Of a stretch of DNA of 64,000 bases, positions 1-64,000 are shown piece after piece (the stretch's first letter is position 1; each line of letters starts with the position of its first letter). The notes under the pieces are model-generated. The model worked only from the letters and a program-made list of their open reading frames with translations, was not told where the DNA came from and did no database searches. The DNA lies in assembly GCA_977020255.1 (NCBI GenBank), contig CDROCS010000253.1, positions 3,286,001 through 3,350,000 on the forward strand. Direction: 5' to 3'. Origin of the DNA: Obrimoposthia wandeli (lineage: Eukaryota). A program made the translations under genes and the position numbers.

Positions 1-1225
1 GTGTGGCAGCGCCAGATAACGCTAAAGGTGGCTCGGAAAAATCGGGTTGTTCTTGCCATTCATTTTTGTTATTTGGCTCATAACCAATAGTACTACCATG
101 ATTACCATCAACGCGCATTGCTCCATCTCTATGGTAACTATGTACAGGACAACGTGGAGCGTTAACCGGTATTTGTTGATGATTCACGCCTAAACGATAG
201 CGCTGAGCATCACCATACGAAAATAGGCGACCTTGCAACATTTTATCAGGAGAAAAGCTGATCCCTGGCACTATGCTCGCTGGGTTAAACGCCGACTGTT
301 CTACTTCGGCAAAATAGTTCTCTGGATTTCGATTTAGTTCTATTACCCCCACTTCAATTAGAGGAAAATCCTTATGTGGCCATACTTTAGTTAAATCAAA
401 AGGATTGTAAAGTAATTTATCTGCTTGCTGTTCAGTCATCACTTGAATTTTTAACGTCCAAGAGGGGAAGTCTCCTGATTCAACGGCATTATATAAATCG
501 GCTTGATGGCTTTCTCTATCTTGACCAACAACAACTTCAGCTTCATGGTCAGTTAAGTTTTTTATGCCCTGGTTTGAGGTAAAATGAAATTTAACCCATA
601 CTCGCTCATTGTCTGCGTTGATCATGCTAAAAGTATGACTACCAAAGCCATGCATATGACGGTAAGTGGCAGGAAGACCTCGATCACTCATCACGATAGT
701 TATTTGATGTAATGCTTCTGGCAGTGATGTCCAGAAGTCCCAATTATTTTGAGCGCTGCGCATATTCGTACGAGGATCACGTTTGACTGCATGATTCAAA
801 TCGGGGAATTTTAATGGGTCACGTAAAAAGAAAACAGGCGTGTTATTGCCAACCAAATCCCAATTACCTTCTTCTGTATAAAATTTTAACGCGAATCCTC
901 TGATATCACGTTCAGCGTCTGCAGCACCTCGTTCACCTGCTACCGTACTAAAACGAGCAAACAGTTCCGTTTTCTTGCCTATCTCCGAGAAAATTTTTGC
1001 TCTTGTGTATTGTGAAATATCATGAGTAACCGTAAAAGTCCCGTAGGCAGCAGAGCCTTTGGCATGCATACGTCGTTCTGGAATGACTTCACGATCAAAA
1101 TGAGCCAATTTCTCCAGAAACCAGACATCTTGTAGTAATTGGGGGCCACGAGGACCTGCAGTCATAATATTTTGGTTATCAGCGACAGGACAGCCTGCAT
1201 TGGTGGTAAGTTTCTTTTTCATCAT
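1..1225 (-). CDS. katA: Monofunctional heme catalase; 3' end runs off the window; not in the ORF track
   Basis: Manual translation from ATG 1225 (or 1222): [19 protein letters not shown]...RRMHAKG (distal His)...[20 protein letters not shown]...[11 protein letters not shown]...[14 protein letters not shown] (proximal Tyr). The frame is open to base 1. Confidence 0.96.
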
Positions 1226-1285
1226 TACTTCCTAATATCACGTGTTTAGAAACTTAATATTAGACCAAAAATAATAATCGATAAA

Positions 1286-1322
1286 ATTGGTTGAGTTGAT
1301 GATAATGATAGCTAAAATCTAT
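1286..1322. promoter_or_regulatory. OxyR-like binding site upstream of the catalase
   Basis: ATTG-N7-TGAT-N7-ATAG-N7-CTAT matches the four-tetrad OxyR pattern ATAG-N7-CTAT-N7-ATAG-N7-CTAT. It lies about 60-100 bp upstream of the catalase start. Confidence 0.55.
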
Positions 1323-1407
1323 TACATTAATTGCACAGTAGTGGGTCTAGGCAACAATTTTACACCTGAATAGGCAGGAGTCATAAGCAATACCATAAAG
1401 CCCGGCA

Positions 1408-2469
1408 CTAACGCTCGTGTGCGGATAAGGACTTAGACACGATCATAATATCCAGTACATAATAGAGTGATTCCCAACCCCAAGGTTGGCGACCCAAGTT
1501 ATGAAATATCATACCAGTAGCAATATCTTCAGCGGAGAACTGTTGCTCGTGCTCAGCAAAGTATCGGGCAGCTTTGCCCATATCGGTGTCAGTCAGTAAT
1601 TTTGTCATAGCGCCAATGCCTGAATGGTAAGATTGGACTAAGAGTATATCGAAGAGTGCTTGTTGTTTTATCTTATCAAGGTGTCCAAATACCGAGGTAA
1701 ATACTGGTTGAAGATTTCTGCTAATCATCACATATAACCGCACAGCACAATCAACCTGGGCCATACGATGTTGATAGAAGCGCTTATCAATACCGCAGTC
1801 ATTCAAAACCTCAGGTTTTAACTGCAACATACCCAAAGCATTCTGGCTTGAACGAATATTTTTTTTAGCGCCGCTTTCAATTATTAACTGGCCGACAAAT
1901 AACTTCAATGACAAGGTATCTATTGGCTCAGCCAGCTGAGAACTGCGGTGTTGAAACATTAACTCGACCAATGCCTCTAAACTAATAGGATTTGATTCTG
2001 TGCCGGCCTTAACACCGTCCCAAGTGCCCCATACTTTCGATTCCGGCGCGATACCTTTTACTCTAGCAATAGACGCACGAATATCGACCCATGGCTGATC
2101 ACAACTCAAAGCAAAGGGGTAACCTACGGTAGACATACTACCTTCAATCCAGCGATTAACCTTGTTATTCTGGTGTAATCGCAAACGAATTTTATTTAAC
2201 TTTTCCTGTGTCGCTAAACCCGTATCTTCATTATCCATCCAGGTTAAGAAGCGACCTCGTTGATCAAAAAATACATGCCTATCAGGGAGTTCGCAATAGC
2301 CATTCGACAGTAATACCCAGCTCCGTAACTCGGCTAAATTATTGGACGCCCCTTTGCTAAAAGAGTAGGGGGTATCACGAACAACTTGTTTCCAGTCTGA
2401 AGTTGGCACAGCAATGGCCATTGCACACCATAAGAGTAAAAATATAGATAGGGTATACTTTATTAGCAC
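1408..2469 (-). CDS. Secreted lytic transglycosylase (SLT/lysozyme-like) protein with an unrecognised N-terminal domain
   Basis: Signal peptide (…CAMAIA). SLT motifs IIESG (catalytic Glu), ALGMLQL and SYHSG lie in the C-terminal half. Confidence 0.75.
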   Translation of the reverse strand: MLIKYTLSIFLLLWCAMAIAVPTSDWKQVVRDTPYSFSKGASNNLAELRSWVLLSNGYCELPDRHVFFDQRGRFLTWMDNEDTGLATQEKLNKIRLRLHQNNKVNRWIEGSMSTVGYPFALSCDQPWVDIRASIARVKGIAPESKVWGTWDGVKAGTESNPISLEALVELMFQHRSSQLAEPIDTLSLKLFVGQLIIESGAKKNIRSSQNALGMLQLKPEVLNDCGIDKRFYQHRMAQVDCAVRLYVMISRNLQPVFTSVFGHLDKIKQQALFDILLVQSYHSGIGAMTKLLTDTDMGKAARYFAEHEQQFSAEDIATGMIFHNLGRQPWGWESLYYVLDIMIVSKSLSAHER

Positions 2470-2739
2470 GATAGTTAACTCACTAAAAATTCAACTATTA
2501 CTATAGTTATATCAAAAAGTATTAGAATAATAAACGCGATTTTTGGTCTAGGCAACAACTTAGATTAAAGCCATAATGATTTTAAGTAACTGGCAGTTTC
2601 TATAGGAAATGCAACAGTTTGACCGTTCGTTACTCGAACATGAAATAAGGCAGTAAAATCATCGGGCCAAACCATCACTTTGATATGAAAGCTGACAATT
2701 CACTGATTATATTTTATGACTTGTCTGTGTGTATTTAGT

Positions 2740-2985
2740 TTAATTAAATTGTGAGTTGAGTAAAAAACATGCGGTCACAATCAATAGTACCCCCATTAGC
2801 TGATTAAACAGCTTCAGCTTTAACTGACTATTCATAAGTATCGTTACCTTATCCCCTAATACAGACCAAGAAAAAAGTGATAGATAACAGACTAAAAAAT
2901 AAATTAATGCAAAAGTTAAAAATACTTGGTTATTATTAGGCACTGAAAATAAAGAAACACCAGCCACGCTCGCAATCCATGCTTT
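2740..2985 (-). pseudogene. C-terminal remnant of a LysE-family translocator
   Basis: KAWIASVAGVSLFS…FNQLMGVLLIVTA is the C-terminal half of LysE (the NPKAW motif is cut at K). The N-terminal half is absent. Confidence 0.75.
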
Positions 2986-3320
2986 GAAGGTGCGATTAAA
3001 TAGCCCATAAGCAAAAAGATATCTCAATTTAGCAAGTTTCCCCCCTTGTTGAATTTAAAACTATTTTATACCGACGACAGACAAGACCTGATTCACCAAG
3101 GCATTGATTTAGCTTTTAGAGCGGAGCAATGGATGACAGTAATCTTAAGTCAAAACGCATCGGAGACATTAATAGAAAATTGGTTTGTTCTTATGATTAT
3201 TGGAAAGAAAATATAAACCCCATTTATCCTCAAGACTTAACAACATGGAATTGGATAAAATTAGAGATGCTGCCTAATCATAGGACTTTAGTAGACTCTG
3301 CTGGTGAAACATGCGATTAG
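2986..3320 (+). pseudogene. Internal remnant of a LysR regulator (substrate-binding domain), frameshifted and truncated at both ends
   Basis: ISQFSKFPPLLNLKLFYTDDRQDLIHQGIDLAFRA, then a frameshift near 3122 into MDDSNLKSKRIGDINRKLVCSYDY…PQDLTTWNWI. There is no HTH and it stops at 3320. Confidence 0.75.
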
Positions 3321-5563
3321 ATCTTGGTAGGCAAGCTAATATGAAGCGTAACACCATCAGGTGTTTTATGATTATAAGCGCTAATTTTTCCGTGATGAAA
3401 TTGGCAAATTAATCGCGAAATATATAAACCTAAACCAAGGTGTGGCACAACTTGCTTATTATGATCTTTTTGGTTTTTATCACGTAATGACACCATAGAA
3501 TCAAATAAACTTTCGCTTAGTTGCTCTGGTAATAAAATGCCATTATTACTAATGAATAGTTCAGCATTGTTGTTATTACTGCTCTGTTTCAACTCGATTG
3601 TGATGATATTATCTTGGCTAAATTCCACGCCATTACTGATCACCTTGTCTAACAGTTGCACTATATGTTCAGGTGAACCATGCAAATTAAATGTGCTTAT
3701 TTTGGGAGTCTTAGGGTCGATATTCAAGATGAACGTCATGTTTGGGTATATTTGCTGATAGCCAGAAATACAGCCTTTAACAATCTCTTGTAAATCAAAA
3801 TCAATTTTTTCAGTGCTTGATAACATTTGCTCAAGGCGAGTTGCTTCACTCATATTGGTGAGAATTAAATTTAAGGTATTAATACCGGTTTGCGCTCTTT
3901 CAATATAAGGACTGTTACTTTTATCTGCTTGAGATCGCTGTGCTTCTTGTAAACTTAAGTTATCTAATGAGGTTTTAACCACGGCGATAGGGGTTCTTAA
4001 TTCATGAGATAAACGAGAAGACATGTTTTCTAAATAGTGATTGTATTCACTTAAGCGGTTCACTGCGGTGGTAAAACTACGCGATAAATCTCCTATTTCA
4101 TCATTACTGTTGGAAGCCTTCATTTGGCCAATAATTCGTCCTTGCTTATCAATGGCTAATTCGGCTTGACTAGATAAATGTCGAATACGTGATGAAATGC
4201 GTGAAGCAAATAAAATAAAGGCCAAGGCGCCTAAACTCATAATAGCTAAAATGGCGGTAAACAACTTTTCTAAAGCGCGATTTCTTAAGCTACGAATGCC
4301 ATTAGTTGTTTCTTCAACAATGACCGCACCTTTTACTTGGTTGTTAATAAAAATGGGGTAAGCGGCAGAAAGTACTAGTGCTTTTTTATCGGTCGTTAAA
4401 CGCCATTGAGAGGTTGCCTTGCCACTTAAGGCATTAACAATATGCGAGCCTTGTAAATGTTGGGCATCATAGAGTTGGTCGATAAAGTCTGTTGACGGTT
4501 TAGTTAATATTTTATAGTACAGCGGTAATAATAGTTGTTGCTTAAATTGATACCAAAGACTGTTTTTTTCATCTTCTTTGGGCTGTTTTTCCTTCGCATG
4601 CCATACACCACTGGCTGACTTTAGTGAACCTGCGCTAGCGAGCACTCTATGGTGTTGATCAACGACCCAAATACTAGAATTAGTATAACGCATGCCTTTA
4701 ACAATACGTTCAATCTCGGGCGACGGTACGACAATGGTACCCAAGCTTTCTTCTTTACTTGGATCGGCTGAGCCAATTGCGGAGACTGCTTTGCCATGGG
4801 TCTTATCTACATCAAAAAAAGCGAAAGCAATATTATCGCCTAGGTTGTCTAAGGGTACTCTTAACTCGACATTATACCCTTGTGGCGTTAATAACCAGTG
4901 TCCTTGAATGTGTGGTGCCGGCGCCGGAATAGTACTGTCATTATCAGTGATAGCAAAGGCCGATATCCAACCCGCTTGTTTATTACTAATAATAAAACGA
5001 TTTAGCTTATTGTTAGCGTCACTAAAAGAAAGGGCTAAATGATCATTATTGGTAATGCTACGGGCATTTTTACCACGAAAGATCATTTTATTATCAACGA
5101 CCTGAAAAAACAAATACAGATAATTATCGTATTTACCTACACTTGCTTTGAAGTTAAGGCTTAGTGGCTCGTTGGAAAATAGCTGTTGTTGATGGTGATA
5201 AAAGTGTGTGCGTTGGTTAAAGTCAGGCCAATCGTTAGGTAAACCGTCTAATTGAACGGCTTCTGTCAATTTATAACCATAAAGGTCTTTGCCTTGTTCA
5301 ACATCAGGTAAAAAACTCGCTTGATTATTAAAGAGGTTTTCACGCTCATGCAAAGCGGTAGCTAGCGCTCGAGCAGTACCTACTAATGTTTGCTCTTGTC
5401 CAAAACGCAAATACTTTTCCATTTCCCACACATATTGATAACCAAACCAAGGAATAACAAACAGAAAACTTGAAAGCAATAATAGCTTTGATCTCAGACC
5501 AAAACGTAATTTTAAGCGTTTACCATTAACCATATTAGATTTTATCATCGGTAGTATTAGCAC
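3317..5563 (-). CDS. pdsS: Proteobacterial dedicated sortase system histidine kinase (likely start ATG 5533)
   Basis: TM, large periplasmic domain, TM, HAMP, HisKA (SHELRTP), HATPase (HLGLGLYI). Adjacent to pdsR and divergent from pdsO. Confidence 0.9.
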   Translation of the reverse strand: MLILPMIKSNMVNGKRLKLRFGLRSKLLLLSSFLFVIPWFGYQYVWEMEKYLRFGQEQTLVGTARALATALHERENLFNNQASFLPDVEQGKDLYGYKLTEAVQLDGLPNDWPDFNQRTHFYHHQQQLFSNEPLSLNFKASVGKYDNYLYLFFQVVDNKMIFRGKNARSITNNDHLALSFSDANNKLNRFIISNKQAGWISAFAITDNDSTIPAPAPHIQGHWLLTPQGYNVELRVPLDNLGDNIAFAFFDVDKTHGKAVSAIGSADPSKEESLGTIVVPSPEIERIVKGMRYTNSSIWVVDQHHRVLASAGSLKSASGVWHAKEKQPKEDEKNSLWYQFKQQLLLPLYYKILTKPSTDFIDQLYDAQHLQGSHIVNALSGKATSQWRLTTDKKALVLSAAYPIFINNQVKGAVIVEETTNGIRSLRNRALEKLFTAILAIMSLGALAFILFASRISSRIRHLSSQAELAIDKQGRIIGQMKASNSNDEIGDLSRSFTTAVNRLSEYNHYLENMSSRLSHELRTPIAVVKTSLDNLSLQEAQRSQADKSNSPYIERAQTGINTLNLILTNMSEATRLEQMLSSTEKIDFDLQEIVKGCISGYQQIYPNMTFILNIDPKTPKISTFNLHGSPEHIVQLLDKVISNGVEFSQDNIITIELKQSSNNNNAELFISNNGILLPEQLSESLFDSMVSLRDKNQKDHNKQVVPHLGLGLYISRLICQFHHGKISAYNHKTPDGVTLHISLPTKI

Positions 5564-6248
5564 TTAACCAGCGATAGCCCATGCCATAAACGGTTTCGAT
5601 ATTGTCAAAACTGCTGTCGTGTTGCATAAATTTTTTGCGAATTCGTTTGATGTGTGAAGTGATAGTACTGTCATCAACATATATTTTTGAATCAGTCATC
5701 AGTTGTGTACGATTTTTAACATGACCAGGATTTTTGGCTAATGCATGAACTAACCAAAATTCGGTAATGGTTAAATCAATAGACCTATTTTGCCAGGTAA
5801 TACTCATACGTTGGCTATCAACCGTAAGTGCACCAGAACGAGTGATATGTTCATCGTTAACGGGTTTTTTTAGTGCTTCTTGGCGGCGAAATAATGCTGA
5901 TATGCGCGCTGTTAAATGAGGTAAGCTAATATCTTTGGTTAGGTAATCATCAGCACCGATGCGTAAACCAGAGACAGTATCAAAATCATTGTCACGTGCG
6001 GTTAAAAATATAATAGGTAAAGTAGCCGATTTAGCTCTAAGTTGCTGACACAAAACAAAGCCACCGTCATATTCATCATTTAAACCTATGTCTAAAATGA
6101 CTAGGTTAGGTAAGCGTAGATTAAAGGCTTGGGTAGCGGAAGATCTATCTGCGTAGGTTTGCACTTGATAACCTTGGCTACGTAATACATCTGCATAGTT
6201 TTCTCTAATAGCCGCTTCATCTTCTACGATGGCAATTCTTTTACTCAT
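5535..6248 (-). CDS. pdsR: Proteobacterial dedicated sortase system response regulator (OmpR family)
   Basis: Receiver domain (IVEDE, ILDIGL, FLTAR) plus winged helix (ITSHIKRIRKKF…ETVYGMGYRW). Confidence 0.92.
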   Translation of the reverse strand: MSKRIAIVEDEAAIRENYADVLRSQGYQVQTYADRSSATQAFNLRLPNLVILDIGLNDEYDGGFVLCQQLRAKSATLPIIFLTARDNDFDTVSGLRIGADDYLTKDISLPHLTARISALFRRQEALKKPVNDEHITRSGALTVDSQRMSITWQNRSIDLTITEFWLVHALAKNPGHVKNRTQLMTDSKIYVDDSTITSHIKRIRKKFMQHDSSFDNIETVYGMGYRWLSANTTDDKI

Positions 6249-6360
6249 TACTGTTCACTTTTGATTGTCTAAATTAACTTGATAACTTGAAGCTAATAGC
6301 TGTTACCCGATCATATGTCGACTATATCTAACTTTACTCGTTAACGCGCTTAATTTCTGA

Positions 6361-6400
6361 AATTGCCATATTGTTGCCACAATTGCTCACTGCTTTGCCT
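6361..6400 (+). promoter_or_regulatory. Candidate PdsR tandem direct-repeat box
   Basis: TTGCCA at 6363 and 6374 (11-bp period), with weaker TTGCTC at 6383 and TTGCCT at 6395, in the pdsR/pdsO divergent intergenic region. Confidence 0.5.
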
Positions 6401-6535
6401 TTATTCGAGCAGAGCAGCGCCCCTTTTTTGCGGTTTAATAACTCCTGTCAACAACACAGACTTATCAACACATATTTACTCACACTACTTAACAATACTG
6501 TTTAACAACAAATACTGGATAAAAAAGGGAACATC

Positions 6536-7372
6536 ATGAAAAACACGAATCAATTACCTCAAGCTCAACCATACAAAATTGCGGGAAAAAAATTAATCAT
6601 CACTACTGCACTTATGGCGGCTTTAGTGACTAGCTCAGTTAATGCGACAGAAAATACTTTAACGCCAGAAAAAACACAGCAACAAGAAACAAATAATGAA
6701 AATATTGGTTTTGGTACTGGTGCTGTTATTGGTGCGATTGTGGCTGGACCGGTAGGCGCTTTTGTGGCGGGAATAGGCGGGGTATTTATTGCTAAATATA
6801 TTAATGTTAACGAACAGAATGATGACTTAACGAGTGCTTTAGTGAATGAACAACGAAAGCAACGTTCTAATGAGCAAGTACAAAGTCAATATCAAGCTAA
6901 GTTGCAGCGCTTAGAGAGTTCATATCAGCAACAATTAGTCGCATTGGACAATCAGAAAAATCAAAGTGGGCAATTACACACAGACAACCTGTTAATGAGC
7001 TTACAGTTCTCTACTGGCTCAAGTGATATAGCGCCACACTATCAAGAGCAAGTCGCCGCCCTTGCACAAATATTAAATAGCTCACCGGGGATGAAAATTG
7101 ACTTGTCTGGTTATACCGATTTAACCGGTGAACAAGCACTTAATCAAACGTTATCACAAGCTAGAGTGGAGTCGGTGAGAACCTTGTTGATGGCGCAAGG
7201 CGTGGAAGAGCAACAAATAGCGACCTTTGCTTTTGGTGAAGACTCGCCTGTGGTAGCCAATAATGAAAGTGAAGTTAGCTTTTATGACCGTCGTGTTGTG
7301 CTGAAACTACATACACCATCATTAAAAGAAAAGTCTCAAACGATAAATAACCAAATGGCAAATAATCATTAA
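6536..7372 (+). CDS. pdsO: Sortase-associated OmpA-like protein
   Basis: Signal peptide, Gly-zipper (GFGTGAVIGAIVAGPVGAFVAG), coiled coil, and OmpA-C domain (GYTD…NQTLSQARVESV…DRRV). Confidence 0.92.
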   Translation: MKNTNQLPQAQPYKIAGKKLIITTALMAALVTSSVNATENTLTPEKTQQQETNNENIGFGTGAVIGAIVAGPVGAFVAGIGGVFIAKYINVNEQNDDLTSALVNEQRKQRSNEQVQSQYQAKLQRLESSYQQQLVALDNQKNQSGQLHTDNLLMSLQFSTGSSDIAPHYQEQVAALAQILNSSPGMKIDLSGYTDLTGEQALNQTLSQARVESVRTLLMAQGVEEQQIATFAFGEDSPVVANNESEVSFYDRRVVLKLHTPSLKEKSQTINNQMANNH

Positions 7373-7416
7373 TTCTTCGGATCATTAGCTCCCAATCAAT
7401 CGTTTTGCTTTAGAGT

Positions 7417-7462
7417 TATATCAGCTTCACTTGAGGATGAATTTTCAAGTGGAGCGGGTATA
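7417..7462. mobile_element. Collapsed 46-bp MITE, only the two terminal inverted repeats remain
   Basis: TATATCAGCTTCACTTGAGG…TTTCAAGTGGAGCGGGTATA. The arms pair at 15/20 and resemble the termini of the full element at 63136-63404. Confidence 0.65.
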
Positions 7463-7659
7463 AAAGTAGGTGCTTTGCGGTAAGTGCGGGGTATACAAAG
7501 TTCTTTGGAATTAACAATGAATTTATTTTTGGAAAATATGTTTCAGAATTACACGGAAAAGAACGCTTTGAGGTATTTGTGGCAGGAAGTGTTCATTCAT
7601 CCTGAGTTTTTATTAGATATCTATAGCCTCAGATAAATTGAGCGCAGCCTAAGCTTATC

Positions 7660-8571
7660 TTAGGAATTTTTTTTACTTATTTGCCTAGTGAAAAATTCTT
7701 TTAAAAAGTTAAGCAATAACCGGAGCTTTTTAGAGTCGGCCGTGCCGGGAGGAAATACCCCGTAAACATTAATATCGCTAAACGTGTAATCATTAAGTAC
7801 TGTTTCTAAGGTGCCTGCTTTTATTTTTGGCCAAGCATCATAAGTAGGAATACGGCCTAAACCATGGCCCGCTTCAACAAACGCGGTACGTGCAGCCGCA
7901 TTGTTGGTACTAATACTTCCTTTGGTGGTAACACTAAATGAACGACTGCCTTTAGTTAGGGTTACTACACCTGACGTTAATTTATAAATTACCCATTGAT
8001 GATTACTTAAATCTGCAGGACTCTTTGGGCGCCCATATTGAAGAAAATATTCAGGTGCACCACAAAGACAAGTTTGTAGGGTGGCGAGTTTACTTGCTTG
8101 TAAACCTGAGTCAGGCAATGGCGCACCGCGGATTGCCAGATCTATTCCTTCTTTCATGATATTAACGACTTCATCAGTCAGCATTACATCAAGCTCAATT
8201 TTAGGATAGATTTTCTTGAACTCATTGAGTGCGGGCACAACAGTTTGTAAGCCAATATTTACCGGGCAGGTAATTTTAAGTAATCCGATGGGCTCATTTT
8301 TTAAATTTTCAATTTGCTGGTTGGCAGCACTGGCTTGCTCGGCAATAACCCGACAGCGTTCATAGTAGGCTTGTCCAGCTTCAGTAAGGTTAATAGATCG
8401 TGTCGACCGATTAAGGAGCTTTACCTCGAGTTGTGCTTCAAGCTTTTTCAAGTGATAACTGACTACCGCTCGCGATAGTCCTAAATGTTTCGCTGCTGCG
8501 CTTAAGCTACCTTGTTCAATTACTTGAGCAAAAACGACCATACTCTTGAGTCGCTCAAATGAAACATTCAT
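7660..8571 (-). CDS. LysR-family transcriptional regulator
   Basis: N-terminal HTH (GSLSAAAKHLGLSRAVVSYHLKKLE…LLNRSTR) and substrate-binding domain (EGIDLAIRG). Confidence 0.95.
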   Translation of the reverse strand: MNVSFERLKSMVVFAQVIEQGSLSAAAKHLGLSRAVVSYHLKKLEAQLEVKLLNRSTRSINLTEAGQAYYERCRVIAEQASAANQQIENLKNEPIGLLKITCPVNIGLQTVVPALNEFKKIYPKIELDVMLTDEVVNIMKEGIDLAIRGAPLPDSGLQASKLATLQTCLCGAPEYFLQYGRPKSPADLSNHQWVIYKLTSGVVTLTKGSRSFSVTTKGSISTNNAAARTAFVEAGHGLGRIPTYDAWPKIKAGTLETVLNDYTFSDINVYGVFPPGTADSKKLRLLLNFLKEFFTRQISKKNS

Positions 8572-8611
8572 AAATTATACCGAGTAAGTAGAAATACATC
8601 TTCAAGTGTAT

Positions 8612-8634
8612 ATTGTATCAATTATTAATACAAT
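8612..8634. promoter_or_regulatory. LysR-type operator palindrome
   Basis: ATTGTAT-N9-ATACAAT is a perfect 7-bp inverted repeat, 40-60 bp upstream of the LysR start in the divergent promoter region. Confidence 0.6.
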
Positions 8635-8741
8635 GTTGTCAGTTTTATCTGCATTGTTCATCTAGGTTTCTGGGCATATACTAGCTTTATTGAAAATGAA
8701 CACACACTTAGACTCACTTACTTATACAGATAAATGGATGA

Positions 8742-9434
8742 ATGATAATGACTAAAAAAATATTGATGGTACTTACTTCACACGATGAGCTTGGTAACAC
8801 AGGCCAAAAAACTGGTTTTTGGGTTGAAGAATTTGCGGCCCCTTATTACGCATTTATCGATGCAGGTGTTGAAGTCACATTGGCAACACCAAAAGGCGGA
8901 CAAGCGCCTATTGACCCAACAAGCACACTTGATGATTTCCAAACGGCTGCTACGGAACGTTATGACGCTGATAATGCAGCTCAAGCTAAAATTGCAACGA
9001 CAGTAAAATTATCTTCGCTTAACGAAAGTAATTTTGATGGTGTTTTTTACCCAGGTGGTCATGGCCCATTATGGGATCTTACTGATAACACAGACTCAAT
9101 CACTTTGATTGAAAGTTTTCTTAACGCAGGTAAAGCCGTTGCGACAGTTTGTCATGCCAGCGCAGCCTTATTAAATGTAAAACAAGCGTCTGGCGATTTT
9201 GCTATTAAAGGCAAAGCAGTAACTGGTTTTACTAATAGCGAAGAAGAAGCTGTGCAATTAACAGAAGTTGTTCCTTTTTTACTTGAAGACGAACTAATTA
9301 AACGTGGCGGCGAATATCAAAAAGCAGAAGATTGGCATGCCTTTGCAGTACAAGATGGTCTTATTATTACGGGTCAAAATCCAGCAAGTTCAGCATTAGC
9401 GGCTGAGAAATTACTAAGTCATCTTTCAGCTTAA
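8742..9434 (+). CDS. DJ-1/PfpI family protein (glyoxalase III-like)
   Basis: LTSH…TGFWVEE, FYPGGHGPLWDL, nucleophile elbow VCHA, and ITGQNPASS. Confidence 0.93.
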   Translation: MIMTKKILMVLTSHDELGNTGQKTGFWVEEFAAPYYAFIDAGVEVTLATPKGGQAPIDPTSTLDDFQTAATERYDADNAAQAKIATTVKLSSLNESNFDGVFYPGGHGPLWDLTDNTDSITLIESFLNAGKAVATVCHASAALLNVKQASGDFAIKGKAVTGFTNSEEEAVQLTEVVPFLLEDELIKRGGEYQKAEDWHAFAVQDGLIITGQNPASSALAAEKLLSHLSA

Positions 9435-9469
9435 GTTAACTAGCTTAGTTAATCTGTTTAGTTAAGCGT

Positions 9470-10675
9470 TTGGCTCATTTGTCAGATAAAAATATAGGAA
9501 TACAGATGTTAAATTTTAACTTTCAAAACCCAACGCATATTCATTTTGGGGTAGGACAAATTGCAGCTATTTCAAAAGAAATCCCACTAAACGCACGAGT
9601 ATTAGTTGTTTATGGCGGTGGCTCAATTAAAAGCAATGGCGTATATCAACAAGTGATTGATGCCCTTGGTAAACATACTTGGTTTGAGTTTTCGGGTATT
9701 GAGCCAAACCCAACCTATGATACGTTGATGAAAGCTCAAGATATTATCAAAGTAAAAAATATTGATTACTTACTTGCCGTTGGTGGTGGCTCTGTTATTG
9801 ATGGTGCTAAATTTATTGCTGCAGCCGCGTTGTATGAGGGTAACGGTGAAGGAAATGATCCATGGGACATTCTTGCTAAACAGCAAGCGTTCACAAAAGC
9901 ATTACCTATTGGCGCGATATTAACCTTGCCTGCAACGGGCTCTGAAAGTAATGGTAACGCGGTGGTAACACGATATGGTAATAAACTACCTTTTAAGAGT
10001 CCTTTGGTTCGTCCATTATTTGCCGTGTTAGACCCTAGTGTGACTTTGTCATTATCGGATCGTCAAATAGGTAATGGCGTTGTTGATGCGTTTATTCATA
10101 CAATTGAACAGTACTTAACCTACAGTGTTAATGGCAAGGTGCAAGACCGCTTCAGTGAAGGGTTATTGCAAACCTTAATTGAAGAAGGTCCAAAAGCGTT
10201 ATTGCCTGAGACTAAAGAAAACTTAGACGTTAGATCCAATATAATGTGGTCGGCAACAATGGCATTAAATGGTCTTATTGGAGCAGGTGTACCACAAGAC
10301 TGGTCAACTCATATGATAGGTCATGAACTTACCGGTGCTTTTGGTATTGATCACGCACGTACTTTATCTATTGTATTGCCTGCGTTAATGAAAGTACGTA
10401 AAGAGCAAAAACGTGAAAAATTACTACAATATGCAACACGTGTATGGCAGATAACCGAAGGAGATGACGATGCGCGTATTGACCAAGCTATTCGTTTAAC
10501 TGAAGCGTTTTTCGAAAAAATGCAGGTACCAACACGCTTATCTGACGTAGATCTTGATAGTAAAGATATCGAGTTATTGATTGAACGATTACAGCAACAT
10601 GGTCTGACGGCACTTGGCGAACAAGGTGATATAACCTTAGAAATAAGCCGCGAGATATTAACGCTAGCATTGTAA
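9470..10675 (+). CDS. yqhD: YqhD-like NADPH-dependent iron-containing aldehyde reductase (likely start ATG 9506)
   Basis: MLNFNFQNPTHIHFG, YGGGSIK, AVGGGSVIDG, TLPATGSE, and DWSTHMIGHELT…DHARTL. Confidence 0.9.
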   Translation: MAHLSDKNIGIQMLNFNFQNPTHIHFGVGQIAAISKEIPLNARVLVVYGGGSIKSNGVYQQVIDALGKHTWFEFSGIEPNPTYDTLMKAQDIIKVKNIDYLLAVGGGSVIDGAKFIAAAALYEGNGEGNDPWDILAKQQAFTKALPIGAILTLPATGSESNGNAVVTRYGNKLPFKSPLVRPLFAVLDPSVTLSLSDRQIGNGVVDAFIHTIEQYLTYSVNGKVQDRFSEGLLQTLIEEGPKALLPETKENLDVRSNIMWSATMALNGLIGAGVPQDWSTHMIGHELTGAFGIDHARTLSIVLPALMKVRKEQKREKLLQYATRVWQITEGDDDARIDQAIRLTEAFFEKMQVPTRLSDVDLDSKDIELLIERLQQHGLTALGEQGDITLEISREILTLAL

Positions 10676-10797
10676 TCATAAGAGAAGTAAAAATGGTGTG
10701 CTAAAATTTATCATGCCGACTTTTTTAATCGCCCTGCAATTTTCTTAATCACGCGGCAATGTAGCTCTCTAGACTAACCTCCCACATTAACTCTTTT

Positions 10798-11856
10798 TTG
10801 ATAGGAATAAACATGACTCAAACAACAGGTATAAATCGTCAAATGGTTTTGGCATCAAGACCTTTTGGCGCGCCAACAGCTGAAAACTTTAACCTTGTAA
10901 GTAGCGAAAAACCAATACCTAAAGCAGGTGAAGTATTACTTCGTACCATTTTTCTTTCGCTCGACCCTTATATGCGCGGGCGAATGAATGATGCTAAATC
11001 TTATGCTGAACCTGTTGCGTTGAATGACGTAATGGTCGGTGGCAGTGTTTGTCGAGTAGAAGAGTCAAACCATAGTGATTATGAGAAAGGTGATTGGGTT
11101 GTCGCTTTTGGAGGTTGGCAAGATTACAGCGTTATCAATGGCAGTGAATTACTTAAACTAGATAAGAATATGGCTAACCCGTCGCAGGCTTTAGGTGTAT
11201 TAGGCATGCCAGGATTAACGGCTTATATGGGCTTGCTTGATATTGGTCAGCCAAAAGCTGGCGAAACGGTAGTTGTTGCTGCCGCTACAGGCGCTGTCGG
11301 TAGTTTAGTTGGTCAAATAGCTAAATTAAAAGGCTGTAAAGTGGTCGGTATTGCTGGTGGCGAGACCAAATGTAAATATGCGGTTGAAACCTTAGGGTTT
11401 GATTATTGTTTAGATCATAAAAGTGATGATTTAGCAGAGCAATTAGCGGCAGTTTGCTCATCAGGCATTGATGTGTATTTTGAAAATGTTGGTGGTAAAG
11501 TATTTGACGCTGTTATGCCATTACTAAATAGCTGTGCACGTATTCCTTTATGTGGATTAATTTCTCAGTACAACGCCACGGAATTACCGAGTGGACCTGA
11601 CAGACTGTCTTTATTAATGGGTACATTATTGGTTAAGCGCATAAAAATGCAGGGTTTCATTGTGTTTGATGATTATGGCCACCGTTACCCAGAATTTAGT
11701 CAACAAATGACATCATGGTTAATGGCCGGCGAGATAAAGCATAAAGAGCATAGGGTTGAAGGTCTTGAAAATACGGTAAATGCTTTTATCGGCTTATTGA
11801 AAGGTGAAAACTTCGGGAAGTTAGTTGTGCGTGTAGGGCCAGATAATATCTCATAA
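10798..11856 (+). CDS. curA: CurA/PTGR-like NADP-dependent alkenal reductase (likely start ATG 10813)
   Basis: LSLDPYMRGRM, LGMPGLTAY, AAATGAVGS, CGLISQYN, and GENFGKLVV. Confidence 0.9.
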   Translation: MIGINMTQTTGINRQMVLASRPFGAPTAENFNLVSSEKPIPKAGEVLLRTIFLSLDPYMRGRMNDAKSYAEPVALNDVMVGGSVCRVEESNHSDYEKGDWVVAFGGWQDYSVINGSELLKLDKNMANPSQALGVLGMPGLTAYMGLLDIGQPKAGETVVVAAATGAVGSLVGQIAKLKGCKVVGIAGGETKCKYAVETLGFDYCLDHKSDDLAEQLAAVCSSGIDVYFENVGGKVFDAVMPLLNSCARIPLCGLISQYNATELPSGPDRLSLLMGTLLVKRIKMQGFIVFDDYGHRYPEFSQQMTSWLMAGEIKHKEHRVEGLENTVNAFIGLLKGENFGKLVVRVGPDNIS

Positions 11857-11957
11857 AAATGTTGGAAAGCGATGATATGATAACAGTACATCATCGTTTT
11901 TCTATTTTGTTCAAACTAGCTGCTTTAGCGTTTGATGTTGAATACATTTAAATTTTA

Positions 11958-13064
11958 ATGAGTATATCTATGAGTAACCTATTTTCCCCCCTAAAATTGG
12001 GCGAGTTAGTCCTAACAAATCGCGTTATTATTGCGCCTATGTGTCAGTATTCAGCAGAAGATGGAGCGGCAACCGATTGGCATACCATTCACTTGGGAAG
12101 AATGGCTTTGTCTGGAGCAGGCATGCTCATTTTGGAAGCCACAGCGGTTAATCCGCGAGGCCGTATTAGCTATGGTGATCTCGGTTTATGGGATGACAGA
12201 ACAGAACGTGCCTTAGCTAAGTCGTTGTCAGCAGTACGCAAGTATTCATCCATGCCTATCGGCATCCAACTGGCTCATGCCGGACGTAAAGCCTCTACTC
12301 AAAAGCCATGGGATGGTGGTCAGGTTATTGCGCCAGACCAAATCAATGGCTGGGTAACTATCGCCCCTTCAGCGTTGCCATTTGATAACGATGGACCTAT
12401 CCCAGACGCCGCGACACTTGAAGAGATTGACGGCATTGTTAACGATTTTATCGAATCCGCCAAACGGGCTGAGCGCCTGGGTATCAACGCCATTGAATTG
12501 CATGCGGCTCATGGTTATTTATTGCACCAGTTTTTATCGCCAATAGCTAACCAGCGCAGTGATCAGTACGGGGGCAGTCTTGAAAACCGCATGCGCTTGC
12601 TGCTCGAGATTGTTGACGGGGTAAAAGCGGCCGTATCCGATCAAATGACATTAGGGGTACGCATTTCTGCTACTGATTGGGTTGCAGATGGTTGGGACTT
12701 GGATGAAAGTCGGACTCTGGCAACGGTACTGCAGGCAAGAGGATGTCAGTTTATTCATGTTAGTACTGCAGGTTTAAGTCCATTACAAGAGATACCTGTC
12801 GCGCCAGGATTCCAAGTACCTTTCGCAACGGCCATTAAACAGGTTGTGGAAATTCCGGTTATTGCGGTAGGACTTATCACTGACGCTCAAGAGGCTGAGG
12901 ATATTATTGCTTCTGATCAGGCTGATGCCGTTGCCCTAGCCAGAGCTATTTTGTACAGTCCTCATTGGGTTTGGCATGCAGCAGCTGAGTTGGGAGAACA
13001 AGTTACTGCGCCTCCTCAGTATTTACGCTCGTCTCCTCATGGGACACCTTCACCGATAAAATAA
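11958..13064 (+). CDS. NADH:flavin oxidoreductase (Old Yellow Enzyme, NamA/XenA-like)
   Basis: APMCQYSA, QLAHAGRKAS, HAAHGYLLHQFLSP, YGGSLENR. Visibly more GC-rich than its neighbours. Confidence 0.92.
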   Translation: MSISMSNLFSPLKLGELVLTNRVIIAPMCQYSAEDGAATDWHTIHLGRMALSGAGMLILEATAVNPRGRISYGDLGLWDDRTERALAKSLSAVRKYSSMPIGIQLAHAGRKASTQKPWDGGQVIAPDQINGWVTIAPSALPFDNDGPIPDAATLEEIDGIVNDFIESAKRAERLGINAIELHAAHGYLLHQFLSPIANQRSDQYGGSLENRMRLLLEIVDGVKAAVSDQMTLGVRISATDWVADGWDLDESRTLATVLQARGCQFIHVSTAGLSPLQEIPVAPGFQVPFATAIKQVVEIPVIAVGLITDAQEAEDIIASDQADAVALARAILYSPHWVWHAAAELGEQVTAPPQYLRSSPHGTPSPIK

Positions 13065-13076
13065 TTTTAATTTATA

Positions 13077-13228
13077 CTAGGATCTGTTGATCTTTCGAGA
13101 TTATTTTTACCCCAATAACTCACTTGATAGCGACTCGGTAAAGCAAACTTTACCGCTTCATCAAGATCTGTACTTGTCATGATATGCTTGCCGACAGTGG
13201 TTACTTGGGCAATGAAGCGCTACGCTTA
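13077..13228 (+). mobile_element. Possible IS remnant: a lone IR-like end plus a transposase-like peptide
   Basis: CTAG|GATCTGTTGATCTTTCGAG looks like an IS5-type end. MLADSGYLGNEALRL at 13184-13228 resembles the ADxGY motif of DDE transposases. No partner end was found. Confidence 0.3.
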
Positions 13229-13235
13229 ATTTGTG

Positions 13236-14204
13236 CTACGAACAAAAATCACCATCAAGGATATCCAACAACCACCTATGTAATGGATTATTCTCTGAAC
13301 GTTTATGCCAAGCAACAATAACATCAAAGCTAGGTGGGCTTTCTTCCATTTCAATGGCAATCAACCTGTCGTCTGGTAATAATCTAGCCGGCAGGAAAGC
13401 AATAGTATTTGTTACCTCTATTATGCTCGATGCTGAGGAAAAGCTTGGCAGAGACATTACAATATTCCTTTTCAGATCTTGTTTTGCAAACCAGGAATCA
13501 TGTGATCCCTTTAGGTTAGGTCTAGAGGGTGAAATAACGATTTGTGGCAGCTGCGCTATTTCTTTCAGACTGTATTTCTTATCACGATATATTGAGTTTT
13601 TACCCGTCACACAAACATGGTGATCTTCAAATAAGCGCATATAGGGGTAATTTTCTGGAATAAACTCAGGGAAGGTAAAAACGAGATCAAGCTCGCCCGT
13701 CACCATTAGCTGATTTAAATTGTCAGATTCGAAATCTCTAATGATTACTTTCAAGTTAGGGGCTTGTTTATTCACTTGTTTCAGTAACATTGGCAAAATA
13801 GTGACTAAGGCATAATCCGAAGCACTTATCTGTAAAACCCCCGAAAGTTCAGCGGGATTAAATTTCTCACCCGCGATTAAATTGTCAATTTTTGAAAGTA
13901 TATGATTGACTTTATGCTCCATTTTTTCCGCAGCATGGGTTGGGATCACGCCATTACTGGTTCTGATAAACATTTCATCGTCAAAAGTATTTCTTAGTTT
14001 TTTCAGTTGTTCACTAATCGCTTGTTGAGTTAAACCCATTACATTTGCCACTTTAGACAAATTTCTTTCCTGTAGTAACAACTGAAGAACACGCAGTTGT
14101 TTTATATCAAGCCTATTGATACCACTAATAATTGTATCCTTAACAAGTTTATATTGTTTTTGTTTGTATTGAATAGAGTTTAGCATACCTCCCATCAAAG
14201 TCAT
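13236..14204 (-). CDS. LysR-family regulator (NodD/MexT-like); the true start is probably downstream of the ORF call
   Basis: RLDIKQLRVLQLLLQERNLSKVANVMGLTQQAISEQLKKLR…FDDEMFIR. An ACAA-N7-TTGT box at 14143-14157 lies inside the called 5' extension. Confidence 0.92.
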   Translation of the reverse strand: MTLMGGMLNSIQYKQKQYKLVKDTIISGINRLDIKQLRVLQLLLQERNLSKVANVMGLTQQAISEQLKKLRNTFDDEMFIRTSNGVIPTHAAEKMEHKVNHILSKIDNLIAGEKFNPAELSGVLQISASDYALVTILPMLLKQVNKQAPNLKVIIRDFESDNLNQLMVTGELDLVFTFPEFIPENYPYMRLFEDHHVCVTGKNSIYRDKKYSLKEIAQLPQIVISPSRPNLKGSHDSWFAKQDLKRNIVMSLPSFSSASSIIEVTNTIAFLPARLLPDDRLIAIEMEESPPSFDVIVAWHKRSENNPLHRWLLDILDGDFCS

Positions 14205-14238
14205 TCGTTACAGTATTTCGCAGATAGGAGCCATTATT

Positions 14239-15066
14239 TTGTTGGATAGACCAGAGCAAACACAGTCATCAATTAAAGCTGAAATTAGTTATATAAAGTC
14301 AAATACTAGCGCCGCTTTTGATTTATCAACCACAGTGAAAAGTGCAACTAAGCTAACGGAACATGTTGATACTCGGCTCGTTGAAATAATGAATGCTCGT
14401 TTACTGAGTCAAACCCCATCACTTAATAGTGACGGCTTTGGCTTAGCTAAAAATGGCTATGTTGTTTCAAACTATTTTGACGATAACGTTGTTCAAACTG
14501 AATTGTATCCACAAATCATAAAACATCTCTTGAATGAAACAAATGCCAGCCAAGGCCTTGTTTTTGATCATACGATTCGCTCGGTTGAAGATAATTTAAC
14601 GCGTAAAGAAAAGCGCTCTCCAATTCATACGGTACATAACGATTACGTTGTTAGTTCGGCAGAAAACCGTCTTAGTATCGAGCTGAAAAAAAATGGTCTT
14701 AATCCGCATAATTATAAAAAATTTCAATTTATAAATACTTGGATCCCTTTAGTTGATGAAGTACTCGATAGTCCTTTAGCATTTGGGGATGTTAGAACAT
14801 TTCAACCGGAACAATCCCAAAAACTACAAGTGGCTTACCCTGACCGTATCGGAGAAATAGAGGCGTTTACTTATAACGAAAATAATCGTTGGTATTTTTA
14901 TCCTCGAATGACATCGCAAGAACAGCTTAATTTTAAAGTCTTTGATAGCGACATAAATAACGTGATTTCAAGGGCTCCTCATAGTGCATTTTCATTGCCT
15001 ATGAGTCATGAAAAATCACTAGCACGGATAAGTATTGAAGTGAGAAGTATTGTGCTATTCGACTAA
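14239..15066 (+). CDS. CmcJ/NvfI-family 2OG-Fe(II)-type oxidoreductase
   Basis: FDHTIRS, VHNDY (HxD), INTWIPL, SPLAFGD, RWYFYPRMT, PHSAF (distal His), SIEVR. RBS GGAG sits 8 nt before the TTG. Confidence 0.75.
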   Translation: MLDRPEQTQSSIKAEISYIKSNTSAAFDLSTTVKSATKLTEHVDTRLVEIMNARLLSQTPSLNSDGFGLAKNGYVVSNYFDDNVVQTELYPQIIKHLLNETNASQGLVFDHTIRSVEDNLTRKEKRSPIHTVHNDYVVSSAENRLSIELKKNGLNPHNYKKFQFINTWIPLVDEVLDSPLAFGDVRTFQPEQSQKLQVAYPDRIGEIEAFTYNENNRWYFYPRMTSQEQLNFKVFDSDINNVISRAPHSAFSLPMSHEKSLARISIEVRSIVLFD

Positions 15067-15216
15067 TTTCAATGAAAAATATTTCAAATGAAGTGCCTAT
15101 GCTCTTCTGATGGTATGAAGAATTAGTTATAACCAAAATAAAACAGTTTGATCTACCTAAATAAATCACCATTTGATTTATTTTAATTTTTAATCATATT
15201 TACGGAAATCAATAAA

Positions 15217-16341
15217 ATGAAATTTTCTCCACTATTTAATGAAACATTATTAGGCCCATACACCTTAAAGAATCGTATTGTTCTGCCACCACTTACACGT
15301 TCAAGAAGTGATCAGCCAGGTAATATTCCTAATCAATTGATGACAGAGTACTATTCACAACGTTCGGGTGCGGGTTTTATGGTGACAGAAGGGACTCAAA
15401 TTGAGCCAAGAGGACAAGGTTACGCATGGACACCCGGAATTCATAGCCCAGAGCAAGTAGCAGGCTGGAAAAATGTGACAAAAGCGGTACATGATGCAGG
15501 TAGTATTATTTTCTGCCAATTGTGGCATGTAGGACGAGTTTCTCACACTTCATTACAACCGGATCAGCAAGCTCCTGTTGGCCCCTCGGCATTAAAGGCA
15601 GATACGGTTAAGGTTTTTATTGAAACAGCCCCAGAAGAAGGCGCTTTGGCAGACCCAAGTGATCCAAGAGCATTATCTACCACAGAGGTTGAACAGCTTG
15701 TACAAATGTATAAACAAGCGGCAATTAATGCCAAAGAAGCAGGTTTTGATGGTGTTGAATTACATTGTGCTAATGGCTACCTTGTTAATCAGTTTATCTC
15801 TGAGCATAGTAATAATAGAACCGATAAGTACGGTGGTAATTTAGTAAATCGTTTACGTTTTCTAAAAGAAATAACTGAAGCTGTTGCGAGTGTTATGGGG
15901 CCAGATAAGGTCGGTGTAAGATTTGCGCCATTATTTGAAAGTACAGATGAAGTTAGAGTGTATTTAGGCTTAGTTGAAAGTAACCCTCATCTCACTTATA
16001 TCGAAGCGATTAAAATTTTAAATGACATAGGCATTGCTTATTTATCACTTGCTGAAGCTGATTGGGATAATGCCCCAGATTTACCTGAAGACTTTTATAA
16101 AGACGTCAGAAAAACCTTTGATGGCTTAATTATGTATGCAGGTAAATATACCCCAGAAAAAGCACTTCGAATATTGACTGAAGGTAATGGTGATATTTTT
16201 GGTTTTGGACGACCATTTATTGCTAATCCGGATTTACCTGAACGAATTAAGCATGAATGGCCATTAAATGAGGTAGACCCAACGAGTATGTATGGCGGAG
16301 GCAACAAAGGCTATACAGATTATCCAGTATACATAAAATAG
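15217..16341 (+). CDS. nemA: Alkene reductase (classical OYE, NemA/XenB-like)
   Basis: LPPLTRSR, QLWHVGRVSH, ELHCANGYLVNQF, and FGRPFIANPDLPER. Confidence 0.9.
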   Translation: MKFSPLFNETLLGPYTLKNRIVLPPLTRSRSDQPGNIPNQLMTEYYSQRSGAGFMVTEGTQIEPRGQGYAWTPGIHSPEQVAGWKNVTKAVHDAGSIIFCQLWHVGRVSHTSLQPDQQAPVGPSALKADTVKVFIETAPEEGALADPSDPRALSTTEVEQLVQMYKQAAINAKEAGFDGVELHCANGYLVNQFISEHSNNRTDKYGGNLVNRLRFLKEITEAVASVMGPDKVGVRFAPLFESTDEVRVYLGLVESNPHLTYIEAIKILNDIGIAYLSLAEADWDNAPDLPEDFYKDVRKTFDGLIMYAGKYTPEKALRILTEGNGDIFGFGRPFIANPDLPERIKHEWPLNEVDPTSMYGGGNKGYTDYPVYIK

Positions 16342-16422
16342 AGAAATAATTAGCCATGGACGGCATTTAATCTTTTCAGTTGCTCTTGACGTTTATTAGC
16401 GGTTGTTAAGGAGTAAATAGTT

Positions 16423-16869
16423 TTACTCCTTCCTAGCCAACCATTTTTCACTTTCTTTTAGTATTGCGTCTGATTTTTCAAGTTGCTCTTTAGTGAATGG
16501 AATATTAGGTCTTTTTTCTAGGCGCTTCACGTCAAGATCATAAATTGGAGTAATGACTGATCCATTTTCAACAGTGTACTTCGAAGACGTTAATATCTTT
16601 GCTTCACCGTAATGAATTGTTTTTACACCGAAAAATATACTAGAATTCAAATAGCCATCACATAAGTCAATATATTCCTCATATGAAAAAACTTCTTTTT
16701 TTTCAATTTGTAAAAAGAATTTATAAATAATTCCATTATAAATATAATTATACAAAGTTTCATATTCGGAATAACTTTTTAGCGGAAGAATAGGAAATCC
16801 TACATTCTTTTCAATTACAATTTTATTGTAGATCGGTACCATTTCATTCTGGAATTGAATGTTGTCCAT
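16423..16869 (-). CDS. Hypothetical low-GC protein (orphan)
   Basis: 148-aa ORF with RBS GAGG just upstream of the ATG. Very AT-rich, no motif recognised. Confidence 0.6.
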   Translation of the reverse strand: MDNIQFQNEMVPIYNKIVIEKNVGFPILPLKSYSEYETLYNYIYNGIIYKFFLQIEKKEVFSYEEYIDLCDGYLNSSIFFGVKTIHYGEAKILTSSKYTVENGSVITPIYDLDVKRLEKRPNIPFTKEQLEKSDAILKESEKWLARKE

Positions 16870-17068
16870 TTTTACCTCACTTGCTTATTGTTCCGTTTCT
16901 TCTTTTGAGCTATAGCTTACGCATGTTTATATGAGCTCTAAAATAAATCGAATTCTGTCGATGTATATACCCGCTCCATTAGTTTTAAAACCGTAATTTT
17001 TCGATAGTGGTAATAGTGACTATTAACTCTATAAAGTGGCCGCGTTCGAGTGAGTTTTATAACTCGCT

Positions 17069-18601
17069 TTACAAGTATTTCTCTATCGGAAAAAATTGTA
17101 AAAACCGTGATTTAATTCGTTCCGATAGGCCAGTTTCTGGCTCCTTTTCCCAGGTTTTGTTACCAGAATACCAACGAATTTCTCCTTCATGTAAGTTCAG
17201 ACGCCAGCTATTATCTTCGTTCATCGCCTGCGCCATATCATCAGCAAGGCTTTCCGAAATACTTTGATTTTCAATCACTAGCAGGGATTCAGTATTGAGG
17301 TAGGTTGAACGTAAGTTGAAGTTAAAAGAACCGATAACCGCTATTTTCCGGTCAAAAACAACAGACTTTGCATGAAGTCCGTAAGCCGTTGTCGGGGCAC
17401 ATTTGGATAAGTCTCTAGTAGATTTTTCACACAGAGTGGTATCTGGTTTCAATTCAAACAACTGAATACCGTTGTCCAGCATGTCACGACGTCGACCTGC
17501 GTAGCCAGAATGATTAGTGACTAGATCATTAGAGGCCATTGAATTGGTCAATGCTTTTATCTGAACGCCATTGCTGGTCAAGTCCTGCAGCGCTGCTAGC
17601 TGACGATCATCAAATATCAGATAGGCAGATTCTAATAGTATTTCTTGATCCGACTTGAGAGCCAACTCGGCCAATAATCTAGCAGTAGCCTTGGGCTTGC
17701 TGGTGTTATCGGTATCGACAGGTACTGGTCGGTCAGAAGCAAACCGTGCTTTAACCCAGACCATCTCATCCATCAAATCCTTTAAGAAACTATTCGCACG
17801 CTTATTTCCTTCTGGTAAAGCGGGGTAATGCTTGTAACGGGGAGCAGCCACCTTATCTAATACGGCTAAATTTGATGTGACTTTATCGGCTAGCAGCTCC
17901 ACAGGGTAAGACCAACGACTGTTCCAATATTCTGTAAAACTAGCTTGGATATCGGTTACCACCGTGCCCATTACCAGTACATCACGGTCACGAAAATTTA
18001 TTTCATCAGAAAGGTCAAAATATTCATCGCCGATATTACGACCGCCAACAATGGACATAACACCGTCGACGGTAAATGACTTATTGTGCATACGACGATT
18101 GAGACGGGAAAAATCACTTAGTACATTTAGCCACTTTGTTAACCCGCGGCGACTTGGGATAGGGTTAAATATGCGGATTTCTATGTGAGGATGAAGATCA
18201 AGTGTTGCTAGCAGATTCTCTCGTTCGTTAAGGTTGATATCATCGAGCATTACACGGACTTTAACCCCGCGATCTGCAGCTGCTATCAAGCGGTTTGCTA
18301 AGTAGTGCCCTGAAGCATCTGCGTTCCAAATGTAATACTGGATATCAATGCTGTGTTCAGCTGTTTCGATTAGTGCCAATCGCTGAGCCAAAGCATCCCA
18401 GCCGCTATTCTGCAACAGAACAGCGCTTGTTGCTTGTTTAGCCTGTTCAGGCCGATAAGTGTCAGTCAATTTAGACAATGTACTGGTTGATGGCATGACT
18501 AGTGCTTCAATCGGATGCTTAATCTCCTCAGGAAGTGATGCACATCCAGTGAGAATGGCGAATAAAAGCATGCTTACACTAAGACGTTGGAGCACAGGCA
18601 T
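17069..18601 (-). CDS. Phospholipase D-family lipoprotein (ClsC/YmdC-like cardiolipin synthase)
   Basis: Lipobox LTGC and two HKD motifs (MHNKSFTVD, LHAKSVVFD) with the GGRNIGDEYF and GSFNFNLRS signatures. Confidence 0.9.
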   Translation of the reverse strand: MPVLQRLSVSMLLFAILTGCASLPEEIKHPIEALVMPSTSTLSKLTDTYRPEQAKQATSAVLLQNSGWDALAQRLALIETAEHSIDIQYYIWNADASGHYLANRLIAAADRGVKVRVMLDDINLNERENLLATLDLHPHIEIRIFNPIPSRRGLTKWLNVLSDFSRLNRRMHNKSFTVDGVMSIVGGRNIGDEYFDLSDEINFRDRDVLVMGTVVTDIQASFTEYWNSRWSYPVELLADKVTSNLAVLDKVAAPRYKHYPALPEGNKRANSFLKDLMDEMVWVKARFASDRPVPVDTDNTSKPKATARLLAELALKSDQEILLESAYLIFDDRQLAALQDLTSNGVQIKALTNSMASNDLVTNHSGYAGRRRDMLDNGIQLFELKPDTTLCEKSTRDLSKCAPTTAYGLHAKSVVFDRKIAVIGSFNFNLRSTYLNTESLLVIENQSISESLADDMAQAMNEDNSWRLNLHEGEIRWYSGNKTWEKEPETGLSERIKSRFLQFFPIEKYL

Positions 18602-18732
18602 TTGTTACATTTCCTTGTTAACGTTGAATAAGCAATTCTGCTCTTGTCTGCCTACAATCTAAAACATAAGCCAGATGAAGAGCATAGGAAGGATAAATGC
18701 ACTTTGTTATTTAAGCAACCATCTTAATGATG

Positions 18733-20394
18733 TCAGGCATGCGTAGTAAGTGTTTGAAGTGCTTGTTCTCTAGTGTTGAATTGATGTTTTTTATCTAATA
18801 AAGTTTCTAAAGATAACTTGTGCAGTGATTGATTAATTTTATCGTTACCGGTAATAACCAATACTTTTTTATTTTTTGCTTTGGTGCGCTCTATAAGATC
18901 TGTGATCATAATAGCGGTTGTTGTACCTATCAACTCAGCGTTAGATAAATCTATTACTAATGTGGAGAATGCTAAGTTTTCAGTAAAACGACGAGATAAT
19001 TCTCTTGAAACAGCAAAACTAACCGGGCCGTCAATGGTTAATAAAAGTGTATTTTCTAAGGTTTTACTCAGGCTTTTTTGAATATCATCAGTTAAATCCA
19101 TCTTCATATTACTTGATGGTATTTCACTGATTAATTCATTGCCTTTTTTAAAGGTAATGTTATCAAGTTGAATATGAGTTAAGCGATCTAATGTTACTAA
19201 ATTAGCGATAAACATACCAACTAACACGGCAGTAATTAAATCAACAAAAACGGTTAGTAGTAAAACCAATAACATTAAAGAAGCCGAAAATAACCCCACT
19301 TTTTTTATCTGAAAAATAAAGCGCCAGTCAATAATATCAAGCCCCACTTTAATTAGCATACCCGCGAGAACAGTATGAGGAATATACTGTGCGTAATCTC
19401 CAGCCCAGAGAATAACAATTAACAAAGTAAGAGAATGTACTATGCCAGACAAGGCTGTTTTACCGCCGGCACGAATATTAATTACAGTGCGCATGGTTGC
19501 ACCTGCGCCCGGTAATGCACCAAAAAATCCCGCAATAGTATTCGCGATCCCTTGGCCGATAAGTTCTTTGTCACTATTGTGGTGGCTTTCGGTCAAGGTA
19601 TCAGCAACCATTGAGGTGAGTAATGAGTCGATAGCGCCCAATACTGCTAATAAAAAGGCGAAATAGCTAACATGATACAGTGTATCTAAAGATAGGTTAG
19701 GCATGATTAAACTAGGAAAGCCGGTCGGAATTTTACCGATAACAGAAATACCTTGTTGGGTAAAAAAGGTGGAGCTAATGACTGTTAATGCTATTAAGGC
19801 AAACAGTGGCGCGGGGATTATTTTAGTCCATTTTTCAGGCCAATATATCATGATCAAAAGTGTGACCACACCAAGTAAAGTCGCCAACGTATTTTGTTGA
19901 TTAAATGCGTTGGGAATATTTGTTAGCGCAGCTAACACATTGCTGTAACCTGCGTTACCTAACAGTGGTGATATTTGCAGCAAAATAATAATAATGCCGA
20001 TACCTGTCATAAAGCCAGAAATAACAGGGTAGGGCACCATAACAAAATACTTACCTAGCTTAAGTAAACCAAATAAGATTTGGAATAAGCCCGCTAAAAT
20101 GACGCAGGTAAAAGCTAATACCAAGCCAGTATCAGGATGACTCGCGATTAATTGAGTTAACACTAATGCCATGACCACACTCATAGGCCCTGTTGGACCT
20201 GATATTTGTGTGGCGGTTCCACCAAATAGAGCTGCAAAAAAGCCAACAAAAATGGCGCCGTAAACACCTGCTATAGCACCGGCACCCGATGACACGCCAA
20301 AGGCTAAGGCTAATGGTAGCGCGATAACTGCAGCAGTTAAGCCGCCGAAAATATCACCTTTAAGATGTTTACTCGATATTTTATTGATTAAAAT
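18733..20394 (-). CDS. SulP/SLC26 anion transporter with STAS domain (BicA-like); extended beyond the ORF-track start of 20295
   Basis: The frame is open upstream of 20295 and encodes the conserved SulP N-terminus (LKGDIFGGLTAAVIALPLALAFGVSSGAG). There is no ATG, GTG or TTG in that stretch, and an in-frame TAA lies at 20407-20409. Confidence 0.85.
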   Translation of the reverse strand: MLINKISSKHLKGDIFGGLTAAVIALPLALAFGVSSGAGAIAGVYGAIFVGFFAALFGGTATQISGPTGPMSVVMALVLTQLIASHPDTGLVLAFTCVILAGLFQILFGLLKLGKYFVMVPYPVISGFMTGIGIIIILLQISPLLGNAGYSNVLAALTNIPNAFNQQNTLATLLGVVTLLIMIYWPEKWTKIIPAPLFALIALTVISSTFFTQQGISVIGKIPTGFPSLIMPNLSLDTLYHVSYFAFLLAVLGAIDSLLTSMVADTLTESHHNSDKELIGQGIANTIAGFFGALPGAGATMRTVINIRAGGKTALSGIVHSLTLLIVILWAGDYAQYIPHTVLAGMLIKVGLDIIDWRFIFQIKKVGLFSASLMLLVLLLTVFVDLITAVLVGMFIANLVTLDRLTHIQLDNITFKKGNELISEIPSSNMKMDLTDDIQKSLSKTLENTLLLTIDGPVSFAVSRELSRRFTENLAFSTLVIDLSNAELIGTTTAIMITDLIERTKAKNKKVLVITGNDKINQSLHKLSLETLLDKKHQFNTREQALQTLTTHA

Positions 20395-20519
20395 AATAAT
20401 TATGCCTTAAGGGTATAAACCCGTTACCGATAACAGTGTGTCGAGGTTAATTGAGTGTAACATTATAAGTGCGAGTCAAATAAAGGTGTTATTAGACCTT
20501 GGTAGGCAAGCTTATTTGA

Positions 20520-21365
20520 ATGTCAGTGTGCTATCCTGAGCTGATTTTAGCGAAAGAACTTATTTCGTTCGCAATACCTATGTCTTTCAAAAGACCGGAG
20601 CGAAAAATCGAATTATCACTAACACTTTTTATCGGCTTGACCGTTGTGGCTTTTGTTGCCGGTTTTATCAGTTCGATTGCTGGGGCAGGTGGCGCCATTG
20701 TTTTACCCGTATTGCTGTGGGCAGGTTTGCCTCCACTTAACGCGTTAGCGACCAATAAATTTCAAAGTGTTTTTGGCACATTATCCTCAACAATCAATTT
20801 TTTACGAAAAGGTTATATTGATTTGCATGCTCTATGGCCTGCGCTGTGTTATGCCTTTGTTGGCTCGGTGCTAGGTACCTGTTTGGTACAGCAAATATCT
20901 ACGGATTATTTATCGCAAATGATGCCGTATCTACTCATTGTCTTGGCGATTTATATGTTGCTCTCGCCAAGCATTGCCGATAAAGATTTGCCAGCAAAAA
21001 TATCAGAGAAAACTTTTGCACCCCTTATCGGTGGTGGTATTGGGTTATATGGCGGTTTTTTTGGTCCGGGAATGGGCTCGTTCTTCGCCGTTGCCTTTGC
21101 CTCATTACGCGGCTTTAACATGCGTAAAGCGACTGCCTTTACCAAACCCTTGGTCTTGATCGTTAATACTACCTCCATGGTGATTTTTTTATGGGGTGGA
21201 CACATTGTCTGGAGTTTGGCTATTGCGATGGCCGCTTCACAAGTTGTGGGCGCGCGGCTGGGTTCGAATTTAGTGATTCACCGCGGCGTGGCTTTAATCA
21301 AACCTTTAATTGTACTGATGACATTAGCGATTGCCTTTAAATTGTTGCTTGAAAGCAGTAGTTAA
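20520..21365 (+). CDS. TauE/SafE (TSUP) sulfite-exporter family membrane protein
   Basis: AGFISSIAGAGG, ALATNKFQS, GLYGGFFGPGMGSF, GARLGS. The homology-like start is at about 20607 (GGAG-N6-ATC GAA TTA). Confidence 0.88.
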   Translation: MSVCYPELILAKELISFAIPMSFKRPERKIELSLTLFIGLTVVAFVAGFISSIAGAGGAIVLPVLLWAGLPPLNALATNKFQSVFGTLSSTINFLRKGYIDLHALWPALCYAFVGSVLGTCLVQQISTDYLSQMMPYLLIVLAIYMLLSPSIADKDLPAKISEKTFAPLIGGGIGLYGGFFGPGMGSFFAVAFASLRGFNMRKATAFTKPLVLIVNTTSMVIFLWGGHIVWSLAIAMAASQVVGARLGSNLVIHRGVALIKPLIVLMTLAIAFKLLLESSS

Positions 21366-21422
21366 AGGCAATGAAGCTTTATTGCTGATATATCCTCAAC
21401 GTCTTTAACAGTATTAGTAAGC

Positions 21423-22040
21423 TCATGACTCTTTTGAGCGTGATAAAAACATACTGACAGCAAAGTCACAAATCTCATCAATCTTACTATTATCAGTATA
21501 GATACCATCAATAAATAGTTTAGCGATGCCATGTACGGTGCCCCATAACACTTGTGATGCACGCAAGGCATTATCATCGACATTAAACAGCCCTTTTTTT
21601 TGCCATTCTTGCGTCATAGCGACTTGATATTGAAAGCAAGGGTAGGCTAAATCGCGAAGTTCTTGGGTACTACTTTCATTCTTCCATATAGTACGGCCAA
21701 ACATTAATTCATAAAGTTCAGGGTTGTTATTGGCAAACTGAACGTAATCATGAATAAAACGATAAAAATGCTCTTTTATGGTTAGCTCTTCATCTTCATA
21801 GCCACATCGATTGATTTGTTGTAGCTGCTCAAATCCCTTTTCGGCCATGCCGCAAAGCAGTGCGTTTTTATCTTTAAAGTGATGATAGGGCGCTGTTCTA
21901 GAAACCCCAACACGGGAAGCAAGTTTACGTAAGGAGACTTCTTTTATGCCACTTTCTTGCAACATTTCAGTCGCAACAACGAGCAGAGTCTCGCGTAGAT
22001 CACCATGGTGATACGTTGATTTTTCATTAATATCTTTCAT
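21423..22040 (-). CDS. TetR-family regulator divergent from fadH
   Basis: YHHGDLRETLL…SLRKLASRVGVSRTAPYHHFKDK. Confidence 0.94.
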   Translation of the reverse strand: MKDINEKSTYHHGDLRETLLVVATEMLQESGIKEVSLRKLASRVGVSRTAPYHHFKDKNALLCGMAEKGFEQLQQINRCGYEDEELTIKEHFYRFIHDYVQFANNNPELYELMFGRTIWKNESSTQELRDLAYPCFQYQVAMTQEWQKKGLFNVDDNALRASQVLWGTVHGIAKLFIDGIYTDNSKIDEICDFAVSMFLSRSKES

Positions 22041-22077
22041 AGAAGTAATTTAACAATGATCGCGCAAACAAGCAATC

Positions 22078-22133
22078 TTGACACTGTCATATTTAAGGTG
22101 TATCTTTTATGTACGTTAACTTGACAGTGTCAA
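22078..22133. promoter_or_regulatory. Two TetR-type operators, each overlapping a TTGACA hexamer
   Basis: TTGACACTGTCAT (22078-22090) and TTGACAGTGTCAA (22121-22133, perfect 6-1-6 palindrome). Confidence 0.7.
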
Positions 22134-22226
22134 CTTTGCTTTAAGAAGTGTAAGTTTACTGGCCTCATTTGTTTAACATAATCAGTGAAAGTCCTAAAGT
22201 TTCACATCAGCGATATAAGAGAGTAA

Positions 22227-24254
<2,028 letters not shown>

Positions 24255-24283
24255 GCAAAACAGCGATCTGATTTTACCCCGAT

Positions 24284-24328
24284 AAAATGGCTCTCTAATC
24301 TTATTTTTTCGATAAGAGGGCCATTTTT
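24284..24328 (+). terminator. Intrinsic terminator after fadH
   Basis: Stem AAAATGGCTCTCT / AGAGGGCCATTTT followed by a T run. Confidence 0.6.
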
Positions 24329-24383
24329 AGCGTATATTTTCTACCGTTAGTAGATTCTGGGATAAGATTTTCTTGTTAAAAAT

Positions 24384-24410
24384 TAAAGTCTTTAGCTTTA
24401 TTACCGATAT
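24384..24410 (+). promoter_or_regulatory. Sigma28 (FliA)-type promoter
   Basis: TAAAGTCT-N11-ACCGATAT versus the consensus TAAAGTTT-N11-GCCGATAA, with exact spacing, 33 bp before ATG 24444. Confidence 0.7.
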
Positions 24411-24419
24411 ATACTTAAC

Positions 24420-26354
24420 GTGGACTTACGATTAAGGATAATCATGATTAACAATGTATCAAACAGCCTGTCTGACTTAACAACACTCCTTGCCCAACCA
24501 GTCAATGAACAATCCCATACTCTCACCGATGAACTTAAAAACATTGCACCAGAAATGGTTAAAGAACTCTTGGGCCAGTTTGATGAAGAAAGAGTGGCAG
24601 AGTTACTTCATCAACAATTTGCCTCACTCATCACTGTATCAAGTGAGCCTACAGTATTCGATTACAAATATTCAGACAAAGAATTAGCCTTACGCACCGT
24701 AATAAGCAGTCAACAAGACGGTTTACTCAACAATGAAAACAGCGATGAGCTAATGAAACGTTTGAATAAATCTGTAAAAGACATTCACGGAGCTTATGCC
24801 AATACGAGTGATATATTAGCTAGTTTAGGGCAACTGGGTCATCAGCAAGAATCATTTTTAGCTTCTAGTGAACAGCGTGTAGAACGAGCACTGGATTCAT
24901 ATATGGAAAGTATTAATCGAATAGATAATGAGGATAACGACAACTATAGTTTCGAACTATCAGTAAAGACTAAAGAAGGCGATATTATCAATATCAGCTT
25001 TAATTCATCGCAAGGTTATGATGAAAAGACGGGTAACACAGTAGATGGTTTTGGTCTTAGTTATCAAGTTGAGGGTGACTTGTCAGAAGCTGAACATCAG
25101 GCATTAACAGAGGTATTATCGGGGGTTGGAGAAATGGCTGATGAATTTTTTAAGGTAAGTCAAAACTCATACAGTAAATATGTTCCAGCAGGCCAATCTG
25201 ATTTTAACTTAGGTTTCTTAGCTGCTTTTAATCATCAGCAGTTATCTGGTTTTGATGTGTCTTTTTCGACTACTGAAAGTCAACAATTTGGTGACCCAGA
25301 AAATAATATTGATCTAAGTTACCACGTCGATCAAGCGTCAGACCAACAAGCGCTTACGTTTGAGTCTAAAGCGGGTGTTAATGAAATCGATTTCTCGTTA
25401 GATATGTCTACTTTTGGCGGTAAAGACGTAAAGCAAATGCAACAATACATAACCACATTAGATAAAAACCTCGAAGATAGCCGTCACAATAGTAAAGGCG
25501 GAAATGAAACATCTGCATTGGGTAAAAAAGACGATTTAAAAATGCAACAAGGTTTCGCTATTTTTAAAGGGGCTTTTGCTAGTATGTCATCGGCAGCGCA
25601 GCGTTATAGCAATATAGAGTCAGTTGCAGCACAACAATTCACTGATGGCCGAACAATGGTTGCAGCGTTAGTCGATAACATGATCACCAATGACTCTCGC
25701 TATCAAGGGCTTAACAGCGAAACAAATAATACCTTGGGTGCTGGCATTTCTAAATTAGCAGACTTTTCAGCAGAATTTTCATTTTCGAAAGAGCCACAAG
25801 GCCAGAGTCTACGCCCTAAAATAAGTGTTGAATTAGACCAAGTAACTCAGCAACACAAATTAGCAAAATTAACCGGTGTAACCCAAAGTAAAACGGTAGC
25901 TACGCATTTCGATTATCAGCTTACTCGGCCTGATTACTATGATAAAACAGAAAGTTATAACATTGGTACTGCAGTCAAAAATCAGGAATTGGTTGGACTT
26001 GATCAACAACACCAAGTAGATGTTAGTCAAGAAACGTATCAGTTTAATCCTGATAAAAATCAATATGAACTTACAATGGCATTTAATGAACAGATAGCGG
26101 ATGAGAGCAACATTCGCCTTATTAACGATATTTGGCTTGAGACAAAAGAAAGTAGTCATGCAATGGATAAAAAAGAGCGTATCGCTAACGAAGGAAAACC
26201 AGAAGATTTTAACAGAACAAACCACCATTCTCATAAAAAACTAATGACGCTAATTGGTGATTTGGATAAGCTAGCAGAAGATAAACACGTTAAGCGTGAG
26301 TATCTTATTACATTAGATGAAGTGAACTTTTTTATGGATAATAATACTAAATAA
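24420..26354 (+). CDS. Uncharacterised DUF5610-like protein (likely start ATG 24444)
   Basis: IHGAYANTSDILASLGQL and ELSVKTKEGDIINISF…YQVEGDLSEAEHQAL…ADEFF segments resemble DUF5610-type proteins. No Sec signal peptide. RBS AAGGA precedes ATG 24444. Confidence 0.7.
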   Translation: MDLRLRIIMINNVSNSLSDLTTLLAQPVNEQSHTLTDELKNIAPEMVKELLGQFDEERVAELLHQQFASLITVSSEPTVFDYKYSDKELALRTVISSQQDGLLNNENSDELMKRLNKSVKDIHGAYANTSDILASLGQLGHQQESFLASSEQRVERALDSYMESINRIDNEDNDNYSFELSVKTKEGDIINISFNSSQGYDEKTGNTVDGFGLSYQVEGDLSEAEHQALTEVLSGVGEMADEFFKVSQNSYSKYVPAGQSDFNLGFLAAFNHQQLSGFDVSFSTTESQQFGDPENNIDLSYHVDQASDQQALTFESKAGVNEIDFSLDMSTFGGKDVKQMQQYITTLDKNLEDSRHNSKGGNETSALGKKDDLKMQQGFAIFKGAFASMSSAAQRYSNIESVAAQQFTDGRTMVAALVDNMITNDSRYQGLNSETNNTLGAGISKLADFSAEFSFSKEPQGQSLRPKISVELDQVTQQHKLAKLTGVTQSKTVATHFDYQLTRPDYYDKTESYNIGTAVKNQELVGLDQQHQVDVSQETYQFNPDKNQYELTMAFNEQIADESNIRLINDIWLETKESSHAMDKKERIANEGKPEDFNRTNHHSHKKLMTLIGDLDKLAEDKHVKREYLITLDEVNFFMDNNTK

Positions 26355-26422
26355 GAGCAAACGTCGGTAATGTGCTTAGTTATCTGTACTTAAAGATCCA
26401 CACTTGTTTTGCAAGATCAATT

Positions 26423-27337
26423 TTAGAAAATAGTTGAATACAAATAACCGGCACCAACTGCCATTGATAATATTACCGTTAAAAAGGCAATTATCATTTG
26501 ATTTTTGAATAACGATTTAAGCAATATAACTTCAGTTAAACTAGCTCCTGCACTGCCAATAATTAATGCCATTACTGCGCCAAGTCCCATGCCTTTTGCT
26601 GCTAATGCCGCACTTAACGGTATTACAACTTCAGCTCTAATATAAAGTGGAATACCTATTACTGCTGCAATAGGTACCGCAAAGGGGTTACTTTCACTTG
26701 CTACGCGGGCAACAAATTCTGTTGGCATAAATCCATAAATCAATGAGCCTAATGCGATACCACCTATTAAATAAGGCAACACTTTCTTAAAATCAGACCA
26801 AGTGCTGTGCCAAATTTTAGTCCATTTGCTTACAGTCTTACCATTATTATCACAGCTAGTTGCACAGTCTTTACTTTCAGGAGTAATGTAGGCTTCAGGT
26901 TTAATGTATTTTTCAAAACCTAATTTCTCTAACAAATAACCCGCAGCAATTGAAACACCCATAGCAATGGTAAAATAGAATGCCGTAACTTTTAAGCCAA
27001 AGGTGATGGCAAATAAACCAATGATAATTGGGTTAAGTAATGGGCTAGCAAATAAGAACACCATCATAGTACCAAAGCCTGCTTTTGCTCTAAGTAATCC
27101 TTTTAAGAAAGGGATCGTTGAGCAGGAGCAAAAAGGTGTAATAGCACCAAGAAATCCAGCGACGATATAACCTTTGCCATTCTTACTACTTAAAATACTC
27201 TGAATTTTACTCGGCGGAATATATTCCTGAAGAACACCGACAATATAACTGATCAGTAAAAACAGTACGGTTAGCTCTACGGCTAAAAAAGCAAACATGT
27301 TTAAGGTATCAAAGACCATTTGTTGTGTAATTTTCAT
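26423..27337 (-). CDS. DUF318/UPF0718 permease (ArsP-like)
   Basis: GAITPFCSCSTIPF, FLFASPLLNP, a Cys-bearing loop (CATSC), and IGIPLYIRAE…IIGSAGAS. Confidence 0.88.
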   Translation of the reverse strand: MKITQQMVFDTLNMFAFLAVELTVLFLLISYIVGVLQEYIPPSKIQSILSSKNGKGYIVAGFLGAITPFCSCSTIPFLKGLLRAKAGFGTMMVFLFASPLLNPIIIGLFAITFGLKVTAFYFTIAMGVSIAAGYLLEKLGFEKYIKPEAYITPESKDCATSCDNNGKTVSKWTKIWHSTWSDFKKVLPYLIGGIALGSLIYGFMPTEFVARVASESNPFAVPIAAVIGIPLYIRAEVVIPLSAALAAKGMGLGAVMALIIGSAGASLTEVILLKSLFKNQMIIAFLTVILSMAVGAGYLYSTIF

Positions 27338-27368
27338 AAGAGATATTCTCGATAAAGTGTTAATTCGT

Positions 27369-27438
27369 TATTTCTGGATTATTCGAATTATAAAGAAAGA
27401 AGTATCCGTGTCAATATATTTCCAGTAATATCGAATTA
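27369..27438. promoter_or_regulatory. Paired ArsR/SmtB-type operators
   Basis: TATTTC-N8-TCGAATTA occurs twice (27369-27390 and 27417-27438) between the divergent permease and ArsR genes. Confidence 0.65.
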
Positions 27439-27470
27439 TAGAAAAGCAACACCAATTTAGAGAGCATGTT

Positions 27471-27761
27471 ATGGATATAGATGTTATTGCCAAAGCCTTA
27501 AAAGAATTAGGTCATCCAACTCGATTAGCAATATTTAAACGCTTAGTAAAATCAGGTGAGCAGGGTATTGCTGTGGGTGAAGTACAAGAAGAGTTACAGA
27601 TACCTGGTTCAACCTTATCACATCACATCTCTAGTTTGGCTTCTGCTGGGTTAATTACACAGCGTCGTGAAGGACGAGTGCTTTATTGTGTAGTTGAATA
27701 TGACAAACTACTCTCTGTGATTGCGTTTCTTCAAGACGAATGTTGTATTGATGAACAGTAA
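27471..27761 (+). CDS. ArsR/SmtB-family regulator
   Basis: ALKELGHPTRLAIFKRLV…STLSHHISSL…RREGR and C-terminal CC. Confidence 0.93.
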   Translation: MDIDVIAKALKELGHPTRLAIFKRLVKSGEQGIAVGEVQEELQIPGSTLSHHISSLASAGLITQRREGRVLYCVVEYDKLLSVIAFLQDECCIDEQ

Positions 27762-30700
27762 TTCTCAAACAGCTGTTGATAGTATCGATCAGCAATCTGT
27801 CCACTGTATCCCTTCCAGTTTTTTCTGTCGATTTATTGGTATTCCAACAGCGATAAAAATCAGTGATAGTGGTGTAGTGATTGATCTCGAAAATTGTTTG
27901 ACTAAGATAAAGTGGCGAGAACTTATCGCTCCTCCTAGCTTTCACCTGAGTTTTTTTGGCCAAATAATTTCGTTTAAAACAGCAAGCCGACACTATGTTT
28001 TCACCATGCTTGCCTATCATTCCAAGCGTAAGTACAAAAATGACTGTGAGCAGCTTTGGGCAGCGGCTAACATTTCACGTGTTGAAACGTTATTAACCGC
28101 CATAGAAAAATTCAAGACTAATCGATATCTGCGTCGTTCAACAATTGAACGTATTCAATTAGCGGCAAAGCAAGAATTAGTTCGCTGGTTGCCGTGGCTT
28201 ACATCAAATCGGTCAACTAAAGCAACGAGTTCCCTGACAAATGTTATTGAAATAATACAGCGGTTATCGACTTACCAACGTTGGAGCGAGCAGGCAATAG
28301 CTGATTGTCGAGAAAGCTACATCAATGAGCAACTTCAAGCGCATAAAGCTTTTTTTGATAACGTTGAATCTAATCCGTTAACACAGTGTCAGCGCAGGGC
28401 TTGTATTATCGATAACGACAATAATTTGTTGTTAGCTGGCGCGGGAACCGGAAAAACCAGTGTGATGGTTGGCCGAACAGGTTATTTACTCAATAGTCAG
28501 CAAGCAACGAGTGATGAAATATTATTATTAGCCTACGGTCGCAAAGCTGCCAATGAAATGGATGAAAGAATTAGAGATAAGTTATCGACTGATAAAATCA
28601 GCGCGAGCACTTTTCATAGTGTAGGCTTGAGTATTATTGCTCAGGTTGAAGGGGGAAAACCCAGTTTATCGGTATTTGCAGATGATGAAAAAGCAAAGTC
28701 TAGCTGGATCCAAAGCTGTTTTGAAAAGTTAATGAATGAAGATAAGCAATATCGTGCGCTTATTCTCGAGTATTTCAGTAAGTATTATTACGTTGAACGC
28801 AGTGCTTTTGATTTTAACAGCAAAGGCGAGTACTACCAGTACTTAACTGACAATGATATCCGCAGTTTTAAAGGCGAACAAGTCAACAGCTTCGGGGAGC
28901 TTTATATTGCCAATAGCTTATTTACTTATGGTATCGAATATCAGTATCAAGCTAAATACGCTTATGATGTAAAAACAAGTGAACGCAAACAATATCAGCC
29001 AGACTTCTTTCTGCCTGAATTAAATGTATATATTGAATATTATGGGATTGATGAAAACGAAAATTCAGCCCCTTACCTAGATAAAGAGGAATACCGTAAG
29101 GGTATTCAATGGAAACGTGACACCCATAATAAATTTAGCACTGTGTGTCTTGAGTTTAGCTATGCCCAGCATAAGGAAGGTCAATTACTTAGTGCCTTAA
29201 AGGCGTCATTGATTGCGCTACAAAAGCAATCTGACTTATCAGCCGCTGACCCGTTAACTACCGAAGTTATAGCTACTAAATTAAGATCAATTGAACTTAT
29301 ACCTACCGAAGTAATATTAGCAACACTCAAGGAGAGTGGCAAAATAACCGAGCTTGCTAAAACATTTACGCAGCTAGTGGGACTTTATAAAGCAGCTTGT
29401 TTAGACGCTACTTTAGCTAGCACTTTAGATGGAACATTAGAGAATACTTTACAAGCTAAGATTATCGCTAACTCTGCGGAGCCAAAACAGACAGAAAAAG
29501 CCTTAACATTGCTTAAACCCATTTTAAGCGCTTATCAACAATACTTAACATTTCACGGTGAAATTGACTTTGATGATATGATTAATAAAGCCTTAGTATA
29601 CGTTCAAGCAGGTAAGTTTCAGTCGCCATGGCGTTATATCATGGTTGATGAATTTCAAGATATATCTGAGCCGAGAGCGCGTTTAGTTAAAGCGTTACGT
29701 GATAACAATAAAGAATGCTCTGTTTTTGCTGTGGGCGATGATTGGCAGGCGATATACCGCTTTAGTGGTGCCGATGTTACCTTAACGACTAACTTTTCAA
29801 CTTATTTTGGCTCAACGACTCAATCAGCATTAGACCAAACTTTTCGATTCAACAACCACATTGGCAAGGTCGCAACCGATTTTATTAGCAAAAATCCGGC
29901 ACAAATTAATAAAAATATCACTTCGTTGAAACAAGTTAACGCGCCAGCCGTATCATTGCTCAAACGAGATAATAGTCAATTTCGTTCACGAAAAGCAACA
30001 CTTATCGATGAAATGGCCAATGGCGGAATTGATGATGTGTTAGCGGCTATATCAGCTAAAGTATGTCAGCCTGTTACTGTTTATTTATTAGCGCGCTTTT
30101 GGTTTCTTTTGCCAAGCAATATAGACATTAACAGGTTGAATAATCAATATCCTTTACTCACTATTGATGCACAGTCCTTTCATGCATCAAAAGGAAAAGA
30201 GGCCGATTATGTCATTATTGTTGGTCTGAAAAAGGGTGCTCATGGTTTTCCTTCTGAAAAAGCAACACCAGCATTACTTGATGCATTACTGGCGAGAAAA
30301 GAAACCTTTGCTTATGCAGAAGAACGGCGCTTGTTTTATGTTGCGCTAACCAGAGCGAGAGACAGAGTTTATATTATTGCCGATATGACCGAATCCAACC
30401 ACTTTGTTAAAGAGCTGGTGAGCGATCATCAAATTGAACTGAATGAATTTGAAAGTACAGTAAGTCAATCATTGGTCGATGATCTACATTGTTTGGTTTG
30501 TGAAACAGGGCTATTAAAAAAACGTACCGGCCGCTTTGGCGCTTTTTACGCTTGTTCTCATTTTCCTCGCTGTGCATATAAAGAAAAACCTTGTGCTAAA
30601 TGTGAAAGCCCAATGACACATAAACGTTATTCTGGTTTTAAACTTTGCTTAAATGATTCATGCAAAAATTTGATACCAACATGTAGTCAATGTAATGCAG

Positions 30701-30828
30701 AAATGGTTTTACGTGTTAGCAAAAAGGGTGAATTTTGGGGTTGTCGAAATTATAAAGGCAATGATCCAATGAGTTGTAAAAATGGCATAGATAATTCTAA
30801 GGTAAACTGGCCTGAATTGGTGACCTAA
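27721..30828 (+). CDS. helD: DNA helicase IV (UvrD/SF1A) with an inserted PD-(D/E)xK-like domain and C-terminal topoisomerase-type Zn ribbons (likely start ATG 27751)
   Basis: Walker A AGAGTGKT, Walker B MVDEFQD, VGDDWQAIYRF, SFHASKGKEA, EERRLFYVALTRAR. Insert YQPDFFLPELNVYIEYYG. Three Cys4 ribbons at the C-terminus. Confidence 0.85.
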   Translation: MRFFKTNVVLMNSNSQTAVDSIDQQSVHCIPSSFFCRFIGIPTAIKISDSGVVIDLENCLTKIKWRELIAPPSFHLSFFGQIISFKTASRHYVFTMLAYHSKRKYKNDCEQLWAAANISRVETLLTAIEKFKTNRYLRRSTIERIQLAAKQELVRWLPWLTSNRSTKATSSLTNVIEIIQRLSTYQRWSEQAIADCRESYINEQLQAHKAFFDNVESNPLTQCQRRACIIDNDNNLLLAGAGTGKTSVMVGRTGYLLNSQQATSDEILLLAYGRKAANEMDERIRDKLSTDKISASTFHSVGLSIIAQVEGGKPSLSVFADDEKAKSSWIQSCFEKLMNEDKQYRALILEYFSKYYYVERSAFDFNSKGEYYQYLTDNDIRSFKGEQVNSFGELYIANSLFTYGIEYQYQAKYAYDVKTSERKQYQPDFFLPELNVYIEYYGIDENENSAPYLDKEEYRKGIQWKRDTHNKFSTVCLEFSYAQHKEGQLLSALKASLIALQKQSDLSAADPLTTEVIATKLRSIELIPTEVILATLKESGKITELAKTFTQLVGLYKAACLDATLASTLDGTLENTLQAKIIANSAEPKQTEKALTLLKPILSAYQQYLTFHGEIDFDDMINKALVYVQAGKFQSPWRYIMVDEFQDISEPRARLVKALRDNNKECSVFAVGDDWQAIYRFSGADVTLTTNFSTYFGSTTQSALDQTFRFNNHIGKVATDFISKNPAQINKNITSLKQVNAPAVSLLKRDNSQFRSRKATLIDEMANGGIDDVLAAISAKVCQPVTVYLLARFWFLLPSNIDINRLNNQYPLLTIDAQSFHASKGKEADYVIIVGLKKGAHGFPSEKATPALLDALLARKETFAYAEERRLFYVALTRARDRVYIIADMTESNHFVKELVSDHQIELNEFESTVSQSLVDDLHCLVCETGLLKKRTGRFGAFYACSHFPRCAYKEKPCAKCESPMTHKRYSGFKLCLNDSCKNLIPTCSQCNAEMVLRVSKKGEFWGCRNYKGNDPMSCKNGIDNSKVNWPELVT

Positions 30829-30994
30829 AAGGGTATTATTCTCGCTGAGTGGTTAATAACTTAGTCAATTTGGTATTTAGTTTTCTCTTGCTCTATAAAG
30901 CTCAGCTATAACAGCGTAGGATCAAGCTACTTTAGATAAAAACTTAGGTTTGCACTTATACCAGTGGGTATTAGGTGCACTAACATAAAAAATT

Positions 30995-32344
30995 ATGCAA
31001 CTAACAGCAAAAGCATCACTTACTAACGCTTTACTTATTTCTATTTGTACACCTGAATTTAAAGGTGATGAAGCAACAGAATCACTTGCAGAGCTTGCGC
31101 GTTTAGTGACTACACTAGGATTTAAAGTAGTCGGCACTCAGTCGCAAAAGCAGAGTTCGACTAAAAGAGTTAATGTACTCGGTTTAGGGAAACTGGCAGA
31201 AATAGCGCATCTTACGGGTAACCAAGGTGTGGTTGAAGGCGAAGAAAATGAAGACTTATTTGAAGAAATAACGAATGAAGCAGACTTTAGCGATATCCCA
31301 TCAGATAATCTTCCGTTTGCTTGTGCTGATGTGGTGGTATTTGATTGTGATTTAAGCCCATCTCAGCTGCGAAATGTTGAGAATCAATTAGGTGTAGAGG
31401 TATTTGACCGTACTGGTATTATTATTGAAATATTTAGTCGTCATGCCCGTACCAAAACAGCGAAATTACAAGTTGAAATTGCTCGTCTTAATTATGTAGC
31501 GCCACGACTTCGTGAAACATCATGTGGTGATAAAGAACGCCAAATGGGTAAAGGCGCTGGCGAAACTACGCTAGAGTTAAATCGCCGTGCAGTACGAGAT
31601 CAATTAGCAGAGCTCAAGCGTGAGTTGGTCAGTGTTCAAGATGAGATGAAAGGCCGACGTACTCAACGTTCTGAGCTTTTTTGTGTTGCCTTGGTTGGTT
31701 ATACCAATGCGGGCAAGTCATCAATGATGCGTGCTATCACCGGTAGTGACGTTGAAGGTGAAAACAAACTTTTTGCGACGCTTGATACTACAGTTCGTGC
31801 TTTATTTCCTATCACCCAACCAAGAATATTAGTGTCAGATACTGTTGGTTTTATTAAAAAGTTACCACACGATCTAGTCGCCTCATTTCATTCAACCTTA
31901 GCAGAAGCGCAGGATGCTTCATTGTTGTTATATGTAGTCGATGCCTCGGATCCTTCGTTTCGTGCGCAACTCGATGTCGTGCACGAAGTGCTGGACGAAG
32001 TCGGTGTTGAAGACAGTAAAAAATTACTGGTACTGAACAAATCAGATCAACTTAGCATTGAGCAACAACAAGCACTGATGGAAGAATTTCCTGATGCTAT
32101 GCTGACATCAGCGCGTAATCCAGCTGATGTGAGTAAATTGCATAAATATATCGTTGAAATTGCTCAAGAAGAGATGATTGAAGAGGAGATTATTGTTCCT
32201 TATACCGCTAACGGTATCATAGGTGAAATTCGATCGAGAATGAGTGTTACTAAAGAAGAATATGAAAATAGTCATATTAAGGTAACGGTACGATCAAATG
32301 CAATTGATCTAGCAAGATTGAAAAAACGTATGCTGAGTTTATAA
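30995..32344 (+). CDS. hflX: HflX GTPase, paralog outside the hfq-hflKC context
   Basis: IIEIFSRHART…KLQVEIARL, GYTNAGKSS, LFATLDTT, DTVGFIKKLPHDLVASFHSTL, and NKSD. Confidence 0.93.
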   Translation: MQLTAKASLTNALLISICTPEFKGDEATESLAELARLVTTLGFKVVGTQSQKQSSTKRVNVLGLGKLAEIAHLTGNQGVVEGEENEDLFEEITNEADFSDIPSDNLPFACADVVVFDCDLSPSQLRNVENQLGVEVFDRTGIIIEIFSRHARTKTAKLQVEIARLNYVAPRLRETSCGDKERQMGKGAGETTLELNRRAVRDQLAELKRELVSVQDEMKGRRTQRSELFCVALVGYTNAGKSSMMRAITGSDVEGENKLFATLDTTVRALFPITQPRILVSDTVGFIKKLPHDLVASFHSTLAEAQDASLLLYVVDASDPSFRAQLDVVHEVLDEVGVEDSKKLLVLNKSDQLSIEQQQALMEEFPDAMLTSARNPADVSKLHKYIVEIAQEEMIEEEIIVPYTANGIIGEIRSRMSVTKEEYENSHIKVTVRSNAIDLARLKKRMLSL

Positions 32345-32428
32345 AAAATTCTGAGAGAGTTATACCTCAATTTTTTATACTTAGTTATACCTAGTTAAGG
32401 TCGATAGAGGAGTTGTTTATTAGTGCTG

Positions 32429-32640
32429 TCAGCTAATAAATAGTTCCTCTTTTTTTCGCTCTAATAATACTTCGATACTGAAAACGCCTAACAACATAAT
32501 ATGTCTCATTGATTCTAGCTGAGTGAACATATTCACTACGTCGCAACAACCTAACCAAAAAATTATCTTGGAAAGGTTGAAGAATATCCTCCAATAAATC
32601 CCCGTTGAAACAAATGTCATACATCTTCAGTTCGGCTAAA
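32429..32640 (-). pseudogene. 5'-truncated gene remnant of unknown family
   Basis: The frame is open from about 32640 (LAELKMYDICFNGDLLEDIL…RAKKRGTIY). It begins at a small AATACC…GGTATT inverted repeat and has no clear RBS. Confidence 0.3.
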
Positions 32641-32672
32641 AATACCGAACGTGGGTATTAAGTTGCTCATTA

Positions 32673-32688
32673 CACTCTTTAGGGGGTA
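32673..32688 (+). promoter_or_regulatory. 7-2-7 motif copy 1 (upstream of the ureohydrolase)
   Basis: CACTCTT-TA-GGGGGTA. Confidence 0.55.
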
Positions 32689-32817
32689 ACTTAAAATTTA
32701 CTAAGCTGTATATTAATAAACAAAAGGTGGTTTTCTATTTTTTGTGCTGTGTTAAGTATATAGCCAATAGAAATTCTTACTTATATTCAAATAATTATTT
32801 AAATTCATAAGGCGTAA

Positions 32818-33777
32818 ATGATGGAAAAACAACGATTTAACCAACCATTAGGTGGAAACGAAATGCCACGTTTTGGTGGCCCAGGCACCATGTTTCGCCT
32901 ACCAACTAGTGAACTCTCAAAAGATTTAGATATCGGTATTGTTGGTGTGCCTTTAGATATTGGCGCCAGTAATCGCAGTGGTACTCGTTTTGGTCCACGT
33001 TCAGTTAGAAATGAATCGGTATTAGTTCGCCCTTATGGTATGTATACGAAAGCAGCTCCTTTTGATAGTTTTCAAATTGCTGATATTGGTGATGCACCAA
33101 TTAACACATTTAACTTAGCAGACTCAATTCGCATTATTGAAAGCCATTACGATAAAATTATGGCATGTGATATTAAACCAATGACTGTTGGTGGTGATCA
33201 CACCATTAGTTTACCTATTCTTCGCGCTTTATATAAAAAGCATGGCACTATGGCACTTGTACATGTTGATGCTCATGCAGATATTAATAACTCAATGTTT
33301 GGTGAAAAAGAGTGTCACGGCACTATTTTTAGGCGCGCAATTGAAGAAGGATTAGTTGATCCTAAAAAAATGATCCAAATAGGACTGCGTGCTACCGGTT
33401 ATAGCTCTGAGGATTTTCAATGGGCTGTTGACCGTGGTGTACGCGTTGTACAAGCTGAAGAGTGTTGGTTAAAGTCTTTAGTGCCATTAATGAATGAAGT
33501 TAGAGAGGTTATTGGCGAGAAAATGCCAACGTACTTAACGTTTGATATTGACGGTATCGATCCTGCATTTGCTCCGGGTACAGGTACGCCAGAGCCAGCA
33601 GGGCTAACATCTCCGCAAGCACTGGAGATTATTCGAGGTATGTTTGGTACTAACCTAATTGGTGCTGATTTAGTGGAAGTTTCTCCGCCATATGATACTT
33701 CTGGTAATACGTCTTTACTTGCGGCGAATCTTATCTTTGAAATGCTTTGTAGCTTTCCTAGTTGTATCCGACGATAA
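32818..33777 (+). CDS. Ureohydrolase, guanidinobutyrase (GbuA)-like / agmatinase family
   Basis: The N-terminus QPLGGNEMPRFGG resembles Pseudomonas GbuA. Mn-ligand motifs GGDHT, DAHAD, CHGT and DIDGIDP are present. Confidence 0.88.
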   Translation: MMEKQRFNQPLGGNEMPRFGGPGTMFRLPTSELSKDLDIGIVGVPLDIGASNRSGTRFGPRSVRNESVLVRPYGMYTKAAPFDSFQIADIGDAPINTFNLADSIRIIESHYDKIMACDIKPMTVGGDHTISLPILRALYKKHGTMALVHVDAHADINNSMFGEKECHGTIFRRAIEEGLVDPKKMIQIGLRATGYSSEDFQWAVDRGVRVVQAEECWLKSLVPLMNEVREVIGEKMPTYLTFDIDGIDPAFAPGTGTPEPAGLTSPQALEIIRGMFGTNLIGADLVEVSPPYDTSGNTSLLAANLIFEMLCSFPSCIRR

Positions 33778-34410
33778 ATATTAGTAAGCAGCCAATTAAG
33801 CCAAAAATAGATGGGGTATATTTTTATATATGCCATTTATTTTAACTATTTGATGGGAAATATACAGTTATTACGATGTTTTCCGTTGTCGCCATATAGT
33901 TTGTCACCAGTATCTTCAATCATCGAAAAACACCTCATAAACGAACATCATATGGATACAAATTTCATTAAATTATTGGCCACTTTTTCGGGCTAAAAAA
34001 CGCCAAGGTTACGTTACTCTCAATCCCAATAGCCATATATTACTCAATTTAATGTTTGCCTCGATTTATTTCCCTTTGCAAAACAAGACTATAAATTTAA
34101 TGAAAATGATATTGGTCATTGGCTTTGGAATAAATAGTATTTTATCAAAAATTTCTTAATGTTTGATTTACATCAAACCTAAGGTTTAATGTTTAGTATT
34201 TAACCTTGGTTAAATTTGTTATTCAATAGGTACAATAAATTGCCGCGGAAGTTGATATGCAAAATAGCCTATAACTCGGTTTACACGATGACCATTTAAT
34301 TAAAAGTTTCATATAAAAACGATAGTTGGCAGAGCAGTGCGACACAAGTAGCAGGAACAAATCTTGGTACGGGTCATATTAACACTGCGCTAGTTCTTCA
34401 CATTTGCTAA

Positions 34411-35796
34411 GTGCATATCTACAAAAGGTCAATTGTTATGGGGTCACATGAGCCTGCAAGTTTCAGTTTTAATAAACCTAGAGTGCCAAGTGAAGAATAT
34501 CGAAAAAATTATAGCCAGTTAACTAAACATGAACATTTTAGTCAAAACTATGCGGGTTTGCATGCGAGGCCATTTCCTGTGCTTACCACGCCTTTTCGTA
34601 TCTCCCAGTTATGTTTTTTACATGACGAAACGGATAGTCATGAGCATGAGCTCGTTCTTTTACGTGAAATATGTCAACGCTATAGCGTTAATTTACCGGG
34701 TAAAGATGTTTCTTGCTTCTACCAAGTCTTAGGTGGATATGAAATTAGATGGGAGCGACATACTGAATTTAGTAGCTATACATTTTTGCTTAACGACAGT
34801 GATGATAAACCTTTTATATCAACACCCATTGAATTGATCCCTATTGACTGGTTACAACGTGTGCCAGGGAAGGTTATATCTGCGGTGCATATTGAAGCAT
34901 TAGACGTAAAAACCGTTGATTTAGAAAAAGACTCTTTACGGCAGTATTTTGAAGGTCAGCGCTTAATTGGCTCTACATTGCATCATGGTGAAGCCTCAAT
35001 TTATAGTGCAATGCGATTGCATAGTGATAGCTTTAATCGAATCTTGTTGGTGAATAACAGTTTAAATGAATGCCAAAATGGCAGAGTACTGAGGACTTTG
35101 CTTGAAATTGAGGCATATCGCAACATGGCGTTATTAGCGTTTCCTCTAGCACAAGACGTTAGCGCTAAAGTTAGTCAAATGGAATCACAATTAGCACGGT
35201 TACTAAAAGCGCAAAATAGCAGTAAAACCTCAACTGACGAAAAATCTCAGCTTACGGTACTTTCTGAAATGGCTGCCATTATTGCTGAATTGATTGCAAA
35301 TTCTCGTTATCGATTTGATGCAGCTACGGCTTATTACCAAATGGTTGAAAGTCGGCTAGGAGAGCTAGAAGAACGAGAAATAGATGAATTACAGACCCTA
35401 ACTTCATTCATAGAACGTCGATTATCACCCGCGTGTCGTACTGTACTAGCAGCTAAGCGCAGACTTGACGATTTAGCGTCAAGGGTTGATAGGGCAAGTG
35501 ACTTTCTTCGGACACGCATCGATATGGTCATAGAAACCCAAAACCAAGCATTACTTCAGTCAATGGATAGAAGGGCCAAAATGCAATTTAATTTGCAACA
35601 AACGGTTGAAGGATTGTCTGTGGTTGTTATGACTTATTATGTGCTTCAGCTTTTTGATTATATGTTGCAAGCAGCGGGTAGCTTTGGCTGGCATGTAAAT
35701 AAAGCCATGAGCATCTCGATACTGATGCCCATTGTTTTTGGTAGTGTTTGGTTATTAAGCCGGCGCATAAAAAAGCGCTTAAATAATATTGAATAA
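34411..35796 (+). CDS. DUF3422 family membrane-anchored protein (likely start ATG 34438)
   Basis: LHARPF, RWERHTEFSSYTF, GRVLRTLLEIEAYRNMALLAFP, QQTVEGLSVVVMTYY. Confidence 0.88.
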   Translation: MHIYKRSIVMGSHEPASFSFNKPRVPSEEYRKNYSQLTKHEHFSQNYAGLHARPFPVLTTPFRISQLCFLHDETDSHEHELVLLREICQRYSVNLPGKDVSCFYQVLGGYEIRWERHTEFSSYTFLLNDSDDKPFISTPIELIPIDWLQRVPGKVISAVHIEALDVKTVDLEKDSLRQYFEGQRLIGSTLHHGEASIYSAMRLHSDSFNRILLVNNSLNECQNGRVLRTLLEIEAYRNMALLAFPLAQDVSAKVSQMESQLARLLKAQNSSKTSTDEKSQLTVLSEMAAIIAELIANSRYRFDAATAYYQMVESRLGELEEREIDELQTLTSFIERRLSPACRTVLAAKRRLDDLASRVDRASDFLRTRIDMVIETQNQALLQSMDRRAKMQFNLQQTVEGLSVVVMTYYVLQLFDYMLQAAGSFGWHVNKAMSISILMPIVFGSVWLLSRRIKKRLNNIE

Positions 35797-35885
35797 TACA
35801 AAGGTATTATTTGTTAATCATCATAGGAAATGACAATACCTGTAACTTATTGTTAACAGGCTTTTGTGATATTAATTTTTTCACC

Positions 35886-35901
35886 TCCCCGTAGGGGGGT
35901 A
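35886..35901 (+). promoter_or_regulatory. 7-2-7 motif copy 2 (upstream of the ALDH-permease operon)
   Basis: TCCCCGT-AG-GGGGGTA. Confidence 0.5.
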
Positions 35902-35958
35902 TTTTTGTAGTCTGGACTAACTTAGCCTTAGATTCCAGTAAAATAGCAGGATAAAAGA

Positions 35959-37380
35959 ATGTATAACTATAATAAATTTTATATTAATGGTAGCTGGCAA
36001 CGCCCACACAGCGATGCAATCATTGATGTATTAAATCCGGCTAATGCTCAGCTTTGCGCACAAACGCCTAGTGCTAATAATACGGATGTAGACGCTGCAA
36101 TTGCTGCAGCTAAAACTGCGTTTCCAGCGTGGTCAGTAACGACTAGCGAAGAACGAAGTCGTTTTATTGTCGCTATCGTAGATGAAATGGAAAAGAGAAC
36201 TGATGAGTTAACTGATGCAATCACAATGACGATGGGGTGTCCTAGACATTTATCGTTAGACATTCAAGTAAAAGGCGCCATTGAAGCTTTGAGGCACTAT
36301 GCTGATATGACAACTTATGTTGAAGAGTCAAAAAGCCTAGATGGCGTGATGCAATTTAATTCTGCAGTAGGTGTCTGCATACTGATTAACCCTTGGAATT
36401 ATCCTTTATCTCAATTAATTGGCAAGCTAGGTCCGGCGTTAGCAACGGGTTGTACTGTAGTCGTTAAACCGGCAGAGCAAACGCCTTTACAAGATTTAAT
36501 ACTTGCTGAAATCATGCACAAAGTTGGTTTGCCTGCTGGTGTATTTAATGTGATTACGGGGTTTGGATCGCAAATAGGGGAACATTTATGCTCACACCCT
36601 GATGTTGATATGGTGTCATTTACGGGCTCTACTGGTGCTGGTATTAAAGTAGCCCAAGCAGCATCAAGTACCGTGAAGCGAGTCTGTCAGGAGTTAGGGG
36701 GTAAATCACCTTATATTATTACCGAAGATGCAGATTTATCAGCGGCAGTTCGTTATGGTGTTGAAGATGTCATGATTAATTCAGGACAAACATGTTGTGC
36801 CTTAACACGTATGTTAGTCCCTAATAGTTTATATCAACAAGCAATTGACATTGCTAAATCAGTTGCTGAAGAAAATATTGTCGGCGATCCGCAAAACGAA
36901 AACACTACCATGGGGCCGTTAAGCTCAGCCTTACAACAAAAACGAGTTTTAGAATATATCAATATAGGTATTAAAGAAGGTGCTGAAATTGTAACCGGTG
37001 GAACAGAATTACCTACCGAATTACAACAAGGTGCTTACGTAATGCCTACCATTTTTACTAATGTTACCAATGACATGACCATTGCTCGGGAAGAGATATT
37101 TGGTCCTGTGCTTTGCATAATCCCTTATTCAGATGAACAAGAAGCAATTCAAATTGCCAATGACACTGTATTTGGATTGTCATCAGGTGTATTTGCTAAA
37201 GACAAAACGTCGGCGTTAAAGATTGCTCGCAAAATTCGTGCAGGTCAATCTTATGTTCAAGGTACCTATTTTACTTCACATGCACCCTTTGGCGGTTTTA
37301 AACAATCAGGTAATGGGCGTGAGTGGGGCAGAGAAGGCTTGCGTGAATTTGTCGAAGTTCAGTCAATTATTATTGAATAG
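35959..37380 (+). CDS. NAD-dependent aldehyde dehydrogenase
   Basis: INPWNYP, KPAEQTP, SFTGSTGAG, QELGGKSP, catalytic NSGQTC, EEIFGPV, and PFGGFKQSG. Confidence 0.95.
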   Translation: MYNYNKFYINGSWQRPHSDAIIDVLNPANAQLCAQTPSANNTDVDAAIAAAKTAFPAWSVTTSEERSRFIVAIVDEMEKRTDELTDAITMTMGCPRHLSLDIQVKGAIEALRHYADMTTYVEESKSLDGVMQFNSAVGVCILINPWNYPLSQLIGKLGPALATGCTVVVKPAEQTPLQDLILAEIMHKVGLPAGVFNVITGFGSQIGEHLCSHPDVDMVSFTGSTGAGIKVAQAASSTVKRVCQELGGKSPYIITEDADLSAAVRYGVEDVMINSGQTCCALTRMLVPNSLYQQAIDIAKSVAEENIVGDPQNENTTMGPLSSALQQKRVLEYINIGIKEGAEIVTGGTELPTELQQGAYVMPTIFTNVTNDMTIAREEIFGPVLCIIPYSDEQEAIQIANDTVFGLSSGVFAKDKTSALKIARKIRAGQSYVQGTYFTSHAPFGGFKQSGNGREWGREGLREFVEVQSIIIE

Positions 37381-37389
37381 GGGAAAGTT

Positions 37390-38793
37390 ATGAGTGAAGT
37401 ACATTTACATGAGAAAACACTTGGCAAACGGGATATATTTTTATTTTGTATCTCAGCCGTTTTATTACTAGATACATTGGCTGCCGGTGCAGTGATGGGC
37501 CCAGCGGTTATTTTTTGGTGGGTTATATTAACAATATTCTTTTTGGTTCCTTTTGGTGCCATCAGTACTGAACTCGGCTCTGCCTACCCCGAACAAGGGG
37601 GAATTTATGCATGGGTTAAACGTGCATATGGGCAAAAAATGGCATCTCGCATTAGTTGGTACTATTGGGCCAATGTCGCCGTGTGGATCCCCGCTATCTT
37701 TATTTTGTTTGCGGGTGTTTTTTCACAAATGTTTTATCCAGAGATGTCTCTTACTGCACAAATAGTCCTAGGTGTTGTGCTTATTTGGGTAACGGTATTA
37801 GTTAATGTTGTTGCCTTAAATATCGGTAAATGGATCCCAAATATTGGTGCAGCGGCTAAATTAATTATTTTCCTTTTATTGATTATTGGCGGCGTCTCAT
37901 ATGGTATGGAACACGGAATAGCCAATGAGTTTACGCTTGCTACCATGATCCCAAGTATAGAGAATGGTGGTTTGAGCTTACAATATTTACCTGCTGTTGT
38001 TTACGGTATGTTAGGTTTTGAATTAGCCAGTGCTAGTAGTGCAGAAATGACAAATCCAAGAAAAGATTTACCGAAAGCTGTTTTTTCTTCTATTGCGGTT
38101 GTCGTGGGTGCCTATGTCTTAGCCACCACTGCAATTCTTATTGCACAACCTGCAGCAGATGTTGATGTTGTTGATGGTTTAATGGACACATTAACAATGT
38201 TATTTGGCGGAACGCCTTTAGGTGATGCTTTTGTTGTTGCTTTAGGTGTTGGCGCGCTTTATACCTTCTTTTCAAACGGGGCAACTTGGGCGATGGGAGC
38301 TAACCGCGCTGCCGCTGAAGCTGCAATTGATAAAGAGCTTCCTGCTGTTTTTGCTAAAGAGTCAAAACATGGTACGCCAGTAGGTGCAGCTGTTTTATTA
38401 GGTATTTCAGCATCTATACTATTGATTTTGTACGGCCTGATGGCGGGTAATAACGAAGATTTATTCTGGTCACTATTTGCCTTTAGTGGTGTTATTTTTA
38501 TGCTACCTTACGTGGCTATGTGTACGGCATTTGTAAAAATACGAGAGCAACATATCGGGATAAATGGAAAAATAGCAGAAGATGGTTTTTTTAGATTTCC
38601 GGGCAGTCCTCGCGTTGCAAAATTCTTCGCTTATTTATGTGCAGCCATCTTATCTGTAACTATCGTATTATTTATCTATGTTCCAGGAGAAGGTATAACT
38701 TGGGAAGTGCTTTGGGGAGCATTAGCAGTAATATTTATCGGTGAAGTAGTGACGTACCACAGTCATAAGAAAATGACATTTGCGCATAACTAA
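37390..38793 (+). CDS. APC-family amine/amino-acid permease (AguD/PotE-like)
   Basis: ELGSAYPEQGGIYAWVKRAYG and GFELASASSAEMTNPRKDLPKA. About 12 TM segments; 9 nt after the ALDH stop. Confidence 0.9.
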   Translation: MSEVHLHEKTLGKRDIFLFCISAVLLLDTLAAGAVMGPAVIFWWVILTIFFLVPFGAISTELGSAYPEQGGIYAWVKRAYGQKMASRISWYYWANVAVWIPAIFILFAGVFSQMFYPEMSLTAQIVLGVVLIWVTVLVNVVALNIGKWIPNIGAAAKLIIFLLLIIGGVSYGMEHGIANEFTLATMIPSIENGGLSLQYLPAVVYGMLGFELASASSAEMTNPRKDLPKAVFSSIAVVVGAYVLATTAILIAQPAADVDVVDGLMDTLTMLFGGTPLGDAFVVALGVGALYTFFSNGATWAMGANRAAAEAAIDKELPAVFAKESKHGTPVGAAVLLGISASILLILYGLMAGNNEDLFWSLFAFSGVIFMLPYVAMCTAFVKIREQHIGINGKIAEDGFFRFPGSPRVAKFFAYLCAAILSVTIVLFIYVPGEGITWEVLWGALAVIFIGEVVTYHSHKKMTFAHN

Positions 38794-38818
38794 ACGGTTA
38801 AAAAATCGGTATTAAATT

Positions 38819-38852
38819 AAAACAGCGATCATTTTGAGCCGCTGTTTTTTTT
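38819..38852 (+). terminator. Intrinsic terminator after the permease
   Basis: AAAACAGCG-loop-CGCTGTTTT followed by a T run. Confidence 0.75.
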
Positions 38853-38902
38853 GTTTTTATATCTTATGATCAAATAAATAAATTTGCTGGGTTGTTTATT
38901 CA

Positions 38903-39727
38903 ATGAAGTTAGAAAAATTTAGTTTGGCATTAATCGAATTATCACAAAATGTTGGCACCGAATTCTTTTACCCAAAACTGAAAGATGTATTTGAGAGCAC
39001 TTTAGGTTTTGATGAATTACTGGTACTGCAACTTAATAAAGTAGCAGATGCGAAGCTTTACTATCGCTATGGTGTTGATGGCATTAAAAATAGGCTTCAA
39101 GGTGAAGATGCTTGGAAGTATTTAACACGGTTGTATGTGCTAGATCCCTTTTATCGAATCTTTGCGGATAAAAATAAGTTTGGTTTTTATGAATTAGATG
39201 AAATAGCACCGGATGAGTTTTCAAATATTTATGATTCCTATTTTAATTTTCTTAAATTATCTGATGAAGTGGGTTTCTTATTTCCAATCGATGACGATAA
39301 TTGTTTGCATATCGATTTATCCAGGTTTGGTGAAAACAACAAGTTTTCAGTACAAGAGAAAGCTTTGCTTAACCAGCTATACCTGCCTTTACAAATATTG
39401 TGTACGAAACATTTATCTATTACGGATGATGATAATGAAACAACCAACTCAAATGTAGAAAATGTGCTTATTAACTTTGGTAAGGACATATTAACGAAAA
39501 AAGAATACCAGGTGTGCCAGCTGTTGCTTCAAGGAAACTCGACTAAAGCGATAGGTAACATCATGGAAATTGGTTATGAAACCGTAAAAATGCATAAAAA
39601 AAATATTTATGGGAAAACATTTTTATCTAGTCAATCAGAGTTATTAGCTTTGTTTATTGAAATTTTACAACAAAATGCTTTAGATAAAGATATCGACCAT
39701 TTATCTGTCTATATGAAGCAATTATAA
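38903..39727 (+). CDS. LuxR-family regulator with a GAF-like ligand domain
   Basis: N-terminal YVLDPFY segment and C-terminal HTH (LTKKEYQVCQLLLQGNSTKAIG…ETVKMHKKNIYGK). Confidence 0.88.
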   Translation: MKLEKFSLALIELSQNVGTEFFYPKLKDVFESTLGFDELLVLQLNKVADAKLYYRYGVDGIKNRLQGEDAWKYLTRLYVLDPFYRIFADKNKFGFYELDEIAPDEFSNIYDSYFNFLKLSDEVGFLFPIDDDNCLHIDLSRFGENNKFSVQEKALLNQLYLPLQILCTKHLSITDDDNETTNSNVENVLINFGKDILTKKEYQVCQLLLQGNSTKAIGNIMEIGYETVKMHKKNIYGKTFLSSQSELLALFIEILQQNALDKDIDHLSVYMKQL

Positions 39728-39748
39728 ATGTTTATATTACTCAATAGC

Positions 39749-39764
39749 TACCTATTAGGGGGTA
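39749..39764 (+). promoter_or_regulatory. 7-2-7 motif copy 3 (upstream of the FAD oxidoreductase)
   Basis: TACCTAT-TA-GGGGGTA inside the imperfect palindrome GCTACCTATTAGGGGGTAGC. Confidence 0.6.
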
Positions 39765-39901
39765 GCGAAAAGCGCTAATAAGGTTAACGTAGTACTACAT
39801 TATAAATGGTGTGAGTTAAAAGTTACCAACGAAATCATTGACGAAATTGTTCTGATAAATAATTTTTAGATGGGTTTTATTCTCACCAAAATACGTTTTA
39901 C

Positions 39902-41314
39902 TTGGAGATAAGTACTGTGACTAATCGCGCTGAATTAGCATTACAAAACACAAAGTTTACCCCTTTTTGGTTGGATAACCCAAATCGTCCGGCAGCTGAA
40001 AAAACACTTGAATCACATATCGAAACTGATTTGTTAATCGTTGGTAGTGGTTTTACTGGCTTATGGACAGCAGTTCAAGCAAAAGAGCAAAACCCTGACC
40101 GTAACGTGATTGTTATTGAAGCTAATACCGCTGCAATAGGTGCATCTGGTAGACCCGGTGCCATTCTTTCTACTTCGTTAATGCATGGCATGGAAAACTC
40201 TAATCGTTTATTTGAAAAAGAAATGGATGAACTCGAGCGTCTGGGTAAAGACAACATGGACCAGTTTCGCGCAACCATTGAAAAGTACAGCATTGATTGC
40301 GATATAGAATGGAATGGAGAATTAACAGTAGCGGTTGGGAAACATGGTGTTGCTGATATTGAAGCTGAACATAAACTTTATGTTAAGTTTGGCCATGATG
40401 CACACTTACTGAATAAAGAAGCAGTACAAAAAGAGATAAATTCACCCATGTTTGAGGGCGGATTATGGTCTAAAAAGCGTTCAGGTACTATTCACCCGGC
40501 TAAAATGGCTTGGGGGCTTAAACGTGTTGCGAAAGAGCTTGGTGTTACTTTTTATGAAAACACCCCGATGCTAACAAGCAAATCGAAAGGCAACCAAGTT
40601 ATTGTTTATACACCACATGGTAATGTACTTGCGAATAAAGTTATTTTAGCGACTAATGCCTTTACTCAGCATAAAAAGAAGATCAGTCGCCGAGTCGCTG
40701 CTATTCGTGATCGTATTATAATGACGGAGCCTTTGAGTGAACAGCAGCTAAAAGAACTTGGTTGGAAAAACCGTCAAGGTATTTATGATACTCGTACTCA
40801 ATTAAATTATATGCGTTTAACTAAAGATAACCGTGTATTATTTGGCGGCCGTTTGGGTTATTTCTTTGATAATGATACCGACCCAGAGCATGATAAAACG
40901 CCTGAGCCTTTTATTCGTTTATTAGATGCACTTTACCAAACACTTCCTGTTTTAAAAGATATAAAAGTATCTCACGCTTGGAGTGGACCTATTGCGCTAA
41001 CTACGCGTATGGCTGTTCATTATCAGTATTTCCATGGTGGTAAAATGGTTTATGCTGGTGGGTATTCAGGCTTTGGTGTAACGGCAAGCCGTTTCGCTTC
41101 GCGTGTTGCCTTGGCAATCGTTGATGATGTTGATATTCCTGAGCGTAAGCTAGAATTTGCTAAAACAGTACCTGCTTGGATCCCACCAGAGCCGTTTCGT
41201 TGGATTGGCGCGAAGATCACTATGTATGCTCTCGATACCTGTGATGAAAAGGGCGGTTGGAGAATTCCTTGGTTAAAAATAGTGGATAAAATGGGCTTCC
41301 CATTAAAGCCGTAA
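39902..41314 (+). CDS. FAD-dependent amine oxidoreductase (DAO/PuuB-OrdL-like; likely start GTG 39917)
   Basis: IVGSGFTGLWTA, GASGRPG, IHPAKMAWGL, VILATNAF, AWSGPI, and YSGFGVTASR. Confidence 0.88.
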   Translation: MEISTVTNRAELALQNTKFTPFWLDNPNRPAAEKTLESHIETDLLIVGSGFTGLWTAVQAKEQNPDRNVIVIEANTAAIGASGRPGAILSTSLMHGMENSNRLFEKEMDELERLGKDNMDQFRATIEKYSIDCDIEWNGELTVAVGKHGVADIEAEHKLYVKFGHDAHLLNKEAVQKEINSPMFEGGLWSKKRSGTIHPAKMAWGLKRVAKELGVTFYENTPMLTSKSKGNQVIVYTPHGNVLANKVILATNAFTQHKKKISRRVAAIRDRIIMTEPLSEQQLKELGWKNRQGIYDTRTQLNYMRLTKDNRVLFGGRLGYFFDNDTDPEHDKTPEPFIRLLDALYQTLPVLKDIKVSHAWSGPIALTTRMAVHYQYFHGGKMVYAGGYSGFGVTASRFASRVALAIVDDVDIPERKLEFAKTVPAWIPPEPFRWIGAKITMYALDTCDEKGGWRIPWLKIVDKMGFPLKP

Positions 41315-41721
41315 ATACGTCTTTATATTATCAAGTAAAGCTAAATGCCGATAACTAATTGCCTTATGAACCAGAACCTAAGCGCTAGTTTGCGGTATTT
41401 ATGGTGCTGACGGTGGAATGTACTGCAATAGGTGTTTTTTCGTCTTAGATTTTATCATCTATAGCCATAACCAAAAAGCTGCTAACTATTTGAGCTATCA
41501 TTTTATTGTAAATAATCAACCCTGAGCCAACACTGGTTAGCAATGACCTAGGTCGAACATAATTAATGCATTGAGAGATATTTGACATAAGACCTGATGT
41601 TATTCATATATCTTATTGGCATTAATAGTTTGATAGCCATCAAATTTAATTATGCTTTTAGATGCCAAATTGATTATTGGGGTCTATTATAAAATAAAGG
41701 AATTCTTGGACTTACCCTAGT

Positions 41722-43818
41722 ATGAAATCAAGCAATACTGACAATGCACTGACCCAACAATATGTTCTCAATGATTCGCTTCACCAATTGTTTGATGCAG
41801 TAAATGTTGTTTCTGTGCAGGGATACGATGAAGAGCGGCGAGTGATCTATTGGAATGTCGGTAGTGAATTACTTTATGGCTACAATCAAGAAGAAGCATT
41901 AGGGCAAAAACTAGAAGATTTAATTATCCCTGAGCCTATGCGTGAGTTAGTTATTGCTGCACATAGTGATTGGATCAAACGAGGGATAGAAATCCCTGCT
42001 TCAGAGGTAAGATTACGCCATAAAAATGGTAGTGATGTCAATGTGTTTTCAAGTCATGCGCTGTTTACTAATCAATATAATAAAAAGCAAATGTATTGTA
42101 TTGACGTTAATTTAGCTGATGTTAAACATGCCCAATCCCAAGTACTATTTAAAGAGCATATGCTTGAGACAATCTTTGATGCAATACCTGATTTATTTTT
42201 CTTGATGGAGGTAGATGGCACTATTGTTGATTATCATACGGGTGACCAAAAGAACCTCTACGTTTCACCACATCAGTTTATTGGTAAACGTATGACAGAT
42301 ATACTACCTGATGAGGTAATCAGTAAATTTCAAACCCATGTTGAGAAAATATTAAAACAAGAGGGGATGATAACTTTTGAATATGAGCTAAGTATGCCTC
42401 ATGGATTGGTGCATTTTGAGGCAAGAATGAGTTATTTGCCTGAGTATAATCAAATAGTATTGATAATTCGTGACGTTAGTGAGCAATATAAATCTGCTGA
42501 AATAATAAAGCATCAGGCTTACTTTGATACCTTAACCTCATTGCCAAATCGCTTCTTAGCACTCGACCGTTTATCACAAATGCTGACGGAAGCTGAAAGA
42601 AATAATGATAAAACAGCTGTGCTTTTTCTGGATTTAGATGATTTTAAGAAAATTAATGATTCATTGGGTCATGAAATAGGGGATAAAGTACTAATACAAT
42701 CAGCCAAAAGATTAAACCAAGTATTACGAGAAGGCGATACTGTTGGTCGCTTAGGTGGAGATGAGTTTATTGTGCTATTACGAGGGATAACTGAACATCA
42801 TGATGCGTTAGTTATCACTGAAAATATACTTAAACGTTTTAGGGATCCTTTTATAATCGATGGTAGGGAATTAATACTGACGTTGAGTATTGGTGTGGCT
42901 ATTTACCCTGAAAATGGTCGTTGTGCCTCTGATTTGTTGCGAAATGCCGATACGGCAATGTATCAAGCAAAAGATTTAGGACGTAATACCTTTTCGTTTT
43001 TTTCTAAAAAAATGAATACTATGATGCTCCGCCGTTTTGAAATTGAAGAGCAAATGCATGGGGCTTTGGAGCGTAATGAATTTGAACTATATTACCAACC
43101 TCAATTTGACGTTAAAAGCCGACAAATTACGGGCGTAGAAGCTCTGTTGCGTTGGTATAATTCAGCCCTAGGTAATGTAACACCAGATGAGTTTATTCCA
43201 ATTGCTGAACACACGGGTCTAATTGTACCTATTGGCCAGTTTGTTATTAAGCAAGCACTCAATTTTTTAAATGAATGGCAAAACGTTTATCAGCAAAAAT
43301 TTACAATGGCCGTTAATCTGTCTCCTCGCCAATTCAGAGATGCAGAGTTACTTAGCTTTATCAAAACCTCCCTTAGTGATGCAAATGTTAGTGCTGAAAA
43401 TTTAGAACTTGAAATCACTGAGGGTGTATTAATGAGTGGTCAATCACATATCCATAATGCCTTAGTTGAAATTAATGAACTAGGAATAAAGTTATCAATG
43501 GATGATTTTGGTACTGGGTACTCATCCCTAAGTTATTTAAGACAATATGCTTTTGATGTACTGAAAATAGATAGAAGCTTTATTAATGGCATACCACTAA
43601 ACAAGGCAGACTGTAAGTTAGTTAATGCAATCATAGCAATGGCACATAGTTTAGGGCTAACGGTCGTGGCTGAAGGTGTTGAAACGATTGAGCAACTTAC
43701 TTTATTAGATGAGTTGGACTGTGACTTAGTACAAGGGTATTATTTTAGTAAACCTATACCAGCAAAACAGCTACTTGATTTTGCAGCTCACTACAAATTA
43801 TCACTGTTAAATAAATAG
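41722..43818 (+). CDS. PAS-PAS-GGDEF-EAL c-di-GMP enzyme
   Basis: Two PAS domains, REGD I-site plus GGDEF, EAL (GVEALLRW, DDFGTGYSS, EGVE). Confidence 0.93.
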   Translation: MKSSNTDNALTQQYVLNDSLHQLFDAVNVVSVQGYDEERRVIYWNVGSELLYGYNQEEALGQKLEDLIIPEPMRELVIAAHSDWIKRGIEIPASEVRLRHKNGSDVNVFSSHALFTNQYNKKQMYCIDVNLADVKHAQSQVLFKEHMLETIFDAIPDLFFLMEVDGTIVDYHTGDQKNLYVSPHQFIGKRMTDILPDEVISKFQTHVEKILKQEGMITFEYELSMPHGLVHFEARMSYLPEYNQIVLIIRDVSEQYKSAEIIKHQAYFDTLTSLPNRFLALDRLSQMLTEAERNNDKTAVLFLDLDDFKKINDSLGHEIGDKVLIQSAKRLNQVLREGDTVGRLGGDEFIVLLRGITEHHDALVITENILKRFRDPFIIDGRELILTLSIGVAIYPENGRCASDLLRNADTAMYQAKDLGRNTFSFFSKKMNTMMLRRFEIEEQMHGALERNEFELYYQPQFDVKSRQITGVEALLRWYNSALGNVTPDEFIPIAEHTGLIVPIGQFVIKQALNFLNEWQNVYQQKFTMAVNLSPRQFRDAELLSFIKTSLSDANVSAENLELEITEGVLMSGQSHIHNALVEINELGIKLSMDDFGTGYSSLSYLRQYAFDVLKIDRSFINGIPLNKADCKLVNAIIAMAHSLGLTVVAEGVETIEQLTLLDELDCDLVQGYYFSKPIPAKQLLDFAAHYKLSLLNK

Positions 43819-44032
43819 TAACAGACTCAGAGAAAAGGCCCTGTTAAAGCAATAGCATATATCTTCATTGTTAAGACTCTCTTTGGACAAAGCAGTTTTT
43901 ATTTCAAAATTGGATAATGGCCAATCTATTTTCGTATCAGATAATGAATTTTTCATTATTTATGATGGTACTTATTTTAGCCTGACAAAGTGAAGTCGCT
44001 GAGATTCTGATCACAGTCAGCTAAAGTTTAAC

Positions 44033-44785
44033 TTAGTGATTTGTAGAGTATGATGCAAAAATTTTTTCATAACGGCCACTACTTTTTAATTTCTTTAGGC
44101 CTTTGTTAAACGCATTTCTAATTTTTTCATTATGAAAGAGAATACTATTGGGACTTTGACCAAACAGTGGGAATTTATCAACTAACAAAGAGGTATTTAT
44201 ATTTCCTCCAATTTCGATTTTAGAACGGTAATAATTGAATATTTGCTGATCTAACTGAATTACATCAAAACGCTCTAAAAATAACATTTTAACCTGTAAT
44301 TCTTGGTTATGATTTTCACGATAAAGAGGATTTTTTTTGGCCATTACAGCATACTCACCACCCAAGTGAGCTACCGCTCCTTGCCAAGACATTAAAGAAT
44401 ATGAAACTAACTCATTGAGGTGAGTAAATTTATAATTACGCTTCTTTAATGCAAACGCAAAATTTTCGTAAGCATAAGCTTCATCAGATAAAAAACCTCT
44501 AAGGTTTTCTTTGTTCATTGTCTTCAAGTTCATATCGCAAACAGCATCAACATGCTTTAATCTGAACGATTTTATCCGACGAGCGTATGGGTAATAAAGC
44601 GTATTAATTTCATAGCCTGCAGGCTCTAAAGCTTCTTTTATCAAAGAGATAAGTATTCCGTTGTTTGTTTCAGGCATTACCCAAGGTGCAAGTGCATCAC
44701 CAAATGCGACGGTGATTGTTTGATAACCAAAACACGGTAAAGGTACTAACAAACTAATAGTTAATAACAATGATTTTAGCTGCAT
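44033..44785 (-). CDS. Orphan periplasmic solute-binding protein (family 3-like)
   Basis: Signal peptide, YPYARRI, FNKGLKKLKSSGRYEKI. No ABC permease nearby. Confidence 0.8.
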   Translation of the reverse strand: MQLKSLLLTISLLVPLPCFGYQTITVAFGDALAPWVMPETNNGILISLIKEALEPAGYEINTLYYPYARRIKSFRLKHVDAVCDMNLKTMNKENLRGFLSDEAYAYENFAFALKKRNYKFTHLNELVSYSLMSWQGAVAHLGGEYAVMAKKNPLYRENHNQELQVKMLFLERFDVIQLDQQIFNYYRSKIEIGGNINTSLLVDKFPLFGQSPNSILFHNEKIRNAFNKGLKKLKSSGRYEKIFASYSTNH

Positions 44786-44976
44786 ATTTTTAGTAAAAGT
44801 ATAGAATGGTAGGTAGGGTAAGTATAGCTGAATAAAAAAGTATACAGCTCTGTTTATTTGTCTTGGTACTAAAAGTATCCTATGCGATTAGACCAGAAAA
44901 ATGTCAGATTTTGTCTCAAAAATCACTTTAGGTTTACTGATTTTATCTGGCCTATTACAACCGTTTTTTACTATCA

Positions 44977-46665
44977 TTATTTCTTATCTTGTTTGTATTT
45001 ATACATCCGTTGGTCGGCTAGGGATAAACATTCTGATTGGTTTAGTGTTTCAAAACTCGTGGCAATACCAAAACTAAGACCGGCATCTTTCCATCCTCTT
45101 TGTTGTAGCTCTTTTTCCGTTTCTAACAGTAGATCAGACAATTGCATTAACAGTGATTCGACTTGCTGCGGATTTTTAATACCGACCACCCAAATAAACT
45201 CATCGCCACCACAGCGAAATATAGCACCTAATTCATGCAGTTTCTGTTGCATTATATCTGCTGTTGCAATCAGTACTTTATCGCCCTCATAATGACCAAG
45301 TTTGTCATTAATTTTTTTAAAGCCATCAAGATCAATAAAAGTGATGCAATAGGGTCCTGTTAAACTAGCCAGTTTTTCATTTTGAGCAAAACGATTACCA
45401 ATTTTTGTTAATGGGTCAATGCGTGAAATAACATAACTACGATTAAATTCTTTTTGTTGTATTTGCAACCATTCGGCTAAAGAAAGAAGAATGCACATGC
45501 AATCAATCGTTAATGCAATTTGCACAATAAGTTCAAGAGAAATATCCCAGTCAATTTTATATAAATGAGATAAGACATACCAAGTTAACGTGAAACCGTA
45601 TAAGAGGTTGCCTATTAAGTAATACTTAGCTCTGAAATCCTTCTTCGCGAGCATAAACATTCCTGTTCCAAGACAAAGCGGAATCCATATTGTTGCGATG
45701 ATATGCGATAGTAGGTAACTTAGCGTAAAGGGTAAAAAAGGCATTAAAATGCCTAACCCCAAGCTGACTATTGACAATATGTTAAACGTTTTGGCCAATT
45801 TAAGGTGGTCATGATGACAGTTAAATAACAACTTGGTGAACTGGCTGGCAGAAGCTATCGCAAAAGGAAATATTATGATGCCGCTATAAACAGGATTAAA
45901 TGCTGACACGGTTAATAGATGACCTAAGCTTCCTGATGCTGTAAACCAACCTAAGCCTTGTATGCCTATATAACCTGTACAGGCTAAGGTAACTAAATAT
46001 TTGGTTCTGAGGTATATAAAGAAAGCGATTAAAGCGAGCGTCATCATTACGGTAAATGAAATTGAAGTGATGGTATTGATAAGGAACTGGTTGTTATAAA
46101 ACGCTGTTTTACTGTAAATTTTGATAACAACAGGTGTTGCGAACATTTTTGCTTGAATATAAACCCAAAGCGTGCCGCTTTCTTTCTGGCTTAATGGCAG
46201 AGAAAAAGCTTGTGAATGTGCTAGTCTGGGGTTTGTACTTCCCATCTGGCCAAAGCTTTCTAACGGTATTGGTTCGCCGTGTTCAGGCTGCCAATAAGCA
46301 GCCCCTATATCTAAGTAAACCGCATTAATATTGACAAACCAAGTGTCTTTTTTTTCCTTTGTATTGGTTAATTTGATCTTTGTGATATAAGCGCCACTAC
46401 CGCCAAATGTAGACGTGACTTGATTGGCGTTTTGGTATAATTGGCTTAACTCGACAAAGTTAGGACTTTTACCTAAAGACTGAGTTTGGCGCCAGAGGTT
46501 ATGTTCATTTAATTCAATTTTATTAATATTATCCAATGCCACATAAGGTTGGGCACTTATCGAATGGACGGCAATTGAAAAAAATAAAAAAATAAATAAC
46601 GCAGTATATTTTGTCATAGTGTTAACGTATTTTAGGATACTATTACCGATTTGATAGTCATGCAT
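44977..46665 (-). CDS. 7TM-DISM receptor diguanylate cyclase
   Basis: Periplasmic DISMED2-like region, about 7 TM segments, IDLDGFKKINDKLGHYEGD, RCGGDEF. No RxxD I-site. Confidence 0.88.
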   Translation of the reverse strand: MHDYQIGNSILKYVNTMTKYTALFIFLFFSIAVHSISAQPYVALDNINKIELNEHNLWRQTQSLGKSPNFVELSQLYQNANQVTSTFGGSGAYITKIKLTNTKEKKDTWFVNINAVYLDIGAAYWQPEHGEPIPLESFGQMGSTNPRLAHSQAFSLPLSQKESGTLWVYIQAKMFATPVVIKIYSKTAFYNNQFLINTITSISFTVMMTLALIAFFIYLRTKYLVTLACTGYIGIQGLGWFTASGSLGHLLTVSAFNPVYSGIIIFPFAIASASQFTKLLFNCHHDHLKLAKTFNILSIVSLGLGILMPFLPFTLSYLLSHIIATIWIPLCLGTGMFMLAKKDFRAKYYLIGNLLYGFTLTWYVLSHLYKIDWDISLELIVQIALTIDCMCILLSLAEWLQIQQKEFNRSYVISRIDPLTKIGNRFAQNEKLASLTGPYCITFIDLDGFKKINDKLGHYEGDKVLIATADIMQQKLHELGAIFRCGGDEFIWVVGIKNPQQVESLLMQLSDLLLETEKELQQRGWKDAGLSFGIATSFETLNQSECLSLADQRMYKYKQDKK

Positions 46666-47049
46666 ATAATTTAAAATATCCTTATAACGAGTTAAAGCTA
46701 CACACTACATATTATGTAAAACAAACAGTAATATAACAAGAAAATAACAAGAGTTATTGATTAAAAATATAGCGTAATATTAAGGATGTCGGCGATTATT
46801 GGCAAGAAGAGAACCTTTCAGTCTTACTAGGCTTAGTCGACTAATGCTTATATTAAATTTCGTATGATAATTGTGCCAGAAGCATTAATTTGCTTTACAC
46901 CGGTACACTGCAGTTTATTCTGAGTAGTTAGATTAAGTTTAAATATATTACTATCTTTTGACGGTAGTCAATTCAAGTATTGACTCTCATAATGATGAGA
47001 TTAACTGATTTTTTGCTATATTTAGTTAAGTTACATCTATGATTATTTA

Positions 47050-47065
47050 TGGCACTATCTCTGCT
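47050..47065 (+). promoter_or_regulatory. Sigma54 (-24/-12) promoter candidate
   Basis: TGGCACTATCTCTGCT has GG and GC at the exact -24/-12 spacing, about 90 bp before ATG 47155. Confidence 0.5.
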
Positions 47066-47154
47066 GAAAAAATGAGTGCCTTTAAGATTGAAATAAAAAG
47101 TATTTCTCCCCCAACCAAAAGTTTAAATTATTGTACTAAGTATGGATATACCTG

Positions 47155-50100
47155 ATGTTAACTGATCGCCGTAAAATACTCTTTTTTTCTATATCCGTAA
47201 CGTTGCTCACCATGGCAATCGTTTACTATTCATTTTACATAGGACGTGACATCACAGAACGTCACTCTCATTTAGTTGACGCTGCTATGGAAATTAAGCT
47301 TGAAACGACCATGGCACATTTGTGGTTTGAAGAGGCTATTAGTGGCGACAGAACTATTCATATCAAAGACGTATGGGCCCATCTTGACCAATCAGAATGG
47401 CATGCTCAAGCAATGCTTGACGGAGGCACTCACGAGGAAGGCACCTTCATTCCCCTAAGCGACCCTGATTTACGACTCAAAATTGAAGAAACCATAGAAG
47501 GCATGCATCTCTTTCGTCAAATTGCACAAAAGCGTTGGGCATCAAAATCAACATCTGGTATTGGCTCTGATATCGAGCAACAATTTGACCTCGCCTTTTT
47601 ACAATTTAATCTTTCTGCTGATAATGTTGAGACCGCCTTACAGAAGTTAATAGCAGAAGACTTACAAGCATTTAAATTTACGCAACGATTAGTACTCATC
47701 CTTATTTTCATATTGGGGATCGCCATAGGTGGTTTGTTACTACGCGACAATAGCAGGCGAATAAAAAATATAGACGCACTAAAATTGAGCGAAGAAAATG
47801 TTCGACAGTCTCAAAATCAGCTCCTGAATATAATTAATGGGGCGAAGTTGGGCTATTGGGACTGGAATTATAAAACTGGAGTGCATAATGTTAATGATGA
47901 ATGGTTGTCAATACTTGGTCTATCACGACAAGGTATTACAAACCATATTCGTGACTGGGAGCGCCTCATTCACCCTAATGACAAAGAACGTATAACAAGA
48001 ACGGTTCAAAAGCATATTCAGTCTAGAACAAATTATGTTGCTGAATTCAGGATGAAGCATGTTGATGGAAGATGGATATGGATTCAAGGCTCTGGCTCTG
48101 TTATTGAGTACGATGAAAATACCAATGAACCTCTCCGGCTTTGTGGAACACATCAAGATATTACCGAACGGAAACTCGCAGAGCTACGCGATAAATCACG
48201 CACTCATGTATTAGAACTCCTGACAAGTGGCGACCTCTTACCTGTAATTATGGAAGCGATTGTGCGTGGTGTTGAGCAAGAAAACCAAGACATGCTATGT
48301 AGCATTTTGTTGCTAGATGAGCAGGGTAAACATTTATTGACTGGCGCAGCACCCAGTCTTCCTGATTTTTATAACGCAGCGGTTAACGGCATTGAAATTG
48401 GTGTGGGAGTTGGCTCCTGTGGTACAGCCGCATTTACCAATAAACGTGTCATTGTTGAAGACATTCAAAACCATCCTTATTGGACCCCCTATAAAGCGTT
48501 AGTAAGCAAGGCAGCGTTGGGGGCATGCTGGTCTGAACCAATACGTTCGACACAAGGGAAAGTACTTGGTACTTTTGCTATTTATCATCATGAGGTAAAT
48601 CAGCCAACAGAAGCCAATCTTGTATTGATTGAGCAAGCAGCCAGTTTAGCAAGTATCGCCATTGAAAAGATCCAAGCCAACCTAGCCTTAAAGGCAAGCG
48701 ATGAGCAAATGCAATTAGTATTAGCGGGAGCTGATCTAGGTTTTTGGGATTGGAATATAGCCACAGGCAAAGTGGAACGCAATGAGCGCTGGGCAACCAT
48801 GTTAGGGTATACCTATAAAGAAATTAAACACACCACCAATCAGTGGGTGGATTTCGTACATCTGGAAGATAGAGAGAGAGCTTGGCAATCAATCAATGAT
48901 GTACTTGAAGGTCGCTCGCAATCCCATAGTCTTGAATACCGCATGTTGACTAAAGCAGGTGGCTATAGATGGGTGCATGATCAAGCTAATGTGATGCTGC
49001 GTCATGGTAATGGCAAGCCACTTCGTATGAGTGGTACACATAGTGATATTACCAACCGCAAACTAGCAGAAGAAAAACTCAAGCTCGCTGCCAGTGTATT
49101 CACTCACGCCCGAGAAAGCATCATTATCACTGATACTACGGGTTTAATCATTGATGTAAATGATACGTTTACCTCTACAACAGGTTATAGTCGTGAAGAG
49201 GCTATTGGACAAAACCCGCGCTTACTCAAATCAGGTAGGCAATCCCCCGAATTTTATGCCGATATGTGGCAAGCGCTACTTAAAGAAGGTCATTGGTATG
49301 GTGAGCTTTGGAATCGTCGTAAAAATGGTGAAGTGTATGCTGAAATAAAAACCATCAGTGCAGTACGTGATGAACAGGCTATTACCACTCATTATGTCTC
49401 CTTAGGTAACGACATCACCCTAATGAAAGAACATCAAGAGCAACTAGAGCGTATAGCCCATTACGATGTACTTACTAATTTACCCAACCGTGTATTACTG
49501 GCAGACCGATTATCTCAAGCTATGTTGCATTGCCGGCGTCACGCACAGTCACTTGCTGTCGTCTTTCTAGATTTAGATGGTTTTAAAGCCGTCAATGATG
49601 CTTATGGGCATGATATGGGTGATGAGCTGTTGATTGCACTCTCAGTCCAAATGAAAGAGGCGTTACGTGAAGGTGATAGCTTAGCCCGTATTGGTGGTGA
49701 TGAATTTGTTGCTGTATTAACTGATTTAACTACAGTTGAAGATTGTGAACCGGTATTAGAGCGGCTCTTATCGGCAGCGTCTGATCCGGTCACCGTTGAT
49801 AACGTGGTATTAAATGTATCAGCCAGTATTGGTGTTACCCTTTACCCGCAAGACAATGTGGATGCTGATTTACTCATGCGGCATGCAGATCAAGCCATGT
49901 ATGTTGCTAAGGAGTCCGGTAAGAATCGTTATCACTTATTTGATACGGCTCAAGATTATGCGGTTAAAGTGCAACGGGAAAGTCTAGAGGCTATTCGCGG
50001 CGCATTAGATAATCATCAATTTGTGCTTCACTATCAGCCTAAAGTTAATATGAAAACAGGCAGGGTGATCGGTGTTGAAGCGCTTATTCGCTGGCAACAT

Positions 50101-50766
50101 CCCAAGCGAGGATTATTAAATCCAATCGAATTCTTGCCTGTTATTGAAAATAACGCCATGAGTATCGAGATGGGTGAGTGGGTTATTGATACCGCACTGG
50201 CACAAATCAGCCAATGGCAAGCAATGGAACTTAATTTCCCTCTAAACACCAGTGTAAATATTGCTGCAGTACAATTACAGCAACCTGACTTTACAAAGAA
50301 GCTAACAACACTACTAGCAGCCCATCCCGATGTTGAACCTCGCTATTTAGAACTTGAGGTACTTGAAACAAGTGCCTTAGAGGATGTACATCACATCTCA
50401 AAAATCATGACTGCTTGTATGGCGTTGGGTGTAAACTTTTCCTTAGATGATTTTGGCACCGGCTATTCGTCTCTGATTTACCTTAGACGATTACCAGCAA
50501 ATATAATTAAGATAGATCAGAGTTTTGTGCGAGACATGTTGATTGACGCTGATGATTTGGCCATTGTCGAAGGCGTGATAGCCTTAGCTAAATCATTCAA
50601 ACGTGACGTGATTGCTGAAGGCGTTGAAACGATTGAGCACGGCACTGCTCTATTGCAAATGGGTTGTGAGTTAGCGCAAGGTTATGGCATTGCCAGACCT
50701 ATGCCTGCTAGTGATATTCCCGCCTGGATCAATGACTGGAAACCTGATGTTAGTTGGCAGATCTGA
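47155..50766 (+). CDS. Membrane multi-sensor (periplasmic helical domain-PAS-GAF-PAS-PAS-GGDEF-EAL)
   Basis: Two TM segments, PAS/PAC repeats, GAF (GSCGTAAF), REGD plus GGDEF, VEALIRW, DDFGTGYSS. Confidence 0.93.
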   Translation: MLTDRRKILFFSISVTLLTMAIVYYSFYIGRDITERHSHLVDAAMEIKLETTMAHLWFEEAISGDRTIHIKDVWAHLDQSEWHAQAMLDGGTHEEGTFIPLSDPDLRLKIEETIEGMHLFRQIAQKRWASKSTSGIGSDIEQQFDLAFLQFNLSADNVETALQKLIAEDLQAFKFTQRLVLILIFILGIAIGGLLLRDNSRRIKNIDALKLSEENVRQSQNQLLNIINGAKLGYWDWNYKTGVHNVNDEWLSILGLSRQGITNHIRDWERLIHPNDKERITRTVQKHIQSRTNYVAEFRMKHVDGRWIWIQGSGSVIEYDENTNEPLRLCGTHQDITERKLAELRDKSRTHVLELLTSGDLLPVIMEAIVRGVEQENQDMLCSILLLDEQGKHLLTGAAPSLPDFYNAAVNGIEIGVGVGSCGTAAFTNKRVIVEDIQNHPYWTPYKALVSKAALGACWSEPIRSTQGKVLGTFAIYHHEVNQPTEANLVLIEQAASLASIAIEKIQANLALKASDEQMQLVLAGADLGFWDWNIATGKVERNERWATMLGYTYKEIKHTTNQWVDFVHLEDRERAWQSINDVLEGRSQSHSLEYRMLTKAGGYRWVHDQANVMLRHGNGKPLRMSGTHSDITNRKLAEEKLKLAASVFTHARESIIITDTTGLIIDVNDTFTSTTGYSREEAIGQNPRLLKSGRQSPEFYADMWQALLKEGHWYGELWNRRKNGEVYAEIKTISAVRDEQAITTHYVSLGNDITLMKEHQEQLERIAHYDVLTNLPNRVLLADRLSQAMLHCRRHAQSLAVVFLDLDGFKAVNDAYGHDMGDELLIALSVQMKEALREGDSLARIGGDEFVAVLTDLTTVEDCEPVLERLLSAASDPVTVDNVVLNVSASIGVTLYPQDNVDADLLMRHADQAMYVAKESGKNRYHLFDTAQDYAVKVQRESLEAIRGALDNHQFVLHYQPKVNMKTGRVIGVEALIRWQHPKRGLLNPIEFLPVIENNAMSIEMGEWVIDTALAQISQWQAMELNFPLNTSVNIAAVQLQQPDFTKKLTTLLAAHPDVEPRYLELEVLETSALEDVHHISKIMTACMALGVNFSLDDFGTGYSSLIYLRRLPANIIKIDQSFVRDMLIDADDLAIVEGVIALAKSFKRDVIAEGVETIEHGTALLQMGCELAQGYGIARPMPASDIPAWINDWKPDVSWQI

Positions 50767-50920
50767 ATAAAGGGTATATAGACCATAAGGTAATCATTAT
50801 TATTGCACCAAGAAATACAGAAGAGTTTTAGCTTTTTAAAGAGGGGGCTATCGAGATGATACCCCCCAAATTATGCTGCTAGTGACTCTGATTTAGCTCA
50901 GTAAATCACGATACTTTTAA

Positions 50921-51337
50921 CTACTTTAATTTTAATCCAGACCAAGCACGCGTAAGCGCCCAAACGGCTAATATAATGAATGTAGTGTGTACAAAGGTAA
51001 AGTAAGTAATAACATAAACCCAAGTCCAAGCAGAATCAAAGCCCCCTAAGATTACCATCAACACTGAAACAGCACCTAGTGCAACAAAGGCAACAAGGTT
51101 AAGTTTGATACCTAACTTTGCATGATAATAACCTATGCTGGTTGGAGGCATTTTCTTCATAGCGAGTATTAACCAAATAAAGGCAATACCGGGCAAAAAA
51201 GTGAGGTTTAAAATTGAGGCAAGTGCGGCATCAGACGCTTGTTTAGTTTGTTGTTTATCAACCGCAGTTATTGTATCCGTTTGTGGTAATACCATAAGTA
51301 ATTCCTTTACGTTAATTCGTTGGTTTAGCAATAACAA
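50921..51337 (-). CDS. Small hypothetical membrane protein (likely start ATG 51295)
   Basis: Three hydrophobic segments. RBS AAGGA precedes ATG 51295. Confidence 0.7.
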   Translation of the reverse strand: MLLLNQRINVKELLMVLPQTDTITAVDKQQTKQASDAALASILNLTFLPGIAFIWLILAMKKMPPTSIGYYHAKLGIKLNLVAFVALGAVSVLMVILGGFDSAWTWVYVITYFTFVHTTFIILAVWALTRAWSGLKLK

Positions 51338-51593
51338 AAACTGAGAATAAAACCAAGGATAAAATCATTACTTTGGTTGAAAGTTGTTTAAGAACAATAA
51401 AAATTATAGTTTTTAGCTAGGTTTGCTTTAGTGTCTTTAATTAAAAACACCTTTGAGAAAGAGATAATTTTCTAACGCTGGATAAGTCTCTTTTATATTA
51501 AAGTAACCTTATCAGCATGATTAGCGAGAGATAAACTGCCTCATTAAGGTACAAGCCATATACCCATGGCATTAATGTTGGGCGGTGGTGTTT

Positions 51594-51634
51594 TTGTTAT
51601 TCGCAAGCAAAGAAACCATGCTTACGAATAACAA
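51594..51634. repeat. 16-bp stem-loop downstream of ptrB
   Basis: TTGTTATTCGCAAGCA-N9-TGCTTACGAATAACAA, one mismatch. Confidence 0.6.
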
Positions 51635-51657
51635 GACCCAACGTTTATTCTGCTACT

Positions 51658-53790
51658 CTACTTTGGTATTAACGAGATAAAAAAGCTCATCTCCAAGGCG
51701 CTTTCTTTTAAGCGTTTAAAGCGTCCTGATGCCCCGCCATGGCCGGCCTCCATATCGGTTTTAAATAACAGCAAGTTATCATCTTTTTTAAGCTCTCGCA
51801 TTTTAGCTACCCATTTCATTGGTTCAAAGTACTGAACTTGTGAGTCATGCAACCCCGTGGTAACAAGTATATTGGGGTAGTGTTGCGCGCTGATATTATC
51901 AAATGGCGAATAAGCTAAAATACTCTGATAGGCCTGTGCTTCATTCGGATTACCCCATTCGTCATATTCATTCGTGGTTAGCGGTATGCTTTCATCTAGC
52001 ATAGTCGTTAACACATCTAAAAAGGGCACATGTGCGCCAATGCCTAAATACAATTCAGGTGCTTGATTGGCTACCACTCCCATTAATAAACCGCCAGCAC
52101 TACCGCCAGAGGCGAATATTTTATCTTTAGCACCATAACCTTGTTCAACTAGGGCTTTAGTGACATCAATAAAATCATTAAAAGTATTTTGTTTATGCGC
52201 CATTTTACCTGTTTCGTACCATTGCCTTCCTAACATTTCTGAGCCACGAACGTGGGCGATAACGTAAACAAAACCTCGGTCGAGTAAGCTTAACGTTTGA
52301 CTGGAAAAATCAGGGTCTATGGTAATGCCATAAGCACCATAACCGTATTGCAGTAATGGGTTAGTGCCATCTTTTTTAAATGTTTTGCTACGATAGACAA
52401 TGGATACGGGTACTTCTACACCATCACGAGCAGTAATGAATAAGCGCTCTGATTGATAATCTTCTTTGTTAAAATCACCTAAGACTTTTTGCTGTTTAAG
52501 CAGCTTTCGCTCACCAGTAGCTAAGTCAAATTCAAATAAAGAACCAGGTGTTGTTAAGCTTGAATAATATAATCTTGCGGTAGTACTTTTTGGCTCTGGG
52601 TTATCACCAAGACAAGCAAAATAGCACGGATCATCAAAAGATAATGGATACTGATGACCTGTATTTTCGCCTTGCGTTGTGTGAACTACAAAACGAATTT
52701 GGCCATGCTCACGTTCAGTAACCACAATGAAATTATGAAATAATTCAATGCCCTCTAGTAGCACAGCATCTCTGTGAGGGATCACTTCTTGCCAGCTATT
52801 TATGTCATCAATTTGATCAATAGCGGCTTTCATTAACCTAAAGTTTTTAGCTTGATAATTGGTCACAATGTAGAAGTGTTCGCCCATTTTATCAGCGTGA
52901 TATTCGTGTTGTTCTTGATATGGAAAGAGCTCATCAAACTCACCATCAGGCTCATCAGCACTGAGCGCTAAATAATATGTTGATTCAGTAGCATGTAAAC
53001 AAATAAAAATTTGAGAATCATCTCTGCTCTTATCTAAACTCATGTAAAAACTGTGGTCTTCTTCTTCATAAACGAGAATGTCATCAGATTGTGGTGTACC
53101 TAGTTTATGACGATAAATTTGCGTACCTAACAAGGTTTCTAAATCTTTTTTTACATAAAATACGGTTTGATTGTCATTAGCCCAAACAATTTGGCCTTCA
53201 GTTTCAACGAGCGTGTCTGGCAAATAATAACCGGGTAAATAAACGTCTTGAGAGTCAGCTGACTTACTGCTTAAATCTTTAAAGTAAATGGTGTAAATAC
53301 GGCGGCTATCAATGTCTTCTGATATTGTCATTAATTGATCATTAGGACTGATTGATAAATCTCCTAAATCATAAAATTCATGGTCTTTGGCTCGGTCATT
53401 AACATCTAATAACAGGGTTTTGTTTTCGCCAGCAAAGCTGGTTGAGCGGTAATAATTTGAATACTCTTGTTCACCATTAATCTCGCTGTGATACCAATAT
53501 TTACCGTCTTTTTCTGGCACGGTATTATCGTCTTTTACGATACGCGCTTTAAGCTCTTCAAATAACGACTCTTGTAATGATTTTTGGTCGGCTAACATAG
53601 CATCAGCATAGTTATTTTCATCATGTAGGTGTGCCAATATTGCTTCATCGCTACGCTGGTCATCACGCATCCAATAATAATTATCCACACGATGATGGTT
53701 ATGTATTTCCATTTTATGAGGGATTTTTTTAGCTATTGGTGCGGTAATTTTTTTGTCTGACGTAGTTGATATAAATGAAGATGTTGGCAC
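51658..53790 (-). CDS. ptrB: Oligopeptidase B (S9A)
   Basis: DNYYWMRDD, HVRGSEMLG, catalytic GGSAGG, HDSQVQYFEP, and AGHGGASGRF. Confidence 0.95.
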   Translation of the reverse strand: MPTSSFISTTSDKKITAPIAKKIPHKMEIHNHHRVDNYYWMRDDQRSDEAILAHLHDENNYADAMLADQKSLQESLFEELKARIVKDDNTVPEKDGKYWYHSEINGEQEYSNYYRSTSFAGENKTLLLDVNDRAKDHEFYDLGDLSISPNDQLMTISEDIDSRRIYTIYFKDLSSKSADSQDVYLPGYYLPDTLVETEGQIVWANDNQTVFYVKKDLETLLGTQIYRHKLGTPQSDDILVYEEEDHSFYMSLDKSRDDSQIFICLHATESTYYLALSADEPDGEFDELFPYQEQHEYHADKMGEHFYIVTNYQAKNFRLMKAAIDQIDDINSWQEVIPHRDAVLLEGIELFHNFIVVTEREHGQIRFVVHTTQGENTGHQYPLSFDDPCYFACLGDNPEPKSTTARLYYSSLTTPGSLFEFDLATGERKLLKQQKVLGDFNKEDYQSERLFITARDGVEVPVSIVYRSKTFKKDGTNPLLQYGYGAYGITIDPDFSSQTLSLLDRGFVYVIAHVRGSEMLGRQWYETGKMAHKQNTFNDFIDVTKALVEQGYGAKDKIFASGGSAGGLLMGVVANQAPELYLGIGAHVPFLDVLTTMLDESIPLTTNEYDEWGNPNEAQAYQSILAYSPFDNISAQHYPNILVTTGLHDSQVQYFEPMKWVAKMRELKKDDNLLLFKTDMEAGHGGASGRFKRLKESALEMSFFISLIPK

Positions 53791-54009
53791 TAAGTGCTCC
53801 TAGGTAAATGATGTGGTCTGCGTAATTACAGAAAACCTCGATGAACAAGTTTATCGAGATTTTATCAATTAAGTTAGTTAATTGTTTAAAAAAATAAGCC
53901 CGTTATTTTCTAATGAATTTGTTGTGTGGTATTACTGATAAGTTTTAGTTATAACCAAAAAAACATTTTTTAACCCTAATCTATTGATATTGTTAATCAT
54001 AGCTTTTCA

Positions 54010-54057
54010 TTAGAACTTGAATATTACTGAAACGTCTCAGTGATATTCAAGTTCTAA
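54010..54057. repeat. 21-bp near-perfect inverted repeat in the ptrB/GNAT divergent intergenic region
   Basis: TTAGAACTTGAATATTACTGA-AACGTC-TCAGTGATATTCAAGTTCTAA, 20/21 Watson-Crick with one G-T pair. Confidence 0.85.
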
Positions 54058-54122
54058 CAAAAACAGACTTTTTATAGTTTATAAGACTTTGAAATTATGA
54101 GATATTAATAAAAATAAAAGTT

Positions 54123-54614
54123 ATGGGACGATTATTACTTAGCATGATAACAAAACTTGATAATTCGAATGAAGAAGTTGCAAATCAAATTTTCACTATT
54201 TTTCAAAATTCTTATAAAATTGAAGCTCAACTTATAGGCACTCTTGATTTCCCTCCATTATTGCGAAGTGCTAAAGATATAGAAAATTCAAAATCACTAT
54301 TCTATGGCTTTAATGAAAATGAATGTCTCGCTGCAATTATAGAGATTGTTATAGAAGATAAGCAATTAGATATTCATAGTTTAACAGTCGATCCAAATTA
54401 TTTTAGGAAGGGTATAGCAAACAAATTAATAAGCTATGTTCTAGAGAAAATTGATTTTTCAGAAGCTCTTGTAGAAACCGCTATTGTAAATATACCAGCA
54501 ATAAATTTATATAAGAAACATGGTTTTGTTGAATTTAAAAGATGGACGCCAGATCATGGTATTGAAAAAATAGCAATGTCAGTTACATATACCATCAAAG
54601 TGGTTACCGAGTAA
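54123..54614 (+). CDS. GNAT acetyltransferase (likely start ATG 54144)
   Basis: LTVDPNYFRKGIANKL (acetyl-CoA motif A) and NIPAINLYKKHGF. Confidence 0.9.
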   Translation: MGRLLLSMITKLDNSNEEVANQIFTIFQNSYKIEAQLIGTLDFPPLLRSAKDIENSKSLFYGFNENECLAAIIEIVIEDKQLDIHSLTVDPNYFRKGIANKLISYVLEKIDFSEALVETAIVNIPAINLYKKHGFVEFKRWTPDHGIEKIAMSVTYTIKVVTE

Positions 54615-54615
54615 T

Positions 54616-54717
54616 ATGGGAATCAGTGCGATCTATCATCCGCTTTATCGCCAACCTGATATTTGTGCCAATACAATGGACGAGATTGTGCAACAAATCA
54701 TCGAAAAAGATGATTAA
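54616..54717 (+). pseudogene. C-terminal remnant resembling a HAD-family hydrolase tail
   Basis: MGISAIYHPLYRQPDICANTMDEIVQQIIEKDD* resembles the end of HAD hydrolases (G-x-x-AI…PD-x-x-x-x-(L/M)-x-E). Confidence 0.35.
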
Positions 54718-54739
54718 CATAAAATAGTTTAATGAGGTG

Positions 54740-55426
54740 TTAGGCTTTATTACGATAAGCACTAATTATGTAGTCAAGGCTCTCAGTGCGTCCTTGTTGA
54801 ACTCGGTTGTAGTGGTTGAGTGTTTTGTCTAAATATTGTTTAACTACCTTTGCTTGTTTAGCGGTAACTGATTGCCAAATTTCATCTCCCACAGGATTAA
54901 TTTTTCTATTCTTCTCACTTACTGATGACACTAAAATTATTTCATAGAAGCGTCGATTATCTTCAATTAATACTTCATGTTTCAAACTAAAGTTTAGTTC
55001 TATTAGTTTTTGACGTAATGAATATTGATTGTTAACTGGGCATAGTAGAAAATCAATAGGTAAATTGGGATGTTTTCGGTGAATGTCATCGATGAATTGC
55101 ATCATTAAATCAGCACCAACCCCCGCAATGATGATTAGGTGTTTTCCTTCATATTCTCTTAAAGGTAGCTTTGCTACATCAATACAATGTATTTTCCAAT
55201 TTGAACATGACTTTACGTAAAACTGTTGTAACTTACTTTCAATATTTGTCATGAGCTCAGGTACTATATCGACAAAATGTATATTTTTGGCTGCTTGTCG
55301 AGATAATAAACTTGCCCCTAAAAAACCGTGATCACAGCAGCAATCCCATATATGGGTATAATCTGATGTTACCATTTGTTGAATATGCGTTAATCTTTTA
55401 CTTAGTTTCAATGAAATAGCCTGCAT
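54740..55426 (-). CDS. trmK: TrmK-like SAM-dependent tRNA methyltransferase
   Basis: KLSKRL, IWDCCCDHGFLG, IIIAGVG, LLCPVNN, and RFYEII. Confidence 0.8.
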   Translation of the reverse strand: MQAISLKLSKRLTHIQQMVTSDYTHIWDCCCDHGFLGASLLSRQAAKNIHFVDIVPELMTNIESKLQQFYVKSCSNWKIHCIDVAKLPLREYEGKHLIIIAGVGADLMMQFIDDIHRKHPNLPIDFLLCPVNNQYSLRQKLIELNFSLKHEVLIEDNRRFYEIILVSSVSEKNRKINPVGDEIWQSVTAKQAKVVKQYLDKTLNHYNRVQQGRTESLDYIISAYRNKA

Positions 55427-55554
55427 TACGATGTTAAATCATCGTATTGTAATGGTTTTTTTTATTTTTGCGAAGTTGCTAAGCTTAACCCGTTTACTAT
55501 AACAAGGCGTTAATATTTACATTAGGTAGATTACGTTTTTACAAAAGGACTTTT

Positions 55555-56778
55555 CTAAAGGCTTACCACGCCATTTTTTTCAAGTGCTGTTATTTTACTA
55601 TTGCTAAAGCCAAGTTGGGTGAGTACTTGTTTGCCGTTGGCACCAATTTTACCACCGGCTTGTCGATATTGTGTTTGATACTTTGAAAACTTAATGGGAC
55701 AACCTAGTTGCTTTTGCACGCCTGTTGCTGGATGTGGCACATCGACAATCATGTCTCTAGCGACAATCTGCGGATGCTCGCTGGCTTCTTTTAGATTAAG
55801 TACCGGCTCAACACATAAATCAACATCGATAAAGATTGTTTGCCATTGAGCATAAGTTTTTTGTTTAAAAGCGTGAGTAAAACTGTCTTTAATGTGTTGT
55901 TGCGCTGAGGATTTGTTAGCAAGTGGCAGTAAATGTGCTAAATCGAGTAGCTGACACAAACCACTAAAAAACTTAGGCTCTAAACTACCAATGGATAAGT
56001 AACGATCATCGCTGGTTTGGTAATAGTCATAAAAAGTACCACCATTAAGTAAATCAGATTCAGCTGTTGGTACCTCATTGCCAGCGAGTGCTCCTGCACC
56101 ACTCATTGCATTTAAAGCAAAGGCACAATCGGTCATGCTGATATCAATCATTTGACCTTCTCCCGTGCGTTGTCGGTGATGTAGGGCCGTTAATATACCA
56201 ATAACGCTATGAAGAGAACCTCCTGCAACATCGGCTATTTGAATTCCCTGAGGAGTAGGTGCTTGTTCTTTTCTTTTGGAATAGCTACTGATACCCGAGA
56301 TGGCAAGATAATTCAAATCATGTCCCGCGCGATCTTTGTAAGGACCTGTTTGACCATAACCTGTGATTGCACAATAAATTAATTTCGGATTTATGGCTTT
56401 TAGGGCTTCATAGCCAATACCTAGTCTGTCCATTACCCCAGGCCTAAACTGTTCAAGCACTACATCATATTCTTTGACTAATGTTTTGATAATTTCAATG
56501 GCTTCTGGTTGTTTTAAGTCGAGTGCTATTGATTTTTTAGAACGATTCAAATATTGATGTGCGACGGAAGAACCGCCTACTTGGGGTGTCATTTCTCGTA
56601 CCAAATCAACACGCGTTGGCGACTCAACCCGTAAAACTTCCGCGCCAAGATCAGCAAGTATCATTGAGGCGTATGGACCAGGAAGTAGGGTGGATAGATC
56701 TAAAATTTTAACATCATTTAACATGGAGTACTCCAATAGAAAAAATGAAAAATTAGTAGGAAAAAGAGGGGTAAGCAT
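55555..56778 (-). CDS. CaiB/BaiF family III CoA-transferase / acyl-CoA racemase (likely start ATG 56724)
   Basis: LLPGPYASMILADLGAEV, LNRSKKSIALDLK, EQFRPGVMDRLG, AGHDLNY. RBS GGAG precedes ATG 56724. Confidence 0.93.
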   Translation of the reverse strand: MLTPLFPTNFSFFLLEYSMLNDVKILDLSTLLPGPYASMILADLGAEVLRVESPTRVDLVREMTPQVGGSSVAHQYLNRSKKSIALDLKQPEAIEIIKTLVKEYDVVLEQFRPGVMDRLGIGYEALKAINPKLIYCAITGYGQTGPYKDRAGHDLNYLAISGISSYSKRKEQAPTPQGIQIADVAGGSLHSVIGILTALHHRQRTGEGQMIDISMTDCAFALNAMSGAGALAGNEVPTAESDLLNGGTFYDYYQTSDDRYLSIGSLEPKFFSGLCQLLDLAHLLPLANKSSAQQHIKDSFTHAFKQKTYAQWQTIFIDVDLCVEPVLNLKEASEHPQIVARDMIVDVPHPATGVQKQLGCPIKFSKYQTQYRQAGGKIGANGKQVLTQLGFSNSKITALEKNGVVSL

Positions 56779-56797
56779 CTACCCCAAAATGCAAAGT

Positions 56798-57565
56798 TTA
56801 TTTAGGTTCCATTCTAATAGCACCATCAAGACGAATAACTTCGCCGTTGAGGTAACTGTTGGTAATGATATGAGCCGCTAAAGCAGCATACTCAACGGGA
56901 TCGCCAAAACGCTTAGGGCTTTGCACCATTTTGATAAGCGGTTCGCGAACTTCGTCACTGAATCCTTTCATCATAGCGGTATCAAAAATACCCGGTGCAA
57001 TGGTCATAATACGAATACCAAGTGGGGCTAAATCGCGAGCAATGGGTAGCGTCATCGAAACAATACCGCCTTTACTAGCGCTATATGCTGATTGACCAAC
57101 TTGGCCATCGTAGGCGGCAACTGAGGCAGTATTGATAATTACGCCACGTTCGCCTTTAGCGTCGGGTTCGTTTTTAGCCATTTGCTCTGCGGCTAAACGC
57201 AGTACATTAAAGGTACCGATCAGGTTAATATTAATAACCTGAGAGAATTTCTCTAAGGCTAAAGCACCATTGCGACCAACGGTTTTACCACCGGGGGCAA
57301 TGCCCGCACAATTAATACAAGCGTGAATAGTGCCAAAGGCTTCAACCGCTGCTTTTATGCCTGCAACAACAGAGGTTTCGTCGGTAACATTTACTTTAGC
57401 GAAAATAGAGTTTTCGCCTAAACTTGCAACGAGTGAATTTCCTGCGTCTTCATTTAAATCAAAGGCAACAATTTTAGCACCTTGTTTGGCTAATTCCTGA
57501 CAAGTGACTAAACCTAAGCCTGAAGCCGCGCCAGTTACGACAATAACTTTGTTATGTAAATCCAT
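56798..57565 (-). CDS. SDR 3-hydroxyacyl-CoA dehydrogenase (HSD10/type II-like)
   Basis: [37 protein letters not shown], and [14 protein letters not shown]. Confidence 0.93.
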
Positions 57566-57579
57566 GGGTAATCCTTAAA

Positions 57580-58737
57580 TTAGTTAATTTCTTGTAACAG
57601 TTCACGGGCGATAATCACGCGTTGAATTTCGCTGGTGCCTTCATAAATACTTGCCACCCGAACATCTCGAGCATAGCGCTCTAGTGGGTAGTCTTTGATG
57701 TAACCCGCGCCACCCATCAGTTGTAATGCGGTATAACAAACTTGATTGGCTTTTTCAGAAGCAAAGACCTTGGCCATTGATGCTTCTTTACCAAAGGGCT
57801 GGCCTTTGTCTTTTTTATCCGCTGCATTCATCAGTAATAAACGTGCTGCTTCTAGGTCAGTATAAGCATCGGCAAGCATCCATTGGATACCTTGGAATTT
57901 GGAAATTTTTTGACCAAATTGTTGACGTTCGTTAACATAATCACGGGCAAAATCGATTGCGGCTAAACCTATACCTAACGATAGTGAACCAATACCTATG
58001 CGACCACCAGCCAGTTCAGAAACGGCCACTTTAAAGCCTTGGTTTAGTGTGCCCATTAAGGCATCTTTAGGCAGTCGACAGTTATCAAACACCACTTCGT
58101 TAGTGGCAGAGGCATGTTGGCCCATTTTTTTCTCGGCTGGCGATATAACCAGCCCTGGTGTACCGGCTTCAACTAAGAAACACGAAATACCTTTACCTCT
58201 TGGCGCACTCGGATCAGTCACTGCCCATAATACAAAAACACCGGCATATTCGGCGCTAGTGATATACTGTTTAGCGCCATTAATTACCCATTCATCACCT
58301 TCTAAAATGGCTTTGGTTTTCATGCCTGAAGGATCTGAACCCGCACTAGACTCGGTCAAACAAAAACCACCAGCGGCATATTCACCACTACAAAGTTTTG
58401 GTAAATATTTTTCTTTTTGCGCTTCACTCGCCACAGATTCAATCACTTCACCAACCATGTTAGTCACTGACATTGTGACTGCTGTTGACGCACAGGCGCG
58501 TGAAATCTCTGTCATAGCTAAGCTAAAAACCACAGTACCAGCTTCAGTGCCACCGTATTGTGAACTGACATTGAGTCCCATAAAACCGAGCTCGGCAAGT
58601 TTTTTTAAATTAGTTAAGAACAGTTCGCGATCACCATGTTGATCGAGTTTTTCAGCCACAGGCGCAAGTTCAGTTTGTGCAAACTTAGCCGCCATGTCTT
58701 TTATCATCGCTTGGTCTTCAGTTAGTGAAAGGTCCAT
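57580..58737 (-). CDS. Acyl-CoA dehydrogenase
   Basis: FCLTESSAGSD, INGAKQYIT, RQQFGQKI, QLMGGAGY, and IYEGTSEIQR. Confidence 0.95.
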   Translation of the reverse strand: MDLSLTEDQAMIKDMAAKFAQTELAPVAEKLDQHGDRELFLTNLKKLAELGFMGLNVSSQYGGTEAGTVVFSLAMTEISRACASTAVTMSVTNMVGEVIESVASEAQKEKYLPKLCSGEYAAGGFCLTESSAGSDPSGMKTKAILEGDEWVINGAKQYITSAEYAGVFVLWAVTDPSAPRGKGISCFLVEAGTPGLVISPAEKKMGQHASATNEVVFDNCRLPKDALMGTLNQGFKVAVSELAGGRIGIGSLSLGIGLAAIDFARDYVNERQQFGQKISKFQGIQWMLADAYTDLEAARLLLMNAADKKDKGQPFGKEASMAKVFASEKANQVCYTALQLMGGAGYIKDYPLERYARDVRVASIYEGTSEIQRVIIARELLQEIN

Positions 58738-58991
58738 AATATTTCTCTTTTAATTTGTTTTGTAAAATTAAGTATTTTCAATGTTGGCTTACGCTTTTTT
58801 AGGGAGGCGCTAACACTTTATTTTTCATCTTGGTAATTGAAATATAAGATTTAAAAATAGATGCTAATACTATAGGCAGATTTAAAGTTAATTAAAATGA
58901 CAAAATGTAACGATATAACTCACTAAACATTACACGTTAAGTATAGTTAAGGTATAGTTGATTATAAATATAGGGGATAGAGACGGTAACC

Positions 58992-59987
58992 ATGGCTAAA
59001 GTAGATATTCATTATTTTCGCGAAGCGCTCAATTGTGCTGTACGTAAAGGCTTTGATGGGGATGCAATACTTTCGACATTGGATATCCAGATAGCACCAA
59101 ACCAGCAACGGGTTGACAGTGAACAAATGGTGAGCTTAGTGCAATACGTGTGGGCGAACCTGAACGATGAGTTTCTTGGCTGTACTAATCAGCCCTGTAA
59201 GCTGGGGATGTTTCCTTTTATGGCTCGTCATGTGTTGCACTATAAAAGCCTTGAAAAAATGCTTGAGCAAGGAGTTACCTTTTACAACTTAGTGACTGAT
59301 GATTTACAAATGAAGTTAGTGAGGAGTGGTGACGTTGCTGAGTTAGAGTTTATTTTCTCGCACCCTGAGCGAGATCCTAATCATTTCTTTCTCGAATTTT
59401 GGTTAATTATTTGGCATCGCTTTTCTAGTTGGTTAATTGAGGTAAAAATTCCTTTGAGCCAAGTGTGTTTTACTCACGGAAAGCCTAACCATTATCAGGA
59501 AGCAAAGTTACTTTTTTCATGTCGACACAGCTTTAATCGTCCGGTAGTCAAACTATGTTTTCACGCCAAATATTTAGATTTACCTTGTGTTAGAACAAAA
59601 AAAGAACTCACCCGATTTTTACGTGATTCACCTGCTGATTTAATTACTATTCCAGGGAGTGAACACAGCTTTAAGGCTAAAATTAGCGCAATACTTATTA
59701 ATCATGAAGGCGATAGCCTTTATTGTCCTCGCTTTGAAACACTTGCCCTGCGTTTAAATATGAGTGCACAAACGTTACGTCGTCGTCTTAAAATTGAGGG
59801 TACAAGCTATCCAATGATTAAGGATGAAATTAGACGCGATTTGGCGGTTGATTATTTGTTAATGAGTAACCGTAACATCACCGATATCTCTAACGCGTTA
59901 GGTTTTAGTGAACCTCGTTCATTCACTCGCGCCTTTAAAGATTGGACGGGAATATCACCATCAAAATACATCCGGTCGAAGATGTAA
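58992..59987 (+). CDS. AraC-family regulator (OruR-like), divergent from the acyl-CoA operon
   Basis: DEFLG N-terminal domain and double HTH (MSAQTLRRRLKIEG…LGFSEPRSFTRAFKDWTG). Confidence 0.93.
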   Translation: MAKVDIHYFREALNCAVRKGFDGDAILSTLDIQIAPNQQRVDSEQMVSLVQYVWANLNDEFLGCTNQPCKLGMFPFMARHVLHYKSLEKMLEQGVTFYNLVTDDLQMKLVRSGDVAELEFIFSHPERDPNHFFLEFWLIIWHRFSSWLIEVKIPLSQVCFTHGKPNHYQEAKLLFSCRHSFNRPVVKLCFHAKYLDLPCVRTKKELTRFLRDSPADLITIPGSEHSFKAKISAILINHEGDSLYCPRFETLALRLNMSAQTLRRRLKIEGTSYPMIKDEIRRDLAVDYLLMSNRNITDISNALGFSEPRSFTRAFKDWTGISPSKYIRSKM

Positions 59988-60061
59988 TCTAATTAGCTAG
60001 GTACGGAGCTTTTTTATTAGTTAGGTATAAATAGACTGAATAAGGATTGTTTAAAGATACT

Positions 60062-60757
60062 TTAAGACTTTTTAAGGCTCTTTAATCCCTGATCAAGTAA
60101 CTTCATCATTGCTTTTGTGTCACCTTTCTTACTAAAGGCAACATATATATCACTCTGATGATTCACCTGTCCTTGCTTTATGGATGAATGCTCTAAGCCC
60201 ATTTTTGTCATGGTATCTTTGGCTACTTCATCAAACATGATTGCCATATCTACTCTTTTTTTACGAATAAGATAGACTATTTGTTTTTGAGTGCCCACTC
60301 TAACTTCTTGGAATCTCTGTTTATTTTGTTGGAAAGCATCGCCATATTCATAACCCAATATTAAAGCGATTGTTGTTCGATCGGGAATGTCACTTGCTGA
60401 GGAATAATCTAACGTTGAATCATTATTATAATAAAATGAAGCGGTTGCTTGTAATAGGGGCTCTTCACCAAAATTGAAAATACTCTCGGTATTAGTTTGT
60501 TTAGTGACATTAAAGGCACCATCGGCGCTACCCATCTTAACCATATGTAGTGCTCTGGCATAAGGAACTACTATAAAATCAACCTCTACATTGACAGCGC
60601 GATAGGCTTTTTTGATAATTTCTTTAGATAAGCCATTTCCGTGATTATTAGAATATGGGGGCCAGCTATTTTCAACGGCAAGTGTTACTTTACTGTTTGC
60701 ATAACTATTAAAGCTAATACTAGCAAAGATAAATAGGCATACTAGTCGAGTTATCAT
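60062..60757 (-). CDS. Orphan periplasmic solute-binding protein (family 3-like)
   Basis: Signal peptide, ENSWPPY, VPYARALHMVKMG, and LILGYEYG. Confidence 0.82.
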   Translation of the reverse strand: MITRLVCLFIFASISFNSYANSKVTLAVENSWPPYSNNHGNGLSKEIIKKAYRAVNVEVDFIVVPYARALHMVKMGSADGAFNVTKQTNTESIFNFGEEPLLQATASFYYNNDSTLDYSSASDIPDRTTIALILGYEYGDAFQQNKQRFQEVRVGTQKQIVYLIRKKRVDMAIMFDEVAKDTMTKMGLEHSSIKQGQVNHQSDIYVAFSKKGDTKAMMKLLDQGLKSLKKS

Positions 60758-60862
60758 AGTAATTTGAACTTATATTGATGAGTTTATAATTGAAGGATTA
60801 ACCTGTTAGTGGCTAGGACTTTATGCTGTTGGCAAATATCCTAAGCTATCAGGTTAAACTAA

Positions 60863-62671
60863 TCACTTAGTACAAGCTGCAATAGGATGAATCACGGCTT
60901 TGGTGATTTTTCCATATTGAAGCTTAACGAGAGGTTGGTTGATATAGCCATTAAATTTTTGTGACCTCCACTGGGGTAATAAAGCAGGATCTGTCGTTAA
61001 ATTGGCAATAAGTCCTGTGGATTTCTGTGCTTTTACCTTATTTTTACCATAAATATTGTTAGTCGCCGTCTCTGGTGGTAAACCGTTAGCAAAGCTTTTT
61101 TCACGACTCGCGGCTACAATGCAAATTCTATTTTCTGCCGCGCGAGATAATAAGCTATATTCAACCTCGCAAGGCTCTTGAATATCAAAGGGGATCAGCA
61201 ACAAGTGTATACCATTTAAAGTCGCAACCTTGACTATTTCAGCTATGTTAGCATCATCGGCTGTTAGCATAGCAAGGCTAATGTTTCCCTGTTCTAAGGG
61301 CAATTTTATAATATTTAATTCATCACCTAGTTCAGTCCATTGATATCGTTTACAAAAATGTAACTGCTGCTGTGTTGCTAATAAACCATGCTCGCTTATC
61401 AGTACCGCCTGATGTTTTCCCTCAATAATTAAACTAGTGCACAGATATTGAAAAGGTCTCAATGCAGCGCTGACTTGATCAATTAGCTGCTTGCTTAAAT
61501 ATGCTATCTGGTTTCGTTGTTCTGTATCATTAGTGATTGTTTTATCGGCGATAAAGAATAATTCAGGTAATTGAATAATGTCAGTGAGGTTATTTTCAAT
61601 GTACTGACAAACATCTTCAATCGCTTGCTCGTTAGACTTATAGGTTGCAAATATTGCCACATTAGTTGTTACTGGAACCTTATTAGCATTCACTTGTGCA
61701 AGCGGTGGTGCTTGTTTTATCGCTGCTGTTAGTACTTGATAAAGTTCAGGACGTAGCTGTTTAATAAGCTGCGTGCCATCAGGGCGGTATTTGTTGTTTA
61801 GTCCAACCCCTGTTCCTGTTTCAGCTAAGTCTATATCAGCAAAAATAAACCCTTCTTTATTGTTAGTAAGCTTTGCTAACACCTTGCCATCGGGAGAGAC
61901 TATTTGGCTTTGCCCCGTGCCAATGCTGGTACTAACAAGCTCTTCTTGTTCTTGCGTCGTATCTTGCGGTATTAATAAACCCACTTTATTTGCCGTCGCT
62001 AAAAAAACGTTATTTTCGAACGCTCGAGCAGGATCATGTAAGTGGCTTTGATCTATTGCGAATGAACTAATGGAGTTACACAGTAATTGCGCACCACTTA
62101 AGGCTAATCCTTGTGACGTCTCAAAGGTCATGCTGTCGTTACCTGCTAACAGTCCAACTTTTCCAAAGGATGTTGCTACTACCTCAGAGACTTTACTCGC
62201 GGGAATGAAAAAATAATTTTCTTGCGCGGATAAGGTTTGTTTGTCCGTTTGGTTAATAAGCTTGCCAAGAGGGGAAAATACGCACGAGGTGACACTAATG
62301 TTTGATTTAACATTTGAGGTATTACTTGAATTAATCGCGCCGTCTTGATTATTGCTCAAAACGTCGCGCAAAAGGTCACGTCGTAAAGTGACGTTGATGA
62401 CAATGTAACAGTCATGTTTTATTGCTTGCTCCGCTATAGCTTGTAAAAAAGGTCCTTCAAGGGCTAAGGCTTGATCCCATGCCTGATTATGATTGGCATA
62501 ACAAGGCTGAGTATTACTAAACGGTGTATTAGAAAAAAGAGTATTACAAAATTCAGGCAGCACGATTAACGATGGCTCGCATACTGCGGCCTCATTTATC
62601 ATACGAATGCAGCTTGCTAGATTTTCTTGAGAATTTGATGAGGTGGCAAACTGAGAAACGGCTACTCGCAT
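60863..62671 (-). CDS. Tandem two-domain carbon-nitrogen hydrolase (nitrilase fold), nucleophile Cys apparently absent
   Basis: Domain 1: LPEFCN…DKQ…GLLAGND…RAFENNVFLATAN. Domain 2: LPELF…AMLTADD…RAAENRICIV. Confidence 0.85.
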   Translation of the reverse strand: MRVAVSQFATSSNSQENLASCIRMINEAAVCEPSLIVLPEFCNTLFSNTPFSNTQPCYANHNQAWDQALALEGPFLQAIAEQAIKHDCYIVINVTLRRDLLRDVLSNNQDGAINSSNTSNVKSNISVTSCVFSPLGKLINQTDKQTLSAQENYFFIPASKVSEVVATSFGKVGLLAGNDSMTFETSQGLALSGAQLLCNSISSFAIDQSHLHDPARAFENNVFLATANKVGLLIPQDTTQEQEELVSTSIGTGQSQIVSPDGKVLAKLTNNKEGFIFADIDLAETGTGVGLNNKYRPDGTQLIKQLRPELYQVLTAAIKQAPPLAQVNANKVPVTTNVAIFATYKSNEQAIEDVCQYIENNLTDIIQLPELFFIADKTITNDTEQRNQIAYLSKQLIDQVSAALRPFQYLCTSLIIEGKHQAVLISEHGLLATQQQLHFCKRYQWTELGDELNIIKLPLEQGNISLAMLTADDANIAEIVKVATLNGIHLLLIPFDIQEPCEVEYSLLSRAAENRICIVAASREKSFANGLPPETATNNIYGKNKVKAQKSTGLIANLTTDPALLPQWRSQKFNGYINQPLVKLQYGKITKAVIHPIAACTK

Positions 62672-62977
62672 GATTTATATTTTCCAGGTAACTTATGATT
62701 GTTTGAACTTAGCAATGTGAACGCATGGCTATTATTGACGGGATTTTACCTTAAAAATCTATAGGGGAGGCTATTTTAATGGATTATTACGGTTATTTAA
62801 AACACCTCTGCATAAAAATTGTTTATAAACAATGCATTAACTAAATTTGTAGACAGGCTACAGTGTAGTTTTACTCGGTTGGTAACGGGTATACAGACTA
62901 CTCAGCTATATAATTTTTAGTAGCACAGCCTCTGGTTTACATTTCATACCCTTTTTATATTAATTAAGATAAACCTT

Positions 62978-63014
62978 GCAAAACATAATGAGAATGATTA
63001 TCATTATGTTTTGC
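62978..63014. promoter_or_regulatory. Double overlapping Fur box within a perfect 14-bp inverted repeat
   Basis: CATAATGAGAATGATTATC (62984-63002) and GAGAATGATTATCATTATG (62990-63008) each match GATAATGATAATCATTATC at 16/19. The arms are GCAAAACATAATGA and TCATTATGTTTTGC. Confidence 0.85.
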
Positions 63015-63035
63015 TGGATTTATTTAAGGATATAC

Positions 63036-63420
63036 ATGAAAAATAGACTCGTTACTTTTCTCCCTACAGATGCTTTTCACAATGGTTCAGATATAAGTTT
63101 TGCTATGGTGATGAACAAAGAACGCGTCAGCGCATATATACCCAAGCCACTTGAAGGTGCAGGTTTCAGCTGGAATTAGAAACGCTTTTAGGCAAGGCAT
63201 TGATTGAAGAGAATAGTTATTCTATTGTCGAAATCAATAACGTAGCATAAAGCGTTTCTAAACCAGCCCTATGGGGACCCCTGAGCAGTTTATGCTCTTC
63301 GTTGCCTCGTTTTTTAAGGGAATAACCCTTAATAAAATGAGGCGCCTTGATCATAAATCGCTCAGTGGTCCTGAAATACGCAGCTTCAAGTGGCTTGGGT
63401 ATATGTCACAAATGAAGTAA
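63036..63420 (+). pseudogene. Small ORF interrupted by a MITE; reconstructs to 39 aa
   Basis: AAGGA-N5-ATG 63036. Removing the MITE and one TA gives MKNRLVTFLPTDAFHNGSDISFAMVMNKERVSAYMSQMK*, with the stop at 63418-63420 abutting the next gene's RBS. Confidence 0.6.
63136..63404. mobile_element. Non-autonomous MITE-like element (269 bp including the duplicated TA/ATAT target)
   Basis: Perfect 21-bp terminal inverted repeats ATATACCCAAGCCACTTGAAG / CTTCAAGTGGCTTGGGTATAT. Internal stem-loops (for example 63180-63188 with 63249-63257). No transposase. Confidence 0.88.
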
Positions 63421-63431
63421 GGGAGAGCGGT

Positions 63432-63866
63432 ATGGAACATTCTCAATGGCAATCATTGTTGAAGCACGGTAACTATTACTTTGATAATTTTCAGCTAGAT
63501 CAAGCAGAGACTTTCTATTTAGAGGCTTATTATTTACTAAGTACAGCGCGTGGGCATGATCCACTATCGTCAGAGGTTTTAATGGCCTGGGTATGTACTT
63601 GTCATAACTTAACGTCATTGTATGAAAAATTTGGCGACTTAGAGCTGTCGCTAGAATATTTACTGATCCCGCATGAATATTTACTGAGCGTATCTGAAGC
63701 TAATTATTTAAATGACGATATTAAATTGACAGCTTTTAAAGCGATAAGCATAACGCTACCAGCCATTTTATCATTCACTAAAAATCACTCTACTTGTGAT
63801 GGATGTCAGTCACAGCTCCCGTTATTACAAAAAATGATGGTACAAGAGGCAAGCACTATTCACTAA
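63432..63866 (+). CDS. Helical TPR-like hypothetical protein (DUF2753-like); start ATG 63432 rather than 63390
   Basis: RBS GGGAG precedes ATG 63432. WQSLLKHGNYYF…AWVCTCHNL…LEYLLIPH. The ORF-track start at 63390 lies inside the MITE. Confidence 0.75.
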   Translation: MEHSQWQSLLKHGNYYFDNFQLDQAETFYLEAYYLLSTARGHDPLSSEVLMAWVCTCHNLTSLYEKFGDLELSLEYLLIPHEYLLSVSEANYLNDDIKLTAFKAISITLPAILSFTKNHSTCDGCQSQLPLLQKMMVQEASTIH

Positions 63867-64000
63867 TGAACAGTGCTTACTACATCTTCATCATACAGTT
63901 TTTTTAGTAGATAATTTCTGATTAACAAGATAAAAAACAACTAAATGTAGGTGGAGTCACAATGACATTTAAGAGGAAGCGAATAACCCAATGAACCTAT

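What the first reader, a model, noticed from the sequence alone, without database searches (positions are those of the whole stretch)
32673..41314. Candidate LuxR-controlled regulon for oxidative agmatine/guanidino-amine catabolism, with a shared 7-2-7 operator
Seen: three separate transcription units each carry one copy of the same motif upstream: the ureohydrolase (CACTCTT-TA-GGGGGTA, 32673), ALDH plus permease (TCCCCGT-AG-GGGGGTA, 35886) and the FAD oxidoreductase (TACCTAT-TA-GGGGGTA, 39749). A LuxR-HTH gene sits in the middle of the cluster. Known: NarL/LuxR-fold HTHs bind 7-2-7 TAC…GTA sites; GbuA hydrolyses 4-guanidinobutyrate; AguD-like APC permeases move agmatine. Inference: uptake, then flavin-dependent oxidative deamination to 4-guanidinobutyraldehyde, then ALDH, then ureohydrolase giving GABA plus urea. 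This route needs no glutamylation and no agmatine deiminase, and the co-regulation would link four enzymes whose substrates are otherwise unassigned.
Basis: partly seen in the sequence, partly recalled or inferred. Interest (0 to 1): 0.72.

Follow-up and report, generated by a model that had tools for sequence, protein, structure and literature searches.

The report
LuxR-controlled guanidino-amine (agmatine) catabolic regulon
A marine Colwellia-like bacterium carries a small gene set, switched by one local LuxR-type regulator through a conserved C-run/G-run DNA site, that most likely burns agmatine to GABA using a flavoenzyme, an aldehyde dehydrogenase and a guanidinobutyrase: a well-supported prediction, but not yet tested at the bench.

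Summary
The strict pattern CCCC-N4-GGGGGTA occurs once on the bacterial contig C253 and once per genome in five relatives, each time upstream of the ALDH gene. In 12 orthologous loci the site is kept upstream of the flavoenzyme gene in all 12. It is also kept, exact or as a variant, in 9 of the 10 loci where an orthologous ALDH and its upstream DNA are held, and upstream of the ureohydrolase in all 8 loci that have one nearby. More distant loci with the regulator (Veronia, Maricurvus, Aestuariirhabdus, Microbulbifer) keep C-run/G-run inverted repeats.

The regulator is a LuxR "solo" whose sensor domain resembles VqsR. The ureohydrolase is a GbuA (guanidinobutyrase) orthologue, and the flavoenzyme is a PuuB homologue. 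In two relatives gabD and gabT sit between gbuA and the ALDH gene. Clusters without GbuA carry a DDAH/ADI-like enzyme plus a carbamoylase instead, so the substrate probably bears a guanidino group.

The most likely route is agmatine to 4-guanidinobutanal to 4-guanidinobutyrate to GABA plus urea. Not shown are the ligand, the binding, the sign of regulation and the enzyme specificities. "7-2-7" fits only one site, and "AguD-like" is unsupported. The chemistry is known from fungi and Sinorhizobium, but this enzyme and regulator set is new.

The parts
32673..32688 (+). Operator-like site upstream of gbuA (CACTCTTTAGGGGGTA; degenerate left arm)
   Evidence: C-run/G-run sites lie upstream of gbuA in all 8 loci where gbuA is nearby. 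Colwellia carries a weaker CACCC-TCTTTT-GGGTA.
32818..33777 (+). gbuA, guanidinobutyrase orthologue (arginase fold, 319 aa)
   Evidence: PF00491. It scores 467 bits full-length to P. aeruginosa GbuA 3NIO, 310 to GpuA and about 190 to agmatinases.
34411..35796 (+). DUF3422 protein; conserved neighbour of unknown role, membership in the regulon not shown
   Evidence: PF11902. It lies upstream of ALDH, or of the permease gene in L012, in L001-L006 and L012. No operator was seen upstream.
35885..35901 (+). Operator-like site upstream of ALDH-permease operon (CTCCCC-GTAGG-GGGGTA)
   Evidence: It is the only CCCC-N4-GGGGGTA on contig C253 and in each of five relatives, and is conserved in alignment A2. 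It also scores as a terminator-like hairpin.
35914..35931 (+). Second conserved block (GGACTAACTTAGCCTTAG); possibly a weak -35, with TAAAAT 16 nt downstream
   Evidence: Alignment A2; my reading of the sequence. Unresolved.
35959..37380 (+). NAD(P)-dependent aldehyde dehydrogenase, candidate 4-guanidinobutanal dehydrogenase
   Evidence: PF00171. No NCBIfam equivalog is reached. It is 35% identical to PuuC. An orthologue lies next to the permease gene in 11 of 12 loci.
37390..38793 (+). APC-superfamily permease, 9 nt after ALDH (same operon); candidate substrate importer or antiporter
   Evidence: PF13520. Only distant similarity to GadC, TyrP and AdiC and to PuuP. A terminator-like hairpin follows at about 38822-38856 (my reading).
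38903..39727 (+). LuxR-family solo regulator: VqsR-like ligand-binding domain plus GerE HTH (274 aa)
   Evidence: GerE at residues 195-247. Residues 72-165 hit the VqsR LBD 5XHX, E 1e-8. AlphaFold model pLDDT 86. Best fold match VqsR LBD, TM 0.82, then RhlR, SdiA, CviR, QscR and TraR.
39749..39764 (+). Operator-like site upstream of the flavoenzyme gene (TACCTAT-TA-GGGGGTA, 7-2-7)
   Evidence: Present in all 12 orthologous loci. TTAGGGGGTA is invariant in alignment A1.
39782..39798 (+). Second conserved block (GGTTAACGTAGTACTAC)
   Evidence: Alignment A1. Unresolved.
39917..41314 (+). PuuB-like FAD-dependent amine oxidoreductase (DAO family), candidate agmatine oxidase/dehydrogenase; start revised to GTG 39917 (465 aa)
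   Evidence: PF01266. 31% identical to E. coli PuuB over 391 aa. Orthologues of 60-87% identity, mostly 464-472 aa, carry generic names apart from one 'gamma-glutamylputrescine oxidoreductase'. RBS GGAG lies 9 nt before the GTG.

Best explanation
The region is a small regulon of three regulated transcription units: gbuA, ALDH-permease, and the flavoenzyme gene. The LuxR-family regulator encoded between them controls all three. This regulator has a VqsR-type ligand-binding domain and a GerE HTH. As a dimer it would bind an imperfect inverted repeat, about [T/C][A/T]CCCC-N4-5-GGGGGTA, placed upstream of each unit.

The inferred pathway takes up a guanidino-amine, most likely agmatine. A PuuB-like flavoprotein oxidises its free primary amine to 4-guanidinobutanal. 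The ALDH oxidises that to 4-guanidinobutyrate, and GbuA hydrolyses it to GABA plus urea. GABA then goes to succinate through GabT and GabD. In effect this is a Puu-type pathway in which the natural guanidino group replaces gamma-glutamylation as the blocking group.

Shown here: the site exists, is rare genome-wide and is conserved with the genes; the family assignments; the gene linkage.

Inferred: that this LuxR binds the site; that the ligand is agmatine or an intermediate; the order of steps; the substrate. The position of the ALDH site, centred near -58 from a putative promoter, hints at activation, but this is weak.
For: **Cis-element**
- The sites are real.
- The strict pattern is unique on contig C253 and in each of five related genomes.
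- The relaxed pattern clusters 2-3 of 4-7 genome hits inside the locus.
- The site is kept upstream of the flavoenzyme gene in 12 of 12 loci. It is kept, exact or as a variant, upstream of ALDH in 9 of the 10 loci with an orthologous ALDH and held upstream DNA, and upstream of gbuA in 8 of 8, while the flanks diverge.
- Distant LuxR-bearing loci keep related repeats: Veronia TACCCTAATCGGGGTA, Aestuariirhabdus TACCC-ATAGA-GGGTA, Maricurvus TCCCCCGATAAGGGGA, Microbulbifer TCACCC-ATTG-GGGTGA.
- Two loci without the regulator (Cocleimonas, with LysR; Litoribrevibacter) lack the repeat.

**Regulator**
- GerE HTH plus a VqsR-like LBD.
- VqsR itself binds a GC-rich inverted repeat, TCGCC-N8-GGCGA (PMC3592444).

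**Pathway**
- GbuA orthology and PuuB homology.
- gbuA-gabD-gabT lies next to ALDH-permease-LuxR-DAO in L001 and L007.
- An arginase-family gene, ALDH and DAO form one operon with a PotF-type ABC transporter in Cocleimonas. An arginase-family gene sits next to DAO in Aestuariirhabdus and follows DAO directly in L008.
- DAO and GbuA orthologues co-occur in 4 genomes, against 3 with DAO only and 1 with GbuA only, among 401 sampled. Fisher p = 1.6e-7, not corrected for phylogeny.
- GbuA-less clusters carry an orthologous pentein (DDAH/ADI-like) plus carbamoylase pair.
- No PuuA or PuuD homologue lies among the cluster genes. No aguA, speA or ureC was found on contig C253.
Against: - No binding, expression or enzyme data exist. 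No RNA run holds the locus.
- The left arm and its spacing vary, so the site is not a strict palindrome, and the gbuA site in the window has almost no left arm.
- The ALDH site can also fold as a terminator-like hairpin followed by a T-run after the DUF3422 gene.
- A second conserved block accompanies each site and is unexplained.
- One locus without an adjacent LuxR (L028, Motiliproteus) still has two TACCC-N6-GGGTA-type repeats upstream of its flavoenzyme gene. The binder therefore need not be encoded next door.
- The flavoenzyme is only 31% identical to PuuB and has no characterised close relative or solved structure, so its substrate is open.
- The ALDH and the permease are not diagnostic of any substrate.
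- Gene content alone does not fix whether the guanidino group is removed first or last.
Confidence: 0.6

Rival explanations
1. Same regulon, but the guanidino group is removed first. The ureohydrolase acts as an agmatinase, giving putrescine plus urea. The flavoenzyme then oxidises putrescine to 4-aminobutanal, and the ALDH (PatD-like) makes GABA.
For: The protein passes the NCBIfam agmatinase model TIGR01230 (202 bits, cut-off 174). The ALDH scores 418 bits to the aminobutyraldehyde dehydrogenase subfamily, below its cut-off. Gene content is equally compatible with this order, and the end product, GABA, is the same.
Against: The ureohydrolase is far closer to characterised GbuA (467 bits, full length) than to any agmatinase (about 190 bits). 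PuuB-type enzymes act on N-blocked putrescine, by established knowledge of the Puu pathway. Free 4-aminobutanal cyclises, which is the usual rationale for blocking one amine.
Confidence: 0.12
2. Same regulon, but the substrate is a different amine. It could be another guanidino-amine such as homoagmatine or 3-guanidinopropylamine. Alternatively the ALDH-permease-LuxR-flavoenzyme core handles an unrelated amine and gbuA is only a co-regulated neighbour.
For: The flavoenzyme's best NCBIfam hits are an aminophosphonate oxidoreductase model and pipecolate oxidase, both far below cut-off. The permease resembles GadC and TyrP antiporters. L012 shows neither gbuA nor the pentein pair within 10 kb, by my gene-set search and ORF look only. 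The flavoenzyme gene stands alone in some genomes.
Against: Two unrelated guanidino-removing modules (GbuA, or pentein plus carbamoylase) are recruited to the same cluster. GABA genes are embedded in it. GbuA is closest to the C4-specific enzyme rather than to GpuA.
Confidence: 0.13
3. The flavoenzyme is an arginine oxidase or dehydrogenase that makes 2-ketoarginine. This reaches 4-guanidinobutyrate by decarboxylation, as in the arginine oxidase/dehydrogenase pathway of pseudomonads.
For: It belongs to the DAO family (PF01266), which includes D-arginine dehydrogenase. In P. aeruginosa, GbuA belongs to that pathway (Nakada and Itoh 2002, as cited in PMC10833137).
Against: No 2-ketoarginine decarboxylase lies in any of the clusters examined. 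No PDB amino-acid oxidase or dehydrogenase scores better than E 3e-4, whereas PuuB aligns at 31% identity, E 6e-45. An ALDH would be superfluous if H2O2-driven decarboxylation gave the acid directly.
Confidence: 0.05
4. The motif is not the operator of this LuxR. It is bound by another GerE/NarL-type factor (for example NarP, whose 7-2-7 consensus TACYYMT-NN-AKRRGTA it resembles), or it is a structural element such as a terminator or a REP-like hairpin.
For: The flavoenzyme site matches the NarL heptamer rule (established knowledge; sequence). The ALDH site scores as a terminator. L028 has similar repeats with no LuxR nearby.
Against: The strict pattern is unique per genome and sits only in this cluster, so there is no sign of a global regulon. 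The motif is present with the LuxR gene in all 16 LuxR-bearing loci, across several families. The invariant part is a specific sequence (GGGGGTA), not a covarying stem. The gbuA and flavoenzyme sites lack hairpin-plus-T-run features. The ALDH site persists in L007, 220 nt after gabT and with no DUF3422 gene.
Confidence: 0.08

Closest known systems
Agmatine to 4-guanidinobutanal to 4-guanidinobutyrate to GABA route of Aspergillus niger (Kumar, Saragadam and Punekar 2015, as cited in PMC10833137) and of Sinorhizobium meliloti (PMC7268258)
   Same: Same proposed intermediates and the same final ureohydrolase step. S. meliloti has ALDHs specific for 4-guanidinobutanal and a ureohydrolase acting on 4-guanidinobutanoate.
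   Different: In S. meliloti the first step is done by transaminases; in the fungus it is an amine oxidase, by my recollection of Kumar 2015, which I could not read. Here the candidate is a PuuB-family FAD enzyme. The genes here are clustered and share one operator and a LuxR-type regulator.
E. coli Puu pathway (PuuP, PuuA, PuuB, PuuC, PuuD, PuuE; repressor PuuR)
   Same: Permease, PuuB-type flavin amine oxidase (31% identity), ALDH (35% identity to PuuC), removal of the blocking group, GABA as product (annotation).
   Different: There is no gamma-glutamylation (no PuuA) and no PuuD. A guanidino group would be the built-in block, removed by GbuA. The regulator is LuxR-type rather than PuuR. 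The permease is not PuuP-like (23% identity over 188 aa).
P. aeruginosa GbuA/GbuR (guanidinobutyrase of the arginine dehydrogenase pathway)
   Same: The ureohydrolase aligns full-length with GbuA at 467 bits.
   Different: In P. aeruginosa gbuA is controlled by the LysR-type GbuR (my own knowledge of Nakada and Itoh 2002) and is fed from 2-ketoarginine. Here it carries the LuxR-type site and sits with an amine oxidase.
VqsR of P. aeruginosa and other LuxR solos
   Same: Two-domain architecture. LBD sequence match E 1e-8 and fold TM 0.82. VqsR also binds a GC-rich inverted repeat of similar span, TCGCC-N8-GGCGA (PMC3592444).
   Different: Only about 21% identity in the LBD. The half-site differs (TACCCC/GGGGTA). 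The targets are catabolic genes next door rather than quorum-sensing genes. No Autoind_bind Pfam match.
NarL/NarP 7-2-7 heptamer sites (TACYYMT-NN-AKRRGTA)
   Same: The flavoenzyme site TACCTAT-TA-GGGGGTA obeys the heptamer rule, and the HTH is of the same GerE fold.
   Different: The regulator has no receiver domain. The other two sites deviate in the left arm and in spacing. The site is local to one cluster, not part of a global nitrate regulon.

Membership tests
Guanidinobutyrase (GbuA) within the ureohydrolase superfamily | Arginase fold with conserved Mn-binding motifs | tested here: met
   PF00491, 298 bits. The GGDH, DAHAD, DIDGIDP and EVSPPYD blocks align identically with 3NIO.
Guanidinobutyrase (GbuA) within the ureohydrolase superfamily | Closer to characterised GbuA than to GpuA, agmatinase, arginase or HutG | tested here: met
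   467 bits to GbuA 3NIO, 310 to GpuA, 226 to proclavaminate amidinohydrolase, at most 196 to agmatinases.
Guanidinobutyrase (GbuA) within the ureohydrolase superfamily | Hydrolyses 4-guanidinobutyrate and not agmatine | not testable with these tools
   Needs an enzyme assay.
PuuB-type FAD amine oxidoreductases (DAO family) | DAO/FAD domain and homology to gamma-glutamylputrescine oxidase | tested here: met
   PF01266, 184 bits. 31% identity over 391 aa to E. coli PuuB, E 6e-45.
PuuB-type FAD amine oxidoreductases (DAO family) | Orthology to PuuB, meaning the same substrate and a genomic context with PuuA and PuuD | tested here: not met
   No PuuA or PuuD homologue among the cluster genes. Identity is only 31%. 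This is a separate, well-conserved subfamily with generic names apart from one 'gamma-glutamylputrescine oxidoreductase'.
LuxR-type ligand-responsive regulators (quorum-sensing receptor architecture; VqsR subgroup) | C-terminal GerE HTH | tested here: met
   PF00196, 45 bits, residues 195-247.
LuxR-type ligand-responsive regulators (quorum-sensing receptor architecture; VqsR subgroup) | N-terminal alpha/beta ligand-binding domain of the LuxR/VqsR fold | tested here: met
   phmmer to 5XHX, E 1e-8. Model pLDDT 86. Foldseek gives VqsR LBD TM 0.82, followed by full-length RhlR, SdiA, CviR, QscR and TraR.
LuxR-type ligand-responsive regulators (quorum-sensing receptor architecture; VqsR subgroup) | Acyl-homoserine-lactone binding (Autoind_bind signature) | tested here: not met
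   No PF03472 hit. It should therefore be treated as a non-AHL LuxR solo.
NarL/FixJ response regulators with 7-2-7 sites | Phospho-receiver domain | tested here: not met
   No Response_reg domain. The N-terminus has the VqsR-like fold.
NarL/FixJ response regulators with 7-2-7 sites | Inverted TACYYMT heptamers with a 2-bp spacer | tested here: inconclusive
   Met by the flavoenzyme site only. In the ALDH and gbuA sites and in orthologues the left arm shifts by 1-2 nt.
Operator of the adjacent regulator (local regulon) | Conserved upstream of the co-localised genes and rare elsewhere in the genome | tested here: met
Operator of the adjacent regulator (local regulon) | Physical binding by the regulator and a ligand response | not testable with these tools
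   Needs EMSA, footprinting or reporter assays.

The most novel reading that the evidence does not exclude
An uncharacterised PuuB-related flavoprotein subfamily, which search results place in several marine Gammaproteobacteria genera, is a bacterial agmatine (guanidino-amine) oxidase or dehydrogenase. It heads a modular pathway whose last step is done either by GbuA or by a so far undescribed pentein "guanidinobutyrate deiminase" plus an M20 carbamoylase. The whole pathway is switched by a VqsR-type LuxR solo that senses a guanidino compound, which would give the first ligand class and a defined operator for VqsR-like sensor domains.
Probability: 0.4. Interest if true: 0.7.

Novelty: new variant of a known kind. 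Interest (0 to 1): 0.55.

Why it matters
If correct, it assigns substrates to four poorly annotated proteins (the flavoenzyme, ALDH, permease and regulator) that recur across marine Gammaproteobacteria. It adds a third bacterial way of degrading agmatine, beside the agmatinase and agmatine deiminase routes. It also points to a second, undescribed way of removing the guanidino group from guanidinobutyrate, by a pentein enzyme plus a carbamoylase.

It would also give a concrete, testable operator and a ligand hypothesis for the VqsR-like branch of LuxR solos; I know of no ligand established for VqsR, and I did not check this. Agmatine and other guanidino compounds are nitrogen-rich, so the route may bear on nitrogen cycling in cold marine and ice habitats; a small share of the locus's sampled words occurs in one ice-metagenome run. 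The chemistry itself is not new, and the finding is a well-supported prediction rather than a surprise.

Tried and rejected
- **Whole-assembly count of TAGGGGGTA**. Uninformative, because G000 is a 1.35 Gb multi-organism assembly. I used a stricter pattern whose listing reached contig C253. A relaxed pattern on the own contig could not be listed, so relaxed counts come from five relatives only.
- **A script holding a typed list of sites.** I re-ran the analysis with a short regular expression only. No position weight matrix was built.
- **Class-level search with the LuxR protein**. It found only paralogues of 28-35% identity in a sparse sample and gave no extra orthologues.
- **PDB sequence search for the flavoenzyme**. 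Nothing better than E 3e-4, so I made no structure-based inference about its substrate.
- **Sigma-70 scan**. Fewer promoter-like sites than in shuffles. Reading by eye gives a plausible weak -35/-10 for ALDH but none for the flavoenzyme gene, and sigma-54 spacing does not fit. Activation versus repression stays open.
- **Terminator or REP reading of the motif.** Rejected as a general explanation; see the rivals.
- **Sequencing runs**. Contigs only and no RNA run.
- **Literature searches** for a bacterial agmatine oxidase or dehydrogenase, or a LuxR linked to guanidinobutyrase. They found no description of this system. The Kumar 2015 paper could not be opened.

Full report
**Setting**

The window is G000:C253:3286001-3350000. 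G000 is a 1.35 Gb assembly of 6912 contigs, and many of its other contigs carry intact bacterial speA, aguA and ureC genes. It therefore holds many organisms. C253 is a bacterial contig of at least 3.35 Mb, and the closest relatives of its genes are Colwellia, Pseudoalteromonas pernae, Cognaticolwellia and Psychromonas.

**Genes**

| Coordinates | Gene |
|---|---|
| 30995-32344 | hflX, followed by a strong terminator-like hairpin |
| 32818-33777 | arginase-family ureohydrolase |
| 34411-35796 | DUF3422 |
| 35959-37380 | aldehyde dehydrogenase (ALDH) |
| 37390-38793 | APC permease, 9 nt after ALDH |
| 38903-39727 | 274-aa protein with a C-terminal GerE/LuxR HTH |
| 39902/39917-41314 | DAO-family FAD oxidoreductase |
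| 41722-43818 | PAS-GGDEF-EAL protein |

The flavoenzyme gene most likely starts at GTG 39917. A GGAG lies 9 nt upstream, and the product would be 465 aa, like most close orthologues.

Yes. The three sites are at the stated coordinates. AGGGGGTA occurs four times in the window against 0.77 expected. Two exact TAGGGGGTA copies (2366 and 36695) lie inside genes and have no C-run to their left, so I take them as chance.

The stricter form CCCC-N4-GGGGGTA has a single hit on the whole of contig C253, at C253:3321887, which is window 35887, the ALDH site. In five related genomes of 3.8-5.2 Mb it has exactly one hit each, always the ALDH-upstream site, and the reversed control gives 0-2 per genome. 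The relaxed form CC-N5-GGGGGTA gives 4-7 hits per genome, no more than its control. Even so, 2-3 of those hits fall within the roughly 10-kb cluster in every genome.

**Conservation in orthologues**

The search for related loci with the LuxR protein returned 12 loci with 57-75% identity.

- The core ALDH-permease-LuxR-flavoenzyme arrangement is present in all 12. In L012 the ALDH lies downstream and is more divergent.
- The ureohydrolase lies within 10 kb in 8 of them, and in L008 it directly follows the flavoenzyme gene.
- A GGGGGTA site with a C-run to its left lies between LuxR and the flavoenzyme gene in all 12 loci.
- Upstream of ALDH the site is exact in L001-L007 and L011 and a variant (GGGGTG or GGGGGTG) in L008 and L009.
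- Upstream of the ureohydrolase there is a site in all 8 loci. The four Colwellia genomes carry a weaker CACCC-TCTTTT-GGGTA and L006 carries CTCCCC-GTAT-GGGGAATA.
- In alignments of the intergenic regions the invariant columns concentrate on TTAGGGGGTA, while the surrounding sequence has diverged to 39-53% column identity.

More distant loci were reached through flavoenzyme homologues. Those that keep a GerE gene also keep C-run/G-run inverted repeats in the relevant intergenic regions: Veronia TACCCTAATCGGGGTA, Aestuariirhabdus TACCC-ATAGA-GGGTA, Maricurvus TCCCCCGATAAGGGGA and Microbulbifer TCACCC-ATTG-GGGTGA.

Two loci without the regulator lack the repeat: Cocleimonas, which has a LysR gene instead, and Litoribrevibacter. 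One locus without an adjacent regulator, L028 (Motiliproteus), nevertheless has two such repeats.

The best general description is an imperfect inverted repeat, [T/C][A/T]CCCC-N4-5-GGGGGTA.

**The regulator**

Besides GerE, residues 72-165 match the ligand-binding domain of P. aeruginosa VqsR (5XHX) at E 1e-8. PMC9144697 identifies 5XHX as VqsR.

An AlphaFold model built on 14 homologues has mean pLDDT 86 and pTM 0.84. Its best structural match is the VqsR LBD (TM 0.82 by target, rmsd 3.0 Å). Full-length RhlR, SdiA, CviR, QscR and TraR follow.

There is no Autoind_bind hit and no receiver domain. It is therefore a non-AHL LuxR solo with a sensor domain. VqsR is reported to bind TCGCC-N8-GGCGA (PMC3592444), a GC-rich inverted repeat of similar span.

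**The enzymes**

- **Ureohydrolase.** It aligns end to end with P. aeruginosa guanidinobutyrase (3NIO) at 467 bits. It scores 310 bits against guanidinopropionase and at most 196 against agmatinases. I call it a GbuA orthologue.
- **Flavoenzyme.** It is 31% identical over 391 residues to E. coli gamma-glutamylputrescine oxidase PuuB. It has no solved relative better than E 3e-4. Its orthologues, 60-87% identical across many marine Gammaproteobacteria, carry generic names, apart from one annotated as gamma-glutamylputrescine oxidoreductase.
- **ALDH.** It reaches no NCBIfam equivalog and is 35% identical to PuuC.
- **Permease.** It is only distantly like GadC, TyrP, AdiC and PuuP. "AguD-like" is not supported.

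**Context that fixes the chemistry**

1. In L001 and L007 the order is gbuA, gabD (SSADH model above cut-off), gabT (GABA transaminase model above cut-off), then ALDH-permease-LuxR-flavoenzyme. In L008 an ALDH and a class-III aminotransferase of gabD/gabT size lie downstream. This points to GABA as the product.
2. In Cocleimonas an arginase-family gene, ALDH and the flavoenzyme gene form one operon behind a PotF-type ABC transporter and a LysR regulator. In Aestuariirhabdus an arginase-family gene and the flavoenzyme gene are adjacent. The enzyme trio is therefore linked independently of the regulator.
3. In a 401-genome sample of the order, flavoenzyme orthologues occur in 7 genomes and GbuA orthologues in 5, with 4 genomes holding both, and in those 4 the two genes are adjacent. 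Fisher p is 1.6e-7, without correction for relatedness.
4. The clade that lacks GbuA is L009-L011. The L009 genome is a 3.59 Mb chromosome whose only ureohydrolase is 30% identical and 42 kb away. In L009, directly after the flavoenzyme gene, come a pentein-superfamily DDAH/ADI-like protein with a C-terminal GGGGIHCM and an M20 hydantoinase/carbamoylase-family amidase (TIGR01879, 396 bits). The Microbulbifer cluster has the same pair, 69% and 62% identical. A guanidino-to-ureido-to-amine module thus replaces GbuA, which argues independently that the substrate carries a guanidino group.

**Mechanism I consider most likely**

Agmatine is imported. The PuuB-like flavoprotein oxidises its free primary amine to 4-guanidinobutanal. 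The ALDH gives 4-guanidinobutyrate. GbuA gives GABA plus urea. GabT and GabD take GABA to succinate. The guanidino group plays the blocking role that gamma-glutamylation plays in the Puu pathway.

No PuuA or PuuD homologue is in the cluster. No aguA, speA or ureC was found on C253 with the thresholds used. The agmatine would then be exogenous, and the fate of the urea is open. C253 may not be the whole genome.

The LuxR solo would sense agmatine or an intermediate and bind the three sites. For ALDH, a weak -35 (CTAACT) and a TAAAAT 16 nt further on would place the operator centre near -58, an activator-like position. I could not define a promoter for the flavoenzyme gene, so I leave the sign of regulation open.

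**Rivals**

- **Agmatinase first, then putrescine oxidation.** Compatible with gene content, but disfavoured by the GbuA similarity.
- **Another amine.** Not excluded, because the flavoenzyme is uncharacterised.
- **An arginine oxidase route.** No 2-ketoarginine decarboxylase was seen in any cluster.
- **Terminator reading.** The ALDH site scores as a hairpin plus T-run. Against this, the invariant element is a specific sequence rather than a covarying stem, the other sites lack the hairpin, and the site persists in L007 far from any upstream gene end.
- **Another NarL-type factor.** Disfavoured by the genome-wide uniqueness of the site and its co-occurrence with this LuxR gene in all 16 LuxR-bearing loci.

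**Known or new?**

The agmatine to 4-guanidinobutyrate to GABA route is described for Aspergillus niger (Kumar et al. 2015, cited in PMC10833137; I could not open the paper itself). In Sinorhizobium meliloti it runs with transaminases, 4-guanidinobutanal-specific ALDHs and a ureohydrolase (PMC7268258).

My searches found no bacterial PuuB-type agmatine oxidase, no LuxR linked to guanidinobutyrase and no description of this operator. The library does not cover most subscription journals. I therefore class the finding as a new variant of a known kind: known chemistry, with a new enzyme assignment, regulator and operator, plus a possible new guanidinobutyrate deiminase module.

**Not resolved**

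- A second conserved block (consensus GGYTAACWTAGTMYTA) lies 13-19 nt downstream of each operator.
- The role of DUF3422 is unknown.
- The ligand is unknown.
- No RNA data exist for the locus.

The earlier notes of the scan near this place concern other features and did not bear on this finding.

Noticed in passing
L009:12421-14565; L022:853-3127: GbuA-less versions of the cluster carry an orthologous pair next to the flavoenzyme gene. One is a pentein DDAH/ADI-like enzyme (303 aa, C-terminal GGGG[I/V]HCM). The other is an M20 hydantoinase/carbamoylase-family amidase. Together they are a candidate two-step guanidinobutyrate (or agmatine) deiminase route that I did not find described in my literature searches.
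   Followed up: partly
window 35914-35931 and 39782-39798: A second conserved block (consensus GGYTAACWTAGTMYTA) lies 13-19 nt downstream of the operators in both promoters and in relatives. It could be the core promoter or a second protein site.
   Followed up: partly
L006:16960-19416; L001:12676-13422: In relatives the same operator also precedes outer-membrane proteins: a TonB-dependent receptor in Cognaticolwellia and a Gcw_chp protein in Pseudoalteromonas pernae. TonB receptors are also embedded in the Microbulbifer and Maricurvus clusters.
   Followed up: partly
window 34411-35796: A DUF3422 gene sits upstream of ALDH (or of the permease gene in L012) in the window and in 7 of 12 related loci. 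It has no recognisable operator and no known function.
   Followed up: no
L029:7360-7900: Thalassotalea fonticola has about nine tandem repeats of about 80 bp upstream of its flavoenzyme orthologue, each holding ATCCCC-N10-GGGGGAT or a variant.
   Followed up: no
G000 as a whole (contigs other than C253): The 1.35 Gb assembly holds many contigs with intact bacterial speA, aguA and ureC genes. It is therefore a multi-organism (metagenome-like or holobiont) assembly, and whole-assembly counts do not describe the bacterium of this window.
   Followed up: partly
window 41722-43818; L023:12721-14796: A PAS-GGDEF-EAL protein follows the flavoenzyme gene in the window and, 1.3 kb downstream, in Veronia. 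Colwellia loci have a 34%-identical homologue about 5 kb away on the other strand. This may be coincidence.
   Followed up: no
window 39902-39919: The longest ORF of the flavoenzyme gene starts at TTG 39902. GTG 39917, with GGAG 9 nt upstream, gives the 465 aa seen in most close orthologues.
   Followed up: yes

What the first reader, a model, noticed from the sequence alone, without database searches (positions are those of the whole stretch)
62978..63866. Fur-boxed operon whose first gene is a hidden 39-aa small protein split by a MITE
Seen: a very strong double Fur box is followed by AAGGA-N5-ATG (63036). The MITE at 63136-63404 interrupts this ORF. Excising it with one TA restores a 39-codon ORF whose TAA sits directly against the RBS of the downstream TPR-like gene, the spacing expected of a real operon. 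With the MITE in place the peptide gets a new tail (…VSAYIPKPLEGAGFSWN*, 47 aa) and a structured spacer is inserted before the next gene. Inference: this is an unannotated iron-starvation small protein (or leader) plus a DUF2753-like partner, probably continuing past the window edge (ATG at 63991).
Basis: partly seen in the sequence, partly recalled or inferred. Interest (0 to 1): 0.7.

Follow-up and report, generated by a model that had tools for sequence, protein, structure and literature searches.

The report
Decayed pseudoazurin gene, not a small protein
The "hidden 39-codon gene" behind an iron-sensing switch is what remains of an ordinary 147-codon copper-protein (pseudoazurin) gene that lost its middle and was then hit by a small mobile element, so this is gene decay and not a new small protein.

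Summary
The sequence observations hold. There is a strong Fur box over a promoter, AAGGA-N5-ATG at 63036, and a 263-bp TA-duplicating MITE (63139-63401). Removing the MITE gives a 39-codon ORF that ends against the ribosome-binding site of the next gene. The operon continues into an ArsP_2 transporter gene starting at 63991.

The interpretation does not hold. In the closest relatives, the same Fur box, ribosome-binding site and ATG open a 147-aa pseudoazurin gene. That gene ends at the same spot before the same DUF2753-like gene. This is true of a contig whose DUF2753-like protein is 85% identical, of a C. psychrerythraea isolate, and of others.

The window keeps three pieces of that gene: the first ~10 codons, ~11 codons around the first copper-ligand histidine, and the last ~23 codons. 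Two in-frame deletions of 47 and 61 codons removed the signal peptide and the Cys-His-Met copper loop.

The retained tail has diverged faster than the neighbouring gene. Two other Colwellia genomes carry differently collapsed relics, which needs at least two independent losses. A Fur-boxed pseudoazurin paralog survives about 39 kb away.

Independent contigs from a 2018 study contain the relic and its MITE junction, so it is not an assembly artefact. The two downstream genes are intact. The case is ordinary, with modest side interest in a modular Fur-controlled iron-sparing cluster.

The parts
62976..63004 (+). Sigma-70-type promoter-like site, TTGCAA-17-TATCAT
   Evidence: Its position and sequence are conserved in front of the pseudoazurin gene of the closest relative, L076.
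62984..63008 (.). Fur box: two overlapping 19-mers forming a hexamer array CATAAT GAGAAT GATTAT CATTAT
   Evidence: 2-3 mismatches to the consensus, 0.05 hits expected by chance. The core AATGATTATCATT is kept in L076, L033, L034, L064 and L066. Fur-like boxes sit at the equivalent place in most other relatives.
63026..63038 (+). Ribosome-binding site AAGGA and ATG, inherited from the pseudoazurin gene
   Evidence: Relatives have TAAGGATA..(3)..ATG at the start of their 147-aa gene.
63036..63067 (+). Relic piece 1: the first ~10 codons of pseudoazurin (start of the signal peptide; MKNRLVTFLPT against MKSILVTLIIT)
   Evidence: The blastn block covering window 62896-63067 matches L076 1300-1469 at 78% identity, E=3e-37.
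63051..63084 (+). Relic piece 2: ~11 codons of the strand that carries the first copper-ligand His (VTFLPTDAFHN against VTFVPSDPSHN). It overlaps piece 1 in a microhomology, GT(T/A)ACTTT.
   Evidence: E=8e-4 against L033 and E=1e-4 against L034; 74% identity over 34 nt against L076 1594-1627.
63082..63138 (+). Relic piece 3a: C-terminal helix codons (GSDISFAMVMNKERVSAY) up to the MITE target TA
   Evidence: a 94-nt block, 77% identity, E=2e-17, matching L076 1808-1900.
63139..63401 (.). 263-bp non-autonomous element (MITE) with TACCCAAGCCACTTGA... terminal inverted repeats. The TA target duplication lies at 63137-8 and 63402-3.
   Evidence: As RNA it folds at -141 kcal/mol, z = -12.
63404..63420 (+). 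Relic piece 3b: the last codons (M)SQMK plus TAA, the native stop of the pseudoazurin gene
63421..63866 (+). Ribosome-binding site GGGAGAG and an intact 144-aa DUF2753-like helical-repeat protein (ATG 63432)
   Evidence: DUF2753 at 17.3 bits, below the cut-off; 35 homologues; invariant residues present; hhalign to a true DUF2753 at 72% probability, E=3e-5; six helices, weak TPR matches.
63991..64000 (+). Start of the 398-aa ArsP_2 10-TM transporter gene. It runs on to G000:C253:3351188 (L031:992-2188).
   Evidence: PF11449, 443.6 bits, full length; the orthologue is named 'putative manganese transporter' by NCBI.

Best explanation
The locus is a Fur-repressed operon whose ancestral order was pseudoazurin, then a DUF2753-like protein, then an ArsP_2 transporter.

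In this Colwellia-like bacterium the first gene has decayed. Two in-frame internal deletions of 47 and 61 codons, each with its junction in a few bases of microhomology, removed the signal peptide, most of the beta-sandwich and the Cys-His-Met copper-binding loop. What remained was a 39-codon shell that still used the original promoter, Fur box, ribosome-binding site, ATG and stop. A genus-wide TA-targeting MITE later inserted 5 codons before that stop. This gave the shell a 47-aa read-out and placed about 250 nt of highly structured, untranslated RNA in front of the DUF2753-like gene.

The promoter end and the stop/ribosome-binding-site end survive because the two intact downstream genes still depend on them. 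The peptide itself is most likely functionless. Loss was probably tolerated because a second, Fur-boxed pseudoazurin gene lies about 39 kb away.

Shown: homology of the pieces, the deletions, the MITE, intact downstream genes, conservation of the Fur box.

Inferred: Fur and iron control, read-through of the MITE, redundancy as the reason for loss.
For: - Relatives with the same neighbours carry a 147-aa Copper-bind gene where the window has the 39 codons. These are L076 (DUF2753-like protein 85% identical), L033, L032, L077, L037 and L040.
- The upstream intergenic DNA and the divergent CN-hydrolase gene are syntenic with L076.
- Three blastn blocks map the window onto L076 nt 1-32, 157-190 and 371-444 of that gene. 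The missing lengths are 141 and 183 nt.
- The intact orthologue is a pseudoazurin: PF00127 at 56 bits, TIGR02375 at 108.9 bits (cut-off 109.85), and PDB pseudoazurin 1bqk at E=4e-23.
- The Cys, second His and Met copper ligands (CTPHFALGM) fall in the second deletion.
- Constraint is relaxed. In the 23 tail codons, window against L076 shows 9 non-synonymous and 3 synonymous codon differences and 74% nt identity. L076 against L033 is 96% identical there, and the adjacent DUF2753-like gene is 89% identical between window and L076.
- G310 and G312 carry other collapsed relics with a different junction. The tree places all three relics among intact alleles, and its well-supported branches force at least 2 losses.
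- A paralogue with a Fur box exists at C253:3388835.
- Contigs of runs X3 (0 differences) and X4 (97.5% identical), from a 2018 study, span the deletion junctions and the left MITE junction.
- In V. parahaemolyticus, a DUF2753 protein and a 'putative manganese transporter' are listed in the Fur regulon (PMC12341060).
Against: - There are no expression data. The only runs available were contigs, so Fur or iron control and read-through of the MITE are inferred from sequence alone.
- Both deletions are in frame and the ORF kept its native start and stop. This is what selection for a translated ORF would produce. Counting G312 (in frame) and G310 (out of frame), 3 of 4 events are in frame, which has a chance probability of about 0.11.
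- No MITE-free allele of this same lineage was found, so the order of deletions and insertion is inferred.
- The middle block is short (34 nt), and part of it also aligns with the signal-peptide region.
Confidence: 0.88

Rival explanations
1. The relic, though derived from pseudoazurin, is kept as a translated spacer ORF. Ribosomes travelling from the native ATG to the native stop would protect the transcript from Rho-dependent polarity, or deliver ribosomes to the DUF2753-like gene by coupling. On this view only in-frame deletions survived.
For: Both window deletions are multiples of three (141 and 183 nt), and the G312 relic is also in frame. In all intact alleles the stop lies 8-11 nt before the next ATG.
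Against: The G310 relic is out of frame and stops 36 nt early. In the window itself, the MITE moved the stop to 253 nt before the next ATG, yet the allele persists in a strain 97.5% identical to the window. Three of four events in frame has a chance probability of about 0.11. The DUF2753-like gene has its own ribosome-binding site, GGGAGAG.
Confidence: 0.08
2. One reading: a genuine, previously unannotated iron-starvation small protein or regulatory leader peptide that the MITE has split.
For: It has a good ribosome-binding site and ATG directly behind a strong Fur box, and its stop abuts the next ribosome-binding site.
Against: Those signals are the pseudoazurin gene's own. No relative has a conserved short ORF at this position: they have the full gene, a different relic, or nothing. 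The retained codons evolve faster than the neighbouring gene. There is no Pfam match and no Rfam leader or sRNA match.
Confidence: 0.03
3. Assembly artefact: the deletions or the MITE arose from mis-assembly of a bacterial contig inside a large eukaryote assembly.
For: The window lies in a 1.35-Gb, 6912-contig assembly, and repeats such as MITEs can confuse assemblers.
Against: Independent contigs cover 62700-63187 (X1, 0 differences), 62904-63090 and 63061-63160 (X3, 0 and 1 differences) and 62707-63187 (X4, 12 differences). These span both deletion junctions and the left MITE junction.
Confidence: 0.01

Closest known systems
Pseudoazurin (TIGR02375; PDB 1bqk, Achromobacter cycloclastes), a periplasmic type-1 copper electron carrier
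   Same: The intact orthologues at this position match it (E=1e-31 and E=4e-23). They have a signal peptide, His/Cys/His/Met ligands and a C-terminal helical extension. The window's ORF retains the first-His strand and the C-terminal helix codons.
   Different: The window copy lacks 108 of 147 codons, including the signal peptide and three of the four copper ligands, and it is interrupted by a MITE. It cannot be a cupredoxin. The classical pseudoazurins serve nitrite reductase, whereas here the gene sits in a Fur-boxed cluster.
Fur-regulon members 'DUF2753 domain-containing protein' and 'putative manganese transporter' of Vibrio parahaemolyticus (PMC12341060)
   Same: The same two kinds of protein appear under a Fur box. 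NCBI names the Cognaticolwellia orthologue of the ArsP_2 gene 'putative manganese transporter'.
   Different: In Vibrio they lie at separate loci. The window's 144-aa protein is only a distant relative of DUF2753 (17.3 bits against a cut-off of 28.7; hhalign 72%). Orthology with the Vibrio genes was not tested.
Iron-sparing replacement of iron enzymes, for example Ni-SOD induction under iron limitation in Alteromonas macleodii (PMC7190382)
   Same: In relatives the same Fur-boxed cluster also carries sodN, sodX and a small HxGHDH membrane protein. The window's genome keeps such a module, with its own Fur box and a DUF2753-like paralogue, at another locus.
   Different: The window's operon has no sodN. 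Function here is inferred from context only.
TA-duplicating bacterial MITEs, the target habit of IS630/Tc1-mariner-type elements (family assignment rests on my own knowledge)
   Same: It has terminal inverted repeats and a TA duplication, is 263 bp with no sizeable ORF, has dozens to hundreds of copies per genome, and forms a strong hairpin as RNA.
   Different: No autonomous partner or transposase was identified here. I found no published description of this Colwellia family in the library searched.

Membership tests
Bona fide small-protein gene (conserved sORF) | The short ORF is conserved as such in relatives that lack the MITE | tested here: not met
   Relatives have a 147-aa gene, other relics (37 and 47 aa with a different junction), or no ORF at this position.
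Bona fide small-protein gene (conserved sORF) | Purifying selection on the peptide | tested here: not met
   Over the 23 tail codons there are 9 non-synonymous and 3 synonymous codon differences against L076, at 74% nt identity. The neighbouring gene is 89% identical. The sample is small.
Pseudoazurin / cupredoxin (PF00127, TIGR02375) | Four type-1 copper ligands: His, Cys, His, Met | tested here: not met
   Only the first His (FHNG) remains. The C-x2-H-x4-M loop lies in the 61-codon deletion. The intact orthologues meet this feature.
Pseudoazurin / cupredoxin (PF00127, TIGR02375) | Full-length match to the family model and a signal peptide | tested here: not met
   The 47-aa product has no Pfam hit. 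Orthologue L033 scores 56 bits on PF00127 and 108.9 bits on TIGR02375, against a cut-off of 109.85.
Fur-regulated promoter | Match to the 19-bp Fur consensus, overlapping the promoter | tested here: met
   2-3 mismatches, 0.05 expected by chance, overlapping the -10 element.
Fur-regulated promoter | Conservation of the box at orthologous promoters | tested here: met
   The core is kept in L076, L033, L034, L064 and L066. Boxes lie directly before the DUF2753-like gene where pseudoazurin is absent.
Fur-regulated promoter | Fur binding and iron-dependent transcription | not testable with these tools
   The runs were available only as contigs.
MITE | Terminal inverted repeats, target-site duplication, many copies, non-coding | tested here: met
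   The longest internal ORF is 49 aa.
MITE | A cognate autonomous element with matching ends | not tested
   No search for a transposase-bearing copy was made.
DUF2753 (PF10952) | Score over the Pfam gathering threshold | tested here: inconclusive
   The window protein scores 17.3 bits against 28.7 in the local Pfam copy. Homologues carry precomputed PF10952.16 hits. hhalign to a true DUF2753 from contig C3840 gives 72% probability, E=3e-5, with a shared CHNL motif.
ArsP_2 (PF11449) | Full-length match over the threshold | tested here: met
   443.6 bits, covering 1-359 of 359 model positions.

The most novel reading that the evidence does not exclude
The repeated collapse of the first gene with the reading frame preserved (window 47 + 61 codons, G312 100 codons) might not be chance. 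It could reflect a need for ribosome transit from the Fur promoter to the DUF2753-like gene.

More broadly, the DUF2753-like protein (conserved CxCH...CxxC...H) and the ArsP_2 permease could form an undescribed Fur-controlled metal-supply module. Such a module would serve the non-iron replacement enzymes: pseudoazurin with Cu, NiSOD with Ni, MnSOD with Mn. DUF2753 relatives sit beside sodN here and beside sodA in another bacterium of the same assembly.
Probability: 0.15. Interest if true: 0.55.

Novelty: new member of a known kind. Interest (0 to 1): 0.25.

Why it matters
It removes a false candidate from the list of new small proteins. It also shows a general trap: a well-placed ribosome-binding site, ATG and stop behind a strong regulator box can be the two ends of a collapsed ordinary gene.

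On the positive side, the comparison outlines a modular, Fur-boxed iron-sparing cluster in Colwellia and its relatives. The modules are pseudoazurin, a DUF2753-like protein, a small HxGHDH membrane protein, NiSOD with its peptidase, and an ArsP_2 permease. Two of these components have unknown function and would be worth testing. The cluster's first gene has been lost at least twice.

Tried and rejected
- The Rfam scan of 62600-64000 found nothing near a gathering score, so there is no RyhB-like sRNA or known leader.
- An exact-protein look-up of the window's DUF2753-like protein found no other assembly, so no same-strain MITE-free allele could be fetched.
- The first MAFFT alignment of the region was misleading because of the deletions. 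It was replaced by block-wise blastn.
- Foldseek against the PDB gave only weak generic TPR, 14-3-3 and designed-repeat matches for the DUF2753-like model (best E=0.047), so no functional lead came from it.
- Read laying showed a MITE-free joint in run X4 (63137 to 63431 with 28 other letters). Its tail (YLSQVK) and spacer differ from the window, so it belongs to a more distant relative and is not the empty site of this lineage. With only 27 nt on one side, it cannot show whether that allele is full-length.
- Literature searches for Fur-regulated pseudoazurin, or for this MITE in Colwellia, found nothing specific.
- SodT, the nickel permease beside cyanobacterial sodN, belongs to the UreH family and not to ArsP_2. 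The analogy is by position only.
- A first frame error and two slicing or strand errors in scripts were corrected.

Full report
**What is in the sequence.** The window is G000:C253:3286001-3350000. C253 is a 4.68-Mb bacterial contig of Colwellia type that sits inside a 1.35-Gb, 6912-contig assembly.

Between the divergently transcribed 602-aa carbon-nitrogen hydrolase gene (60863-62671, minus strand) and the region of interest lies a promoter-like TTGCAA-17-TATCAT at 62976-63004. A Fur box overlaps it. The 19-mer consensus matches at 62984-63002, and at 62990-63008 on both strands, with 2-3 mismatches. These are the only hits in the 64-kb window, against 0.05 expected by chance.

AAGGA at 63026-63030 is followed after 5 nt by ATG at 63036. 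The ORF from that ATG runs to TAG at 63177-63179 and encodes 47 aa.

**The MITE.** A 263-bp element occupies 63139-63401.
- It has 34-nt terminal inverted repeats.
- It folds as RNA at -141 kcal/mol, z = -12.
- It has at least 40 copies in the same genome.
- Every full-length copy examined ends in TACCCAAG...CTTGGGTA and has TA just outside, with one copy degenerate on one side. The target duplication is therefore TA.
- The family is present in 50 of 55 genomes of the genus, with up to about 200 candidate copies per genome.

Removing the element and one TA joins ...GCGCATATA to TGTCAC.... This gives a 39-codon ORF ending SAYMSQMK-TAA at 63418-63420, 11 nt before the next ATG at 63432.

**What the 39 codons are.** I fetched loci that encode relatives of the downstream transporter and of the 144-aa protein.

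In the closest relative the gene directly before the 144-aa gene is a 147-aa Copper-bind protein ending ...MNKERVSTYLTQVK. This relative is L076, a Logan contig whose 144-aa protein is 85% identical to the window's. The same arrangement holds in L033 (a Colwellia psychrerythraea isolate), L032, L077, L037 (Thalassotalea marina), L040 and others.

The intact protein is a pseudoazurin-type cupredoxin. It scores 56 bits on PF00127 and 108.9 bits on TIGR02375, just under the 109.85 cut-off. It matches PDB pseudoazurin 1bqk at E=4e-23.

The window is syntenic with L076 from the hydrolase gene through the intergenic region, Fur box, ribosome-binding site and ATG (78-83% identity). Block-wise blastn then maps the window onto three parts of the L076 gene:
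- Window 62896-63067 matches through gene nt 1-32. In protein terms, MKNRLVTFLPT aligns with MKSILVTLIIT.
- Window 63051-63084 matches gene nt 157-190. VTFLPTDAFHN aligns with VTFVPSDPSHN.
- Window 63082-63138 plus 63404-63440 matches gene nt 371 through the stop, the ribosome-binding site and the next ATG (E=2e-17).

The missing stretches are 141 and 183 nt, that is 47 and 61 codons, totalling 324 nt. Both junctions lie in short microhomologies: GT(T/A)ACTTT for the first and AATG/TTGG for the second.

The signal peptide is gone, and so is most of the beta-sandwich. The C-x2-H-x4-M copper loop is also gone, and only the first ligand His survives. The "hidden small protein" is therefore the two ends and one internal scrap of a pseudoazurin gene.

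**Is the relic under constraint?** In the 23 retained tail codons, the window differs from L076 at 12 codons. Nine of these differences are non-synonymous, and nt identity is 74%. Over the same codons L076 and L033 are 96% identical, and the adjacent 144-aa gene is 89% identical between the window and L076. The sample is small, but it points to relaxed constraint.

Two further genomes of the genus carry other wrecks of the same gene. G312 (L066) has a 47-codon in-frame relic that joins LLTTD to the MNKE...tail. G310 (L064) has a 37-codon out-of-frame relic. On a tree of the 144-aa proteins, the three relic-bearing loci are interleaved with intact ones. The window pairs with L076 (intact), and L066 pairs with L078 (intact, 99/96 support). 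Well-supported branches force at least two independent losses.

In each case the promoter, Fur box and ATG at one end survive, and the stop and ribosome-binding site of the next gene at the other end survive. This is what would be expected if only the downstream genes are still under selection.

Three of the four deletion events are in frame. By chance this happens about 11% of the time, so I do not read it as evidence for a translated function. It does keep the coupling or anti-polarity rival alive at low probability. The MITE itself argues against that rival, because it moved the stop to 253 nt upstream of the next ATG.

**Is it real DNA?** Contigs from public runs cover 62700-63187 (X1, identical), 62904-63090 and 63061-63160 (X3, 0 and 1 differences) and 62707-63187 (X4, 12 differences). 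They cross both deletion junctions and the left MITE junction. X3 and X4 come from a different, 2018 study.

The relic-plus-MITE allele therefore exists in at least one other sample set and in a strain 97.5% identical to the window. X4 also holds a MITE-free joint, but its sequence belongs to a more distant relative, so it is uninformative about this lineage.

**The rest of the operon.** The 144-aa protein (63432-63866) is intact and carries all family-invariant residues, including a CxCHNL motif, a CxxC pair and a C-terminal His. The AlphaFold model (pLDDT 88.5) has six helices and only weak generic TPR-like matches.

It falls below the DUF2753 threshold in the local Pfam copy (17.3 bits against 28.7). 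Its homologues, however, carry precomputed PF10952 hits. A profile of the family aligns to a bona fide DUF2753 protein from another bacterial contig of the same assembly at 72% probability, E=3e-5.

ATG 63991 opens a full-length ArsP_2 transporter (443.6 bits). NCBI calls its Cognaticolwellia orthologue "putative manganese transporter". No Fur box lies between the two genes, so co-transcription from the Fur promoter is the simplest reading. This is an inference.

**Context that gives the likely function.** In relatives the cluster is modular. The modules are pseudoazurin, the DUF2753-like gene, a 60-70-aa membrane protein with an HxGHDH motif, sodN (NiSOD, PF09055), a small S24/S26-like peptidase in the position of sodX, and ArsP_2. 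Many presence/absence variants exist. A Fur box sits before whichever gene comes first.

The window's genome keeps a separate operon elsewhere: Fur box, DUF2753-like paralogue, HxGHDH protein, sodN and sodX at C253:~1408600. It also keeps a Fur-boxed pseudoazurin paralogue at C253:3388835, with 48% identity and 105.9 bits on TIGR02375. That paralogue is a plausible reason the operon copy became dispensable.

Published data fit an iron-sparing role. NiSOD is induced by iron limitation in Alteromonas macleodii (PMC7190382). In Vibrio parahaemolyticus, a DUF2753 protein and a "putative manganese transporter" are listed among Fur-regulon genes (PMC12341060). Whether ArsP_2 supplies Ni, Cu or Mn is unknown. 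The cyanobacterial sodN-linked permease SodT belongs to a different family, UreH.

**Verdict.** The interpretation as a new small protein or leader is not supported.

The best explanation is a Fur-controlled operon whose first gene, pseudoazurin, was reduced by two in-frame deletions to a 39-codon shell and then interrupted by a common MITE, while the two downstream genes remain intact (confidence about 0.88). Fur and iron control and read-through of the MITE remain sequence-based inferences.

This is ordinary gene decay. The modest side interest lies in the recurrent loss of the first gene and in the uncharacterised DUF2753-like/ArsP_2 pair that travels with non-iron replacement enzymes.

Noticed in passing
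G000:C253:~1408600-1410100 (L074:753-2276): A second Fur-boxed operon in the same genome. It has a Fur box (3 mismatches) 18 nt before a 142-aa DUF2753-like paralogue, then a 60-aa HxGHDH membrane protein, sodN (NiSOD) and a 98-aa sodX-like peptidase.
   Followed up: partly
G000:C253:3388835-3389230 (L071:1483-1932, minus strand): An intact pseudoazurin paralogue (48% identical to the orthologue of the decayed gene; TIGR02375 at 105.9 bits). It has its own Fur-like box 27-51 nt upstream and lies next to what look like fragments of a TonB-dependent receptor.
   Followed up: partly
G000:C3840:143723-144887 (L079:1721-2887, minus strand): Another bacterium in the same assembly has a bona fide DUF2753 gene (242 bits) directly downstream of a sodA-type SOD gene. 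DUF2753 relatives thus sit beside non-iron SODs in two lineages (sodA here, sodN in Colwellia).
   Followed up: partly
L064 (G310) and L066 (G312), upstream of their DUF2753-like genes: Two other Colwellia genomes carry collapsed pseudoazurin relics (37 aa out of frame; 47 aa in frame). Their junction (LLTTD | MNKE...) differs from the window's. The Fur box core is retained in both.
   Followed up: yes
L034-L036, L040, L041 (relatives): The cluster is a mosaic. sodN/sodX and the HxGHDH membrane protein are present or absent between the DUF2753-like gene and ArsP_2. L041 has the peptidase-like gene but no sodN in that interval. L039 has pseudoazurin directly before ArsP_2 with no DUF2753-like gene.
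   Followed up: partly
L002 (G000:C253:3048488), L007/L012 (G000:C253:2549967-2551056): The same MITE occurs in head-to-tail or closely spaced pairs. The family is in 50 of 55 genomes of the genus, with up to about 200 candidate copies each.
   Followed up: partly
window 60863-62671 (minus strand): A 602-aa protein has a carbon-nitrogen hydrolase domain in its first ~290 residues and a second half that Pfam leaves unassigned. It is transcribed divergently from the Fur promoter.
   Followed up: no
whole assembly G000: The window belongs to a complete-looking 4.68-Mb Colwellia-type contig embedded in a 1.35-Gb, 6912-contig assembly. That assembly also holds contigs of other bacteria (for example C3840, C2814 and C6241, the latter two with further sodN genes). 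The bacterium is therefore an associate or contaminant of a eukaryote sample.
   Followed up: no
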